A stretch of 53,267 nt of DNA, the filler included, from Dirinaria sp. TL-2023a (taxonomy: Eukaryota), in the NCBI GenBank assembly GCA_051941275.1. It is 3 parts of 3 records of this genome, joined end to end, with 100 filler letters (N's around TTAATTAATTAA, not from the genome) between each part and the next. Parts side by side here need not be neighbours in the genome. Positions count along the whole stretch, not along the records: positions 1 to 17,708 come from JAVEBF010000414.1; 2 more parts are not named here. One strand, 5' to 3'. Positions 1 to 53,267 of this stretch are shown here, in pieces (positions within the stretch are counted from its first letter, which is position 1; every line of letters starts with the position of its first letter). Below the pieces are notes generated by a model. The model saw only the letters and a list, made by a program, of their open reading frames with translations, was not told the origin of the DNA and did not search any database. The position numbers were made by a program, and so were the translations under genes.

Positions 1-21
1 GAATTTAATTTTGGTGCTTAC

Positions 22-677
22 ATGAGTCCAACACCCATCAGAATGCATAGACCAGCTTTCACGCGCATCGAAATTTGGACTTTCCAGAGGAGTACGATGG
101 GGAAGAGCGCGAGCATAACATCCGATATGATTGAGATGAGGGCTTGTGAGATGATGATTCGCTGCAATTGCGCGTCGGTGAAGCAGTGGCCCGCGATATT
201 CTTGTTCCATGTACTGTCGATCGGATTGCATTGAAAAATCCATAGCAGCGTAAGGACGACGTTGCTAACAATTAATGCAATGATCGCCGCTTGGATTGGT
301 CGTAGTAGATATCGCTCCACGGGGATTCGGAGTAGGAAAAAGCAGATGGAGACTTTCGTGAACATCAAGGTTTGGAATGTTTGAATCCACTCCCCATAAG
401 AAAATTTTTGGAATTCGCTATATTGCCATTGCGAAAGCTCTCCTTTGTGTCTTCCGAACCCGTAATGGACTTGGACAATGACGAGGGCAGCGCCAATTAT
501 GACTCCGAATGCAGCGAAGAGAATGGTGTAGTCGTCCCAACCGACGCTGCGAACGATCCATATTCGGGTCGCGAGTCGTAGCACTACGGTCACAGACGCA
601 AGGACCGAGACTACTACGGTTGTTGCAATCATTCCTGGGCCACGGTCCTCATGGGATGGCGCTCCTGAGCTGCTCAT
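22..677 (-). CDS. PTH11-like integral membrane protein (fungal rhodopsin-domain family, no CFEM domain); first exon, gene continues off the left edge
   Basis: Multi-TM ORF with family-typical motifs LRLATR..GWDD, YGFGRH, TKVSIC..LLRI, FQCNP..W, SDVMLALFP..LLWKVQ. The ORF ends at a GTAAGC donor at 21. Confidence 0.85.
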
Positions 678-1753
678 CTTGAAACGTATGCGACACGATT
701 CTCAGCATTGACCGACGAGTGCTGCCTGTTAAGCGACTTGTTCTGCAAAATCAAGCCTGAATAAGGCTTCGAACCAGGCTGCCGGTATTCGAACAGGTTT
801 TCGAAGAGGAGCAGTGTCGGCCATGGCACAGCTCGATAGATATACCAGCACACACGGGTTCGTAAGCATTCGTCATTTTTTGGGCTGCTTGCCTACCGAG
901 TTCGCCTAAGTAGCAGTGCCCTTTGAGAGAAGATCTTCTCGCCGCAAGTGAGGATGCCACATGACTGCATACAGCTCCACGTTTTCGGAGCAGTGCCCGC
1001 AAGAAGGGTGCCTTTAAATGGTTGCGCTGATACTCTCATTCTGATGATTGGCCGTCAGGAAGGCGTAGTAAACAGGGTCTCCAAGGCTGGAATTTCTTAC
1101 CCCGCGCGATGTGTTTGCGAGTCCGATTGCTTGATGCGTCGATGCGGCGAAGAAGATAACCCTGCATCGACATAGCGAGAACGATTTTTTCTAATCGGCG
1201 ATTCACGATATCACAGTACGTACTATTGTCAAAAAGAGGCACTTCAACGCCGATCGACTGTTTTCTGCAGTTTGATGGCGGCATTGCCTGGTTTGGGGTT
1301 TCATGTTGATAGGTAAAATCGTTTTGGGCACGTTTTTTAGATCGAGTTGCCTTGGGTTGCCTTGTCGTGCATAGCCAATTGAGGTCGAGAACAACCGAGG
1401 GGATGATGCAAACTTCAATTGGAGCTGCATGACGAATCACACCCACCCACGAAAGCAATTGAACGAAACCACGCAACCCTTCGCCCCTCAAAGCCCGGCG
1501 AAATACATTCAAATGCGCGTTTCAGACTCTCAAAAGATACCAGAAAGTCATATAGCTTGTGTTATGCGAGTAGGTGGGCTAGCCTTTATCAAATACTCCG
1601 CCTCTTGGTATGAAAGCTAGAGCTACATTGTCTGTTTCAGCCTCACAGACGGGCACATAAGTGGCAACTCGAACCGGTAAGTAGCAAGGAAGATCGGTGA
1701 TAAAGTCGATATGCTCTGTATGATGATCCGGACTCTATGAGTGTCGAAGTAAG

Positions 1754-4122
1754 TCAGCCCTCGGCCTCTATTTCATAGCTATTGGATTTATGCTTCGGCT
1801 CGAATTTGAAATCCTTGTGTGCAGGCCCGAGGAACATTTCACTGGATGTTCCGTTAGCTGCATCGCGTACCCGGGCTTTTGCATTTTCATACCTGATCTT
1901 GATCCAATCTTTGTAATTACCACTCCCCAATAACGTCTCCAGCTCATTCCTGCCTCTCCACGCGGGCGGCCTGTCCTGGAGACTTGGTGGTAAGTACTCT
2001 AAGATCCCTACAGGCACATACCGATACGCAAAACTCAGCCATTCGAGGAGGAATCTCCGGGTAAGTCCAACACCCATCTCATCGCTTCCCCACGTCTCGA
2101 GGCCGTAACGCACATATTGCTCTACCAAGCCCAGCCGCTCACTCGCCGACTTGTCAAGGTACTGCCCCTTTTCGATTTCCTCGAAGAGCCACGGTTTGAT
2201 GAGTGCGCCGCGGGCGAGCATAACCGCATCTACCCCAGACGATGAAAGCGAGTCCTGGTAGGAGGTGTGAGAGTAGCAATCACCATTGCCGAGAAAGTAG
2301 ACTTTGCCTCCATTCGGCTGGGATCGTGGATCTGGTTCACGCGCTGTGTCTGCCACCTCGTCTTCGTTCTCATGGTACCGTTTGATCAGCGCCGCACATT
2401 CGGAAATATATCCCCAATCCGCATTTCTTGTATATCGCTGCTGTCGACTTCGTCCATGTAGCGTTATCGCTGCGGTACCGCATGAGCCTAGATCGTGTTC
2501 GTAGGACGTTTGCCCGCCATAAATGAGGCGGTCAATCAATTTTTCAGCAGTTGGTCGGTTGTCTTTTGTTCCCATGCGGATTTTGACCGTGATCGGGATT
2601 TCGCCAGATACAGCGTTCATGCCTCTGACGATGTTCTCGAGTTTCGAGCCGCGGTCTAACAGTGCACTGCCGGCGCCAGCGCGGTAGACAAGGTCAATAG
2701 GGCAGCCACAGTTGAGATCGATGACGCGAAGTTGAGAACAATACTTGCCGAGAACTTCAGTCGCTTTCAGAGCCTGCCAAGGCTTGGAGGCTGCAATTTG
2801 AGCGCCGAATTTACTATCCTTTCTATTATCATACCCTTCGACAACTGGATACTTGCCGCTATACTTAGGGGGTACGGCTTCCGAGGGGTGGGCCCGCATC
2901 AGTGCCCATTCTGACTTCTGACCTTGAAGAAGGGGAATGCTCATCGCCATTTCGGAGTACGTGACTTGCGCGCCATGAGATATACAGAGGCGTCGGAATG
3001 CTAGGTTTCCTTGGGTTGTCAGGGGTGCGAGAACTGGTGTTTCGGGACCAAAGTAGATTTTGCGTTTTTCTGAAGGGAGGAAGGGAGGCTCGACGTAGCG
3101 TGCGCGGTTATCGTGCTTGGTCGTCTCCTTTTCTTTTCCCTCCGTGATAGTATTCGACCCATCGGGTTGGCTCTCGTTTTGCGGGCCATCGTGGCTATCG
3201 TTCAATTGGCCTAGTTTCTCAATCCACTGGCTGAATTGATCCGCTTTGGGGGTCTTGACCTTCCGCTTAGTCAAATCGATCTTCCCTTGAGTCGAGATCT
3301 CATTCAGAAGGCCATCAGTTGAGACAGGTTCCACGCTGTCTGAATCTGGTGTTTTCTCAAGCAGTACTAGCTCCTTTCTCCCGTCTTCAATGGTTCTTTC
3401 TTCAGAGTGGGACGCTGCAAATCGACATTTCCAGCCTGAATCACACTTTCCCTTAAGGCTCCAAGTAGGGCAGACTCCCGCAAAGGTGGACAGATCCTCC
3501 CTTTTCCAGTCTTTCAGATACTTGCGTAGATCGTGCTCAAACTTACATTTCTCGCCGAATCGGCACTCTTGAGGTGAAAATTCCGGTCTGTTGGCGCGGC
3601 TCTGGCATAATCCTATCTCGTCTCTGGAAGAGCCGAAATTGCGGTTAGTGTTCTGGCCCTTGGCTTTGTCCTTCTTACTTCGGTCTCGGTCGTCTGGGAC
3701 TTTGTGGGCTGCGCTTTCTGCGGCATCATCATTGGCTGCTGTAGTATGTATATCCCCTCTACTCCCAGGCGGATAGATCAAAAATCTATGACCTGTTAAG
3801 TACGAACAAGGCCAAAAATCTACTGAGGATAAGAACCGTACTCTGGCTTGATAGGTGCAACGCCTTTCTGTCTGTCGTGCTGTCTTGAGCCTTTATGCTC
3901 CGGTTCAGCCTCGAGTTTCACACGTTTCGCTCGTGACTCCTCGAAGTCGGCAGAAGCTCCGTGGCGTTCGACCTTCTCGGCTCTGGTGACGGCAGAATCT
4001 TCGTCTTTTGGGTCTTGCTGTGGGTGAACCAACCTCTCTGTAGCATCTGCTCTGGTATCGGTGGCCAAGCTACTTTCTGGGTCTAACGGATTTGCGATAT
4101 CATTTTGGTCATGAGTGGACAT
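1754..4122 (-). CDS. DUS3: tRNA-dihydrouridine(47) synthase Dus3
   Basis: CCCH zinc fingers, [32 protein letters not shown], and C-terminal [10 protein letters not shown]. First exon 4122-~3841 (KGVAPIKPE), intron ~3789-3840, and an in-frame 51-nt intron at 1842-1892. Confidence 0.93.
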
Positions 4123-5055
4123 TATATGACAGGTCTTGAGTAGTATCAAATACTATCAGTGGGCAGGGAACGGACCGACCCCTGGGACTTCGTCGCATGC
4201 ACCAAAACCCGAATGGCATTGATATTGCTCTTGATTGATAATCAAAGGCAGTTATTGCCACCACTGGGGGGTTGTAGGGAAACGACAGCAAAATTACCTT
4301 ACTGAAGGTACCTTACTACCATGATTACGTAATGCAAGAGTACTCAACCGAATTATTCAGCCAAGGAGAACCGATCACCGAGGACTCGTTCCCTCCCTCC
4401 AGCCGAGTACGTAGGTAGTGTTGAGAGTAAAGTATGACTGGAAGCCGAGGAAGCTTGGCGGACGCCTATTTAAGGCCTTGTCGAATACTTGTTCCCAGGA
4501 CCAGTGATTCTCCTCCTTGATGGGCCGACACCCGAGTATCCAATCCAATCCCGACAATTCCCCCTTCGTCATATTTCGAGTCACATCCTACCGTACCTTA
4601 GGCCACCCAAACAACAAGCGCCAGTCAACCGCTGCAAGAGGAGGGGTTTGAATACCTGGTGCATAACGCACGAACAAACCTACGTAACTACTAGAAGGAA
4701 ATCCGACCTTCGCGCATTCATCCCCAACATCTTCCCGCCGCTCTCCCAACCACACCGCTGTTCTCTCTCAACATCAGTGAAGCTGGATCCTCGAGATACC
4801 CCCCCTCCTCTACACCATTCGCCTGCCACCAGCGATCTCGAACCTGCTTCGACCGCAGAACCCACGCCTGTGGGAACCCCACGAGCCTTCGACATTCCGT
4901 CCAGGCGGCGGTCCCAGAAAGAAAAGGAGAAGGACCTCCTATTCTCCTGGCACCGCAGAGCGCATGGTTTGGCCGAAACCCCAACTTCGTATGTTGACTC
5001 AGCGCTGCTTGAGTGTGACTTCGAAGACGCGCCCTTCCCGCTCTTCGGTGATTCG

Positions 5056-7050
5056 ATGACATACGACATGGCGAGTCAGTCGAACGCTATCGACATCGGT
5101 CCTACCTCCCCACGACAAAACCAGGCTTCAAACCTCACCTCTGCGCTGCAGTCTACCACGGGAAATGAGATGAGGCCATCTCAAGCCGTGAGCAATGGTG
5201 GCATGAACTGGAAGACGAATGGATTTGGGACTGGACATCGTGAGTCGCGCGACTCGCTGAGCAGCGGTACGGGGATCGAATCGCGAAGTAATAGCGGAGC
5301 ACAACCAATATCGATGAACCGGGACAAGCCGCGGAGAGAGAGCTTGGCTGGCAGCATGGTAGGCGGCATGAGCTGGGGTGGGGTTTCGGTCAGCAGCTGG
5401 GTTCGAGACGAGTAAGTCCCTGGATAACTAGTGTGTCACTGATGACGTTCGGTGTCACTTTGCGGGACTCAGGCAACGCTTTTCTTGTATGTCGCTAACG
5501 TCTTCCAGCATCATCATGGAAGGCTCTTCCCCGTTTCCATACCAATCACCCTCCTACCATTCCTCGTCGTACCTGCCAAAGCTCGAAGCAAACTTCATGA
5601 AAGACTTCAGATGTTGTGGAATAACACTACCGTCAACCCACGAACTCTTACAACATTACGAAGAGAACCACGCTCAGCAAATGCCAGCATCTCGGAAGAC
5701 CTCTGCGCAGACCAACGCTGACAGCAGAAAGACAAGTATTGCCAACACAGTACCTGCCGCTCAAGGGAGAGTCGCGCAAACCGAGCCAAACAGCGTGTCA
5801 TCAATACCAGCGCAAAGCTCTGCGGCGCACCAGAGCTCAACAGTTCCGGTCATCGCACAAAACCACACACAACCAACCGAGAACGTCTCTGCTGGTCTTG
5901 CCAGCCAAGTTCCTACAGCTCAGGATATCGATGGCCTACAGGATATGGAAATGGACATGGATGACGACTCTACAGCACCTGCTACGAACACCCAGCAGCC
6001 AGAGTACCCTGTGCAGAGCCAACCACGGATGACTCAGCGGTCACAATTCGGCCAGCCAAGCTCTACGAGGGTTCCTCCACTAGACCTCAATGCAATGAAC
6101 ATGGGTAGTCAATTCCAGCAGCATCAAGGCCTTCGGAATTCAACCCCCTCGACACCAATAGCTCCCGGCCGAAGCGCCCAATTTTACCAGAATAATCCTA
6201 CAGTATCTTCGGTAAACACCCCTACATTAAGTGCACATCCGCGGCAACAGCAGCAAAGATATACTCCCGACTCCTCTGCTCCTGGTACTCCTGGTGAATT
6301 GAATCCGGAGTTCCTTGGGAATTATGGCAATCTGAACATGAGCAACCAAAATTTCCTTCCAAACCAATTCAATGGTTTTGGGGGGTACTACGATTATGCT
6401 AATGGAAATGACATGCTTGATCTCTGTATAGATGAACCAGCTAAACGGCTGTTCCAACACAACGGCGGACAGAAGCCTCCTAAGCAATCGCAGACTGCTT
6501 CCTCATCACAATTAGGGGACGGCCAGTACAGCGAGAACAGCGAATTGGCGAGGACGATCCGTGAGCAGCAGAGGGCAGCAGGCGTGCCTGATCCTCCAAC
6601 AGAAAATGGCGTGCCAAAACCCTTCCACTGCCCCGTTATTGGCTGTGAGAAGGCGTACAAGAATCAAAATGGTCTGAAATACCATAAAGCTGTAAGCCTC
6701 CAGTATTGTTCCGCTCTGTACAAGTACCGCGATACTGACACCGCTAGCATGGACATAATACCCAGCAACTAACAGCAAACGATAATGGCACTTTTTCGAT
6801 AGTCGACCCCGAAACGCTCAGCCCATATCCCGGCACTCTTGGCATGGAGAAGCACAAGCCCTATCGATGTGACAGCTGCGGCAAGAGGTACAAAAACCTC
6901 AACGGCTTGAAATACCACAAAAACCATTCTCCCCAATGCGACAATGACAGCCAAATTCGTCCGAACCAGACGAGCAATGCACCGAACATGCCTTCCACCA
7001 TCATGCCTGGAGCTGGCCTGTCTGAGCTCGGAGACGAGATGCAGCTCTAG
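5056..7050 (+). CDS. SFP1: Split-finger C2H2 transcription factor Sfp1 (ribosome biogenesis regulator)
   Basis: RRESLAGSMVGGMSWGGVSVSSW, LEANFMKDFRCCG..HELLQHYEENH, KPFHCPVIGCEKAYKNQNGLKYH, KPYRCDSCGKRYKNLNGLKYH. Introns 5412-5508 and 6692-6747. The start is the first in-frame ATG and is uncertain. Confidence 0.9.
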
Positions 7051-8111
7051 CCATTTCGTCTCGATCTTGTACTATCATATTCACTTCGCCATGGCCGGTC
7101 CACTACTCCCTTAATGAACTTACTGCATAGATTGCTTACCATTGCGCTGCATTGCAACGGCGTTCAACATGCACACTGATACACATCCCACTCTTGGCTT
7201 GCTTTATTTTTCAGAAAGATTCCCCACTGGCGCTACCTGGTTGGCTTGGCTTGGCTTTTCTACATATCCGAAGATGCTTTCGGCTCCAATCGACTTTGGA
7301 TAGCCCGAAGGGTCCAGGTGTCTCCGCTAATTCGTTTCTCGTCTGATTGTTTGAGATAGTCTACACTGCTCGGCGCTTTAGGAGCGGTTAGGAGGAACAA
7401 GTGTGCAAGGTGTGTTAGTACAGAGAAGACTCAGGAGTCGGTGCACAAATAGTTATCGGGATATATTCTTATTCGTATAAGGTAGATAATCAGACAAGGC
7501 GGAAATTCCTCTCGGATTTGACGTTGGGATTGATTTCCCTGCCCTCGCAGATGCGCTCGTTTCATGCATTAAGGGAGTAAGTAACTCATGGCAAAAGGTC
7601 ATCAATGAAATGATGACGGTTCAGCCCATCATTCAAGTGTCATCATTAAAGAGAAAAGTCAAGGGACTAGGACTGTACGGAGGTCGACGCCATAATTCCT
7701 GGCTAGCGTCATGTACGCCAAGACCAGTCGTCCAGGTAACTACAGGTAGACTTTGGAGAGCCTGGGTAGCAAGTTGGAACGCTCGGGTGATAATATTAGG
7801 TGCTCCCGTAGGCGACTTTCAGTTGACCCCACCTGTAGCATTGACAGCGCTAGCCAGGACTTATGGCGTCGACCTCCATACTAGGGTTGGGCTATCGAAG
7901 ATTGATGCATCCTCGGCCCGACTTCGGAGAATCCTGTAAGCGTATGTTGGCATTATGAAGCTGAAGCTGCGAAACTACTGTCTCGTGCCGTGCATTTAGT
8001 GCTGGATTGACTAGCAGTGCAGAATTCAACATGATATTGCGCTGATCCCATATTGACACTGATGATACTGGTCACTTCCAGTAAGCGTGTCTGAGTGTTT
8101 CAGTTAAAGCA

Positions 8112-10855
8112 ATGCGCAAGACATGGCTATCAGTACCTGGGTGTATGTTTGTTCTAATATCTCCAACACAAGAACTCGCTGATTTCGTAATCTGTGCCTA
8201 AGTTGTTCTCTGGCTCCTTCTTCCTACAATTCATGCACAACAGCAAGATGGCGTCGCTGCAGCCCAACCCTTAAAAGAGACCGAACAAACTTCAAATACA
8301 AAGCAGTATGCTGTTGCAAAGGGGAATCCTGAAGAGCTTGCGAGAATACAACAAGACGAGAACAAGAGACATAGGACCCAGGGTAGTTTTCTGCGAAAAC
8401 GACATCCTGACAGAGAAAGCCATGCTGAAAGGATTATAGCATCATACGCAGTTCAAGAAGCTCTATCGATCCTTGAGACGATCCACCCATCCCAGAGCCG
8501 CCTGACTCGTGGTGAGAGAAATAATGGAGTCTTCGGAACGACGCTTTACTACGCAAAGGAGGTCTTTCAATTGCTTTTCATGAATGGTCCATCGCAAGAT
8601 GATTACAGTAGTACAAGTCCCTCAAAGCGGAAGCTCAGCAAGCCTCTCGCAAAAGCTATAAAACTTTTGGAAAACGCTGCAGAGGACGAGGACCAAGACG
8701 CGATTTTCTTGTTGGCTGAGATGAGTTTCTTTGGGAATTATACGTATCCGAAGAATTACCAAGAAGCTTTTCGGTGGTACGACGATCTCGCATCGCTCAG
8801 TGGGAATAGCTCGGCGCAGCACATGCTGGGATTCATGTATGCCACAGGTATTGGCGGGTCGGTGGAGAGGGATCAAGCAAAGGCTTTGATGTACCATACA
8901 TTCGCGGCTCTGGGCGGCAACACGGAATCCCAGATGACCATCGCATATCGACACCATACCGGGATCGGTACACCTAGGAACTGTAATGAAGCCGCGTATT
9001 GGTACAAAGAAGTGGCCGACAAGGCTATATCATACTCCAGGTCTGGGCCACCTGGTGGCCAATCCTTGGCCAGAGACGTCTTCCGCATCGCTGACGAGCA
9101 TGGTGGCGTCTATGGCGAAGGTGCCAGTGTAGTCAGCTCTGGTGTTCATGCCAACAAAGCTGGACCGAATTCGGATCAACATGCAGCGTTTGATGATGTT
9201 CTGGAATATTTAGATCTGATGTCGCGAAAAGGCGACATTAAAGCTACTTTCAGTCTTGGTCGTATATACTACGAAGGATCTCGCACCATGAAGCGTAACC
9301 TACGGGCTGCGCGACGCCACTTCATGATGGTAGCACGCAAATACTGGGCCAAAGATGGTTCGCTTGTCACCGAAGACGGCGGTACTGGAAAAATTGCAGC
9401 TAAGGCTGCAGGGTATCTCGGCCGGATGTTTCTTCGTGGGGAAGGCATGGAGCAAAGCTTCGACAAAGCTTTGACCTGGTTTAGGAGAGGGCTTACCAAC
9501 GGAGACGCCTTGTGTGAATACGAGCTTGGTCTGATGTATCTCGAGGGTCTGGGCGTTCGTAAAGATCCCATGACCGCAGCCGATTACTTCAAGGAGGCGG
9601 CGAACCAGGATTTTGCATCTGCGCAGGTCAGGCTCGCGCAGTTGTTTCTTGATCAAGGAGATATCACGACGGCCACTCGCTACTTGGACATTGCAGCGCG
9701 ACAGGGTCATATCGAAGCCTTCTATCACTTGGCGGAGATCAGCAACAACGGCATCGGCCGTGAAAGATCCTGTGGCATGGCGACGGCTTACTACAAGCTT
9801 GTGGCTGAGAAAGTTGAGACACTACACTCGGCTTTTGACGAAGCCAACATGGAGTACGAAGAAGGCGACATAGAGGAGGCGTTGGTCACATATATGATGG
9901 CCGCTGAACAGGGCTATGAGGCGAGTCAAGCCAATGTAGCTTACATACTCGATGAGCATAGGTCGATTCTATCCCTTGATTCTCTCATGCCGTGGAAGAA
10001 ACGGCGCTCGACTCTGCTTCAAGACGCCGTTCTAGCCTTGATCTTTTGGACCCGCTCAGCCAAGCAATCCAACATCGATTCTCTGGTGAAGATGGGCGAT
10101 TACTATCTCGGCGGCTACGGCAGTGAAAAGGACATGGAGAAGGCGGCAACATGCTATCAGACGGCCGCGGAAACGCACCAGAGCGCGCAGGCATTGTGGA
10201 ACCTTGGATGGATTCACGAGAACGGTATTGGCGTCGAGCAGGACTTCCATCTTGCCAAGCGCTTCTACGACCAAGCGCTGGAAACCAGCGCAGAATCGTA
10301 CCTGCCTGTCAGGCTGAGTCTAACCAAGCTACGAGTGCGAAGTGCTTGGAACACGCTTACGCATGGGAAGGTCAACTCCATCCAGTCTGAGCCAGGTAAG
10401 ACCAGGGTTCCCTCCCTCTTCCCACCCGGCACCTTTCGCTGATTTGTGTAGAACCTCGCAAGGCATGGTCCTTTAGCGAATGGATCTCCAATTTCGTTGC
10501 TGACGACGACTCTTCCAACGCTTACTATCAGTCCGCCGAGGACGACGATTTCGTCGACCAGCAAGCCGACACGATGCCGGGCGGCGACGATTTTTACGAC
10601 ATCATCGACGAGAGCATCGTTGAAAGCCTGATCATCATCGGATTGGCCGCCACATTGGCATTTCTAGTGTATTACCGCCAGCAGCGGCAGACGAATCACC
10701 AGAGACAGCAGGTTCAAGCGCAACAAGCGCAGGTACAAGGAGGAGTGCTCGGCGTGGCGCCGCCGGTGGAGGGACAGCAAGCGGATGGAGGGTTTTTCCC
10801 ACCTGTAGGAGACCCGGGTTTTGGACAATGGGTTGCTGGAGGGGTGGGGCATTAG
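8112..10855 (+). CDS. HRD3: ERAD ubiquitin-ligase component Hrd3/Sel1L (Sel1-repeat membrane protein)
   Basis: Many Sel1 repeats (AQHMLGFMYATGIG, LVKMGDYYLGG, ALWNLGWIHENGIGVEQDFHLAKRFYD), a signal-peptide-like start, and a C-terminal TM followed by WVAGGVGH. Introns ~8141-8202, ~8382-8439 and 10396-10451. Confidence 0.9.
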
Positions 10856-11200
10856 CATGGCGCTGGCGTCTTGACCGTAGAATACTCCATTACGTTGTTT
10901 GTCTATAGGAAGCAGGGTTCCCAAAAATACTGCATTATATCGTTGCCTCTATGAAGTACCACTTCCAAAGAAAACTCGATCTTATACGTGGTCATAGGAA
11001 GTACGAGTACGATTACTCCGGTGATGCCAGATATCAAAGATGTGAGTATGTCCTCTACTTCAATGAACGTTGTCGCTTCAGTAGTACAGGCTTTCATTTG
11101 CACCTTTAAAATAATTAAAATTGAGCATGTGGTGGTGAAGTTATTATGGTAAAGGCAAAAATCCTAGGATTTCTGGCGGTTGAGGAGGCGCCTACTAGAT

Positions 11201-12764
11201 GTATTGGGGAGTTCTCGCTTAACAGCCCAAAATTGGCCTAGCGTTGGAAGGCTACTGATAAGCGAGAATTGTGTCACGTTACCATCCTCCCAACGCGCCT
11301 TTCTCCCAAATACCTAGTTCCACACGATTGTTCAGTCTGTTTCCAATCGTTCCTATCCATGCCTATCTATCATTGCATGCGCAATGGTAGTGCATTGCTG
11401 ATAATTCCTATCTTCCATTCTTAATATCATGTAATTCGCGGGTTTGCAATAGATCATGAGCCAGAATTCTCACTGTGCGTACGATGATACTTTCTCGTGT
11501 ACGGCGTAAGATTTGACATGTTGCAGATGAAAAACCTGTTCTCTTTATCGAGCAAGCAGGGTCGACGGATTTGCGCAAGTCATTGCATCGGCCGTTCCCG
11601 GTTCGACATTTCAGAATGATCCAATGATGGAGGACGCTCGAATGACGCTTCGATTCAAATGGATCTAATCTTTGAGGTACACTCGTCACCTGAACACTGT
11701 TTTGAAATATGTACATCGAGCTAACTGATGTCCAGACACATATCCAAGCCAAGCCTAAACAAAAAGTGATAATTACGAACTTCCCCAGAAAGTTCTGCAA
11801 TGTCAACTTTCTCAAGTACATCTCAATTCCCTCACATCAGCGTCATATATCGCACAAAATCAGAAGATGCTTTGCACAAGATACAGCACGTCTACACAGT
11901 CTGGAGAACAACTACATTGGTCTCACTAAGCAGTCAGAGCTGGCACCAAGTTCGAGCGGAGCATGGAGTTGAGAATGGCGAGACAATTCTCTCAGCACAC
12001 ATGCAGGCGCGCGTCGCAGATTCAGGATGCTTCTCATCAGCCTTCCACGCCTCCTCATTGCATTCAGTGTTGGCAGTCCGGAAAATCTCGAAAACCACTG
12101 GTTCTGTTGGACTTCTGTGCGCTTCAGCCATCTTCCCTAGTAAACTCAACGTTTTTTCAACATGTTCATCCACCCGTCTACCTCCAGTTATCGACCGGTG
12201 AGGGAGAGAAGAGTTCTGGCGTTAGAAGTAGCCTGCTGAGCAAGGTTGGTGTGGGTGTTCAAGTCATGAGAGGGATTGATGAGCATATTTCACTGTGTAA
12301 GGCCATATTCGTTATTTTCATAGTTGAACTTTGGAAGGGAAAGAGACTGGGTTGGCCCCCAAGCCCCAGAACCCGACCTACCTAGCTAGCTAATTCTTAG
12401 AATATCTCACTCAACGCAATCAAGATACCATGTGCCTCTTTTTCCACTACATGGAAGAGATAAAAAATAATTCAGTGCTCAGTCTATCTTGGAGCAATAC
12501 CAACTCCACCTCCTCAATTCCCAAAAGCAGGCGCGCTCGGCGCGTGACGGGCCAAGAGCGGCCTCGTATTGGGGAGCTCTCGCTTAACAACCCAAAATTG
12601 GCCTAGCGTTAGAAGGCTACTGATATCTTAAGCGAGAAATTTTCGGAATTTGGTAACTCAGTCACGTTACCATCCTCCAACGCGCCTTTTCCCCAAATAG
12701 TTCCACACGATTGTTCAGTCTATTTCCAATCATTCCTATCCATGCCTATCTATCATTGCATGCG
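11201..12764 (+). repeat. Near-identical ~180-200 bp direct repeats (11201-11381 and 12566-12764), each containing a 10-bp inverted repeat
   Basis: Both run gtattggggag.tctcgcttaaca.cccaaaattggcctagcgtt.gaaggctactgat...aagcgagaa...gtcacgttaccatcctcc...catgcctatctatcattgcatgcg, with few substitutions and short indels. Confidence 0.9.
12321..12392 (+). other. Conserved structured junction element, copy 1
   Basis: TAGTT..TGGAAGGGAAAGAGACTG-ggttggcccccaagccc-CAGAACCCGACCT-ac-CTAGCTAGCTA. Confidence 0.85.
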
Positions 12765-13804
12765 TGTCTGCAGTGGCTTTGATAAATTCCAAGAATGCTT
12801 GGAGCGATGTCTCCTTTAAGTGTCATCCATTTCGCCGGCTTACAACAAGTCATGAGTCCCGGATTCGCGCTGTAAGTAAGCATGCACGAACTTTGGATAG
12901 CGAGAGGCTGATCCGTTAAAGCTGAGAAGATCTTCACCGGTCGCAAAAGAAGCCTTGCAGCGGGCAAAGCCCATTCCACGAGAAAGAGAATTAGATATGT
13001 GTGCCCAGACGACACGTGCTTCGAGTAGCAGGATGGCGCCTTGAGTCCAAGTGAATCTGTCTACTTGAACATCTTACGAAGACTCTACATCTCGCACCCT
13101 TATTCCTCAACTTCCGCGATCCCCAGATCCAAATCCCAGGACACTGTCAAACTCGAGTTACAACAACCGTACTCGAAAACTCCTGTGTCGCTGAAGCAAA
13201 ATTCAACGTTCCGCAAGTAATCTTCCTGATTCCAGTACCTAGCTTGACCAGAGGTAAGCATTTCGAAGTAGCTTGTGCGTATCCGTACTGACCCTTGAGG
13301 TAGATATACCCTCTATTCTTCCTCGGCTCGCACCATAGAGATAACCCTGCAGTACCGAAATTCCACCTGTCTGCATTCTCCAGACCTTATCATTGCTTTC
13401 AACATTCCAACTCGGAAGCAATTTTGGGTTCGATCCGATCTTCTATCTGGCAATATCTGACTCTCTATTTGTTACTGAGTTTGGCACCTTAATTGACACC
13501 TCGCCGTCGTCGCACTTGAAATCGACGTGCCTGCGCAGCATTTCTTCAGTGAAGCTGGGAAAATTATTTGACGACCACCACAACAGACTCACATGTTCAC
13601 CTATCCATTTATTTCTAGCTATCGGCCGCTAAGGTAGAAGGACTGGTGGTGCTGGAGGGTAGTCTACAGAGCGAGTTTTGGGGCGCGTGTGTGTGTGCAG
13701 TATATTTTGATGTTTTTTCACACTGCAAAGGAAAGGACAACTCTACAGCAGAGGTTTCAATAACTCAAAAACGAGTCCTATGTTTTATACATCATTCCAG
13801 TCCA

Positions 13805-13875
13805 TAGTTGCCATGGAAGGGAAAGAGACTGGGGTGGTATCCAAGCCCCCAGAACCCGACCTCTCTAGCTAGCTA
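13805..13875 (+). other. Conserved structured junction element, copy 2
   Basis: TAGTT..TGGAAGGGAAAGAGACTG-gggtggtatccaagcccc-CAGAACCCGACCT-ct-CTAGCTAGCTA. Confidence 0.85.
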
Positions 13876-13886
13876 CTTGATGCATA

Positions 13887-13919
13887 GAAGAAGAAGAAGA
13901 AGAAGAAGAAGAAGAAGAA
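13887..13919 (+). repeat. (GAA)11 microsatellite
   Basis: Direct reading; lies just beyond junction copy 2. Confidence 0.95.
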
Positions 13920-14157
13920 AAAAAGGAAGCGTGTTCCCTGCTCGTACATTTAAATTCGTGGCCTCACTTTTCGTCCTTCTTGATTCCGGACCCCATCGTC
14001 GAAAATTTAAGCCTCCTTTCTGAATCAACATCCAATTTCACGTCATCGTTTTCAAAAGCGTAAGTGCGCGAGATGCGAGTCAAATCGTTTCACCAAATTG
14101 AGCCAGTGTTGAAAGTTCTCGCTTAAGGTAATATCAACCTACAGATACCTAAGGTAG

Positions 14158-14260
14158 CACAGCGGGTGGAACGCGCCCGCCGTACGCAAGGATACAAGGG
14201 TGTTTTTGCGGTAGACTCGGCGACTAAATCACGCTACGCGGGCGCGTTCCACCCGCTGTG
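14158..14260. mobile_element. Putative MITE / foldback element, 103 bp with 23-bp perfect terminal inverted repeats
   Basis: cacagcgggtggaacgcgcccgc (14158-14180) and its exact reverse complement (14238-14260). It is absent from the equivalent position of the other array units. Confidence 0.65.
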
Positions 14261-15410
14261 TAACTACTGTAGAGCCAAATCTAGCCTAACCTGAAGCGCG
14301 TCCTTCTCAGGATCCTTCAATACATGTATCCAACACTTCCCCTCAATAACTCCACATCCATACCATCCACCAATGGCTGCTTCGTTCTCAAACCCTTCCT
14401 CCTCAACTCACCTACCACTGCATGTTTGTTCCCAGTGTATTCAGAAGACGTCAAGATGTCTTCCAAGTCATCAAATCAGTCCGGCTTTCAAGGCATTATG
14501 AGCCCTGGATCAGCGCTGTAAGTAACCACGCCGGAATGATGGATAGTGAAAAGTCTGATATATTCTAGACTAGAGCCCCACACGATCCCAAAATTTGATA
14601 ATCTTTCGAAAACCCTCTGTCGAGCAAGTCCTCCACCACACGACGGAATCGGAAAGTAGAATTCGAGGACATCCATATTTATAACACCCACAAGTCCACG
14701 GGAACTCCAATGCAGCAGCCGAGCGCCCTAAGCCGCTAGAAATGACGCAGAGCGGACCAACTACAACTGACCTCTCAACAAACGTTCCTGCAGCTCCACA
14801 AAATCGAGAAAACGTCCTCAATTTCCAAAGCATCGATTGACCTCCTCCATTGTCCCACGGCGGATGAGCTCAAGCACCCCACAGCCTACAAGGGCCCCAA
14901 TTCTCGAGCAGTGCTTCGTGGATTAGCGGGGCTGACCAGCGACGAGTCCGATTTACGCTTAGCTTCCTCCTTATCCGCATACCTGTTGAGCGATCTATTG
15001 AGTATGACCCCAGGCCAACAAAAGTATGCCCTCACTGACCTGGGACTCAATTCCTAGTTGATCGGCTAAAATGGGTAGAGACTTCTTATCGCCTGGCAAG
15101 CCTCCCGATCACCTCGGACACCTCCTCATTTACATCCAACTCGAAAGTGGCGTTTACGCAAACATCCACTACCAGATGCCAGTCGTTCGAGTAGGGGGGA
15201 ATACTTAAGCTAGAAACAGCTTTTTGAGCGAGATCTATGTGGATATTGCAGCGTGGGTAATGCTCTGATATTATTTTCATCGGCCACTATCATGTCTATT
15301 TGGTCACTTGAATCCTTCCTGACACCAAATCTGCCCAGAGCTTAACCTCGAGGCCAAAACCTGTTTTTACTTCAAAAGCGGATCTCATGGACCATACCTC
15401 ACAACTAGGA

Positions 15411-15477
15411 TAGTTGCTCCTGGAAGGGAAAGAGACTGAAGGTTTCCACCTCAGAACCCGACCTCTCTAGCTAGCTA
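15411..15477 (+). other. Conserved structured junction element, copy 3
   Basis: TAGTT..TGGAAGGGAAAGAGACTG-aaggtttccacct-CAGAACCCGACCT-ct-CTAGCTAGCTA. Confidence 0.85.
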
Positions 15478-16798
15478 CACCGTCGAACCAAATCTTTGCC
15501 GCTCAGGCCTTATGCCTTGGTTTCCTCTCTCCATAACTAGAATCACGATCAAAGTTCCTCTTGCCTCTTTTCCTACCCCATGCTCCAGAATATCATCTAG
15601 AGCCCCACTGGTCTCCGAACCCAATGTCGGCTCACCCTCAACATTCCCAAGGGCTCACATGACCCAAGTGTTGAAAATCTCGCTTAATCCTAGCGTCTCG
15701 ACTTAGCGTGAAATCTCTTCTGATAAGCGCGTTCGAGGTTCAACCCCAAATAATCCCACATACGCTGCTTGGTTTGCACCTTCCATTTTTCTCCTCGCTC
15801 TGCCTACCTCTCAAATGGGTCCAATGTTGCGCGAAAAAATCCTCCTGGTAACTTACCATCAGATCGGGCGAGTTGCAATATCACAGGTTTGTGAGCTTAG
15901 GTAGGTTAAACGCGAACAATCAGACAGCGAAGGATTGACCTGTTCTCGAAGAAAAACTTGCACCGGTCGCGACTTGCAACGCGCTCTACAAGGCTTTCCA
16001 TCGAGCGAGTTCATTCCACCAAAAACCTCCTCTTAAATCGAAGGATGCCACAATAACGCTCTATCTCTTTCGAGATGGAAACTCAAAAACTCCTCAAAAT
16101 CTCTCTATCAGGACCCCGTATCTGCGGTTAGATAGGCCCCCTACCTGTTTCAGGGGCCCCTGGCACTGGAATCAAAAGACTAATTAAACCAGGTTCCCGA
16201 CTTGGCGGTCTATTCTCCTACTTGTGTATGCTCATAGGACACTCTGTCTTTAGAGACAGAATCTAAGCTCGACAAAAGTAATACATCGCCAAGATACTCA
16301 AACTAGTCTACCTCGGTCAAAAAGTCTCAACGGTCTTCAGTATCTCTCTCTACATCAGCGCAGCTTAACACAGAATCCACCACGCACCAACTCTACATCG
16401 TCCAAAGAAAGTTTGAGACATGAATCCATCACGCAGTCAAAAAGCGCTGCTAAGGATCAAGCAAGCCACACCAACACCACGACAAGAAAGCGCTCAAAAA
16501 CGTTGTGTCGGAAAGTTTATGGAAGCGCGGTCTCGCACATCAGCTTTCAATGTTTCGTCATTCGTATCCGGCATTGACAGTTTCGAAAGTCTGGATGCCA
16601 GTCACTTGCAGGATATCAGTCGCGCTCAGAGAGATGGGAAAGTCGGCGCGTCTCTGGAGCGGAAGTTTCACTCGTAGGGATTGCACCCATCTCAGACCAC
16701 CATTCGGGTCATGTTCTGACATAACTCGCAGCAGAACTCGAACAGAATTTTTGGCAAGCTCATGCACGCTTCATGTATAGGAAATGGGTATTATTAGA

Positions 16799-16890
16799 TA
16801 GTTCACTCCTGGAAGGGAAAGAGACTGGGGCGCGGCCTATAAGCCCCAGAACCCGACCTTCTCGTGTCAAATCCATGTAGATAGTAGCTA
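16799..16890 (+). other. Conserved structured junction element, copy 4
   Basis: TAGTT..TGGAAGGGAAAGAGACTG-gggcgcggcctataagccc-CAGAACCCGACCT, then ~22 nt, then TAGTAGCTA. Confidence 0.8.
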
Positions 16891-17708
16891 ATTTCATAGA
16901 GATTACACACTTAATTTATCTCATGTCTTCTTGACGCTCTAACATGATCCATAATCATCCCGTCCATGACATATCTAGGGTTCGGATTGATGTTTCCCCA
17001 ATCTCGCTCATCATAATCGTGCTCTTAGATTCCTCGTTCATAGCCTTCTTTCCACACCAAGCCACGAGTTATTCAAGTGATAAGTCTCAATCCAATCCAT
17101 AGCTTAGATCTGCTCTGCACTACATACATACGAAACGTTGGCCAGCGGAAATATTACTACACTACGGCTTGAAACAAACACGATCGACAAATTTGTCAAG
17201 CAACTCTTTCTTTCCATCGAGTAAGTAAGTCATTTCACTGCTGAACTCGTCTCGACGATCAGAAGAATGGTTCTAATATTGAACTTATAAGACATATATA
17301 ATTCTCGCGTTGTTGCCAGGAAGAAAGATATACAAGCCATCTCAAAAGGCGCGCCAATACTAGGTAGAGGTTACCAGGAAACTCAAAACACGAATCCGCA
17401 ATCTCGAAACAAACAAGCGTCACTTAGATAAGCAAAATCTCTCTCTCTCGAAAAAGCTCTATACATACATCAACCCAGACTCAAACGTTCAAAAGATATA
17501 CATAACTTTAAAAAAACCTCGATAACAACAAATATTCGTTAAAAATCCGAAGAATATAGTTAAGAAGAAAGATCAAACATTTCTCAAAATTAACACTTCC
17601 TTCTCGACTTCTTGTTCACACAACGTCAGCGTACCGTACAGTATTTGCGCGATCTTGAGAGCAGCAGAAACAGAATAGTACACGATCCCCCCACCCCCCA
17701 AAAAAGGC

Positions 17709-17808
17709 NNNNNNNNNNNNNNNNNNNNNNNNNNNNNNNNNNNNNNNNNNNNTTAATTAATTAANNNNNNNNNNNNNNNNNNNNNNNNNNNNNNNNNNNN
17801 NNNNNNNN
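17709..17808. other. Artificial assembly gap/linker
   Basis: 100 nt of N with a central TTAATTAATTAA (stop codons in all six frames). Confidence 0.97.
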
Positions 17809-18511
17809 CGGCTGGCATGTGACGGATATATGTGCCGCGATGGGGAGTCTGGGTCATGCGGCATTTTACGGTGTGGATGTTGGGTGCCTTACTTGCAAGA
17901 TAGGAATGGTTGGGGGAAGGTTGAGATAGGGGCGGGTGTTGATAATTTCCTTTTTGGGGCGTTCGGAACATGCAAATGTCTCATGGCGCATCCAAACAGC
18001 ATGAAGCTGAGTTCTAACTATACTAGAAATGTTTCTTGATGTTGAATTGAGGCATAATAAGGTAGATGTTGAAGAAAAGTGCCGGTAAAGACTCCGGGGT
18101 TCAGGTTCAGAGCGGAGTTGAAAAGGGTGGCAAGAAGAAAGAGCTGCGTCATGAGCATTCAAACTAGAACATTGGCCTATGGCCTCAACGGTCGTGGTAT
18201 TGAGAAGAATGGCTAGGAAGCCCATTAGGCTAGCTGTGTCAGAAGTAGTAGAGGCGAAGACGTGGGATGGGGATTATAGCTTTCATTGAGTGATCGGCCC
18301 TATCAAAATAAGGAGTGGATAACCGCGACTGCAACCTATGCTCTCCCTGTACTCACTTGCATGGTGACAACGGTAGTTCGTAGGAATTCTTATTGATTCT
18401 CTATTATTGCATGCATATGATTTCCCATCCTGCGCATCCTTGGTGTTGGTCAGAATCGTCTGTGAGCAGTTGCGACTGCTGATTCAGTTCCCATGAATTA
18501 GCATATGTACT

Positions 18512-19246
18512 TTAGCTCTCCACTGGTACCCCGGCCAAGAAATCCAGCCCCTTTTTTTTATGTTGGGCATATGCCCAGCGCCGAAAGTCCTTTACATCCG
18601 AAAAGCCGTCTCGGTCAAGACAGCCATAACATCCAATGAATTCAACCAGTGCTCGCTTCAGATTAGGTAGTGCTGGGGATGAGCTGACAGACTCGCGGAT
18701 TTCAATGAGGTTTGCCGTACATGGCTCCTCTCCTTCGAAGTGTTTAGTAGAATCCAATGTCACACGGATGTAACCCAGATTGGGCATTCGTTCTGCGAGC
18801 TCGAAGATTGGCACCATTGATCCAAACCCCCAGACACTCGTTTTCTGGTCAGGGTGCTGGTAAAAAATTGGTACTGTCACCTTTATGCTTCTTAAGGAGG
18901 TGAAGGGTGGAGGCATGGGTTTTCTCCGGGGCCGGAAGCCCATCTTGGCGAAATAGCGAAGAAGATTGGGTCTTGCAAAGCAGAATTGGTTCGTCGAGTG
19001 GATGATGTGAATGGCTTCTGCAGTTACCTGACGGGAGACCAACAACATGACCATGATGTGCCGAACTGACGGACCTTGCTCTGTCCGTGCCCCGAGAGAG
19101 CGATGTCGTGGACGGCCTTGCAGACCGCCTTGCAGAATGAATTGCCCATGATGCTCGATATGTATGATCTCGTTTCCGCAAACATGGCTGTATATCTGAT
19201 CTCGCACCTCGCGTGGCAAGTCTAGGAATCGGAATGATTCGCTCAT
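18512..19246 (-). CDS. Hypothetical protein with N-terminal F-box-like 'FRFLDLPREVRDQIY' motif
   Basis: 244-aa ORF; the motifs FRFLDLPREVRDQIY and LLVSRQV..EA..I.HSTNQF are typical of an expanded fungal orphan family. Confidence 0.7.
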   Translation of the reverse strand: MSESFRFLDLPREVRDQIYSHVCGNEIIHIEHHGQFILQGGLQGRPRHRSLGARTEQGPSVRHIMVMLLVSRQVTAEAIHIIHSTNQFCFARPNLLRYFAKMGFRPRRKPMPPPFTSLRSIKVTVPIFYQHPDQKTSVWGFGSMVPIFELAERMPNLGYIRVTLDSTKHFEGEEPCTANLIEIRESVSSSPALPNLKRALVEFIGCYGCLDRDGFSDVKDFRRWAYAQHKKKGLDFLAGVPVES

Positions 19247-20488
19247 CCTAGATGAAGATCAGATATTTACTCAACATCTGGGCGACTCTGGCTTACTTAA
19301 GGCAACTCTTTCTTTAGTGTAATGGCGTGAAAGATATTGGTTGGCTATGTCAGCAGCGACGATGGGAGTGTGATTAGCCTGAGAGACCGAGGGTTTTGGG
19401 AAAGGTTTGATTGGCTGAGCGTGGCACACTTTGGAATTCCTGGTTGAGAGACTGTCAGCGGCAGCTACAAATAGTAAATAGATTGGTGACGGAATCATAT
19501 GATACATTTGTGAAGGAGTCATAAAGGAGTGAAGAGAAATGACTCCTCACAGGCAGATTATGGTGTATATGACACACCTTTTGGTCTCGGTAAATTGTGT
19601 TGAGTCCAGCCCAATAGCGTGTCTCCAAACTGCGTGTAGAAAGCATCCTCAAATTTTTGAATGGCTGCTTATGTTCTGGATTTTGGAACGTCACCGCTTG
19701 TAGAAATCGGGGTGTAACACTTAAAGAGCCAGCGAACCTGAACACTCAGGTAGAGAGATAAGTCACGAGTCATACCAGGAAGCGCGGCATTCAATGTTCG
19801 TAATAGCAATATATAGAATCCAAACAAGCAATTGTACAAGACGTCATTGACTTTTGAAGGTGAACGCGGTTTTTCTGTACTCCGGCTGACCACGTGCCTT
19901 TGCCTGCTACGCCCTATTCAGCAAACGTCCTCGCCCTTGGCCCTTGAGTGTCTATTATTCTTTTCGAACGCAGAAGTAAAAGCAAGCCAAAGCTCTTTTC
20001 CCATGTCAAAACCGAGTCGAGACACGAGATGCAAGATGTATTATGAGTCTATCATTGTCAATAGTATCAATCGGTCATGGTGGATAACGTATTTGATCTC
20101 TTGGTATTGTACAAAGCAAATCTGAAAGCCATTGCAACATGATGAGTAGCTTGGCTAGACTCATAGTCTACGGGATGCTTGTCTTAAGAATACATTGCCT
20201 AAATGCAAGTGTAACCCCCCCATAGACTTTATCATGAGCAAACAAGAGCCTGCACGCAAAAAATACAGTCTAATTATGCTGCCGAAAGCAAAGGCATGAC
20301 TTTTGAGAAGGAGTGGCAAGAGTACCTGAAGTCAACTAGCACCCAGCATTGTTCTCTAGACCCGTCCCGGTAGCCTCTTGGAGTTGCCTTGTCGAAGAGC
20401 GGCCGAGAGATACGAAGCAGACACAATGCTGAGGACTCCGTATATTGTCGAGTAGAAGAGAGGGATGCTGATATGCCAGAACAGGGCT

Positions 20489-21829
20489 CTAATCTGTAGA
20501 GGATGTGACTTCTGTCAAGTCGCCACGGTAGTCTATGGTGCGGGCTTCCATCTGTATGATGACATAGCTGAACGTGCCAGAGACCGAAAAATTACAGTCC
20601 GAGGTCAGAAAGTCGCACATATGGTCGTAATCTCCGGGGCCGAGATATACTTGATCCAGTTTGACAAGTTGCAACTGAGGCTGACGGCATACAAATTCGT
20701 TGAAAGCCAGCTCGGCCATATGTACCCGGTGCAAGCGGAACTCTTTGAGTTTAGCAAACACACACCCGACTAGGAGCATGGAGAAGGGAGACCATTGGTT
20801 GTGGTCGACGAGTCCCAGATAAGTTGAATAGTCGTATGCCAGAGACAGAGATTCGAGGTTGCTGCTAAGCTGGAAAACCTGTGAGAGGCCGCGAAATACA
20901 CTCATTGGACCCTTTTTGACCGTGTCAATGACGTTTAAAACAAGCGTGAGACGGGTCAGTCCAGGCAAAGCATTCGAGGCGTGGAAACGCTCACGCCGAG
21001 TCATGGAGAGTACTGAAAGATTCAGTCCCAGGGATAGATGTTTGTTCTCATCTGTCGACTGAATAAGCTGATCGCCCAACCCCATCTGCTTTGTGTCCGT
21101 GATAAGCTGGGTGATCTTATTTGCGCCTGCTACAGAGATGGCATGCAGGATCATCCGCCAGCCGCTTGATGCCGATTGTGGAAGACCCGGATCTGGGGAT
21201 GTACACTTATCACGCTTGGCTTTGTGCGTTGAGGGTCCAACAGATACAGAACAGGCTTCATAAGAGTCAAATGGGTCGTAAGAGCGTTTCTGTGCCTCCA
21301 GAGTGACCTGGCGGCACCAGCAGTCGCCGTGCTTACGTCGATCGTGAGTCAACACGACGCTGTGTACCTGTGGTAGCGTTGTCAAGAGACAGCAGAGGAG
21401 CCCGAACATTTCTTCGTTCTCAAAGATCTCCTTCTGTTCCAGATGTAGCTGCCGCAGCTGGGCCCAGTGGCGTTTCAAATGGTCTTTCCCACAGCCAAGG
21501 CCATGATCCGCGGCGGCGTCGTCCGTGATATGCTCCGATTGTTTGATCTTCTCTTTATAGGTTTTCCAGCTCAAACTCTTGGAATGCTCCGAAGTATACA
21601 TAATGGTCTTTATGAAAGGTCCAAAACGTGCAGCGACGGACTTGGCTATCTCTAGGTCGGCGTATCGGGGTGCTAGCCAGACTCTATCGAATAACTGTAC
21701 TGCAGCAACCATATTGAAGGACCGGCAGACCAGACGGAGGGTTTGGAGAGCAGGCTTATCACAGTCGGATGCGATCAAGCGCGCCACTTCTGGAGGCACG
21801 TAGATGCCAGCACTGGAGTTTCCGTCCAT
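20489..21829 (-). CDS. F-box-like / LRR-like hypothetical protein
   Basis: 446-aa ORF; VPPEVARLIA...LQTLRLVCRSFN..A..LF at the N-terminus and LxxLxL repeats at the C-terminus. Confidence 0.7.
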   Translation of the reverse strand: MDGNSSAGIYVPPEVARLIASDCDKPALQTLRLVCRSFNMVAAVQLFDRVWLAPRYADLEIAKSVAARFGPFIKTIMYTSEHSKSLSWKTYKEKIKQSEHITDDAAADHGLGCGKDHLKRHWAQLRQLHLEQKEIFENEEMFGLLCCLLTTLPQVHSVVLTHDRRKHGDCWCRQVTLEAQKRSYDPFDSYEACSVSVGPSTHKAKRDKCTSPDPGLPQSASSGWRMILHAISVAGANKITQLITDTKQMGLGDQLIQSTDENKHLSLGLNLSVLSMTRRERFHASNALPGLTRLTLVLNVIDTVKKGPMSVFRGLSQVFQLSSNLESLSLAYDYSTYLGLVDHNQWSPFSMLLVGCVFAKLKEFRLHRVHMAELAFNEFVCRQPQLQLVKLDQVYLGPGDYDHMCDFLTSDCNFSVSGTFSYVIIQMEARTIDYRGDLTEVTSSTD

Positions 21830-22819
21830 TATGCCGAGTTGTACTGTAAAGATACGGAATGTTTACCACAGGGAGAATCGATTGCAGCTTGACAATGGAT
21901 TAAAAGACACTTCTCTTGTCAGAGCAGAGATTGACACGTGGATTGGTATCGTCTGGTTGTATGCTTTGTGTGCTAGATTTCAAGCAGGGTTGGACGAGAA
22001 TACTAGTATCGTCGAAGTGACCGTTTTATAACTGGAACGGACAAAACTAAGATACCATACAGATGCACCATCTCAATGAGGACTGGAGAATAGAGCAACG
22101 TACGAGAGAAGTGAAGCTGGCGTATCTTACTGAAGAGGTAGGGTCGTGGATGTGCCACGAAAACTGTTTAAAAAAAAAGGGGGAAAAAGGAAAACCAGTC
22201 TAGTATCAAAACTTGCTACTAAATCCCAACGAGGGGAGTCTCGGTGCAGTGGTATGCCTAACCCAAAAAGCCCCAATGAAGCCTGGATTCTGGCCTCTGC
22301 CCTTATAGTACGGCGTATGCCGGGATGTGTTTGGTAAGGCCACTTTCCTCTAGAGAGGGGCGACCTGTGCTTTTGCCATTCTCCATTTCGTTACTCTGAA
22401 CATGAGGACTTGAAGAGGAAAAGATAATTGTGCTCTATGGTAGTCTGGGTTCGTAACTTTGTTGCTCTCGTTTTGGTGAGATTGCCGTTCTGCGTGAGTA
22501 GATGGCTGATCGATGAGGGCTATGCTAGAGTTGAAAGGCAAAGTGACCCCTTACCTGAAAATCTTTCCCTCAATAGCAGATGAACAGGGTATATCAACAG
22601 AGCCTCCCTCTTCGGGCTTCCCTTATGTGGGCGCTGAGACCGATGCAGGACCAGGGGTTCAACAAAGAAATCCAGTACAGTGTTAATCCATATTCCTCGC
22701 TCTGGAAGCCGCAATGTGGAACCCATAGAGATGAAGCCTAGACTGTCCATAGCCCATAATATTGAGAGCCGAAAAGCAAACATAATGGGAATAGCTCGTC
22801 CCGCATTTACGGTTTCCAC

Positions 22820-24903
22820 CTACATGACCACCGCCACATGGTCATCCATATACTGATCGATATTGCCCAGGAGACAACTCGCGATGATACTGACGCCACC
22901 GAACGCCAGACTCGTCAAGTACACGTACTTGTAACTCTGCGCGTATGCCACTTGACCGGCCTTGACGATAATCTCCCAAGCCATGGGGTTCGGGTTGTCT
23001 GCGATACCCGGCAGCAGCTTGATCTCGTCCAGCAGCGAGGCACCGGTCAAGGTGATGACTTCTGTAATCTCCGGCAATGAGGTTACATTAAGCTCCAGTA
23101 CCATGGCTCCACCAATGTACTTCTCCGCGTTGGCCACAAACTTGTTGATGAAAACATTGTAGTAAGTGGTGTAGCCGATTGAGCCACCGATAACACGAAT
23201 GGCGAGTGTAAGGGCTGCAACAGTGGCAATGAGATCGTCAGGGCAAATGATGGTTGTGATGATGGACGCTGGAACAACAAGCCCGCCTATTCCTAAACCA
23301 GCCAGGACCAGCAAGCCCCACAGGGTATGGAGGTTATCGACTCGAGCACAGGCAAGAGCAGCGGTGCCTGCCGAGGATGATAAGTATTCGAAGTCTCAAA
23401 GTACAAAATAAGGTCTCTTTAGGCTTACCAGCTGTCATTAGTACGGATGACCCGATCATCAGTTCCCTGTTGTGACCACGGAAGACGCTCAAGAGCCAAA
23501 GAACGACAACGGCACCTGCCAGGATACTAAACCCAATCGGAAGCCCTCGAACACCTACCCCAATTGGATCTTGGCCATAGACATTAAATGCCTGTGTTGG
23601 CCAGAAGAGGAGCACTGAGAAGAAGTTGGCACCCGATATGGCCGTAATGATCAAAGTAAGCGCGAGGATCTTGGGACTTTGCTTAAGGCGGCTTGGGAAC
23701 ATAGGATACTTGGCGAATTTCCATTCCCACACAACGAAGGCTGCGATAAGTGCAGCGCCGATGAGCAGGGGGACAAGGACATGCGCACTACGCCAGGAGT
23801 ACTATCAAGCTGTCAATGCAAGACAAACTAGCTCGTACTCGGAAGCGGGTAAATACCTGATAACCACCCCACTGAAGTCCGGCCATGAAAAGAAGCATGC
23901 CTGCCACGCTGAGGAAGCCGCCAACATAGTCAATCTGTTTAAGTATTGCTGCTTTCGACAGACCTCGTGAATTCACTCGAGGGGGAGGAAAGTAGAAGAT
24001 CAGCGTCATGAGAAGCCCAAACGCAGCCCAGGCTCCACAAAGCGCTCCGCAGTACCTCCACCCGTGCCTTGAAGCAATCAACTGGGCCCAGAGTACTGAG
24101 GGACAGAATGGAAGGATGGTGAAAACCAGGATAGCCACGTATTTACCTCGCTTACGGGTTGGCGCTAGCTCGGACGTAACGGCCAGGGCGGTGAGCTCGT
24201 TGATGCCAGCTCCGATCCCTGCGAAAGTCATACCACCTGGCAATCCTCATTAGAGCTTTAATTCGGCTCATAGACGTACTAGTCTTACAGATAAAGGTAT
24301 TCATGGTGTTCGCAGTAGAAGATACAATCATGCCGAGGACGATAAGACCAGCACCGATAAGAGCTACATAGCGTCGTCCCAGTAAATCGGATAAGGACCC
24401 AACGAAAGGGCAAATGGCCGCCAGAGACAAGAGGTTGGCAAGTACCTAGGATGATTGAGTACAGCGTCTCGCGGTAAGGGACGGAGGGGGGGGTTCTTAC
24501 AAACCAAATCCATCTATCAGCGCCACCAATGTCTCCGTAAATGTAAGGTGGGATACCGCCTATTCTGTCAGTCAGGAGCCTGCAGAGAATGGGACGAGAG
24601 AGATAGACCAAAGATGTAGAGGGGAATCTGTGAACCGGTCCAGAGAAACGCCATAGCAATGAGGGACATGATCCTCTTGAACGTCATCTAGAGACGAAAT
24701 CAGCTCTTCTATCGATGGCAGTATTGGAGGTGCCTAATTACGGGCGGCTCATGGTCGTGATCGTCTTCATCACCGTAGGTGCGGAGTCCGTTCTTCTCAT
24801 AGTACTGGTCATGACCCGGTACGCGCTCATTGGTGTGGACTTGTTCGACTTGTGCCCCTGTCACCTTCTCCTCGGCGGGGGAATCGGTCAAGTGTGGCGA
24901 CAT
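22820..24903 (-). CDS. MFS efflux pump, fungal trichothecene-efflux (TRI12-like) family; multi-intron
   Basis: GSLSDLLGRRY (MFS motif A), ELTALAVTSELAPTRKRG, FYFPPPR, IDYVGGFLS, and C-terminal YAQSYKYVYLTSLAFG across several exon ORFs. Confidence 0.85.
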
Positions 24904-25896
24904 GATGTGAGATCTGGAGTTTCAATACCTCGCACAGGCTTTGGTTCAAATCTAGGAATAAGGACAAAAGCAGGAGGTTTTTCAGTTGAATTTTAGAAGG
25001 GTCTTTGTCAAGAATACTTGGCAGGTGGTTAAGAAAAAGTGAATCAAGAGGCAATACCTACGCGCATGGCTTGTTCAATGCAAAAGCGTAGTCGAATTGG
25101 AGGAAAGGTACTACTCATATGCTATTCTACTTTGGAGGGCTGTATTATCGGTATGTCGCGGTAGGCTCAGAGTTGCGACGGAATGGGCTGCGTGCTTTGT
25201 TACCTACTGTACTGTATATAGTGTATGCTTCCACCATACCAACGACAGGGGGGCTACGATAGCCTCGGACGAATCCGTGATCCTCCTCCGGTTACACCCA
25301 CGACGCCACTACAGCATGATCATCGGGTCAATTGGCCAGCCACAGCAGAATCCTTCATGAGGGTTTGCGACTTGGCACGCAATCAAAGTAAAGTAGGGTA
25401 CCTTACCTTGGGAGGGTGTGGGCAGCTCAAGTGCCGATGGAGCGGGGTCGAGGGGCTTCCCGAGGCAAGAGTTGTACGAGCACTGTAGGAGGACTGACGA
25501 GGACTAGATGCCGGATTATTTGCGCGTATCATAATTGTGCATGTAGGCCTTTTGATCCATTCTTGGCTTTGGAGAAGCAGAAGATAATAATGCCTACCTC
25601 GAAATAGGCCAAGACTTGGAGTTTGCCCATACAATCACTGCGTCCCTGATATTATTCTTGAGAGGAGGGACTACCGTGGAAACCCTGCTCTCCACGGTTT
25701 TGCCTTACGACTGTTGGCGCATCGACGCAGAAAAGGCAAATTCAGGATTAAGGGATGCCTGCCTGGTGACTGTTATCCCCTTGACCGACTACTTGGACTG
25801 TTTCACCTGCAAGCGAGAGCAAGCCATGCCATAGTTGCTTGTCTGAGGTTTTGGTCTGAAGATTGAGAAAGAGAGTGTACATGCGAGAGAGTATAC

Positions 25897-27611
25897 CTAT
25901 TTCTTATCCTTAGGGCTGAGCATAAGCTCTGGCCGCACGTATCGGTCAAAGTCCTCCTCGCTGAGCGCTTTGAGTTCCATTGCACTTTCTTTGAGCGTCA
26001 GGCCTTTCTTGTGTGCATTTTTGGCAACTTTAGAAGCCATGTCGTAGCCGATGACTGGGTTGAGGCATGTGACCAGCATCAGACTGGAAGCTGTTAGCGA
26101 ACAGTGCATGGTCGTAATTCGAGTCCTGAGATTACCTCTCATGGAGCAATGCCCCGATTCGCTGCTCGTCAGCTTGCAGACCTTCAACAAGGTTCTTCTC
26201 GAAGCTCTTCATGCCGTCACTGAGAATCCTGATGCTGTGAAGTAGGTTTCGGATGAGCACTGGCTTAAAGACGTTGAGTTCGAACTGCCCGTTCATGCCC
26301 GCCACTGTGACCGCGGTATGGTTTCCGATCACCTGCGCGCAGACCATGGTGAGGGCTTCGCATTGGGTTGGATTGACTTTTCCTGGCATGATGGATGACC
26401 CCGGTTCGTTTTCCGGAAGCCTCAATTCGCCTAGACCGCAGCGTGGTCCTGACCCAAGGTAGCGTATGTCTTGTGCCACTTTGAATAGCGAGCTCGCAAG
26501 GGTGTTCAAAGCCCCAGAAGCCTCCACGATGGCATCATGGGCAGCTAACGCCTCAAATTTGTTAGGGGCCGTCCTGAATTCAGTTTTAGTCATCGCGCTG
26601 ATCTCTGATGCGATCGCTTCGGCAAAGCCATTGAAAGTGTTCAGCCCGGTACCGACGGCAGTCCCACCCTGTGCAAGAAGTCGCAGATTGGGCAGTGTAG
26701 ACTCCACACGTTCAATACCCCTTTCCAGCTGTGTCACGTAGCCGGAGAATTCTTGGCCGAGGGTTAAGGGCGTCGCATCTTGTAAGTGTGTACGGCCGAT
26801 CTTGATGATTTTCTCGAATTGATTCTGCTTTGACTTCATTGCATCCCGCAAGCTTTTGAGTGACGGTACGAGCGACTCCTCGATCTCCAGCACCGCCGCC
26901 ACATGCATGACAGTGGGAAAGCTATCGTTGGAGGAAGCCGACATGTTGACATGGTCATTGGGGTGTACCGGCTTTTTTGAACCCATGGTGCCTCCAAGTA
27001 TCTCAATCGCTCGATTGGAAATGACCTCGTTTGCATTCATGTTTGACTGTGTCCCCGATCCGGTTTGCCATACGACAAGTGGGAAATGGTCCACGAGCTT
27101 CAACGAAGCCACTTCTCCAGCAGCCTGCTGAATTGCTTTGCCCAGCTTTGGATCTGTGATAGATTCAGCTGGGCAGCTTAACAGAGTCTGGCCCAGTTAC
27201 CAAGTCCGTAGTCCATATTGACCGTAGCTGCAGCCCCTTTGAGTATGCCGAAGGCGCGGACAACAGGTGGTGGCATTCGGTCCTGGGGCTGATTGATTTT
27301 GAAGTTTTCCAGCGACCGTTCAGTCTGCGCCCCCCAATATTTGTCCGAAGGGACCTGGATCTCTCCAAAGGCATCGCTTTCAGTTCTTGTAGACTACTTC
27401 GAAGGTTTCATAAGTTTCCTGAGTGTCAAGAAGCGAACAGCGAGATGACTTGCAAGGTTCCGCGTACCATTTTCCGAATGCCAATGAAAGGTTGAAAGCT
27501 TCTGTGAGTCTTTGTAGGTGTGGTCAGATGTTTGGAGCTGGTTCGAGTCAAGCGTACGACATGTGAAGGAGCAGCGGGTTTGAATACGATCATTGTGCGC
27601 AGCCGGTGCAT
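25897..27611 (-). CDS. FUM1: Fumarate hydratase (class II) with N-terminal mitochondrial presequence
   Basis: [46 protein letters not shown] signature. Introns 27394-27467, ~27154-27198 and ~26082-26136. Confidence 0.95.
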
Positions 27612-30398
27612 AACCGTAGGTATTCACGCGGCTCGTCGGATTCTACAAGTAGAAGCTGGTACAAATCTACCTTGAATCCGGGTAGGCGGAGACTAATTTA
27701 CCTGACCAAGCACGACTGGACCAATTCTATGCTAGCACGACCACACACATAAGGTCCTTGAAGTAAGGTAAGGTACCTTACTTTGCTCTCGTACTCCGTA
27801 CTGTAAAGTACTGTAGGAATCGGGTGGTTCCGGAAGGGTCTCTGAACATGCGCTAGAGCAAACCTGGTTAGTGTCTAAAAACGGGCTATTAAGGTACGGT
27901 ACCGTATGTTCCCTCACGCCCAAGCTCCACTCCTCAGCTCTTCCTCGTCTGTGAGCCTGTCAGGAACTCAAAGTGCAACCCCCGGGCTCTACATTGTTGA
28001 TGATCTCGTTACAAAGGAAAGCAGCAGGAGCTTCGATCGAGGTTTCTCCAAAAGCGTCGAAAACTCTACACACGCTTTAATGCCCCCTCTCTCGGATGTT
28101 ACCCATTATGCTTTGTGAATCATTAGAGCTATAAGAGCTCACTTGGACGTCTAGTATAACCCTGGTCCCTCCACACAATCATGGTAAGGACTATGTGGTC
28201 GATTCATAGCCTCGTCGTGAGTCTGCATTGGAAGTTTCATTGCTAAAGTATTCGAACCTTTGACTTTCCCTTTGCTCCACCTATGAACGTATGAACAACG
28301 CATCAAGCATCTCAATACCTACTCTGGATCATGCCCGTTGGCTCTGTTTTCATTGCGTCATGACACATGGAACGTATGGTATCTCGCTCAGTTGAGGAAA
28401 ATGATCCAACCCGGAAAGCAAAGGACATTTTGGCATTTAGCGCCAGTCATAACCTTGAATCTTGCCTCATGTGGTGTCACTGGCTTCTACTGGTCCATGG
28501 GAGTCCGAAGGAAATACATCCTCAACCGCTGGACCTTGAGTTAAACCTGCTTTAGGCAGCGATCTTTCCGCTGACCAGTGCAGATACTCAAGGTCCCGGC
28601 CACTTGCTGTCCAACTAACAACCTAGGACGTCAGCATCTCATGACCTTCGAGCCAAGTCCGCACCTAGCCGCCATCGAGAGCATTTGTCAAGCATTGTGG
28701 TGCTATGGACAGACTGGTGCAATATGTTCGAGTCAGTCAGCGATCACTCCTCGAAGTCGGTTTACTCTCCCTCTGACCCGATCTTCTTCTCGGTTGTGCA
28801 CACTAGCAGCACTGCATGGCAGCTTCAGTCCTTCTAGTGGATAACGGAATCCTTCTGACCACTCGTCGACCATTTATCGCTGGACTCAGTCACTCTGGCA
28901 TCAGGATCTAGGCAGGCACTTGAAAAGGAATTCCCATGGTGCGACACGGCGACGTCCAGGTCCAATCGAATTCGGCGTATAACAAGTAGATGAAGAAGTA
29001 TAGAACGCACAATCAGGAGCTGCAATACAAAGCTGTTCACGTGCTGGCCCTGCGGCAGCTAGCCACCCCCTTCTACATACAGTCCTGGTGCCAGAAGCCA
29101 CCTGAGAAGGGCCAACATAGATGATCACGTACAGTACTCTCTTCTCAGCGCGTTTCTGTCCAGCTGTTACTCAGCAATTAAACGCCACTAGGTGTATGCG
29201 GAACCTTAAAGCCAAGAGTGCCAAAAGTTAGATGTGTAGGTACCTCGTACCGTATTTGCCTCCCATATCTCTCTAGGGGTACTGGTTACGTGAGATGACC
29301 TTACAAAGCTTCGGTTGATTACGGCTCGGCCGCAATAGGATCACCAAAATTGGAAGGGACACTTGCCAGATTTTACGTGGCCATGGATTTTGCTTGAGAC
29401 AAACCGCCGGCGCTACCCAAGCCGTCGCTAACGCTTGATGGGCGGCAATAATAATACTCACAATAATCAGTCATTATATTGCTGTACTACCCTAGGTACT
29501 ACTGGCGAGCACCCGACTACTACTACTTACTGTGGTGATGCTGCTGACTGGGGAAATTATGGCGACGGTCATCTGATCTCGGGCGGATTTTGGCAGATCC
29601 CACAAGCTGGGTGAGTCAGACTCAGACCTAGACCGATCGTCGATTTGCCGCGGAGCGAAACCTTCCAACCAGGAGGCTTCCTTTGAGACAGATCGTCGGG
29701 CCGACTACTTGCCACCACCAGGCTTCAGGATCGCTACTTTCCCTTAGCTGTCCATGCAGCCGACAGACCAGCAATGCAGAGTTTGCATGCACACAAGACA
29801 CTTCGTCAGCTATGGCTCGTGTCATTACCTCTCTGGACCTCGTTGGGAAGGGCTTCTTTGCTGCTGGTGCTTTGGGTTACCTTGTCCAACTTACCTTTAA
29901 TTGCAGTAGTATAGAGCAAATTATCCTATTTTTCCGGGGACCGATCCCGTGCTCCGGGCCTCACTGTGGGCAGAAAAACACGGTGCTGGACAAAACCGAG
30001 CTCCGGTGGCGGGGGTGATGCAAACAGGCTTAGCGGCAACGGAGCCGTAACACCTCTCTGACTCTTCAGCACCTTTTTTTTTCCCTCTGCCAAGACCAAC
30101 CCTTCAAAAGCCAACCAACGATCTGCAACCGGAGGATGTTGAATCAGGCTCTTGAACAACAGCAACCATAAAAAGTCATGCTCGCACCAGCACAAGGCGA
30201 ATATTAGAAAGAGAAAAAAAAAAAACAAAACTTCAAAGGCCAGCAGAATTGAGTTGGCAGCGGGTCCGTCTCAAACAATTGCAATCACAAATCAGCAATA
30301 AAAGAGAATGTGGCTTGCTGTGTGTTCCGGAAGCAAATAATAATCAGATCCGTAAATAAATCTCTGCAGTGGGCAGTAGTCGTAGTAGGCAGTACGTA

Positions 30399-30428
30399 GG
30401 CAGTGGGCAGTGGGCAGTGGGCAGTGGT
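30399..30428 (+). repeat. (GGCAGTG)4 minisatellite with degenerate flanking copies
   Basis: Direct reading. Confidence 0.85.
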
Positions 30429-31503
30429 GGGTCTGTTCATGGGTGGGAGTCACACTCGCACGCTAGCTCGGGCTTTCTCGCAGCAACTGAAGTTGCTTTT
30501 ACTAGCGACTCGCCCACTCCCAGTCCCAGATGCTGCTGCCCATATTCTCCCGCCTCTCCCAGTCTCCCTCCCCCTCAGCCCAAATATCTCCCCCTCAAAT
30601 CAACTCATCATGGACCGTCAGCAACATTAGAGGACAGCGAGCATGCTTTGAGCCTCATCAGAGTCTGTGTCTTGCTTGATATGTGTTGTCGCCTATTCTC
30701 CACTCCATCCCATTTGTATTTTTATGGCTACAGTATTATCGGAAACATTGGCGTTTGATTGATTGACTGTATCAACACTACTGCTGCTGGATTTCCGCAA
30801 GCGACCGTAAGGACAAAGCTCTCCCTTCCCCCATTATTATTCATTCTCTGAAGCAACATGAGTGTGTGTGTGTGTCTGAAGAGTCATCCGCTAACACTCA
30901 TTCCTTACGCAGAAGAAGTGTTCTTGTTGCTGCCTCTCTTCATTTAGTATTACCTGTCTCGACCGGCCTTTTCATCCCTTACCTGTTTCGCCACACTCCC
31001 TGCCTTCTGATCGCCATCCCGCCACTTCACCCCATTCACCACTCCTCAAGTCACTTCATTCATTATTCTGAGCACGTTTGCAGCCTCTCAAAATTCTTTT
31101 CACAACAACCCGCCTTCCCACCCACACGCAAACATCGAGTCCACCTAAAATCACCTGGGCGACACCTCTCGCCTGGTGTTGCTGCTGCGCATAAAGCACT
31201 CCCTGTTTGTTGCAGTTTTCGAGTCAGCAGCCACAATGGCCCCAAGGCAAAATATCTACATTCCAGTCACCGAGTATACAAAGACCGTCGTAACCGTTCT
31301 TGACACGTTGTCCGCCAGCGGCCCTTGGTAACTCCAAGTCGCTTTCCGGATTCTTCTCTGCGACAGCGCGTTCTCGTCGTCGAGTAGAAGTGGTCACCAA
31401 TCTCTCAACGGTTTCTCACGACAGGTTTTGTATACACGGTGGCTGGAAGCTGTTCAACTTTCAGCATTAGAGTTGATCCTAAAAAGTTTTTGAACAACTG
31501 GAT

Positions 31504-31583
31504 TGACTCATCTGGTCAAAACATTCTAGGCATACACAAGTCTGCCTATTCTAGTAGTTGTGTGGCGTCTGGAGCCTGACTCA
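31504..31583 (+). promoter_or_regulatory. Two candidate Gcn4/CpcA response elements (TGACTCA) upstream of the cyclin
   Basis: TGACTCA at 31504-31510 and 31577-31583, 145-225 bp upstream of ATG 31727. Confidence 0.45.
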
Positions 31584-31726
31584 ACCTTCCTTGGACGTAC
31601 AGACTACAATCATCTATCACGAGCGTCATTGCGTCAAGCCACTTATTATAATCGGAGCATCTGCTGGAGCTCAACACCTGCCCACTTGACTTGATTTAAT
31701 ACGGGGCGACGTACCTGCAAACCTTT

Positions 31727-34333
31727 ATGGATCTCATTTCAGATGTCAGCTCAGCAGCAGAAAGCGACCAAACCACGCCTCTCTACCAGTGCTCGTCTCC
31801 TGCCAGCTCTCACGAAGCATCTCCCTTATCCTCTATCTTCTCTTGTGACACCGCTTCAAGTCAGCATACCAGCACATCAGCATCCTCGAGCTCATCCGGA
31901 GAATGGGAAAATGCGAGAATCCTTTACTCCTTGAGCAATCCTCAGAACTCCGCCACACCTGATCATCGAGGACTAATCCATCCTAACGCCCCCGTACGCG
32001 TTGTCGCCAAAGGTTTCCAGGACTTTGGATCTGCTACATGGCGCGATGGTCCACCTTCCAGTCATCAAGTACAATCTCAGCAAGAGGTCCCCCTTAGCTC
32101 GCGACAAAATCCCCGTCGTTCCCGACCTCAGATTAGGGCTGACCCTAACGATGGAACTTCTGCCGTGCCACAGCCTCGGCCACCGCCTGCACTTGTTCGA
32201 CAAGAAGTCCGCAAAGACAGCTTTGTGGACAGCCTTGTTGGTGAGCTTATGTTCGTGGATGCTTGGTATCATTGCTAATGTTATCGGTCGGAAGACACGA
32301 CCACGCAGACGCTCGAGACGATTTGGCCGTTGACAAGATCATGTGGCAATCCCACTGACAAACAGAGGCTCATTGGCTTACGTACATTTGTACAGGAGGT
32401 GCTCAAGCGCTCGAAAACCAGCTATTCGACGCTTCTCGTCGCGTTGCATTACCTCATCGTCCTCATGCCTTGCGTACCTCGATACGGGAATTTCACAATG
32501 GAACAGATCGATGATTCGGAAGGATGCCGAGCGATGCAATGCGGCCGTCGAATGTTCTTGGCTGCGCTCATACTAGCTTCAAAGTACCTTCAGGATCGAA
32601 ACTACTCCACGCGAGCCTGGGGGAAGATATCGGGATTGAAGATCTGTGAGATCAATACCAACGAGAAAGTCTTCCTGGCCGCGATCAACTGGAGACTGCA
32701 TTTTCCCAGCTCGTTGTTTCAGCGCTGGGAGAATATTGTCTTGAAGTATTCGCCATCGGCGCAGCCAGCCACGACACCAAGGTCATGCCCGAATGCAAAC
32801 CGCACATGGCGGTCCATCATTCCACAGCTCAATGCGGAGCTCGATCAGTTCGACGATAAGGGCGATCTGTTGTCTGACAATGACTCTGGTTACTACTCTT
32901 CGAGCTCACGAGGAAGCTCGCGAGGGAGCTCGCCACATGCTCCACGGATCTCGGGCGAGCTCTTCACCCCAACCGCTCCATCGTCTTATGTCATACCCCG
33001 GGTTCTTGAACCGCAGCCTCGCGAAACGAAGTCGGAAAGCAAGATGCTGCCACCACTTCAGCCTCGCGAAGGTCCACTTCCCACCCCGAACTTCACTCCT
33101 CGCAACCCGGCTCTTTGCACTCCTGCAGTGAGTGCTTCAGGACTGCTGCCTCGCAAGTCGTCAATGGCGATGGCGATGGCGCAGAATAGGAAGACATGGG
33201 AAGACTCGCTACTGGACAGAGTAGACACGTTCAGCCCCAATTCGGCTGGCTGTGATCTTCGGCGCTTTTCGCGCACATCCTCAGACCTGTCAAAGGGTTC
33301 TTCCTCACCAGACTCAACCTACGGAAGTCAGTCCTCATACCCTTCTCGAACGTCGTCGATCTCTTCAGTCGCTTCATCGACCTGCGCGCTTCCTAGACCT
33401 GAGTGGACTTGGCAAGCGACACGTCGTTGTGCGAACTCACAGTCATCGAACTTGAGAGAATTTCAGCTACCGGGTCAGAACCAGACTTCGGAGAAAGTCA
33501 TGGCCTGGAACGACCCTTTTAGCTCCGTCAGGACCAACGACTCGTCGCCGGCTTCGTCCACCGTTTCGGATGAAGTCACACCCCGAGCAACGTTGCCTCA
33601 CACTCCAACTGCTGCGGCGTCATGCCGGACAACATACGATGCAGCTTCTGCGCTCTGCGAACTTAACCTCGAGCGGAATCTGCCGAGCCTTGGGTCTTCG
33701 CAGCCTGTCTCGTATCTGAGGTCACGCAAGCGGGAGCGACCTCGCTCTATCGATCATGCTCTTCAATCTTCCGTCCGGGAGTTGATCACACACGGCAACT
33801 TTAGAGATCTTGCGGACGTTGACCGAGAGCCTGAAAGGGTCCTGCCGGACAAGAAGGCAGCCAACACATGGCTATTGCAACGTGGAGCGGAGCCCCAAGA
33901 TGACTTCAAGGTTCTGGCTGCCGAGGAATTTCGGAATAAGTGCACGACTGCTCACCCTGCCATTGATCGCCAACGATTGTCAGATAACGAATCAGATTCT
34001 AGCTTCCTCCCTCGCAAGAAAGCTTGCATATCGCCTCCCAGCTTCGATCGCATTTGGGGAAGTATTGGTAACATCCCAACAAATTTCGGTCGGAGTAACA
34101 AGTCGTCGGTGAAGGTTGCTGCGCAAGGAGCTGACTCAAACCCAGCGTCACAAGATGACGCGAAGATGAGTTCGGCGCCGCGATCTCGGCTCGCACTCCT
34201 CCCGCACTCCAGGTCCATGTCCTATCCCAGCCAGCAACTACATCATGCGACAACGTTGCGCGCTGCCATTGATCATAATGATCGTGCAGCTCTTCGCAAC
34301 GGAAGATTGTGGGGCGAGATCTCACATAGTTAG
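31727..34333 (+). CDS. Pho85-type (Pcl/Pho80 family) cyclin, Pcl5-like
   Basis: Cyclin box LRTFVQEVLKRSKTSYSTLLVALHYL and CGRRMFLAALILASKYLQDRNYSTRAWGKISGL...EKVFLAAINWRL. RKDSFVDSLV is followed by an intron at ~32241-32295. Long Ser-rich tail. Confidence 0.85.
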
Positions 34334-35200
34334 GGAGACTCGTGGCTCAGGCATCAGGTGCTCCCCAGCTGTTCCAAGAAGAGGTACCCTAAGAACGCCG
34401 CCAGAGGAGAATACATATCCGATCTACATGTAACATATTTACGATAAGATAAAGCGCCTTGCATCAAGCCGTGGTGGATGCAGAGGGCGCTACAATTCAT
34501 ATTCAGGTATCTAGTCGAGGATGGGGTCGTAGGAAATAGCATAAATGGGCTGCATGGAACGGACGGGTGGATGGACGGATGGTTTATATGCTTACCTACC
34601 TACCTTCGGGCACCTACCTTACTTGAGCTATCCGACAGCGAATGAGAATATCCTAAACTTTTATGCCGTGTCCCGCTGCTTGTTTTGACCCTTTAAAACC
34701 TCTTTAACTTCGCAAAGGCCATACCTTATGTATCCGCATGCTCAATCTGCGACCTGCTAGCCCCCACCCTTGATCCCTAGGTGCTTAGCAGCTAATCCTC
34801 CGTCTCTAAATCCCATGCCCTAAATGGTTGCGAGACCGCAGCTCCATGTGACTCCGCTCTCTGCGCTCTGTATTGATTGAAGCGAACAGACGTCAACAAT
34901 CAATCTCCTATCTCCTGGCCAAAACCTCCTAACTCCGTCATCCCACCGAATCCTCTCAGCACCTTCTGTCCCTTCTTCTTCCATTCCGCCCCACAGTGAC
35001 CGCAGCAGTCTTCGCTCCACCCGACCAACGTTGCATACCTCAATTGCCTCCCTCAATCCGTCCCTGTCCCAGCGCAACCGGAGTTGGATGCACATGCCAC
35101 ATCCCATCTTCTTTTCCCACCGCCGCTACTACAGCGCCTCAAATACGAAGCCAGGATTTGTATATCTCAATCCCATAATTTAATTTCATTTCATTTCATT

Positions 35201-35495
35201 TCATTTCCCCCGCTCCCTCAGCTCCTGAATCCGCCCTTCTAATCCCCGCGCCGTGTCGACCATCGTCGCGCGCCGCTGCTCGAGGACCGCGATTCGTTCT
35301 GCAGGGGTGGAGGCTTGCCAGGTTTTCGCTTCCTGTGTTTTTGCCGAGGGAGTTAGTGTGGAGAGAAAGGAAGGGGAGGGGGTTGGGAACTATAGCGGGG
35401 AAAGGAATACTTTTGCAGCGTCCCGATCGGTTTTGAGACTTGCGCCGTAGTATGCTCCTGTCGCGGTTATGGCGATTACGGACGCGGCCAGGATG
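35201..35495 (-). CDS. Small conserved hypothetical protein (TM plus coiled coil); 5' end lost in gap
   Basis: ILAASVIAITATGAYYGASLKTDRDAAK, then an intron with a CTAAC branch point, then EAKTWQASTPAERIAVLEQRR...RIQELRERGK*. Confidence 0.6.
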
Positions 35496-35595
35496 NNNNN
35501 NNNNNNNNNNNNNNNNNNNNNNNNNNNNNNNNNNNNNNNTTAATTAATTAANNNNNNNNNNNNNNNNNNNNNNNNNNNNNNNNNNNNNNNNNNNN
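35496..35595. other. Artificial assembly gap/linker
   Basis: 100 nt of N with a central TTAATTAATTAA. Confidence 0.97.
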
Positions 35596-35872
35596 GGGGT
35601 TCGGACCGGGCCAGGCACATGTGGGGTGGGAGGTGCCGCATTTCGACCGCGAGGCGCATTTGCGGACGCAGCAGCAGCAGGAGCGGCGGTGGTCTTTGAG
35701 GAGGCGGGGTAGTGGTGCTGCTGCTGCGGATGAAGATTCGGGAGGAGATGGAGGAGGAGCAGCGGGTGGCTTGCTTGTTCAATTCCTCATCCTGAGCAGT
35801 ATTGTGTCTTTTTCGTTTGCACTCATACCTGCGTTGGCGGAGAACAAGGGGAGAAGGGGAAAGAACGATTAG
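35596..35872 (+). CDS. 3' end of a gene with a C-terminal TM anchor, possibly a fungal J-domain (DnaJ) protein; 5' part in gap
   Basis: GFGPGQ..VPHFDREAHLRTQ followed by a hydrophobic tail and a basic end. The family assignment rests on recollection of this motif only. Confidence 0.45.
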
Positions 35873-36223
35873 AGTAATCGCTTCACTTCCAACGGCAGGC
35901 TACTACTAGCTGTATAAAAAAAATTTTGCTTCTAAAAAAAACCCAGCAGAAAATCTATAATGACAAAAGGGAACGGGGCAAATCAAGTATTCCGGGAGCA
36001 AAAAGCTGAAACAGTGTTCTACAAGGGAATTACAAAAGTAACTACGCCCGATATATGCCGTATCGAAGAGGAACGAGTAGCATAAGATAGGCGCAGCCCC
36101 CCGCTGGGGTATGTATGTACCACCTGCTTCAAACACCCGAGGGCGCAGCTGGAAAAGAATCGAGGTAGTAGGTCGAATGTGGCAGCACTACCTCGACACA
36201 TTGAATTCGCGCGTGCTTCCTTC

Positions 36224-37479
36224 TTAGCCTTCGAACTCAAAGTTCGTACCAATCTAGAACGGATTAGTATCCAAGCAGTGTCATAGACGGGGGCATGGCC
36301 AACCTTGTGTGCGCTTTCTTTCAGGTTCTTTGTATCCACGGATATGCCAAACCCTACTTTGACACCGGGCCGCAGGAGCACGTTGTACGCTAGAGCTGCG
36401 ATCCCCTGGTCGTTGACTTTGGCCTGGAATTACCAGACACGGGGTCAGCGAATCTGCTCCAAACGAGGGAAGATAGCTCTCTCTCTCTACCTTTGCACAT
36501 GAAGTAGGATCCAAACGGTATTTACTCGCAACCTCCAAGCCGACGGCATTGGCGCCCTTCGAATCCCATGTCGCTTTGGCACCGGCTTCGACCTCCGAGT
36601 TGACCTTGTGATAATACGACGCGGCGAAAACGCTGAGGTTGTTGGTGGCTGTGATCGCAGCGCTGTAGATGGGCGAGGAGTAGCCGATCGCGGCCGAGTA
36701 ACGATTTATTGCTGCCTTGTTCACATCGTAGCCTGCCTCTGCGCCGACAAGGATTCCTTCGTGACCCAGCACAGCATCAACATTCGCGGTGGGGCCGTTG
36801 AGCACATCGAAGAATGCGCGGCCGTGGAAGTTGGGTTGCTTGAAATAGAAGTTCAGCTTCGCCCCGAAATTCTGCGAGCTGGGTATGAACTGGGTGAGTG
36901 CTTCGGCCTTCAAGCCCTTGGCGATCTTGTCGTTCAGCTCGACTTTCGTGTCCAGAACGTTTGCAGTCGTCCATGCCTGGGTGAGGGTCAAGCCTGCACG
37001 TCGGTAAAACATCAGCAACGCTGCATTGCCAGGTTCAAGGAGAGCTTGAAAGTCAAGGTCATTGTGGGTCTGAGACGCGGTAGATACGACAGCGCGAAGA
37101 GACTTGAGATATGTACCGGACAATGGGTCGGCATGTTTAGCTTCGATCTGCAGTCATGTCAATTAATTTTCAATGAGAAGGGGGTTGAGCAGCGAAACAC
37201 ACCGAGCCAGCTGTCTTTCCCTCATGAGACGATTTGCCCTTCACGGTAAAGCTCACGCCATTGGGAGCTTTCGACTTGATTTCGAGATTGGCTGCACTCA
37301 AGTTAATCCCGAGTCTCGGCCTTGCGGTCAGGTCGCGATATACCTGAGGATACATGGTAGAACTCTCTGTTCAGGAGCTGTTGAGCACAATGTCAGCGAA
37401 TGCAGACTCTTGCAACAGGAATCTGCCGGCATACATCGTTTGATGGTTTGGCAATGTCAGAGAATGCTGGGACAGCCAT
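36224..37479 (-). CDS. POR1: Mitochondrial outer membrane porin (VDAC)
   Basis: MAVPAFSDIAKPSNDLLNREFYH, GLTLTQAWTTANVL, ASYYHKVNSEVEAGAKATWDSK, LLRPGVKVGFG..D. About six introns. Confidence 0.95.
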
Positions 37480-38090
37480 TGTCGAGTGGGGGCCGCTGGC
37501 GAGTATCGGATTGAGTGTGGGTTAAGTCTGTTACTCTTGGGTTTCGAAGCTTGAAGTGACGGACCTCAATAATGGAGAAAAGCGAAATCAAGAGCGTGTT
37601 GATCGGATGTCAGGAGATTATTCTTCGAACTCCGAAAACAGACTTTTGGCAGGAACTAGTTCAGCTACCTGATTACTGCTTTAGTACCGTCACTAACGTA
37701 GAAACGGAACCTTTTGGCGGGACTTCGGCTTGAATAATCGGGCCGGGAGCCCGGGACTCGGCCAAAATCCCACCCAAACTTCAAGTACCTAGGGAAGACT
37801 TCATAATTTATGTCGAGGACGAACAGGTATACGCACTGGACGTTACGCTCCACGCTTTTCTAATTTGCTTTCTAATTTGCTATCTAGCACTATGCCACCC
37901 CTCGCATGCGTGTTAAATCACTCACACCTCCATAATTTTCTAATTCAGTTGCCAAATTATGAAAATAGTGCTTCAAGTCTGAGTAGCGTTTGAGAGTTGC
38001 TGAAATGGCAGCGGTAGCCACAATCCTCAGAGACGCTTACAACACGGATCAAGCACAGTATCCACGAACCATAGACCCAAGTAGGCGATA

Positions 38091-40284
38091 CTACTGAGGC
38101 GTCGTTCCATATCGCGCTTGATGGGTGGCGATGGCCCTAGAACAATCTTAGCAGGGTCAACCTTAGCTCAAAATCGAACCTACCGGCCGCTTGGATCCGT
38201 CTGCTTGGACCACGTGGGCGTCCACCGCATGACTGTTGATGCACAGTAAGGAGGAAAATGCTCGTCGAAGATGGTTCGGTACCAGTACGCTTCCTTAGAA
38301 TCGGGCACATCAGAGCCCCATTCTGGCTTGGGATTCTTCAGCTGTTCGTCGGTTACGTGAAGTTCGGCATTGTCTTTTAACGCGTCGATCCAGCCGTATC
38401 CAACGCCATCGCTGAATTGTTCTTTCTGGCGCCAGAGAATGTTGTCGGGAAGGTAAGGCGCTGTTCCAGGCTCGTCTGTGGTGTCGAATGCTTTGCGCAA
38501 AATGAACTTCTCAATGCGATCTTGCGTGATCAGCTTCTCTTTCGGGTCGACGCTCATACAAACTTCCAGGAACTAGAGCAGAACGTCAGCGAACGCTATT
38601 CCCTACTTGCTTCGTCGCAAGGATGTCATCTGACCTCCTTGTCAAGGAACGGTACACGGGCTTCAACGCCCCAGGCAGAGGTAGATTTGTTGGCTCGTAG
38701 GCAGTCTGCTAGATGAAGGTTCTTAATGCGGCGCACCGTCTCTGCATGAAAGGCTTCCTTATCAGGCGCTGCATGGAAATACAGATATCCACCAAAAATC
38801 TCATCGCTACCCTCGCCACTCAGGACCATCTTGACGCCCATGGCCTTGATTTTCCGACTCAGGAGGAACATTGGCGTTGAGGCGCGGATTGTGGTAACAT
38901 CGTAAGTTTCGAGATGAAAAATAACGTCTGAAAGGGCGTCGAGGCCATCGTCGATTGTAAACGTAAAGTCATGATGTTTCGTACCGAGGAATTTGGCTAC
39001 TTCAAGGGCAGCTTTTGTGTCCGGTGCGTTAGGGAGTCCAATAGAGAAAGAATGGAGTTGCGGCAGCCAAGTCACCGTTGACAGTTCGTCGTCGTCATCA
39101 ATTCCAACTAATGGTTCACCCTGCTGCTCCTCATTGCTCCCATAGCCGTTCGCTTGACCACTCTGAAATGGCCGGTGCCGAAGCGTTTCTCTTTGCGCTA
39201 TAGAAGCTACCAAACTCGAGTCTAAGCCACCTGACAATAGCACGCCATAGGGTACTTCAGCCATTAGCCGTTTTCGAACAGAGCGCTCCAGCGACTTTCT
39301 GATGAGCGCGTAGTCAATTGGCGTAGAAGGTATTCTGAGCGGATCCCACCACGATGGTTGAAAGTATCGGCTGGTAGTACCGGTCTTTGAATCATAGATG
39401 TGGCCGGGTGGAAACGTTATAATCTTGTCGCACACAGGATGTAAGCATTTCAATTCTGAAGCGAAGTAGACTGCACCGGGTGTCTTGCTTGACCATCCTT
39501 GATAAAAGCTAGTGATGCCTATGGGATCTCGCGCTGCGATGGTACGATCCGCTGTTTTGTCATATAATACCCAAGAGAACATCCCATCCAGCAGCTTCGG
39601 AGTGTCGAGACCGTGTTCAATGTACTGAACTAGGTCAGCTGTGTCGTCTATTAAGGATTGAGGATTGTGGTTTTATTACCAGGGGTATTATGATTTCGCA
39701 ATCCGAGTGAGTTCTGAACTTATATGCCTTCTGCATATGCTTTCGCAGAACCCTGTGGTTGTAAATTTCGCCATTTACTGCAAGCGCCAATGAACCATCT
39801 TCACTCAGCAGGGGCTGCGCTCCAGTATCTGCTGCGTTTTAGTTTTGAGGTTTGCTATGGGAGGCGATGGGTCCCACCAACACCGACGATGCTGAGTCGC
39901 TCATGCGCGAGAACTTTTCGTCAAGTCAGCCCTTGCATGTAGGTGTTGGTTGACCTTCTCCGTACTTGTGTTCTTTGCTACGTAATTCCCACCTAAACGA
40001 CATCAGTCACCCAATTCATATATCGAGGTGCTCAACTACCTACTCCAATCGGGGCCACGATGGCGGGCACTTCCAGAATTTCAGCAGGAGCAAGGAGAAT
40101 GCTGGAATGAAGCTTACGCCTTGGCCATCCGCAGAGCGGTGGGCTTGAATTTTTGTACATCGGGATGACTTTCATGTGCATTAGCTCAGGAACACGAACG
40201 CGAGATGCAATGCAATCTGGACAATGTGCACATAACCCGTATGAGAGCATTTACTAACCAGTGGCAGGCGAAGATGCCGCACAT
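38091..40284 (-). CDS. ASN1: Asparagine synthetase (glutamine-hydrolysing)
   Basis: MCGIFAC N-terminal nucleophile, [64 protein letters not shown]. Multi-intron. Confidence 0.95.
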
Positions 40285-40393
40285 TTTGGTACTTCACGGG
40301 TTTAACAAGGATACGGCACGCAGAGCAGCGTGCAAGACTGAGGATTGAGACGGTGAAACTACAAAGATAGGGAGAAATTCAATATTTCGCGGT

Positions 40394-40400
40394 TGAGTCA
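40394..40400 (-). promoter_or_regulatory. Candidate Gcn4/CpcA element (TGAGTCA/TGACTCA) of the asparagine synthetase gene
   Basis: Perfect consensus 110 bp upstream of the ATG; ASN genes are known general-amino-acid-control targets. Confidence 0.55.
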
Positions 40401-40888
40401 TGCATAAAGTGGGCGCGACAAGAAAAGATTGAGTTTCGGTTAAGGTGATAAGAATGCACACGCTAAGATAAGGACTTGCAGCTTCGGCCCGGGATTCCTT
40501 TTTCGGCTGCCTCAAGAAGGAGGTGGGAGTGTCTGAGTACAGTGAGTAGTCAACCGTTTGGAAAGCTCGGCGAAAGGGAAGCACGAAGTCTCATCACGAA
40601 CTCAAAGAAAGATGTATTATGAACGAACAGCAAGTATTAAAGCACGTGAAGCTGTTTCCGTACTGACTCCCAGTCGCCTTTTCAAAGGAGGAGTGAAACG
40701 CTCTCATACCTCTTAACGCCTTGCCAACGAGACCCAACCAATAAGATACCTAGCTCCTAACCTCCTATGCCTCACCTCCAGATAACTCCAGCTTCAAGAT
40801 TCAGGAGATAAGAGAGTGCGAGCGATGATTGATTAGTCGCAGCAAACGTGCTCCTATGCTTTTGCTCGCATGGAGACAAGTCTCTGGC

Positions 40889-41520
40889 CTAAGGAGCTGG
40901 GTTGTCTCGAACGATGTGCTTGATCTTCTTATTATATGCTTCACGATCTTTCTTGAATAGGTTGTAAGCTTCAGCTTGAGCCGGCGACTCGGGGTTGGGA
41001 TCGTTGAGCAAGTCTTGGATACCGAGAAGAATTTGCTTGATTGTGATAGCCGGCTTCCAGCCTTCCTCCTCGTTGAGAATCGACAAGCAGACCGTTCCTG
41101 AAGGGTAGACGTTTGGGTGGAAAAGGGGCGGTACAAATTTGCCTAGCATAATTTAGCTTGGGAATCGTTCCATGCTGCTTTTGTGTGCACACATTTGGGC
41201 GGCTTCGTAGGGTACTCTGAGTAACTGTTAGCTCCTCGTTGCCACTTTTCTAGACCGCCAGAGAATACCATCAGGGAAAAGCACATCGAGCTTGAATAAA
41301 CCACCTTCCCAGAGTGTCTTATCCTTTCCGGGGATCCCGCACTCCCACTTCTTCAGGTCGAGGATGCCTTGTGGCGTGCGAGCAGGCTTTGCGAAGAAGC
41401 CGAAAGGGTGATCACGCCGCCATTGCTTGCTAATAGTTGCCATTTGTGAGCTGAATTCATGCAAAGGCTTGAAAAGAAGACTTGCCGTTCCTCCTGCAGG
41501 CGATTTTGACAGAGTGACAT
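40889..41520 (-). CDS. UBC9: SUMO-conjugating enzyme Ubc9
   Basis: [52 protein letters not shown]. Three introns. Confidence 0.95.
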
Positions 41521-41925
41521 GGCTGAGGGGGCTCAGGCAGATAGAATCCAGGCAGAGAGAAGAGACCCTAGCCTGAGAGCTTTGTGTAGGTTCGGTATAC
41601 GACCAAGATATGAGGGCGATAGTAGATATCGAGCAAGTACCGTTGTGGAGATATGGTTGAATACTTAAGTTCACTAAGTACACTTCCTTATCACTTCACT
41701 TCAGTGGCTTTGTAAGTGCTTAAGATACAGGTAGGTATTCATAGGTAGCGCTAAATGTAAGTAATGAATGGAAGCGTCCCAATTAATTTACCGGCTTTGT
41801 ATTTTATCTCTAGACAGCGTGAATTGCCGAGGTCCAACTCGCATCTTGGCATTGAATATCACAGTCGTTGACTTTCCCGCAACCGCCCAAGCATGGCTTT
41901 ACTCAGAGGATATTCTTGACTTGCG

Positions 41926-42976
41926 ATGGAGAGGAAGGATGGGCAAGATCAGGGACTTGGGAATCATGTCTCTGCAGAGGTACCGACAACTGCAAGCTTA
42001 CAATCACCTCAAAATCCAATGTCAGATAACGAAGATGATTTGGATGATCTAGACGGTACGCGGCTCACTGGCTCTACTTCAAGACGAACGCTGAGTTCTT
42101 ATCCAGATATCCTTGACGAATTCTCTGCAACCAGAATCGATGGAGCTCCAAAAGAACCGCAACCGCTGGAGCCTGGGCTCAAAGATGTTCCCGAAGACGC
42201 CGAACTTTCAAATGCCGCAGCTGATGAGTTCAGCAAGCAGCTTCAGGAGCAGATGGCGGCCCTGTTAGGGAATGTTGACGAGACACCAGAAATGCGTAAA
42301 GAGATTGAAAATATGATGCAGGAGCTCGGGGCCGCTGCAGATTCCAAGCCGTCCGAGGTCGTAGAGAAAGGCAAGAGCGAGACTCGGCAGACGGTGCCTC
42401 CGAGAGAAGATGACGGTTTTCAGTCAACAATACGCAAGACAATGGAGCGCATGCAAAACTCTGGAGAGCAAGCTTCAGCCGCTGCTGCTGCAGAGGACTC
42501 GGACGATATCATAGCCCAAATGCTGAAGGAGATGCAATCGGGCGGTCTTGATGGCGCGGGCGGCGAGGAGGAGTTTTCAAAGATGTTGATGGGCATGATG
42601 GAGCAATTGACGAACAAAGAAATTCTGTACGAACCTATGAAAGAGCTGCATGACAAATTCCCGGGGTGGATGGCGAAGAACAGAGACAATGTGAAAAAGG
42701 ATGATTTGCGAAGATACGACGACCAGCAGAGGTTGGTAGCAGAGATCGTTGGAAAGTTCGAGGAGAGAGGATATTCAGATGCGAAAGCAGCAGATAGGGA
42801 GTATATTGTGGAGCGAATGCAACAGGTAAGTTGTTGGTAAACCGATCTATAATCTTTGGCTGACGTGTGTCGACAAGATGCAAGCCGCTGGTAGTCCACC
42901 TCCGGATTTAGTAGGTGATATGAGCGCCGCTCAAGAAGCTCTTGGAAATTTAGATGCGGGCTGTCCGCAACAATGA
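41926..42976 (+). CDS. PEX19: Peroxin Pex19
   Basis: DDLDDLDDILDEF, MMEQLTNKEILYEPMKEL, MQQMQAAGSPPPDL, and C-terminal CaaX CPQQ*. Introns ~42056-42107 and ~42826-42877. Confidence 0.93.
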
Positions 42977-43174
42977 TACCATGTTTGAAAGTACTTCTCT
43001 TCAAGCCGCCATGACTATGTGATCGCCACGCCACGCAATGCCTCTAACTTGTTACAAAGGATCAAGATCCCCAACTCTTGCTTTCCATGGACGCTATACG
43101 AACATATCTCCCTTGACCATCCTAAGAATACTGTACAGTAGTACCTCCTATACTTCGTGGAAGTAGCGAAACGG

Positions 43175-43950
43175 TTAATCCATCGATGTGTCCATCTGGG
43201 AATCCAAAATCTGACCTGCCTGCGCTGATGAAGTGGCTCGTGCCTGATTCGCCTCGCTCTCGACTTTGACCAGTGCATCCAGAAATATACTGTCGTACTC
43301 GTCCACGTCGCTGCCAAAATCAGACATTGCGTGCTGCTGATCGTCTATTGCTCTGTTTTCCTGACTATTAAGTGACAATAGAGCCTCGAGTTCTTGATTC
43401 TCCTGCGACAGGACATCATCCACCATCTCGGCCTCTGCGAGTTTATATGAGTATTCGATCACAGCAAAGTTCATATAATTACCATTTCTTCCATAGTCGT
43501 CGCCGTGCGCCTCACTTTCGTCCTCTTCTGGAGTTTCAAGACCTTCTGGAGCATTACGCGCCATCTCTTCCTCCCACTGCTTTTTTTGGGATATGAAGTC
43601 CTTCCGAAGCATCTACGTCACCGAAGTCAGATATAGGGAGCGTATCGCTAGGACCCCAATCATACCTGATCGCCCCGTACTTGCCATCGCTTGTCTTCGC
43701 CAGCTTCTTTAACTCTATTCAAGAAAAAGTTTCGTCGCCTGACCGATGCGTTCTCTCTTCGCTCTAGCATAGGGTGTTTGCGTGCGCTTTTGCGCTCTAG
43801 AGGTCGCTTGCTTGACTCGGAAGCGTTCGGACATGATGCCATGGGTTGATGGAAGGACGCGTACGGATTGGCATTACGTAGCGTCAAAAAGGAAGGCCGA
43901 GAAGGATCGTCGTGGAGCATGGAAGAGAATGGCTGGACGATGGACAGCAT
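43175..43950 (-). CDS. Conserved fungal hypothetical protein
   Basis: Exon ORFs RRRNFFLNRVKEAGEDKRWQVRGDQ|MLRKDF...VLSQENQELEALL...FGSDVDEYDSIF, joined by canonical introns. Confidence 0.7.
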
Positions 43951-44599
43951 CTTCGATGCTGTAGCATCAAGTTCAGTTCAAGTTTTGGACGAAAAGTATG
44001 TGGACACAAAGGTGGTGGTAAGTTCGTCGCGTCCGCGTCTGGTACCGACACTACAAGCACTTTATCGATTACACGCGCCAAGGCGCCAAGATCCTCAACG
44101 ATAAGCTAGCCAGATCAGGTTGGGTCGAAAACGACTCAGAGAAGCCGACATAATTCAGAGCATCTCTACTTCGTACATCCACGCGAATTCCGTCCAACCA
44201 TCTTTTCGTATCTTGAGATCCTCCAGTACAGAAACTTAGTCTCTCTTCGCCGTAGAGGTGACCATCGGTGGCTACAAAACACAAGGCAGCCAACCATTTA
44301 GTTGTTCAACCGAATCATCCTACTCTAAGACAACAGTCTCCTTCGTGCCCTTCCTGAGCTTTTGCTTCTTGAAATTCAATGTGGCGATGGCAACTTTATC
44401 ACTTGCCTGACTACTGTTCATGCTGCGGTCTAAATGAGCATTAGGCCTACACAACTCCCATGCTACAGTTTCCTTAACACAGTCTTTTGATTCAAAATTT
44501 ATTGAACAATTTCTTTGGGGCTTTCTTTCGTTGATCGCGAAAAAGCGACAATTCACTTAGATGATTAAGTCATAGTCTGAGGGTGCCGAAGGCATGAGA

Positions 44600-46150
44600 T
44601 GGTAATTGGTCATAGAGATCAGGTTTGGAGGGCTCGTGTAGCATCATGTGCCCCTACTTTCATTTGATCATTATCGCCATCGTTACTTCCGCATCTCCAC
44701 CCAGCTCACCGCCGCTCCATAAATTCTACAACGTCATCAGATTGATGATGTAGATCACCGTCTACGTTTTCTATGATATTGGCAGCATTATCGAGATACG
44801 TGGAGTCCTTTGTTGATGGTTCAGAAAACTTACGTTTAAAACCCTTGAGATGCCGACCGAGTGCCACGACCATCGTCCGTCAAATCTTTGCCGTACCTGA
44901 GATTCTCTTTATCAAATCTATATGGCTACTAACATCCGCTCTGGTTCAACTCTTTGCAACAATTCTGTACGTAGTTATCTACCATGCGAATCATGAGTTA
45001 AATTTGACACAGCAACGTGGATTCTCTCGAAAATTTTGAGTCTGAAAGCAAAGAAAGTACAGAATATGCAGGAAATTCTTGATTTATACCACAACATGGT
45101 CTGGCAATACCCAGAATCTGAGCCTAGGCTCGGATTTCTTTGGGGCGCTTGCTGCATTGTGGGGTCGACTGCCATGACCTGCAAGGTAGCACGGCAATAG
45201 CATAGCCTTGTTGCCTGAAGGTTAGAAAGCTTTTGCATTCTATGCTTTCTTTGGGGAGGCGGCCGCTACACTTTTCTCAGAGCTCCAAGGCTCCATTGAT
45301 CGTTATATTTGCAGGCTTTCACTACCGATGTCTATTTCAAACGAAACATGTCAATTTCATGCCATTATGCCCTCGAGCGTCAGGAACTTTAATTTTATAT
45401 TAGTCTCAACTCGCGCAATCGGTTCAGCCTTGCCAATATGTATTCTGAATGTGAACGGGAGGCTGAGCTTAGACTGGTGATAGGCATAAGAGCACTGAAT
45501 AGTCATGACAAAGTCTGACCTACTGGTGACACCTGTCCCTCAAAACGTCGATGCCGGTCTCAGAAGATTGCTCCGGATGCGAGTTAAACGTCGAATTTTT
45601 ATATGTTCAACGAACACATTATCAGCCACACAGCAGGCACTTACCTCGGATGTGGCTGCCCATAAATCTCCTTTTATTGAGTTAAGGTAAAAGATTTCAA
45701 GGTGCGTCGCGGCTTAGGAGATTATATTTGCCGTGATCAACGCTGCTACCGTTCAGCAGATGGCTTCGACTCCGCGGATCTTCGCCAAGAGCATGAAGAC
45801 AGTCATGCGCCACGATTCCAATGCCGTGAAGCAAAATGTAGCTTCTTCGGCTGGGCTTCCAGGAGCAGAAGTGCAATGAAAGCCCACGAAAACAAGTATC
45901 ATCTCAAGTCAGGGTCTACAAACGTGCCCAGTGGATTATCAAAGCACCAGGATGTAAGGCAAAGCAACTCTGCAGCAGTTTCCAAATGATCCTCTTACCG
46001 ATACTAATTGATTGTTAAAGTATCAATCCAACTCATCGGATCCAAATCTTGACATTCCAACGCAGCGTGTCCCAATTTTAAGGATTTTCCCCTCTTCGCA
46101 GGTCTAGAGGATCAAGACGTATTCGACGATTTTGAAATGGAGGCTAGTAG
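44600..46150 (+). pseudogene. Degraded gene with two C-terminal C2H2 zinc fingers (resembles the tail of fungal NACHT/NLR-like proteins)
   Basis: YICRDQRCYRSADGFDS..RQEHEDSH and FQCREAKC..FGW..RSAMKAHENKYH at 45723-45902. Upstream frames are protein-like but broken by stops and frameshifts. Boundaries are approximate. Confidence 0.45.
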
Positions 46151-47279
46151 TCTTGCGCTCTCCCTTTCGCTCCCACACCAAAAGAAAAAAAGAATGAAAA
46201 GAGGAGAATGAGGGACTCTGAGTCGGGTACCTATCTTCCTGACCCTCTCTCTCATAACCCTCTTATATCATGCCAAAAGACCAAGATTTTGTTAGCAAAT
46301 GCTAGCAACCCCATATAATGAGTTTCTGGCAAGCTATGTTCCACGATCGCCAACAACCTGAACGGCTCCAATTTTTCTTTTTTATTTTTCTTCTTCTTTT
46401 TTTTTTTCCCCCTGGCGCGTTTCCTTCGCACCCGACACCCTTATCCCACTAACAAGACGGTTCCTGGAACATCGTCCATGTTCACGAATACAACGCCCAC
46501 TTACTCCGGCAGCATCGTTCTAGCTCACTCCGTTTCAGTTTGGATACATCGAATCATGGCTCCCTCAATTTCCCATACCCTCCACAAAGAATCGATGACT
46601 CGGCTTTCTAAACCCCACACTGAATGTTTTCGGCGATGTTAGCTCCAGAAAGGACTCCGAAATGACTGAATGAGTCGTACGAATTGATAGACTGGTTTGC
46701 TGAGAGAGGTAGGCTAAGATGGGGGGTTGGAAGAATAATCGATGTGTAGCAATGAAGGGAAGTGCATCAGCTTTTCAGATTTTTTGGAGTGTATTGCACG
46801 GGACATCATATAAGCAGCAGGATAACATTCTATGATGATTATTTTTTGGGGCAACGGAGGAGAGAGAGAGAATGTGAGGCCATTCAGTGGCCTCTTTCCT
46901 CCGATTTCCCATTGGCTTTCTTTGCAGGCTGGACCCTATATTTACTTGTCTAAGGGATATCTATCTCTCCTGGTGGAATAATTATCTCACCAGTCAGGAC
47001 GTCTGAACAAACAGCGTTCTTATCAGAGCAGGGAGTGGGTGCATGGTCACCCGCGTCTAATCAGGATGTTTTCGGACACACTTTCAAATTTCGCTTGAAC
47101 TTTGTCAAACACAGCTATAATTGTTGTTTGATCGCAGCTTATGCGTACTCGTACCTAGGTTCCAGAAGCCATACCTGTTCAGGAAGAGAAACCCATCCTT
47201 ATGCTCAGAACATCAAAAGAGGGAAAAAAATGTATGATAATCCCTAAAAACCTCACGGGTCAACAACGCACAACACCAC

Positions 47280-48657
47280 TTAAGCGTGGACATCAAGCTG
47301 GATCTCCGCCGCCGCTTTGATCTCATCAGCAGCCGCGCCCTGGGCTTCCGGTCTCAGCAAACCCTTATCAGAAGCAGCTGCTTCCTCTTTCGCCTTAATA
47401 TTCCCAAAATATTCAACCATATACTCCGCTCCAACGGGGTTAAAGAAGACATTCTGGTACTCCATCGTCTTCGCAGCGTCTTTCGCACTGCGGGCGAACA
47501 TCTCCTCTTCGTATTCGGCAATAGCCGCAGCCAGGCTTTGCTTCTCGCCGAACGTGGCGAGATGATCCCACTCCGGTTTGCGGGCGATAATGGCGCGCGC
47601 ACATTGTAAAGCATCAAGCATACCGACGTTGACTCCCACCCCGGCAAAGGGACACATCAGGTGTGCGGCGTCGCCGATGCAGGTCGCGCTAGAATTTAGA
47701 TCAACAATCAGCTGGGGCATGCTCTCGTACGAAGAAGAATCACATCGTCGGCTCTTACCCAGTGCGGTGCTCCCATTTGAAGCCGATTGGGAGCATGTAC
47801 ATCGGTCTTACGACGATATCGTCATCGGCTTTCAGGATCATATCTTTCGAGCCCTGGTCCCAATTGGAGTAATGTGTATCGATCATCGCGCGCTTCGCTG
47901 CCTCCGGTTGCGTCCAGTCGATCCCGCATTCCTGGTGCCAGAACTCCGGGCAACGAACGAACGCATATGTTCGGATCGATCTGTTACCGTTTCTTTGCGC
48001 CAGGATTCCTCGATCCTTACCGATTGTGAGACACATGCCTCCTCCTACTCGTTTGGCTTCGGCAGGCCTTCTGCTATCAGCGTCTACGATTGTGACATCA
48101 AGGCCAGTGACGCCGGCATAGAAAGGCCGGGTGTCAGAGAGCAGCGATCGGACTTTCGACCAAGCACCGTCGGCTCCGACGACGACATCGAATCCTGTCT
48201 CGGTGATGCCCTCGAAGTGCAGGTTGTATCGATTGTCGCTCGTCTCCTCCACCCGCAGCAACTTCCTTCCCCATTGGACAGTCTTCGGATCCAGCGAATC
48301 AAGCAACAGGCTCCTCAGCTTGTCCCTTTCGATCTCCGGTCGGTTCTTCATCTGCTCGGGGCGCCCCACGCCAAACTTCTCGTTCTCGTCCAGCAGCACT
48401 TTGCCCTCGGGGGTATAGATCTTGAGAACTTCGCCATCCGGGTAGGCGAGCCGGAGGAAATCTTCGTACAGCCCTGCCTCTTTGAGCGCGAGCTGAGCAG
48501 AGTCTTCGTGGAGGTCGAGAGAGCCGCCTTGGGTGCGAGCATGGCGGTCCTTTTCTTTCTCGTAGATGGTGCAGGGGATCGAGTTGTGTTGCAGGAGGCG
48601 GGCGAGCACGAGGCCTGCAGGCCCGGCGCCGATGATGGCGATTCTGGGAGGGCTCAT
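47280..48657 (-). CDS. FAD-dependent monooxygenase (TetX-like subgroup)
   Basis: IAIIGAGPAG, QGGSLDLH, RPEIER..LR..LL, VVGADGAWSKVR, IGDAAHLMCPFAGVGVN. One intron at ~47689-47758. Confidence 0.9.
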
Positions 48658-49213
48658 TGTCGCAGGGTATACGTGGTGGAGTATGATTCACGTGCAAGAA
48701 TGGATTGCAATGCTCAGCGCAAGATTCCCTTGAGTCGTGTTAAGTTCCAAAAAGAACTCTAACATATGTAGGTAAGTTGGGGCGCCAATAATATCGGTGA
48801 GGTAGTTTCCCTCTGAATACTCGGGCAAGTGGTGACAGTACTCTAAAGAAAGAAAGAAAAAAGAGAAAAAGAAAAACCCTCGCCTAGACCAGAATTCCTA
48901 AGGTAGCTTCTCAGCTCTACTTCCGCAACGCAACAGCGCAGCGACCGTGGCTTCGCCGGGCAGGTAGGCATATCCTTTTTCCTTTACTACGGCTTACACG
49001 GTCCATTATGCAAGGACCTGCGATACCCGCAAGAACCCTTTTTTTTTTTCCCCTCTCTCTCTGTCTCTGTCTGTGAAAGCAACCACCCGCGAACGGAGGT
49101 TGTGCAACGTGAATTCTTTTCGGATAATCACCATTGACCGAAACATCGAAGGATGAGCGGATGTTTCCAAGGTAGTGGAAAATAGATCGGAGAGTAAAAT
49201 CGGCGAATACAGA

Positions 49214-49239
49214 TGCGGCCCGAAGCGCTTCGGGCCGCA
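49214..49239. promoter_or_regulatory. Perfect 26-bp GC-rich palindrome
   Basis: tgcggcccgaagc|gcttcgggccgca, ~560 bp upstream of the monooxygenase ATG. Confidence 0.5.
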
Positions 49240-49790
49240 GATTCAGGGGCTCAGGGGGAGGCTTCTGGGTACCGCGTTTAGCGCTTCATTTTAGGGGTAG
49301 GATTTTCCCGGGCTGCCTGACTCGGCCCCCAAAGAGACCACTTGGGTTGGCGAGCGCGGTCAAGAATGTCCTTGAGGTACCTAGGTAGGTAGGCAGTGAG
49401 GTCAACTGAACCTCGCCTGGAGGATCCACTTAGGTAAGAATATCGCCTGAACGCGCCGATTTTTGCTGCCTAGAGTAATGCAGCTGGTTCTTTGCAAGGC
49501 GTAACTAATTGTACGGAGGATGGTTGTCACCTACCTTCTGGCGTATAGGGTGTATGGTGAACTCTCTTCGTGAGACCTGCAAACATACCTCAGGTAGATG
49601 GATTGCTCTCGGTCTTGGTTTTAGATTGTTAATGGCAATTGATGCTACTGCTATCTTCTACTGTATACACATCGATTAATAAATAATTGTTGCAACAAAT
49701 GGCATTAAAATTACGCTCATACAAATTGCTTACGTTCACGCCTTCCAATTAGCCCCTGTTGTAGAAAAACACCAACCACGCCCCAATCCA

Positions 49791-53267: not shown

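Follow-up and report, generated by a model that had tools for sequence, protein, structure and literature searches.

The record JAVEBF010000414.1 of the filamentous fungus Dirinaria sp. TL-2023a carries a tandem array of at least five head-to-tail units (~1.4-1.6 kb each), along which a short hairpin element, here called J, recurs. What are these units and what does J do in them? The first-pass annotation of the window (the whole stretch of 53,267 bases analysed here) described ORF-sized, collinear homologous units separated solely by the hairpin and suggested an integron-like array, a rolling-circle array or an RNA cut at J. We gained positive evidence for none of these three mechanisms. Our preferred reading, which we put forward tentatively, is that the units arose by tandem duplication and are spliced, non-coding transcription units on the plus strand, in which J would be a conserved structured 3' element.

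Organization of the array

The J-to-J distances along the array are 1482, 1607 and 1389 bp, corresponding to a period of 1.39-1.61 kb. Little is conserved in the units (U1 to U5) apart from their front part, which carries splice signals, and the terminal J of ~75 nt. Collinear similarity was seen in just three places: the 5' module of ~400 nt, J, and a short block that only U1 and U2 have (12160-12207 and 13591-13638). Each J is followed by a spacer of ~170-240 nt without conservation and then by the conserved element B, so that the hairpin is not the sole separator of the units. From J to the next conserved ATG/intron block, the plus strand offers 420-620 bases, which leaves the room for a promoter that had been denied. 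The array stops at an artificial scaffold gap, and here its last unit is cut off:

16892 to 17708, plus strand: U5, partial and AT-richer; exon-2-like block, CGA/GTAAGT at 17221, truncated by the scaffold gap

The exon-2-like and donor-like blocks identify this segment as the fifth unit, in line with the annotation. Since no J is present upstream of U1 and the 3' end of U5 falls in the gap, J may also serve the downstream unit.

Sequence and conservation of element J

Four copies of J were found in the array and none elsewhere in the window:

12320 to 12393, plus strand: J1, ATAGTT, TGGAAGGGAAAGAGACTG, hairpin top, CAGAACCCGACCT and CTAGCTAGCTA
13802 to 13876, plus strand: J2, four blocks as in J1; the hairpin top differs
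15409 to 15478, plus strand: J3, J1-type blocks; hairpin base with the sole two-sided change (G-C to A-U)
16798 to 16891, plus strand: J4, ~18 nt inserted after CCCGACCT; degenerate CTAG run GTAGATAGTAGCTAA at 16877-16891

It can be seen that J is composed of four invariant blocks (ATAGTT, TGGAAGGGAAAGAGACTG, CAGAACCCGACCT, CTAGCTAGCTA) of 6-18 bp each, which are variably spaced by variable linkers. The fourfold repetition reported before was confirmed. The 17-mer GGAAGGGAAAGAGACTG is present in four plus-strand copies without mismatch (at 12333, 13815, 15422 and 16811), and no fifth match was detected in the 53,267 bases when up to three mismatches were allowed; 0.18 matches were expected and none of 100 shuffles reached four. 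Directly after every copy of the 17-mer, AGAACCCGACCT follows exactly. CTAGCTAGCTA is exact in three of the four J copies and absent elsewhere in the window; the version in J4 is degenerate and displaced by ~18 nt, as had been noted for the stop run on the minus strand. An nhmmer profile of J retrieved the four copies only (E 1e-19 to 5e-24), the next match in the window having an E-value of 1.1. Within J lie a polypurine tract of 15 nt and the CTAG run, which is palindromic. Reading of the sequence by eye revealed no recognisable poly(A) signal in the vicinity of J. No relatives were found in the DNA collections searched, which included no fungal genomes. On the minus strand, the junctions read AACTATG in copies 1 and 2 and AACTATC in copies 3 and 4, exactly as annotated. 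The succession of stop, structured spacer and start deduced from these motifs did not hold, since the corresponding frames stay open for 20, 6, 8 and 1 codons.

To compare the conservation of the unit parts, global alignment scores were evaluated against shuffles for six unit pairs. J was the best-kept part in all six pairs (z 8.5-14.6). The scores of the interiors (~550-600 nt; z -1.1 to 1.8) and of the 150 nt preceding J (z -1.1 to 1.2) were within those of the shuffles in all six, and the spacers following J yielded z-values of 0.2 to 2.2. Thus, the junction is indeed far better conserved than the interior, but the interior is not demonstrably coding, and the view of the interiors as collinear homologues was not confirmed. 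As homology could not be demonstrated for either the interiors or the spacers, duplication followed by divergence is deduced from three features: the ends that the units have in common, the similarity in length of units and spacers, and a distance of 877-963 nt between ATG and J. The patterning of J points to selection rather than gene conversion, because invariant blocks alternate with variable linkers, whereas contiguous conversion tracts would look different.

The 5' module and its intron-like segment

In the ~400-nt 5' module common to the units, the palindrome B is accompanied by a CT-rich tract, a short exon and an intron-like segment of 50-52 nt:

11201 to 11270, plus strand: B1, inverted repeat TTCTCGCTTA ... 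TAAGCGAGAA, 10-bp stem around ~37 nt (z -2.8)
12566 to 12640, plus strand: B2, TCTCGCTTAA ... TTAAGCGAGA (z -1.85)
14104 to 14275, plus strand: B3, left arm TTCTCGCTTAAG retained at 14116 (E 0.21; z -10)
15664 to 15735, plus strand: B4, ATCTCGCTTAAT ... CTGATAAGCGCG, stem down to 6 bp (E 8e-19)
11271 to 11455, plus strand: CT-rich part of U1 up to the ATG block; 11315-11381 is 93-97% identical with U2
11456 to 11557, plus strand: U1 exon block, ATG at 11456, intron-like segment 11475-11526, second short exon, degenerate donor-like GCAAGC at 11552
12852 to 12985, plus strand: U2 exon block, ATG at 12852, intron-like segment 12872-12921 (GTAAGT..CTGAT..AAG), CACCGGTCGC
14498 to 14630, plus strand: U3 exon block, ATG at 14498, intron-like segment 14518-14568 (GTAAGT..CTGAT..TAG), donor-like GCAAGT at 14624
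15888 to 16010, plus strand: U4 exon block, GTG for ATG, intron-like segment 15901-15951 (GTAGGT..TTGAC..AAG), CACCGGTCGC, donor-like GCGAGT at 16005

In B3, a large foldback (arms 14158-14180 and 14238-14260) takes the place of the remaining element. The CT-rich part of the module is strongly conserved between U1 and U2 (z 24). Donor, branch and acceptor of the intron-like segment are retained on the plus strand of all four complete units, with the branch-like motif 10-13 nt ahead of the AG. A relaxed intron pattern (GTRNGT .. YTRAY .. 5-14 nt .. AG) recovered the 50-52-nt segment at the homologous site in each of these units; in the array it matched seven times on the plus strand vs twice on the minus strand, and its rate across the window was 0.2 per kb per strand. 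The reverse complement of a donor (ACTTACAG) resembles an acceptor too, and no single signal therefore fixes the strand; the assignment depends on donor, branch and length being coherent with each other. Base composition provides a weak strand argument. The plus strand of the array is G-poor (GC skew -0.14). On average, sense-strand regions downstream of genes deviate in the same direction but not to the same extent (mean of 13 such regions in the window -0.04, range -0.18 to +0.09), and four of these 13 controls skew oppositely.

Coding potential of the units

The longest ORF in the array comprises 140 aa, and thus the units are not ORF-sized. In a six-frame comparison of the units, matches were obtained only at conserved DNA and there in several frames simultaneously. 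None was frame-specific. The putative peptide remnant VKRELPNT corresponds to element B in one of several equally matching frames, and for IISEHYP/VMSEHDP BLASTP listed no match up to E 1000. None of the 97 six-frame array segments of at least 40 aa reached the Pfam cut-off. Domains of recombinases, transposases, Rep/helicases or RTs were detected neither in these segments nor in the 18 window ORFs of at least 150 aa, which agrees with the earlier statement that the window contains no recombinase, Rep or RT gene. When 10 ORFs (nine of them from the array) were looked up in a protein collection, none was present, and for a 151-aa open frame no homologue was found at E ≤10 among 36 candidates. 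The best spliced coding sequences starting from conserved ATGs were 45-116 aa long, mutually unrelated and within the range of controls (90th percentile 98 aa). Taken together, these data suggest that the array units are apparently non-coding.

It is, thus, quite unlikely that the units are fast-evolving or decayed small-protein genes built from micro-exons, with J as 3' UTR or terminator element. U2 and U3 do have ATG AGY CCN GGA in common, with two synonymous third-position differences, and some peptide-precursor families combine a conserved leader and conserved ends with a hypervariable body. However, the frame is not kept: exon 1 of U1 (19 nt) is shorter than that of U2 and U3 (20 nt each), and U4 has no ATG. 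In addition, exon 2 varies in length (48, 46, 45 and 43 nt), and if the homologous acceptor is used, the U2 frame closes after 7 codons. The control-like length of the spliced coding sequences, their mutual unrelatedness and the negative outcome of both protein searches also argue against such genes.

Predicted fold of element J

J can be folded into a three-tier stem. In the outer stem, UAGUUG pairs with UAGCUA of the CTAG run, and since two G-U pairs are needed this stem is specific to the plus strand. GGAAGG and CCUNYC form the middle stem, and an invariant internal loop (GAAAGAGA / AACCCGA) lies beneath a variable apical hairpin. Although the hairpin top has a different sequence in all four copies, its folding potential is kept in each of them. 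Among 2000 shuffles of each copy's own variable part, 217, 96, 73 and 57 folded as well as the tops of J1 to J4, respectively, and Fisher combination gave a value of ~0.002 for four copies that are not independent. Folds of the entire element were not more stable than those of dinucleotide shuffles (z -0.2 to -0.55, plus strand). Covariation was restricted to one pair changed on both sides, which also occurred in 133 of 500 shuffles and is statistically empty with four copies. No Rfam family was matched, and this also held for a search with J alone, in which the best E-values were 7-9 and the scores far below gathering.

Alternative explanations

Might J itself be the product? It would then be a small structured RNA, similar to snoRNAs or belonging to a new class, that a non-coding host transcript sets free. 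Here, the rest of the unit would be a poorly constrained host gene comparable to multi-snoRNA host genes, and we consider this rather unlikely. Genes of the GAS5/UHG type are non-coding, spliced snoRNA host genes, and like them the array has no conserved ORF and keeps splice signals better than exons; as in these genes and in tandem lncRNA families, the units are tandem paralogues and their most conserved part is one short structured element. The invariant internal-loop strands beneath a variable apical stem resemble a guide pocket, and in three of the four copies a branch-like motif plus YAG follows within 30 nt of J, so that J could sit near an intron end. However, a donor upstream of J was found in U1-U3 but not in U4, and the nearest predicted intron in U3 ends ahead of J. 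Unlike the snoRNAs of GAS5/UHG genes, J has no C/D or H/ACA boxes at the required places according to manual reading, neither ANANNA nor ACA was found 14-16 nt from the pocket, and the lack of an Rfam match applies here as well. That the array forms one long plus-strand RNA cut at J into unit lengths, with J as new ribozyme or endonuclease site, appears very improbable. Head-to-tail non-coding units with a single conserved structured element per period are consistent with it, invariant unpaired nucleotides around a variable helix are the usual look of a small-ribozyme core, and retrozyme RNAs are non-coding circles of 600-1000 nt (PMC5680766). Retrozymes and ribozyme-bearing tandem repeats resemble the array in non-coding units of ~1-1.5 kb, conserved repeated ends, a variable centre and conceivable processing at a structured RNA (PMC4918200, PMC5680766). 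Unlike retrozymes, the array exhibits no known ribozyme and no LTR-like long direct repeats, and a primer-binding site was not found by manual reading. The Rfam models, those for hammerhead, hairpin, HDV-like, twister, pistol and hatchet ribozymes included, gave no match at E ≤10 and thus offer the cleavage proposal no support. Moreover, J forms a single clear helix and two short ones with shuffle-like stability, and every unit is equipped with a 5' module resembling a promoter and an ATG/intron block of its own, which favours separate transcription units.

A non-autonomous mobile nature of the units, as Helitron-like rolling-circle elements or as elements of another class, is likewise doubtful. 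Their ends (~400 nt on the 5' side, J on the 3' side) would then be kept for a transposition enzyme encoded elsewhere, and the interiors would be free to differ or captured. The canonical Helitron 3' end consists of a hairpin, ~10-12 nt and CTRR, and three of the four J copies show a GC-rich hairpin, 12 nt and CTAG. Conserved ends with chance-level interiors are the usual picture of a non-autonomous family. Helentrons are described as having palindromes close to the 3' end, and their otherwise diverged families as sharing terminal sequences; Helitrons, Helentrons and HINEs resemble the array in conserved termini with unrelated-looking interiors (PMC4067079). However, in all three copies CTAG is followed by C and not by the T of the A/T target, and a TC 5' boundary is not definable because conservation extends at least 10 nt upstream of TCTCGC. 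Except for the palindromic CTAG run, no subterminal inverted repeat of at least 9 nt joins the ends in any of the four units. Together with the lack of a Rep/helicase in the window, these properties speak against the rolling-circle array. For mobile elements in general, transposase, RT and recombinase are missing from the same window ORFs and array segments, the 53-kb window holds no further J, and the regular spacers (172-227 nt) and period favour segmental duplication over repeated insertion. Integron cassette arrays consist of head-to-tail units with attC sites, and the array resembles them in having one imperfect palindrome per unit, the outer parts of which are conserved while the centre varies. 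Unlike integrons, it is found in a eukaryotic nuclear context without integrase and without attC core sites (GTTRRRY in just one of the four J copies), and unlike cassettes its units have no ORF above 140 aa. Since they have the homologous 5' module in common, they are not independent cassettes, which speaks against the integron-like array. Finally, J might act at the DNA level, where a bound protein would make it a terminator, insulator or enhancer between units; its hairpin potential would then be a by-product of palindromic half-sites or template-switch mutation. The discrete, variably spaced blocks, the polypurine tract, the palindromic CTAG run and the unexceptional folding energy are consistent with this, but the hairpin potential retained by the variable centre and the plus-strand-specific outer pairing via G-U pairs make it improbable.

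Proposed function of element J

According to our preferred reading, the array would comprise at least five duplicated RNA polymerase II units, probably read from the plus strand. Each unit would start with the ~400-nt 5' module (B, CT-rich tract, ~20-nt exon 1, 50-52-nt intron and ~45-nt exon 2), in which exon 2 would end in a second donor-like site. A part of ~600-900 nt without detectable sequence constraint would follow, and the ~75-nt J would be placed at the 3' end of the transcript. In the transcript, J may be the place where a protein docks that recognises both its sequence and its structure. The 3' end would be set or protected by this protein, and adjacent units would, thereby, be kept from read-through.

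The junction element J

The first-pass annotation had described a short conserved element at the junctions between head-to-tail units, and this element (J) is real and far beyond chance. Its 17-mer GGAAGGGAAAGAGACTG occurs four times in exact form, and no fifth site was found in the window when up to three mismatches were allowed (0.18 expected). The sequence AGAACCCGACCT directly follows all four copies of the 17-mer, CTAGCTAGCTA is exact at three of the four J copies and absent from the rest of the window, and a profile search of the window with J returned these four sites only. The distances from one J to the next are 1482, 1607 and 1389 bp. The features of the array are listed below, with U1 to U5 denoting the units and B a second conserved element.

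Features of the array (positions along the whole stretch; plus strand)
11201, 12566, 14104, 15664: starts of element B in U1, U2, U3 and U4
11475-11526: intron-like segment of U1
12320-12393: J1
12872-12921: intron-like segment of U2
13802-13876: J2
13886-13919: perfect (AGA/AAG)11 microsatellite in the spacer directly after J2
14139-14270: large foldback in U3
14518-14568: intron-like segment of U3
15409-15478: J3
15901-15951: intron-like segment of U4
16798-16891: J4
16892-17708: U5, partial

J is made up of four invariant blocks with variable linkers. Each J opens with ATAGTT and 4-6 variable bases, continues with TGGAAGGGAAAGAGACTG and a hairpin top whose sequence and length change from copy to copy, and ends with CAGAACCCGACCT, two bases (about 20 in copy 4) and CTAGCTAGCTA. 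In copy 4 the CTAG run is degenerate (GTAGATAGTAGCTAA) and shifted by an insertion. Since invariant blocks alternate with variable linkers, selection appears to have acted on discrete motifs; gene conversion would have homogenised contiguous tracts.

For the plus strand, a consensus fold of three tiers is predicted. UAGUUG pairs with UAGCUA of the CTAG run in the outer stem, GGAAGG pairs with CCUNYC in the middle stem, and an invariant internal loop is topped by an apical hairpin. The outer stem, in which two of the pairs are G-U, is predicted for the plus strand only. Covariation among the four copies comes down to one two-sided change (G-C to A-U in J3), which was matched by 133 of 500 shuffles, and the whole element folds no better than its dinucleotide shuffles. 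When the variable hairpin tops were compared with 2000 shuffles of their own part, 217, 96, 73 and 57 of these folded as well, and Fisher combination of the four tests yielded a value of about 0.002 for copies that are not independent. The statistical support for a structured J is modest, and the hairpin-top test is a better argument than covariation or the whole fold.

The 5' module and the putative transcribed strand

Every J is followed by a spacer of 170-240 nt and then by B, which opens the 5' module of a unit. B of U1 and U2 contains a 10-bp inverted repeat (TCTCGCTTAA ... TTAAGCGAGA; fold z -2.8 and -1.85), B of U4 is reduced, and in U3 the left arm alone remains, beside the large foldback. 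The 23-nt arms of this foldback (14158-14180 and 14238-14260) are 100% complementary and 57 nt apart; with its outer extension CTACAG..CTGTAG it was assigned an RNA fold of -79 kcal/mol (z -10). Such a near-perfect foldback in place of most of B may be a foldback or MITE-type insertion.

Downstream of B we found, in this order, a CT-rich tract (CCCCAAATA..CCACA in all four units), the block TCATC..CNGGYTT.CAA, an ATG in U1-U3, a segment of about 50 nt with fungal intron signals, a block of about 45 nt (CACCGGTCGC in U2 and U4; U3 and U5 have the related form CACGATC) and a second donor-like site (CGA|GYRAGT). With a relaxed intron pattern, a segment of 50-52 nt was detected at the homologous position on the plus strand of all four complete units. 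The donors of U1-U4 read GTGCGT, GTAAGT, GTAAGT and GTAGGT, and the AG is preceded, at 10-13 nt, by a YTGAY branch motif. The array has seven matches to this pattern on the plus strand versus two on the minus strand, at a window-wide rate of 0.2 per kb per strand. Manual reading of the intron block on the minus strand gave an acceptor-like ACTTACAG and no coherent branch or donor in three of the four units. Because the intron signals cohere better on the plus strand, we took this strand as the transcribed one. The plus strand of the array is poor in G (GC skew -0.14), a direction shared with the sense strands 3' of 13 genes of the window, and composition agrees only weakly with this choice. 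For calibrating strand composition from introns, the window held too few reliable introns.

Conservation and divergence of the units

Alignment of J gave z-values of 8.5-14.6 in all six unit pairs. The interiors of about 550-600 nt, the 150 nt before J and the post-J spacers scored within their shuffles, with a marginal excess at most (z up to 2.2), and the homology of entire units proposed before is not demonstrable. Over B and the CT-rich tract, U1 and U2 are 93-97% identical (11201-11385 vs. 12566-12768), and within some 250 nt their similarity falls to that of chance; the 5' modules of the remaining pairs are far less alike (z 2.5-4.6). This mosaic suggests either recent local gene conversion of neighbouring units or much stronger constraint in this region.

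RIP-like hypermutation was rejected as the cause of the interior divergence, with at most a mild effect, on the basis of dinucleotide ratios and transition counts: the units tested had CC/GG observed/expected ratios of 0.57-1.09 at normal GC content, and the U1-U2 alignment, which is mostly random, contained 252 transitions vs. 306 transversions and no hypermutation signature. U1, U4 and U5 (11600-12150, 16030-16700, 17000-17700) show a mild plus-strand depletion of CC (observed/expected 0.57-0.69) and an enrichment of TC (1.46-1.64), a deviation in the CpC-to-TpC direction that is far too weak to call.

Coding content

The units had been regarded as ORF-sized coding cassettes, which they are not. 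The longest ORF of the array on either strand comprises only 140 aa, and none of its 97 six-frame segments (at least 40 aa) reached any Pfam threshold. When the six-frame translations were compared all against all, matches were confined to stretches of conserved DNA and arose there in several frames at once. The putative peptide remnant VKRELPNT is of this kind, and the pair IISEHYP/VMSEHDP is absent from the matches even at E 1000. Similarly, the minus-strand starts postulated after J lead into frames that stay open for only 20, 6, 8 and 1 codons. A 151-codon open frame running into J1 proved to be without relatives, as none of 36 candidates scored at E up to 10, and exact-sequence lookup of ten ORFs (nine in the array, one upstream at 10574-10852) in a protein collection yielded no entry.

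The best spliced reading frames (45-116 aa) are mutually unrelated and no longer than controls. Exon 1 is one nucleotide shorter in U1 (19 nt) than in U2 and U3 (20 nt), U4 has lost its ATG, and the length differences in the second-exon block are not multiples of three; coding is not conserved across the ATG/intron block. Lipopeptide-pheromone precursors were rejected, since the array contains no recurrent short ORF ending C-x-x-x-stop. A hexamer coding-potential score trained on the ORFs of the window did not separate known ORFs from controls.

Genomic setting and searches for relatives

All results on the array have the 53-kb window as their base. This window is fungal, and in the larger ORFs we found housekeeping domains of fungal or eukaryotic type (fungal rhodopsin domain, Dus3-type dihydrouridine synthase, Sel1 repeats, Lyase_1 of the fumarate-lyase family, eukaryotic porin, asparagine synthase, Pex19, TRI12-type transporter). 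No tRNA or tmRNA was found in it. The array starts about 300 bases 3' of a Sel1-repeat gene on the plus strand, counted from its last exon (stop at 10855), and stops at the contig end. Positions 17709-17808 consist of an N-run, the six-frame stop linker TTAATTAATTAA and another N-run. This join is artificial, the sequence to its right may not be the true neighbour of the array, and the count of at least five units is therefore a lower bound.

A 28-base two-part pattern of J had no match in metagenome contigs, and a 23-base pattern had two. One of these (L001) is a GC-rich bacterial stretch without hairpin, identical to the sole match in 596 Gb of prokaryote genomes (L003), and is plainly random. 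The other (L002) lies in a bacterial contig that encodes outer-membrane beta-barrel and YrrC-type OB domains. Next to the beta-barrel gene, at positions 839-903 (minus strand), it has a stem-loop with GGTCGGGAAAGAGACTGAG..CTCAGAACCCGACC, the same loop strands as J and a perfect lower stem (GGTCGGG/CCCGACC); this is a single copy without any other J block and without an Rfam match. Because a rough estimate puts the number of matches at about chance and nothing else ties this contig to J, its likeness to the J core is probably a coincidence. Viral contigs contained no match to the J pattern. In full-text searches of the literature we met no account of a fungal array of this kind, which is not proof of absence.

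Comparison with known systems

Integron attC sites carry the inverse core sites RYYYAAC and GTTRRRY. Among the four J copies, GTTRRRY is present in J1 only (GTTGAAC). No recombinase domain was detected in the 18 ORFs of at least 150 aa in the window or in the six-frame array segments, and instead of unrelated promoterless ORFs the units have a homologous 5' module in common and no ORF over 140 aa. The integron-like features fail outright.

Among mobile elements, Helitrons are the closest comparison: a canonical Helitron 3' end has a hairpin, some 10-12 nt and CTRR, and J1-J3 fit this with a hairpin, the 12 nt AACCCGACCTNN and CTAG. However, the CTAG run of J4 is displaced and degenerate, the CTAG is followed by C in all three copies whereas Helitrons insert between A and T, and a 5' TC terminus is lacking, as conservation starts at least 10 nt upstream of TCTCGC without a common boundary. 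According to PMC4067079, both ends of Helentrons and HINEs carry subterminal inverted repeats of 12-15 bp. Apart from the CTAG palindrome, no inverted 5'/3' match of at least 9 nt was seen in any of the four units. No Rep or helicase was found in the window (same 18 ORFs and 97 segments), and the rolling-circle proposal is not supported. That the units are a non-autonomous mobile element is unlikely.

The polypurine tract of J suggested a PPT, but an LTR, TRIM or retrozyme layout was rejected, as the post-J sequence is not conserved in an LTR-like manner. Manual reading found no tRNA-complementary primer site fitting an LTR/TRIM layout, and the retrozyme features (hammerhead, long terminal repeats) are absent from the array. 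Telomerase RNA was considered for the unit length and the absent ORF and was rejected: no template was found, and the Sm-like sites on the plus strand lie at non-homologous positions. Taking as the telomere repeat what we assume from general knowledge of filamentous fungi, we found no template stretch of at least 8 nt on either strand of 10800-17708.

As for smaller RNAs, J has only a small chance of being released as such from a host transcript. No Rfam family reached its gathering threshold in the window, and at E up to 10 the array, J alone and B yielded nothing meaningful (best match of B on the minus strand, E 2.3, only 14 bits). For a snoRNA one would expect either C/D boxes next to a terminal stem or an H/ACA box at 14-16 nt from the pocket; manual reading turned up neither a RUGAUGA/CUGA pair conserved from unit to unit nor an ANANNA or ACA at such a distance. 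It is very improbable that J directs the processing of a long transcript, be it as a signal or as a ribozyme: ribozyme covariance models had no gathering-score match in the window and none at E up to 10 for 10500-18000 or J2 alone. A DNA-level role of J, for which the unexceptional fold of the whole element speaks and against which the hairpin tops do, is improbable. We give similarly little credit to a decayed or micro-exon protein family, as the reading frame is not kept across the ATG/intron block.

Discussion

Taken together, the junction element is a real finding, and the readings that made the locus look exceptional (cassettes, rolling circles, stop/start junctions) are not supported. 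As the most economical reading we tentatively favor, with somewhat less than even confidence, tandem duplicates of a spliced non-coding transcription unit read from the plus strand, with constraint that would be confined to the promoter-proximal module, the splice signals and the ~75-nt structured 3' element. The units have no conserved ORF, as befits a non-coding Pol II family, and candidate splice signals at homologous positions in all four complete units, as a spliced family would have. As a hypothesis on its function, J may form a protein-binding stem in the transcript; the bound protein might set or protect RNA 3' ends, and J could insulate neighbouring units.

It is unlikely that J, with its three-tier stem of ~75 nt and invariant internal loop, represents a structured RNA of a new class that processes or terminates tandem lineage-specific non-coding RNAs, via an undescribed self-cleaving or endonuclease-guiding motif or as a released functional RNA, with the 1.4-kb units as disposable carriers. 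If true, this would account for the drift to randomness outside the splice signals and J.

Our data remove the more exciting but unsupported idea of a eukaryotic integron-like or rolling-circle cassette system. If the spliced non-coding reading holds, J would count as a structured motif that is unannotated and lacks an Rfam entry, and comparison of the paralogues would already mark its functional nucleotides, which makes it easy to test. The array would then be a clear natural example of non-coding RNA gene evolution, in which at least five paralogues keep a promoter-proximal module, splice signals and one short structured element while about 1 kb per unit drifts.

Follow-up and report, generated by a model that had tools for sequence, protein, structure and literature searches.

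What is the short sequence that recurs four times on one strand of this DNA, and why has it stayed the same while the units that carry it have become nearly unalignable? The whole stretch that was analysed, here called the window, is 53,267 nt long and consists of three contigs joined by artificial linkers. The recurring sequence, element A, spans 70-90 bases and comprises two unchanging blocks flanking a small hairpin, with one copy per 1.4-1.6 kb unit (n=4). The first-pass annotation had reported an identical 18-mer and an identical 13-mer in four copies, separated by a variable insert of 13-19 nt; exact matching confirmed both points, with all four copies on the same strand and inserts of 17, 18, 13 and 19 nt in copies c1 to c4. 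The copies are as follows.

12321..12392, + strand: element A copy c1, exact blocks, covariance model score 100.6 bits (TAGTTG 12321-12326; 18-mer 12332-12349; 17-nt insert 12350-12366; 13-mer 12367-12379; CTAGCTAGCTA 12382-12392)
13805..13875, + strand: copy c2, exact blocks, 89.5 bits (TAGTTG 13805-13810; 18-mer 13814-13831; 18-nt insert 13832-13849; 13-mer 13850-13862; CTAGCTAGCTA 13865-13875)
15411..15477, + strand: copy c3, exact blocks, 78.3 bits (TAGTTG 15411-15416; 18-mer 15421-15438; 13-nt insert 15439-15451; 13-mer 15452-15464; CTAGCTAGCTA 15467-15477)
16799..16890, + strand: copy c4, exact blocks, 79.4 bits (TAGTTC 16799-16804; 18-mer 16810-16827; 19-nt insert 16828-16846; 13-mer 16847-16859; TAGCTA 16885-16890)

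The 18-mer, TGGAAGGGAAAGAGACTG, has exactly four matches in the window, all on the + strand (12332, 13814, 15421 and 16810), where 0.04 were expected by chance and none of 100 shuffles reached four; no fifth match was found in the window even with up to three mismatches. The 13-mer, CAGAACCCGACCT, likewise matches exactly four times (12367, 13850, 15452 and 16847), and its sole other match in the window, at 33476, carries two mismatches. A covariance model detected no fifth copy of element A in the 53 kb window. Together the blocks give 18+13 = 31 positions that are invariant in all four copies. Of the outer motifs described earlier, TAGTTG lies 3-5 nt 5' of the 18-mer in c1-c3 and TAGCTA follows downstream in every copy, while c4 departs from the description in having TAGTTC, and a TAGCTA displaced by an additional 18-20 nt after the 13-mer. 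The proposed CTAG 12 nt past the hairpin was similarly present in three copies and absent at that distance in c4. As DNA, CTAGCTAGCTA is a perfect palindrome, and CTAGCTAG is also palindromic. An (AGA)11 microsatellite lies 3' of c2, at 13886-13919.

The copies sit within an old tandem array, in which the following features were located.

11201..17708, + strand: old tandem array of five units with collinear shared blocks
11213..11267, + strand: block B of the first unit, TCTCGCTTAA and its inverted partner TTAAGCGAGA, a second small hairpin
12578-12637, 14117-14126 and 15678-15687: further copies of block B, with a degenerate form near 17002
12835..12912, + strand: block E, exon-like (..ATGAGYCC.GGAT..GCGCT), then intron-like (GTAAGT..CTGAT..AG, ~50 nt)
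~11440-11527 (first unit), 14481-14559 (third) and ~15857-15950 (fourth, degenerate): homologues of block E
17709..17808, no strand: artificial contig joint N44-TTAATTAATTAA-N44, directly 3' of the array
35496-35595: second artificial contig joint

Each unit measures ~1.2-1.3 kb, plus spacers of roughly 100-240 nt, and the best register is B...E...A, so that element A ends each of the four complete units; the fifth, from about 17000, is truncated at the contig end, the artificial joint being where the array stops in the window. Copies of element A are spaced 1482, 1607 and 1389 nt apart and occupy the same relative place in their units. Outside element A, forced alignment of the units gave identities of 0.39-0.56, and BLASTN of unit against unit returned almost no match apart from element A itself. 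Only selection accounts for 31 invariant positions amid units that can scarcely be aligned, and on this sequence evidence element A is under constraint. Its purine-rich blocks stand out because the + strand is C/A-rich, with a GC skew down to -0.19.

Several features of the units are oriented on the + strand. Splice signals in block E were read directly from the sequence, and A/T-rich, promoter-like boxes common to the units lie on the same strand as blocks B and E. TATA-like examples at ~12458, ~13948 and ~16913 are 65-170 nt downstream of element A, and block B of the next unit lies 170-300 nt downstream of it. Every exact match to block B in the window falls within the array; the copy at 12578-12637 has a 10/10 bp stem with 40 nt between its arms, and the one at 14117-14126 retains the 5' arm only. 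Codon scores on the - strand were strongly negative, and no conserved ORF was found in the array units. The longest + strand ORFs of the first two units end at the same aligned stop column, 131 and 182 nt before element A. The first unit possesses B, E and the A/T-rich box with no element A upstream; across blocks B-E it matches the second unit at 83% gapped identity, or 95% of aligned bases and up to 97% in sub-blocks. Since a stop codon can be read directly within its exon-like block, the first unit may be dead.

The insert prolongs a CTG/CAG stem in all four copies despite differing in length and sequence, and the extensions are exactly those first described: CTGGG/CCCAG, CTGGGG/CCCCAG, CTG-a-AGGT/ACCT-CAG and CTGGGGC/GCCCCAG. 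Copy c2 gains one further pair from an added G and an added C; in c4 a G left as a bulge in c1 and c2 finds its partner in a new C; and c3 uses another register to form a different hairpin (CUG-a-AGGU/ACCU-CAG). The alternative UCCU-GGAA-GGGA hairpin is confined to c3 and c4, as had been stated, the c1 and c2 linkers not supporting it. When counts of stem-extending pairs were compared with those of random inserts matched to local composition, P was 0.004, 0.005, 0.044 and 0.064 for the four copies; with real inserts from the array as the reference, hairpin MFE gave P = 0.0155, 0.006, 0.061 and 0.0015, and with shuffles of each copy's insert 0.12 (c1), 0.037, 0.043 and 0.021. Insert pairing is thus above chance, but not overwhelmingly, and as c1, c2 and c4 are mutually alignable, the independent hairpin sequences number only about two. 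The outer stem is retained in every copy, in c4 across an 18-nt insertion, and contains two G-U pairs that become C-A mismatches on the - strand.

The first-pass annotation had proposed a functional single-stranded structure. Constraint, and the keeping of a hairpin across different sequences and registers, bear this out in part; formal covariation is limited to one pair. RNAalifold, given four paralogues from one locus, found a single compensatory change (G-C to A-U), with a double change in only 1 of 18 predicted pairs and no variation among the four copies in the invariant pairs; one formally covarying pair in four related sequences suggests a structure and does not prove it. Over its full 72-78 nt, element A shows no exceptional stability (+ strand, z = -0.2 to -0.4; - strand, z = 0 to +0.7), and of two possible registers, GGG:CCC and GGG:CCU, neither folds clearly better than the other.

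Could element A belong to a known class? No match was found to any of 4227 Rfam covariance models, all self-cleaving classes included, over a 121-nt stretch at E values up to 10, and no other copy was found in viral or prokaryote collections. One metagenome look-alike, in bacterial-type DNA, is probably due to chance. Among the 22 ORFs of at least 150 aa in the window there was no RepHel, other transposase, integrase or tyrosine recombinase. Element A is real and unclassified, although the evidence on it is thin.

The suggested analogy with integron attC sites, folded single-strand DNA recombination sites of a cassette array, has something of the right layout: imperfect rods that have unpaired bases and vary in their terminal structure, in one orientation at a gene-sized spacing of ~1.4 kb. 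By the definition of the core sites in PMC5027507, R' and R'' are missing, GTTRRRY occurring in c1 only and with no RYYYAAC partner, and no integrase was found in the window. The DNA is moreover eukaryotic and nuclear, its supposed cassettes are non-coding paralogues, and what attC sites preserve is their structure, not 31 nt of sequence; this origin is almost inconceivable. A Helitron 3' terminus had also been suggested, the array then being a tandem multimer of a rolling-circle transposon with element A as its right end. The GC-rich hairpin, ~12 nt and CTAG of c1-c3 resemble the canonical (HLE1) terminus, as do the same-orientation copies and an array that interrupts the assembly at the end of a contig; CTAA before T, then TC, is a possible reading of both c1 and c4, whose similarity runs on into TC(T/A)TAGA in the manner of a 3'-5' junction. 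Helitron copies in tandem are on record from a fungus (PMC5148889), and Helitrons are reported to be enriched in lichenised fungi (PMC13535494). Against this, by the defining features in PMC11417382 and PMC5148889, the junction between A and T is lacking (in c1-c3 CTAG is followed by C instead of T), the ends of c2 and c3 read CTAC rather than CTRR, c4 has no CTAG at that distance, no conserved 5' TC end occurs in all four copies, and homology does not stop at the terminus. PMC5148889 describes most Pezizomycotina Helitrons as Helitron2 type, with other termini, and neither an additional copy nor a RepHel was found in the 53 kb. What decides the matter is the pattern of decay: a dead tandem multimer should wear evenly, but here homologous units have decayed in place around invariant flanks, and it is the hairpin, which a family would preserve, that varies. 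We consider a Helitron end improbable, and element A is more probably a functional signal in RNA than the end of a transposon.

The main rival places the function in DNA: the 18-mer and 13-mer would be sites for one or two DNA-binding proteins, placed between tandem units of the same strand and working as an upstream activating site, an insulator or a roadblock terminator; they would serve the downstream promoter, and the palindromic spacer would be incidental or a cruciform. The distances to the TATA-like boxes and the next block B suit it, as do the perfect palindrome and the unstable overall fold, and the one unit with no upstream element A is the possibly dead first unit. That unit nevertheless has its promoter-like box and well-matched blocks B-E. 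In addition, a 6-bp variation in the spacer, about half a helical turn, would upset two cooperating sites, and the spacer changes sequence yet retains pairing, where a dimer site would retain sequence. A folded single strand fits these two facts better than a double-stranded pair of protein sites, and we regard the DNA reading as possible but unlikely.

SnoRNA host genes provide a precedent for a non-coding host with a conserved intron-borne product, and element A might itself be the product, a stable small RNA of ~75-100 nt per unit cut from a terminal intron or 3' end, like intron-borne snoRNAs or small-RNA precursors, with the decayed units mere hosts. It is the best-kept part of units that have no conserved ORF, a closing stem surrounds it in all copies, and the 18-mer begins with U. 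Introns of ~100-125 nt can be read directly around c1 (GTAAGG 12297...GCTAATTCTTAG 12398) and c4 (GTATAG 16774...GCTAATTTCATAG 16897), but c2 (GTTTTA) supports such a reading only weakly and c3, which has no GT and no AG nearby, does not allow it. With no C/D or H/ACA boxes by eye, no Rfam match, no Pol III T-run, and arms that pair at just 8 of 18 positions, a poor Dicer substrate, a small RNA is distinctly unlikely. Highly improbable is a signal delimiting the units, either a self-cleaving ribozyme of a new kind or a guide for a nuclease, by which read-through transcripts would be cut into units or transcription ended between them. Hammerhead-bearing satellites and retrozymes do carry one ribozyme per tandem repeat unit, and element A resembles them in being a conserved structured element at each unit boundary, with invariant nucleotides in predicted loops and a variable apical helix like the peripheral helices of small ribozymes. 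Unlike them, it shows no core of the hammerhead, hairpin or HDV type on inspection by eye and matches no covariance model; its units, at 1.4-1.6 kb, are strongly diverged. RNase III would need a longer duplex, and as the hairpin loops are not conserved there is no loop pseudoknot. The ribozyme suggested earlier thus found no support.

The reading we favour, at a probability of roughly 40%, is that element A acts in cis as a structured RNA module, close to the 3' end of the + strand transcript that each unit would give. Counted for it were the invariance amid decay, the consistently extended stem and the outer stem; its position after each complete unit and the shared ORF stop column; and, for + strand RNA, the splice-type signals, - strand codon scores and G-U pairs. 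Counted against it were the alignability of three hairpins, the single doubly changed pair, a fold no stabler than shuffles, a place upstream of the A/T-rich box that is normal for a DNA control site, and the palindromic CTAGCTAG. The hosts would be a lineage-specific tandem family of short, intron-bearing, apparently non-coding (or micro-ORF) + strand transcription units, and element A would lie in the 3' untranslated part, in the last intron or just beyond the poly(A) site. The apical hairpin of 7-9 bp, its sequence free to drift, and the outer 6-bp stem UAGUUG/UAGCUA may act as a clamp that fixes the geometry and holds two invariant strands, 5' UGGAAGGGAAAGAGA and 3' AACCCGACCU. The resulting purine-rich internal loops (AAAGAGA opposite AA, and AA opposite GA) would be read by a sequence-specific RNA-binding factor. 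One module per unit might confer shared post-transcriptional control, for instance of stability, localisation or 3'-end formation; were the whole array read into one long RNA, it would instead offer a multivalent platform for binding.

The NORAD repeat units, roX-box stem-loops, the Xist A-repeat and the five IREs of the transferrin-receptor 3' UTR are the natural comparators. Element A differs from all of these in having no sequence or Rfam similarity to any, and in being known as four paralogues at one locus of a lichen-type ascomycete. Like them, it would use a small drifting helix to present short invariant single-stranded nucleotides, with one module in each old, decayed tandem unit and no visible coding constraint.

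The 18-mer TGGAAGGGAAAGAGACTG and the 13-mer CAGAACCCGACCT of element A, with the variable hairpin insert between them, each occur at exactly four sites in the window, all on the + strand, and the element is non-random. The four copies (c1 to c4) are positioned as follows.

Copies of element A, with the starts of the two blocks
12321-12392, + strand, element A c1, 18-mer at 12332 and 13-mer at 12367
13805-13875, + strand, element A c2, 18-mer at 13814 and 13-mer at 13850
15411-15477, + strand, element A c3, 18-mer at 15421 and 13-mer at 15452
16799-16890, + strand, element A c4, 18-mer at 16810 and 13-mer at 16847

The spans, the number of copies and the invariance of both blocks agree with the first-pass annotation. 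When up to three mismatches were allowed, the 18-mer had no additional match in 53 kb (0.04 expected), and the 13-mer had one unrelated extra match in the window, with 2 mismatches. A covariance model based on the four copies, applied unfiltered to the whole window, returned only those copies (78-101 bits), the next-best match scoring 12 bits (E 0.9). The inserts between the blocks are 17, 18, 13 and 19 nt in length. TAGTTG is found 3-5 nt upstream of the 18-mer, as the variant TAGTTC in c4, and CTAGCTAGCTA lies two bases downstream of the 13-mer in c1-c3; c4 carries 18-20 additional bases followed by TAGCTAATT, which is common to c1 and c4. A pure (AGA)11 microsatellite is located at 13886-13919, immediately after c2.

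An apical stem of 7-9 bp can be built from CTG/CAG in all four copies, each by another solution, and the earlier statement that the insert always extends this stem was thus confirmed. The c1 stem pairs CUGGG-UUGG with CCAA-(GC)-CCCAG; in c2 a U-to-G change is met by an additional C, and in c4 a new C is paired to a G that forms a bulge in c1 and c2. In c3 the GGGG arm has been lost (now AA), and the inner GG(U) pairs with the former outer (A)CC. Comparing the number of stem-extending pairs with random inserts gave P = 0.004, 0.005, 0.044 and 0.064 for the four copies, and comparing hairpin energy with inserts sampled from the array gave P = 0.0155, 0.006, 0.061 and 0.0015, with a less clear result when the GC-rich insert of the copy itself was shuffled (P = 0.12, 0.037, 0.043 and 0.021); as c1, c2 and c4 are mutually alignable, these values represent approximately two independent hairpin sequences. 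That pairing is kept through sequence change is suggested but not proven: the hairpin forms in 4/4 copies, and RNAalifold with the four related sequences gave a double (compensatory) change in only 1 of 18 consensus pairs, of which pairs between invariant bases never vary and so give no covariation signal. The outer stem UAGUUG/UAGCUA is present in all four copies, with c4 bridging its insertion and having the last pair broken, and its two G-U pairs weakly favour a + strand RNA. GGG pairs with CCC or CCU about equally well, just 8 of the 5' block's 18 positions are able to pair with the 3' block, and an alternative GGAA tetraloop suggested previously was unsupported by the linkers of c1 and c2. 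Full-length element A had no excess stability over shuffles on either strand, and over long range the 18-mer paired no better with the unit bodies than shuffled 18-mers did (sum P = 0.53).

The Pfam content of the neighbouring ORFs (Dus, Sel1 repeats, 2EXR/DUF7730, fumarate-lyase, asparagine synthase, Pex19, eukaryotic porin, fungal rhodopsin and TRI12) identifies the window as fungal nuclear DNA. Its three contigs meet at artificial N44-TTAATTAATTAA-N44 joints (17709-17808 and 35496-35595), so that sequence on either side of a joint need not adjoin in the genome. Element A belongs to an array of five old tandem repeat units, and since the array reaches the end of the first contig, the real array is possibly longer. 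BLASTN comparison between the intervals with 7-nt words gave almost no matches besides element A, with three exceptions: a 200-bp block in the first two units (11201-11381 and 12566-12764, 83% identity with gaps), a 48-nt block (12160-12207 and 13591-13638) and a 79-nt block (12835-12912 and 14481-14559). Collinear short blocks were found in all units by k-mer sharing and E-INS-i alignment.

Blocks shared by the units
11212-11268, 12578-12637, 14117-14126 and 15678-15731, degenerate near 17002, + strand, block B TCTCGCTTAA, from k-mers and alignment
Collinear among units, shared unit block CCCCAAATAGTTCCACA
+ strand, exon-like block ..ATGAGYCC.GGAT..GCGCT followed by GTAAGT...CTGAT...AG, an intron signature
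Collinear among units, shared unit block ATCGAGCAAG

Exact matches to block B in the window all fall within the array; the block lies approximately 250-300 nt downstream of element A. An inverted partner, TTAAGCGAGA, stands 29-40 nt from it in the first two units, giving a second small hairpin per unit (10/10 bp in the second unit). In the third unit, a perfect 23-bp inverted repeat with 57 nt between its arms is inserted at 14158-14260, where it occupies the place of the block B 3' arm in the other units. Because the first unit has all of the shared blocks and an A/T-rich box (~11105) without element A upstream, the neatest register is B...E...A, E being the exon-like block; this register would give four complete units, each closed by element A, and a fifth unit truncated at the contig end. 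Outside element A, forced pairwise identity of the units is 0.39-0.56. The first and second units differ by 18 transitions and 4 transversions (12160-12207/13591-13638 and 11201-11381/12566-12764), and the second and third by 10 transitions and 10 transversions. Many of the changes between the first and second units are C-to-T in C-rich runs. RIP-type decay was rejected as the cause of the divergence, the observed/expected ratio of CC+GG being normal across the array (0.80-1.05).

No convincing gene could be recognized in the units from their sequence. Codon log-odds, trained on the clear genes of the window, were mostly below 5 across the array, compared to 8-20 in the Sel1 gene, and were strongly negative on the - strand of the array. 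The stop-to-stop ORFs of the units had no significant mutual similarity, three unit ORFs gave no Pfam matches, and a splice-aware ORF search of the units found no model in common. The best-scoring ORF, of 103 aa in the third unit, was without a homologue in a collection of 5.8 billion proteins within the length range searched. Differences in the exon-like block between the second and third units fall partly at synonymous third positions, and in the first two units the longest + strand ORFs end in one aligned column (12199 TGA and 13630 TAA), 131 and 182 nt upstream of element A, respectively; these synonymous changes and aligned stops hint at past or weak coding. We infer that the units may be transcribed from the + strand as Pol II-type units, whether non-coding, decaying or bearing micro-ORFs.

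The Rfam scan proposed in the first-pass annotation was carried out on the whole window, and none of 4227 families was matched at gathering, membership being defined as a covariance-model score at or above the gathering threshold of the family. The families covered include hammerhead, HDV-like, twister, pistol, hatchet and hairpin ribozymes, snoRNAs and riboswitches. With E up to 10, a 5.2 kb stretch and a 121-nt stretch gave unrelated weak matches only, such as eiav_FSE (16 bits, threshold 40) and SAM_alpha (11 bits, threshold 36). ARAGORN found no tRNA or tmRNA genes. A microRNA-like precursor suited to Dicer has extended, largely paired arms, and was rejected on the 8/18 pairing of the 5' block with the 3' block. 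By eye and against consensus sequences, a tRNA-complementary primer-binding site was rejected (the would-be C61 is G), as was a K-turn (the register fails past the first G-A pair), and a polypurine tract with LTR start, the 11-nt tetraloop receptor, C/D and H/ACA boxes and the Smaug/Vts1 CNGG loop were dropped in the same way. Inspection by eye also led to rejection of a two-tetrad G-quadruplex, c3 having only three G runs, and of an introner-like element, whose ends are unconserved and for which c3 has neither GT nor AG.

A gapped two-block pattern matched a single locus in a metagenome scan, and gave no matches in 185,579 prokaryote species genomes or in viral contigs. The metagenome locus (L001) contains a perfect rod at 856-896 on the - strand, GGTCGGG-AAAGAGA-CTGAG...CTCAG-AA-CCCGACC, whose AAAGAGA/AA internal loop is identical to that of the fungal element A, and it scores 26.9 bits with the element A covariance model while matching no Rfam family. 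It is GC-rich bacterial-type DNA, in which an OmpA-like beta-barrel ORF starts approximately 115 nt from the rod. With a relaxed pattern, prokaryote genomes yielded 102 matches, approximately the chance number, and stems in their inserts were no commoner than in shuffles. Since the strict pattern is absent from the prokaryote genomes and the relaxed pattern occurs at chance with no excess of hairpins, L001 is isolated, and its likeness to element A is probably a coincidence between two hairpins. When an 11-nt core of the motif was looked for as a string in the literature, the matches listed were all unrelated primer sequences.

Element A is unclassified and probably functional. Selection has fixed 31 bases and kept a hairpin whose length and sequence are free, and this combination argues for a folded single strand. 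The reading we place first, with a probability of roughly 0.4, is that element A would be a cis-acting RNA module, bound by a sequence-specific factor, close to the 3' end of the unit transcripts, a structural interpretation that rests on four paralogues at one locus. It is favoured by the splice signals on the + strand of the array, which also carries promoter-like boxes, by strand composition, by the G-U pairs and by the position after each unit. The helix would act as a scaffold, and the part that is read would be the invariant strands, which are purine-rich and largely unpaired. Position also favours a control or insulator site in double-stranded DNA that would serve the downstream unit; this reading comes next in our ranking, and we regard it as unlikely, given that the spacer varies yet keeps pairing. 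Release of a small or intron-derived RNA, in third place, is doubtful: c1 can be read inside a putative intron at 12297-12398 (GTAAGG ... GCTAAT ... TAG) and c4 inside another at 16774-16897 (GTATAG ... GCTAAT ... TAG), each of ~100-125 nt, but the fit is weak in c2 and absent in c3.

A Helitron-type terminus, suggested by the first-pass annotation, is given only a slim chance. Canonical Helitron or HLE1 elements have a 3' end finishing in CTRR, with a short hairpin 10-12 nt away (passages of PMC5148889 and PMC11417382), and CTAG does stand 12 nt after the hairpin in c1-c3, though not at that distance in c4. The run continues as CTAGCTAGCTA, which makes a Helitron-style 3' end ambiguous; c1 and c4 have CTAA as their last tetramer, and c2 and c3 have CTAC, which is not CTRR. 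Helitron insertion takes place between A and T, so that T follows the 3' end (passages of the same two papers); in c1-c3 the first and the second CTAG are each followed by C, and T follows only with CTAA as the end, a choice that suits c1 and c4 (2/4). A Helitron left end has a conserved TC start, and similarity between copies ends at the termini (PMC5148889 and PMC11417382). No TC-led sequence shared by 4/4 copies was found after element A, similarity between c1 and c4 extends ~19 nt beyond TAGCTA, and homology between the units is collinear from end to end (blocks B, E and others). A Helitron family would have a RepHel transposase in the genome and dispersed copies; no Rep or helicase families, and hence no RepHel, were found among the window's 22 ORFs of at least 150 aa, and element A has no further copy in the 53 kb. 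Helitron2 or HLE2 elements carry 12-16 nt terminal inverted repeats, the right one followed by a stem-loop, and use a T-T insertion site (passages of PMC11417382 and PMC5148889); no inverted repeat of 12-16 nt links the start of a unit to the sequence ahead of the hairpin, and complementarity of the ends is limited to the 6-bp TAGTTG/TAGCTA within element A itself. The main point is that uniform decay would be expected of a dead multimer, whereas element A has frozen flanks around a drifting hairpin. The hairpin-12 nt-CTAG spacing is seen in three copies, and a small probability was kept for a Helitron because these elements are reported to be enriched in lichenised fungi (PMC13535494). A processing signal or ribozyme ranks lower still and is very improbable, the ribozyme families scanned having given no match at gathering. 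Last, and barely credible, is an attC-like site, to which the layout had earlier been likened. In an attC core, R' (5'-RYYYAAC-3') is paired with the inverse 5'-GTTRRRY-3' (a passage of PMC5027507); GTTRRRY fits c1 only (GTTGAAC; c2 has GTTGCCA, c3 GTTGCTC and c4 GTTCACT), RYYYAAC was not found on the other arm of element A, and no recombinase family or integrase was found among the ORFs of the window. In attC arrays an adjacent integrase accompanies unrelated, promoterless coding cassettes, whereas here the spacers are paralogous and have no conserved ORF.

At present, element A is a well-defined candidate and not a discovery, and it supplies a ready covariance model. A DNA site or transposon relic would be ordinary. 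If the RNA module reading is true, element A would be an unclassified structured element in the Lecanoromycetes, for which, to our knowledge, almost no non-coding RNA biology has been described, and a natural case of a module of ~75 nt kept by selection in tandem units that have decayed. Among known systems, element A resembles the protein-binding modules that are repeated in long non-coding RNAs, as well as the stem-loops of UTRs.
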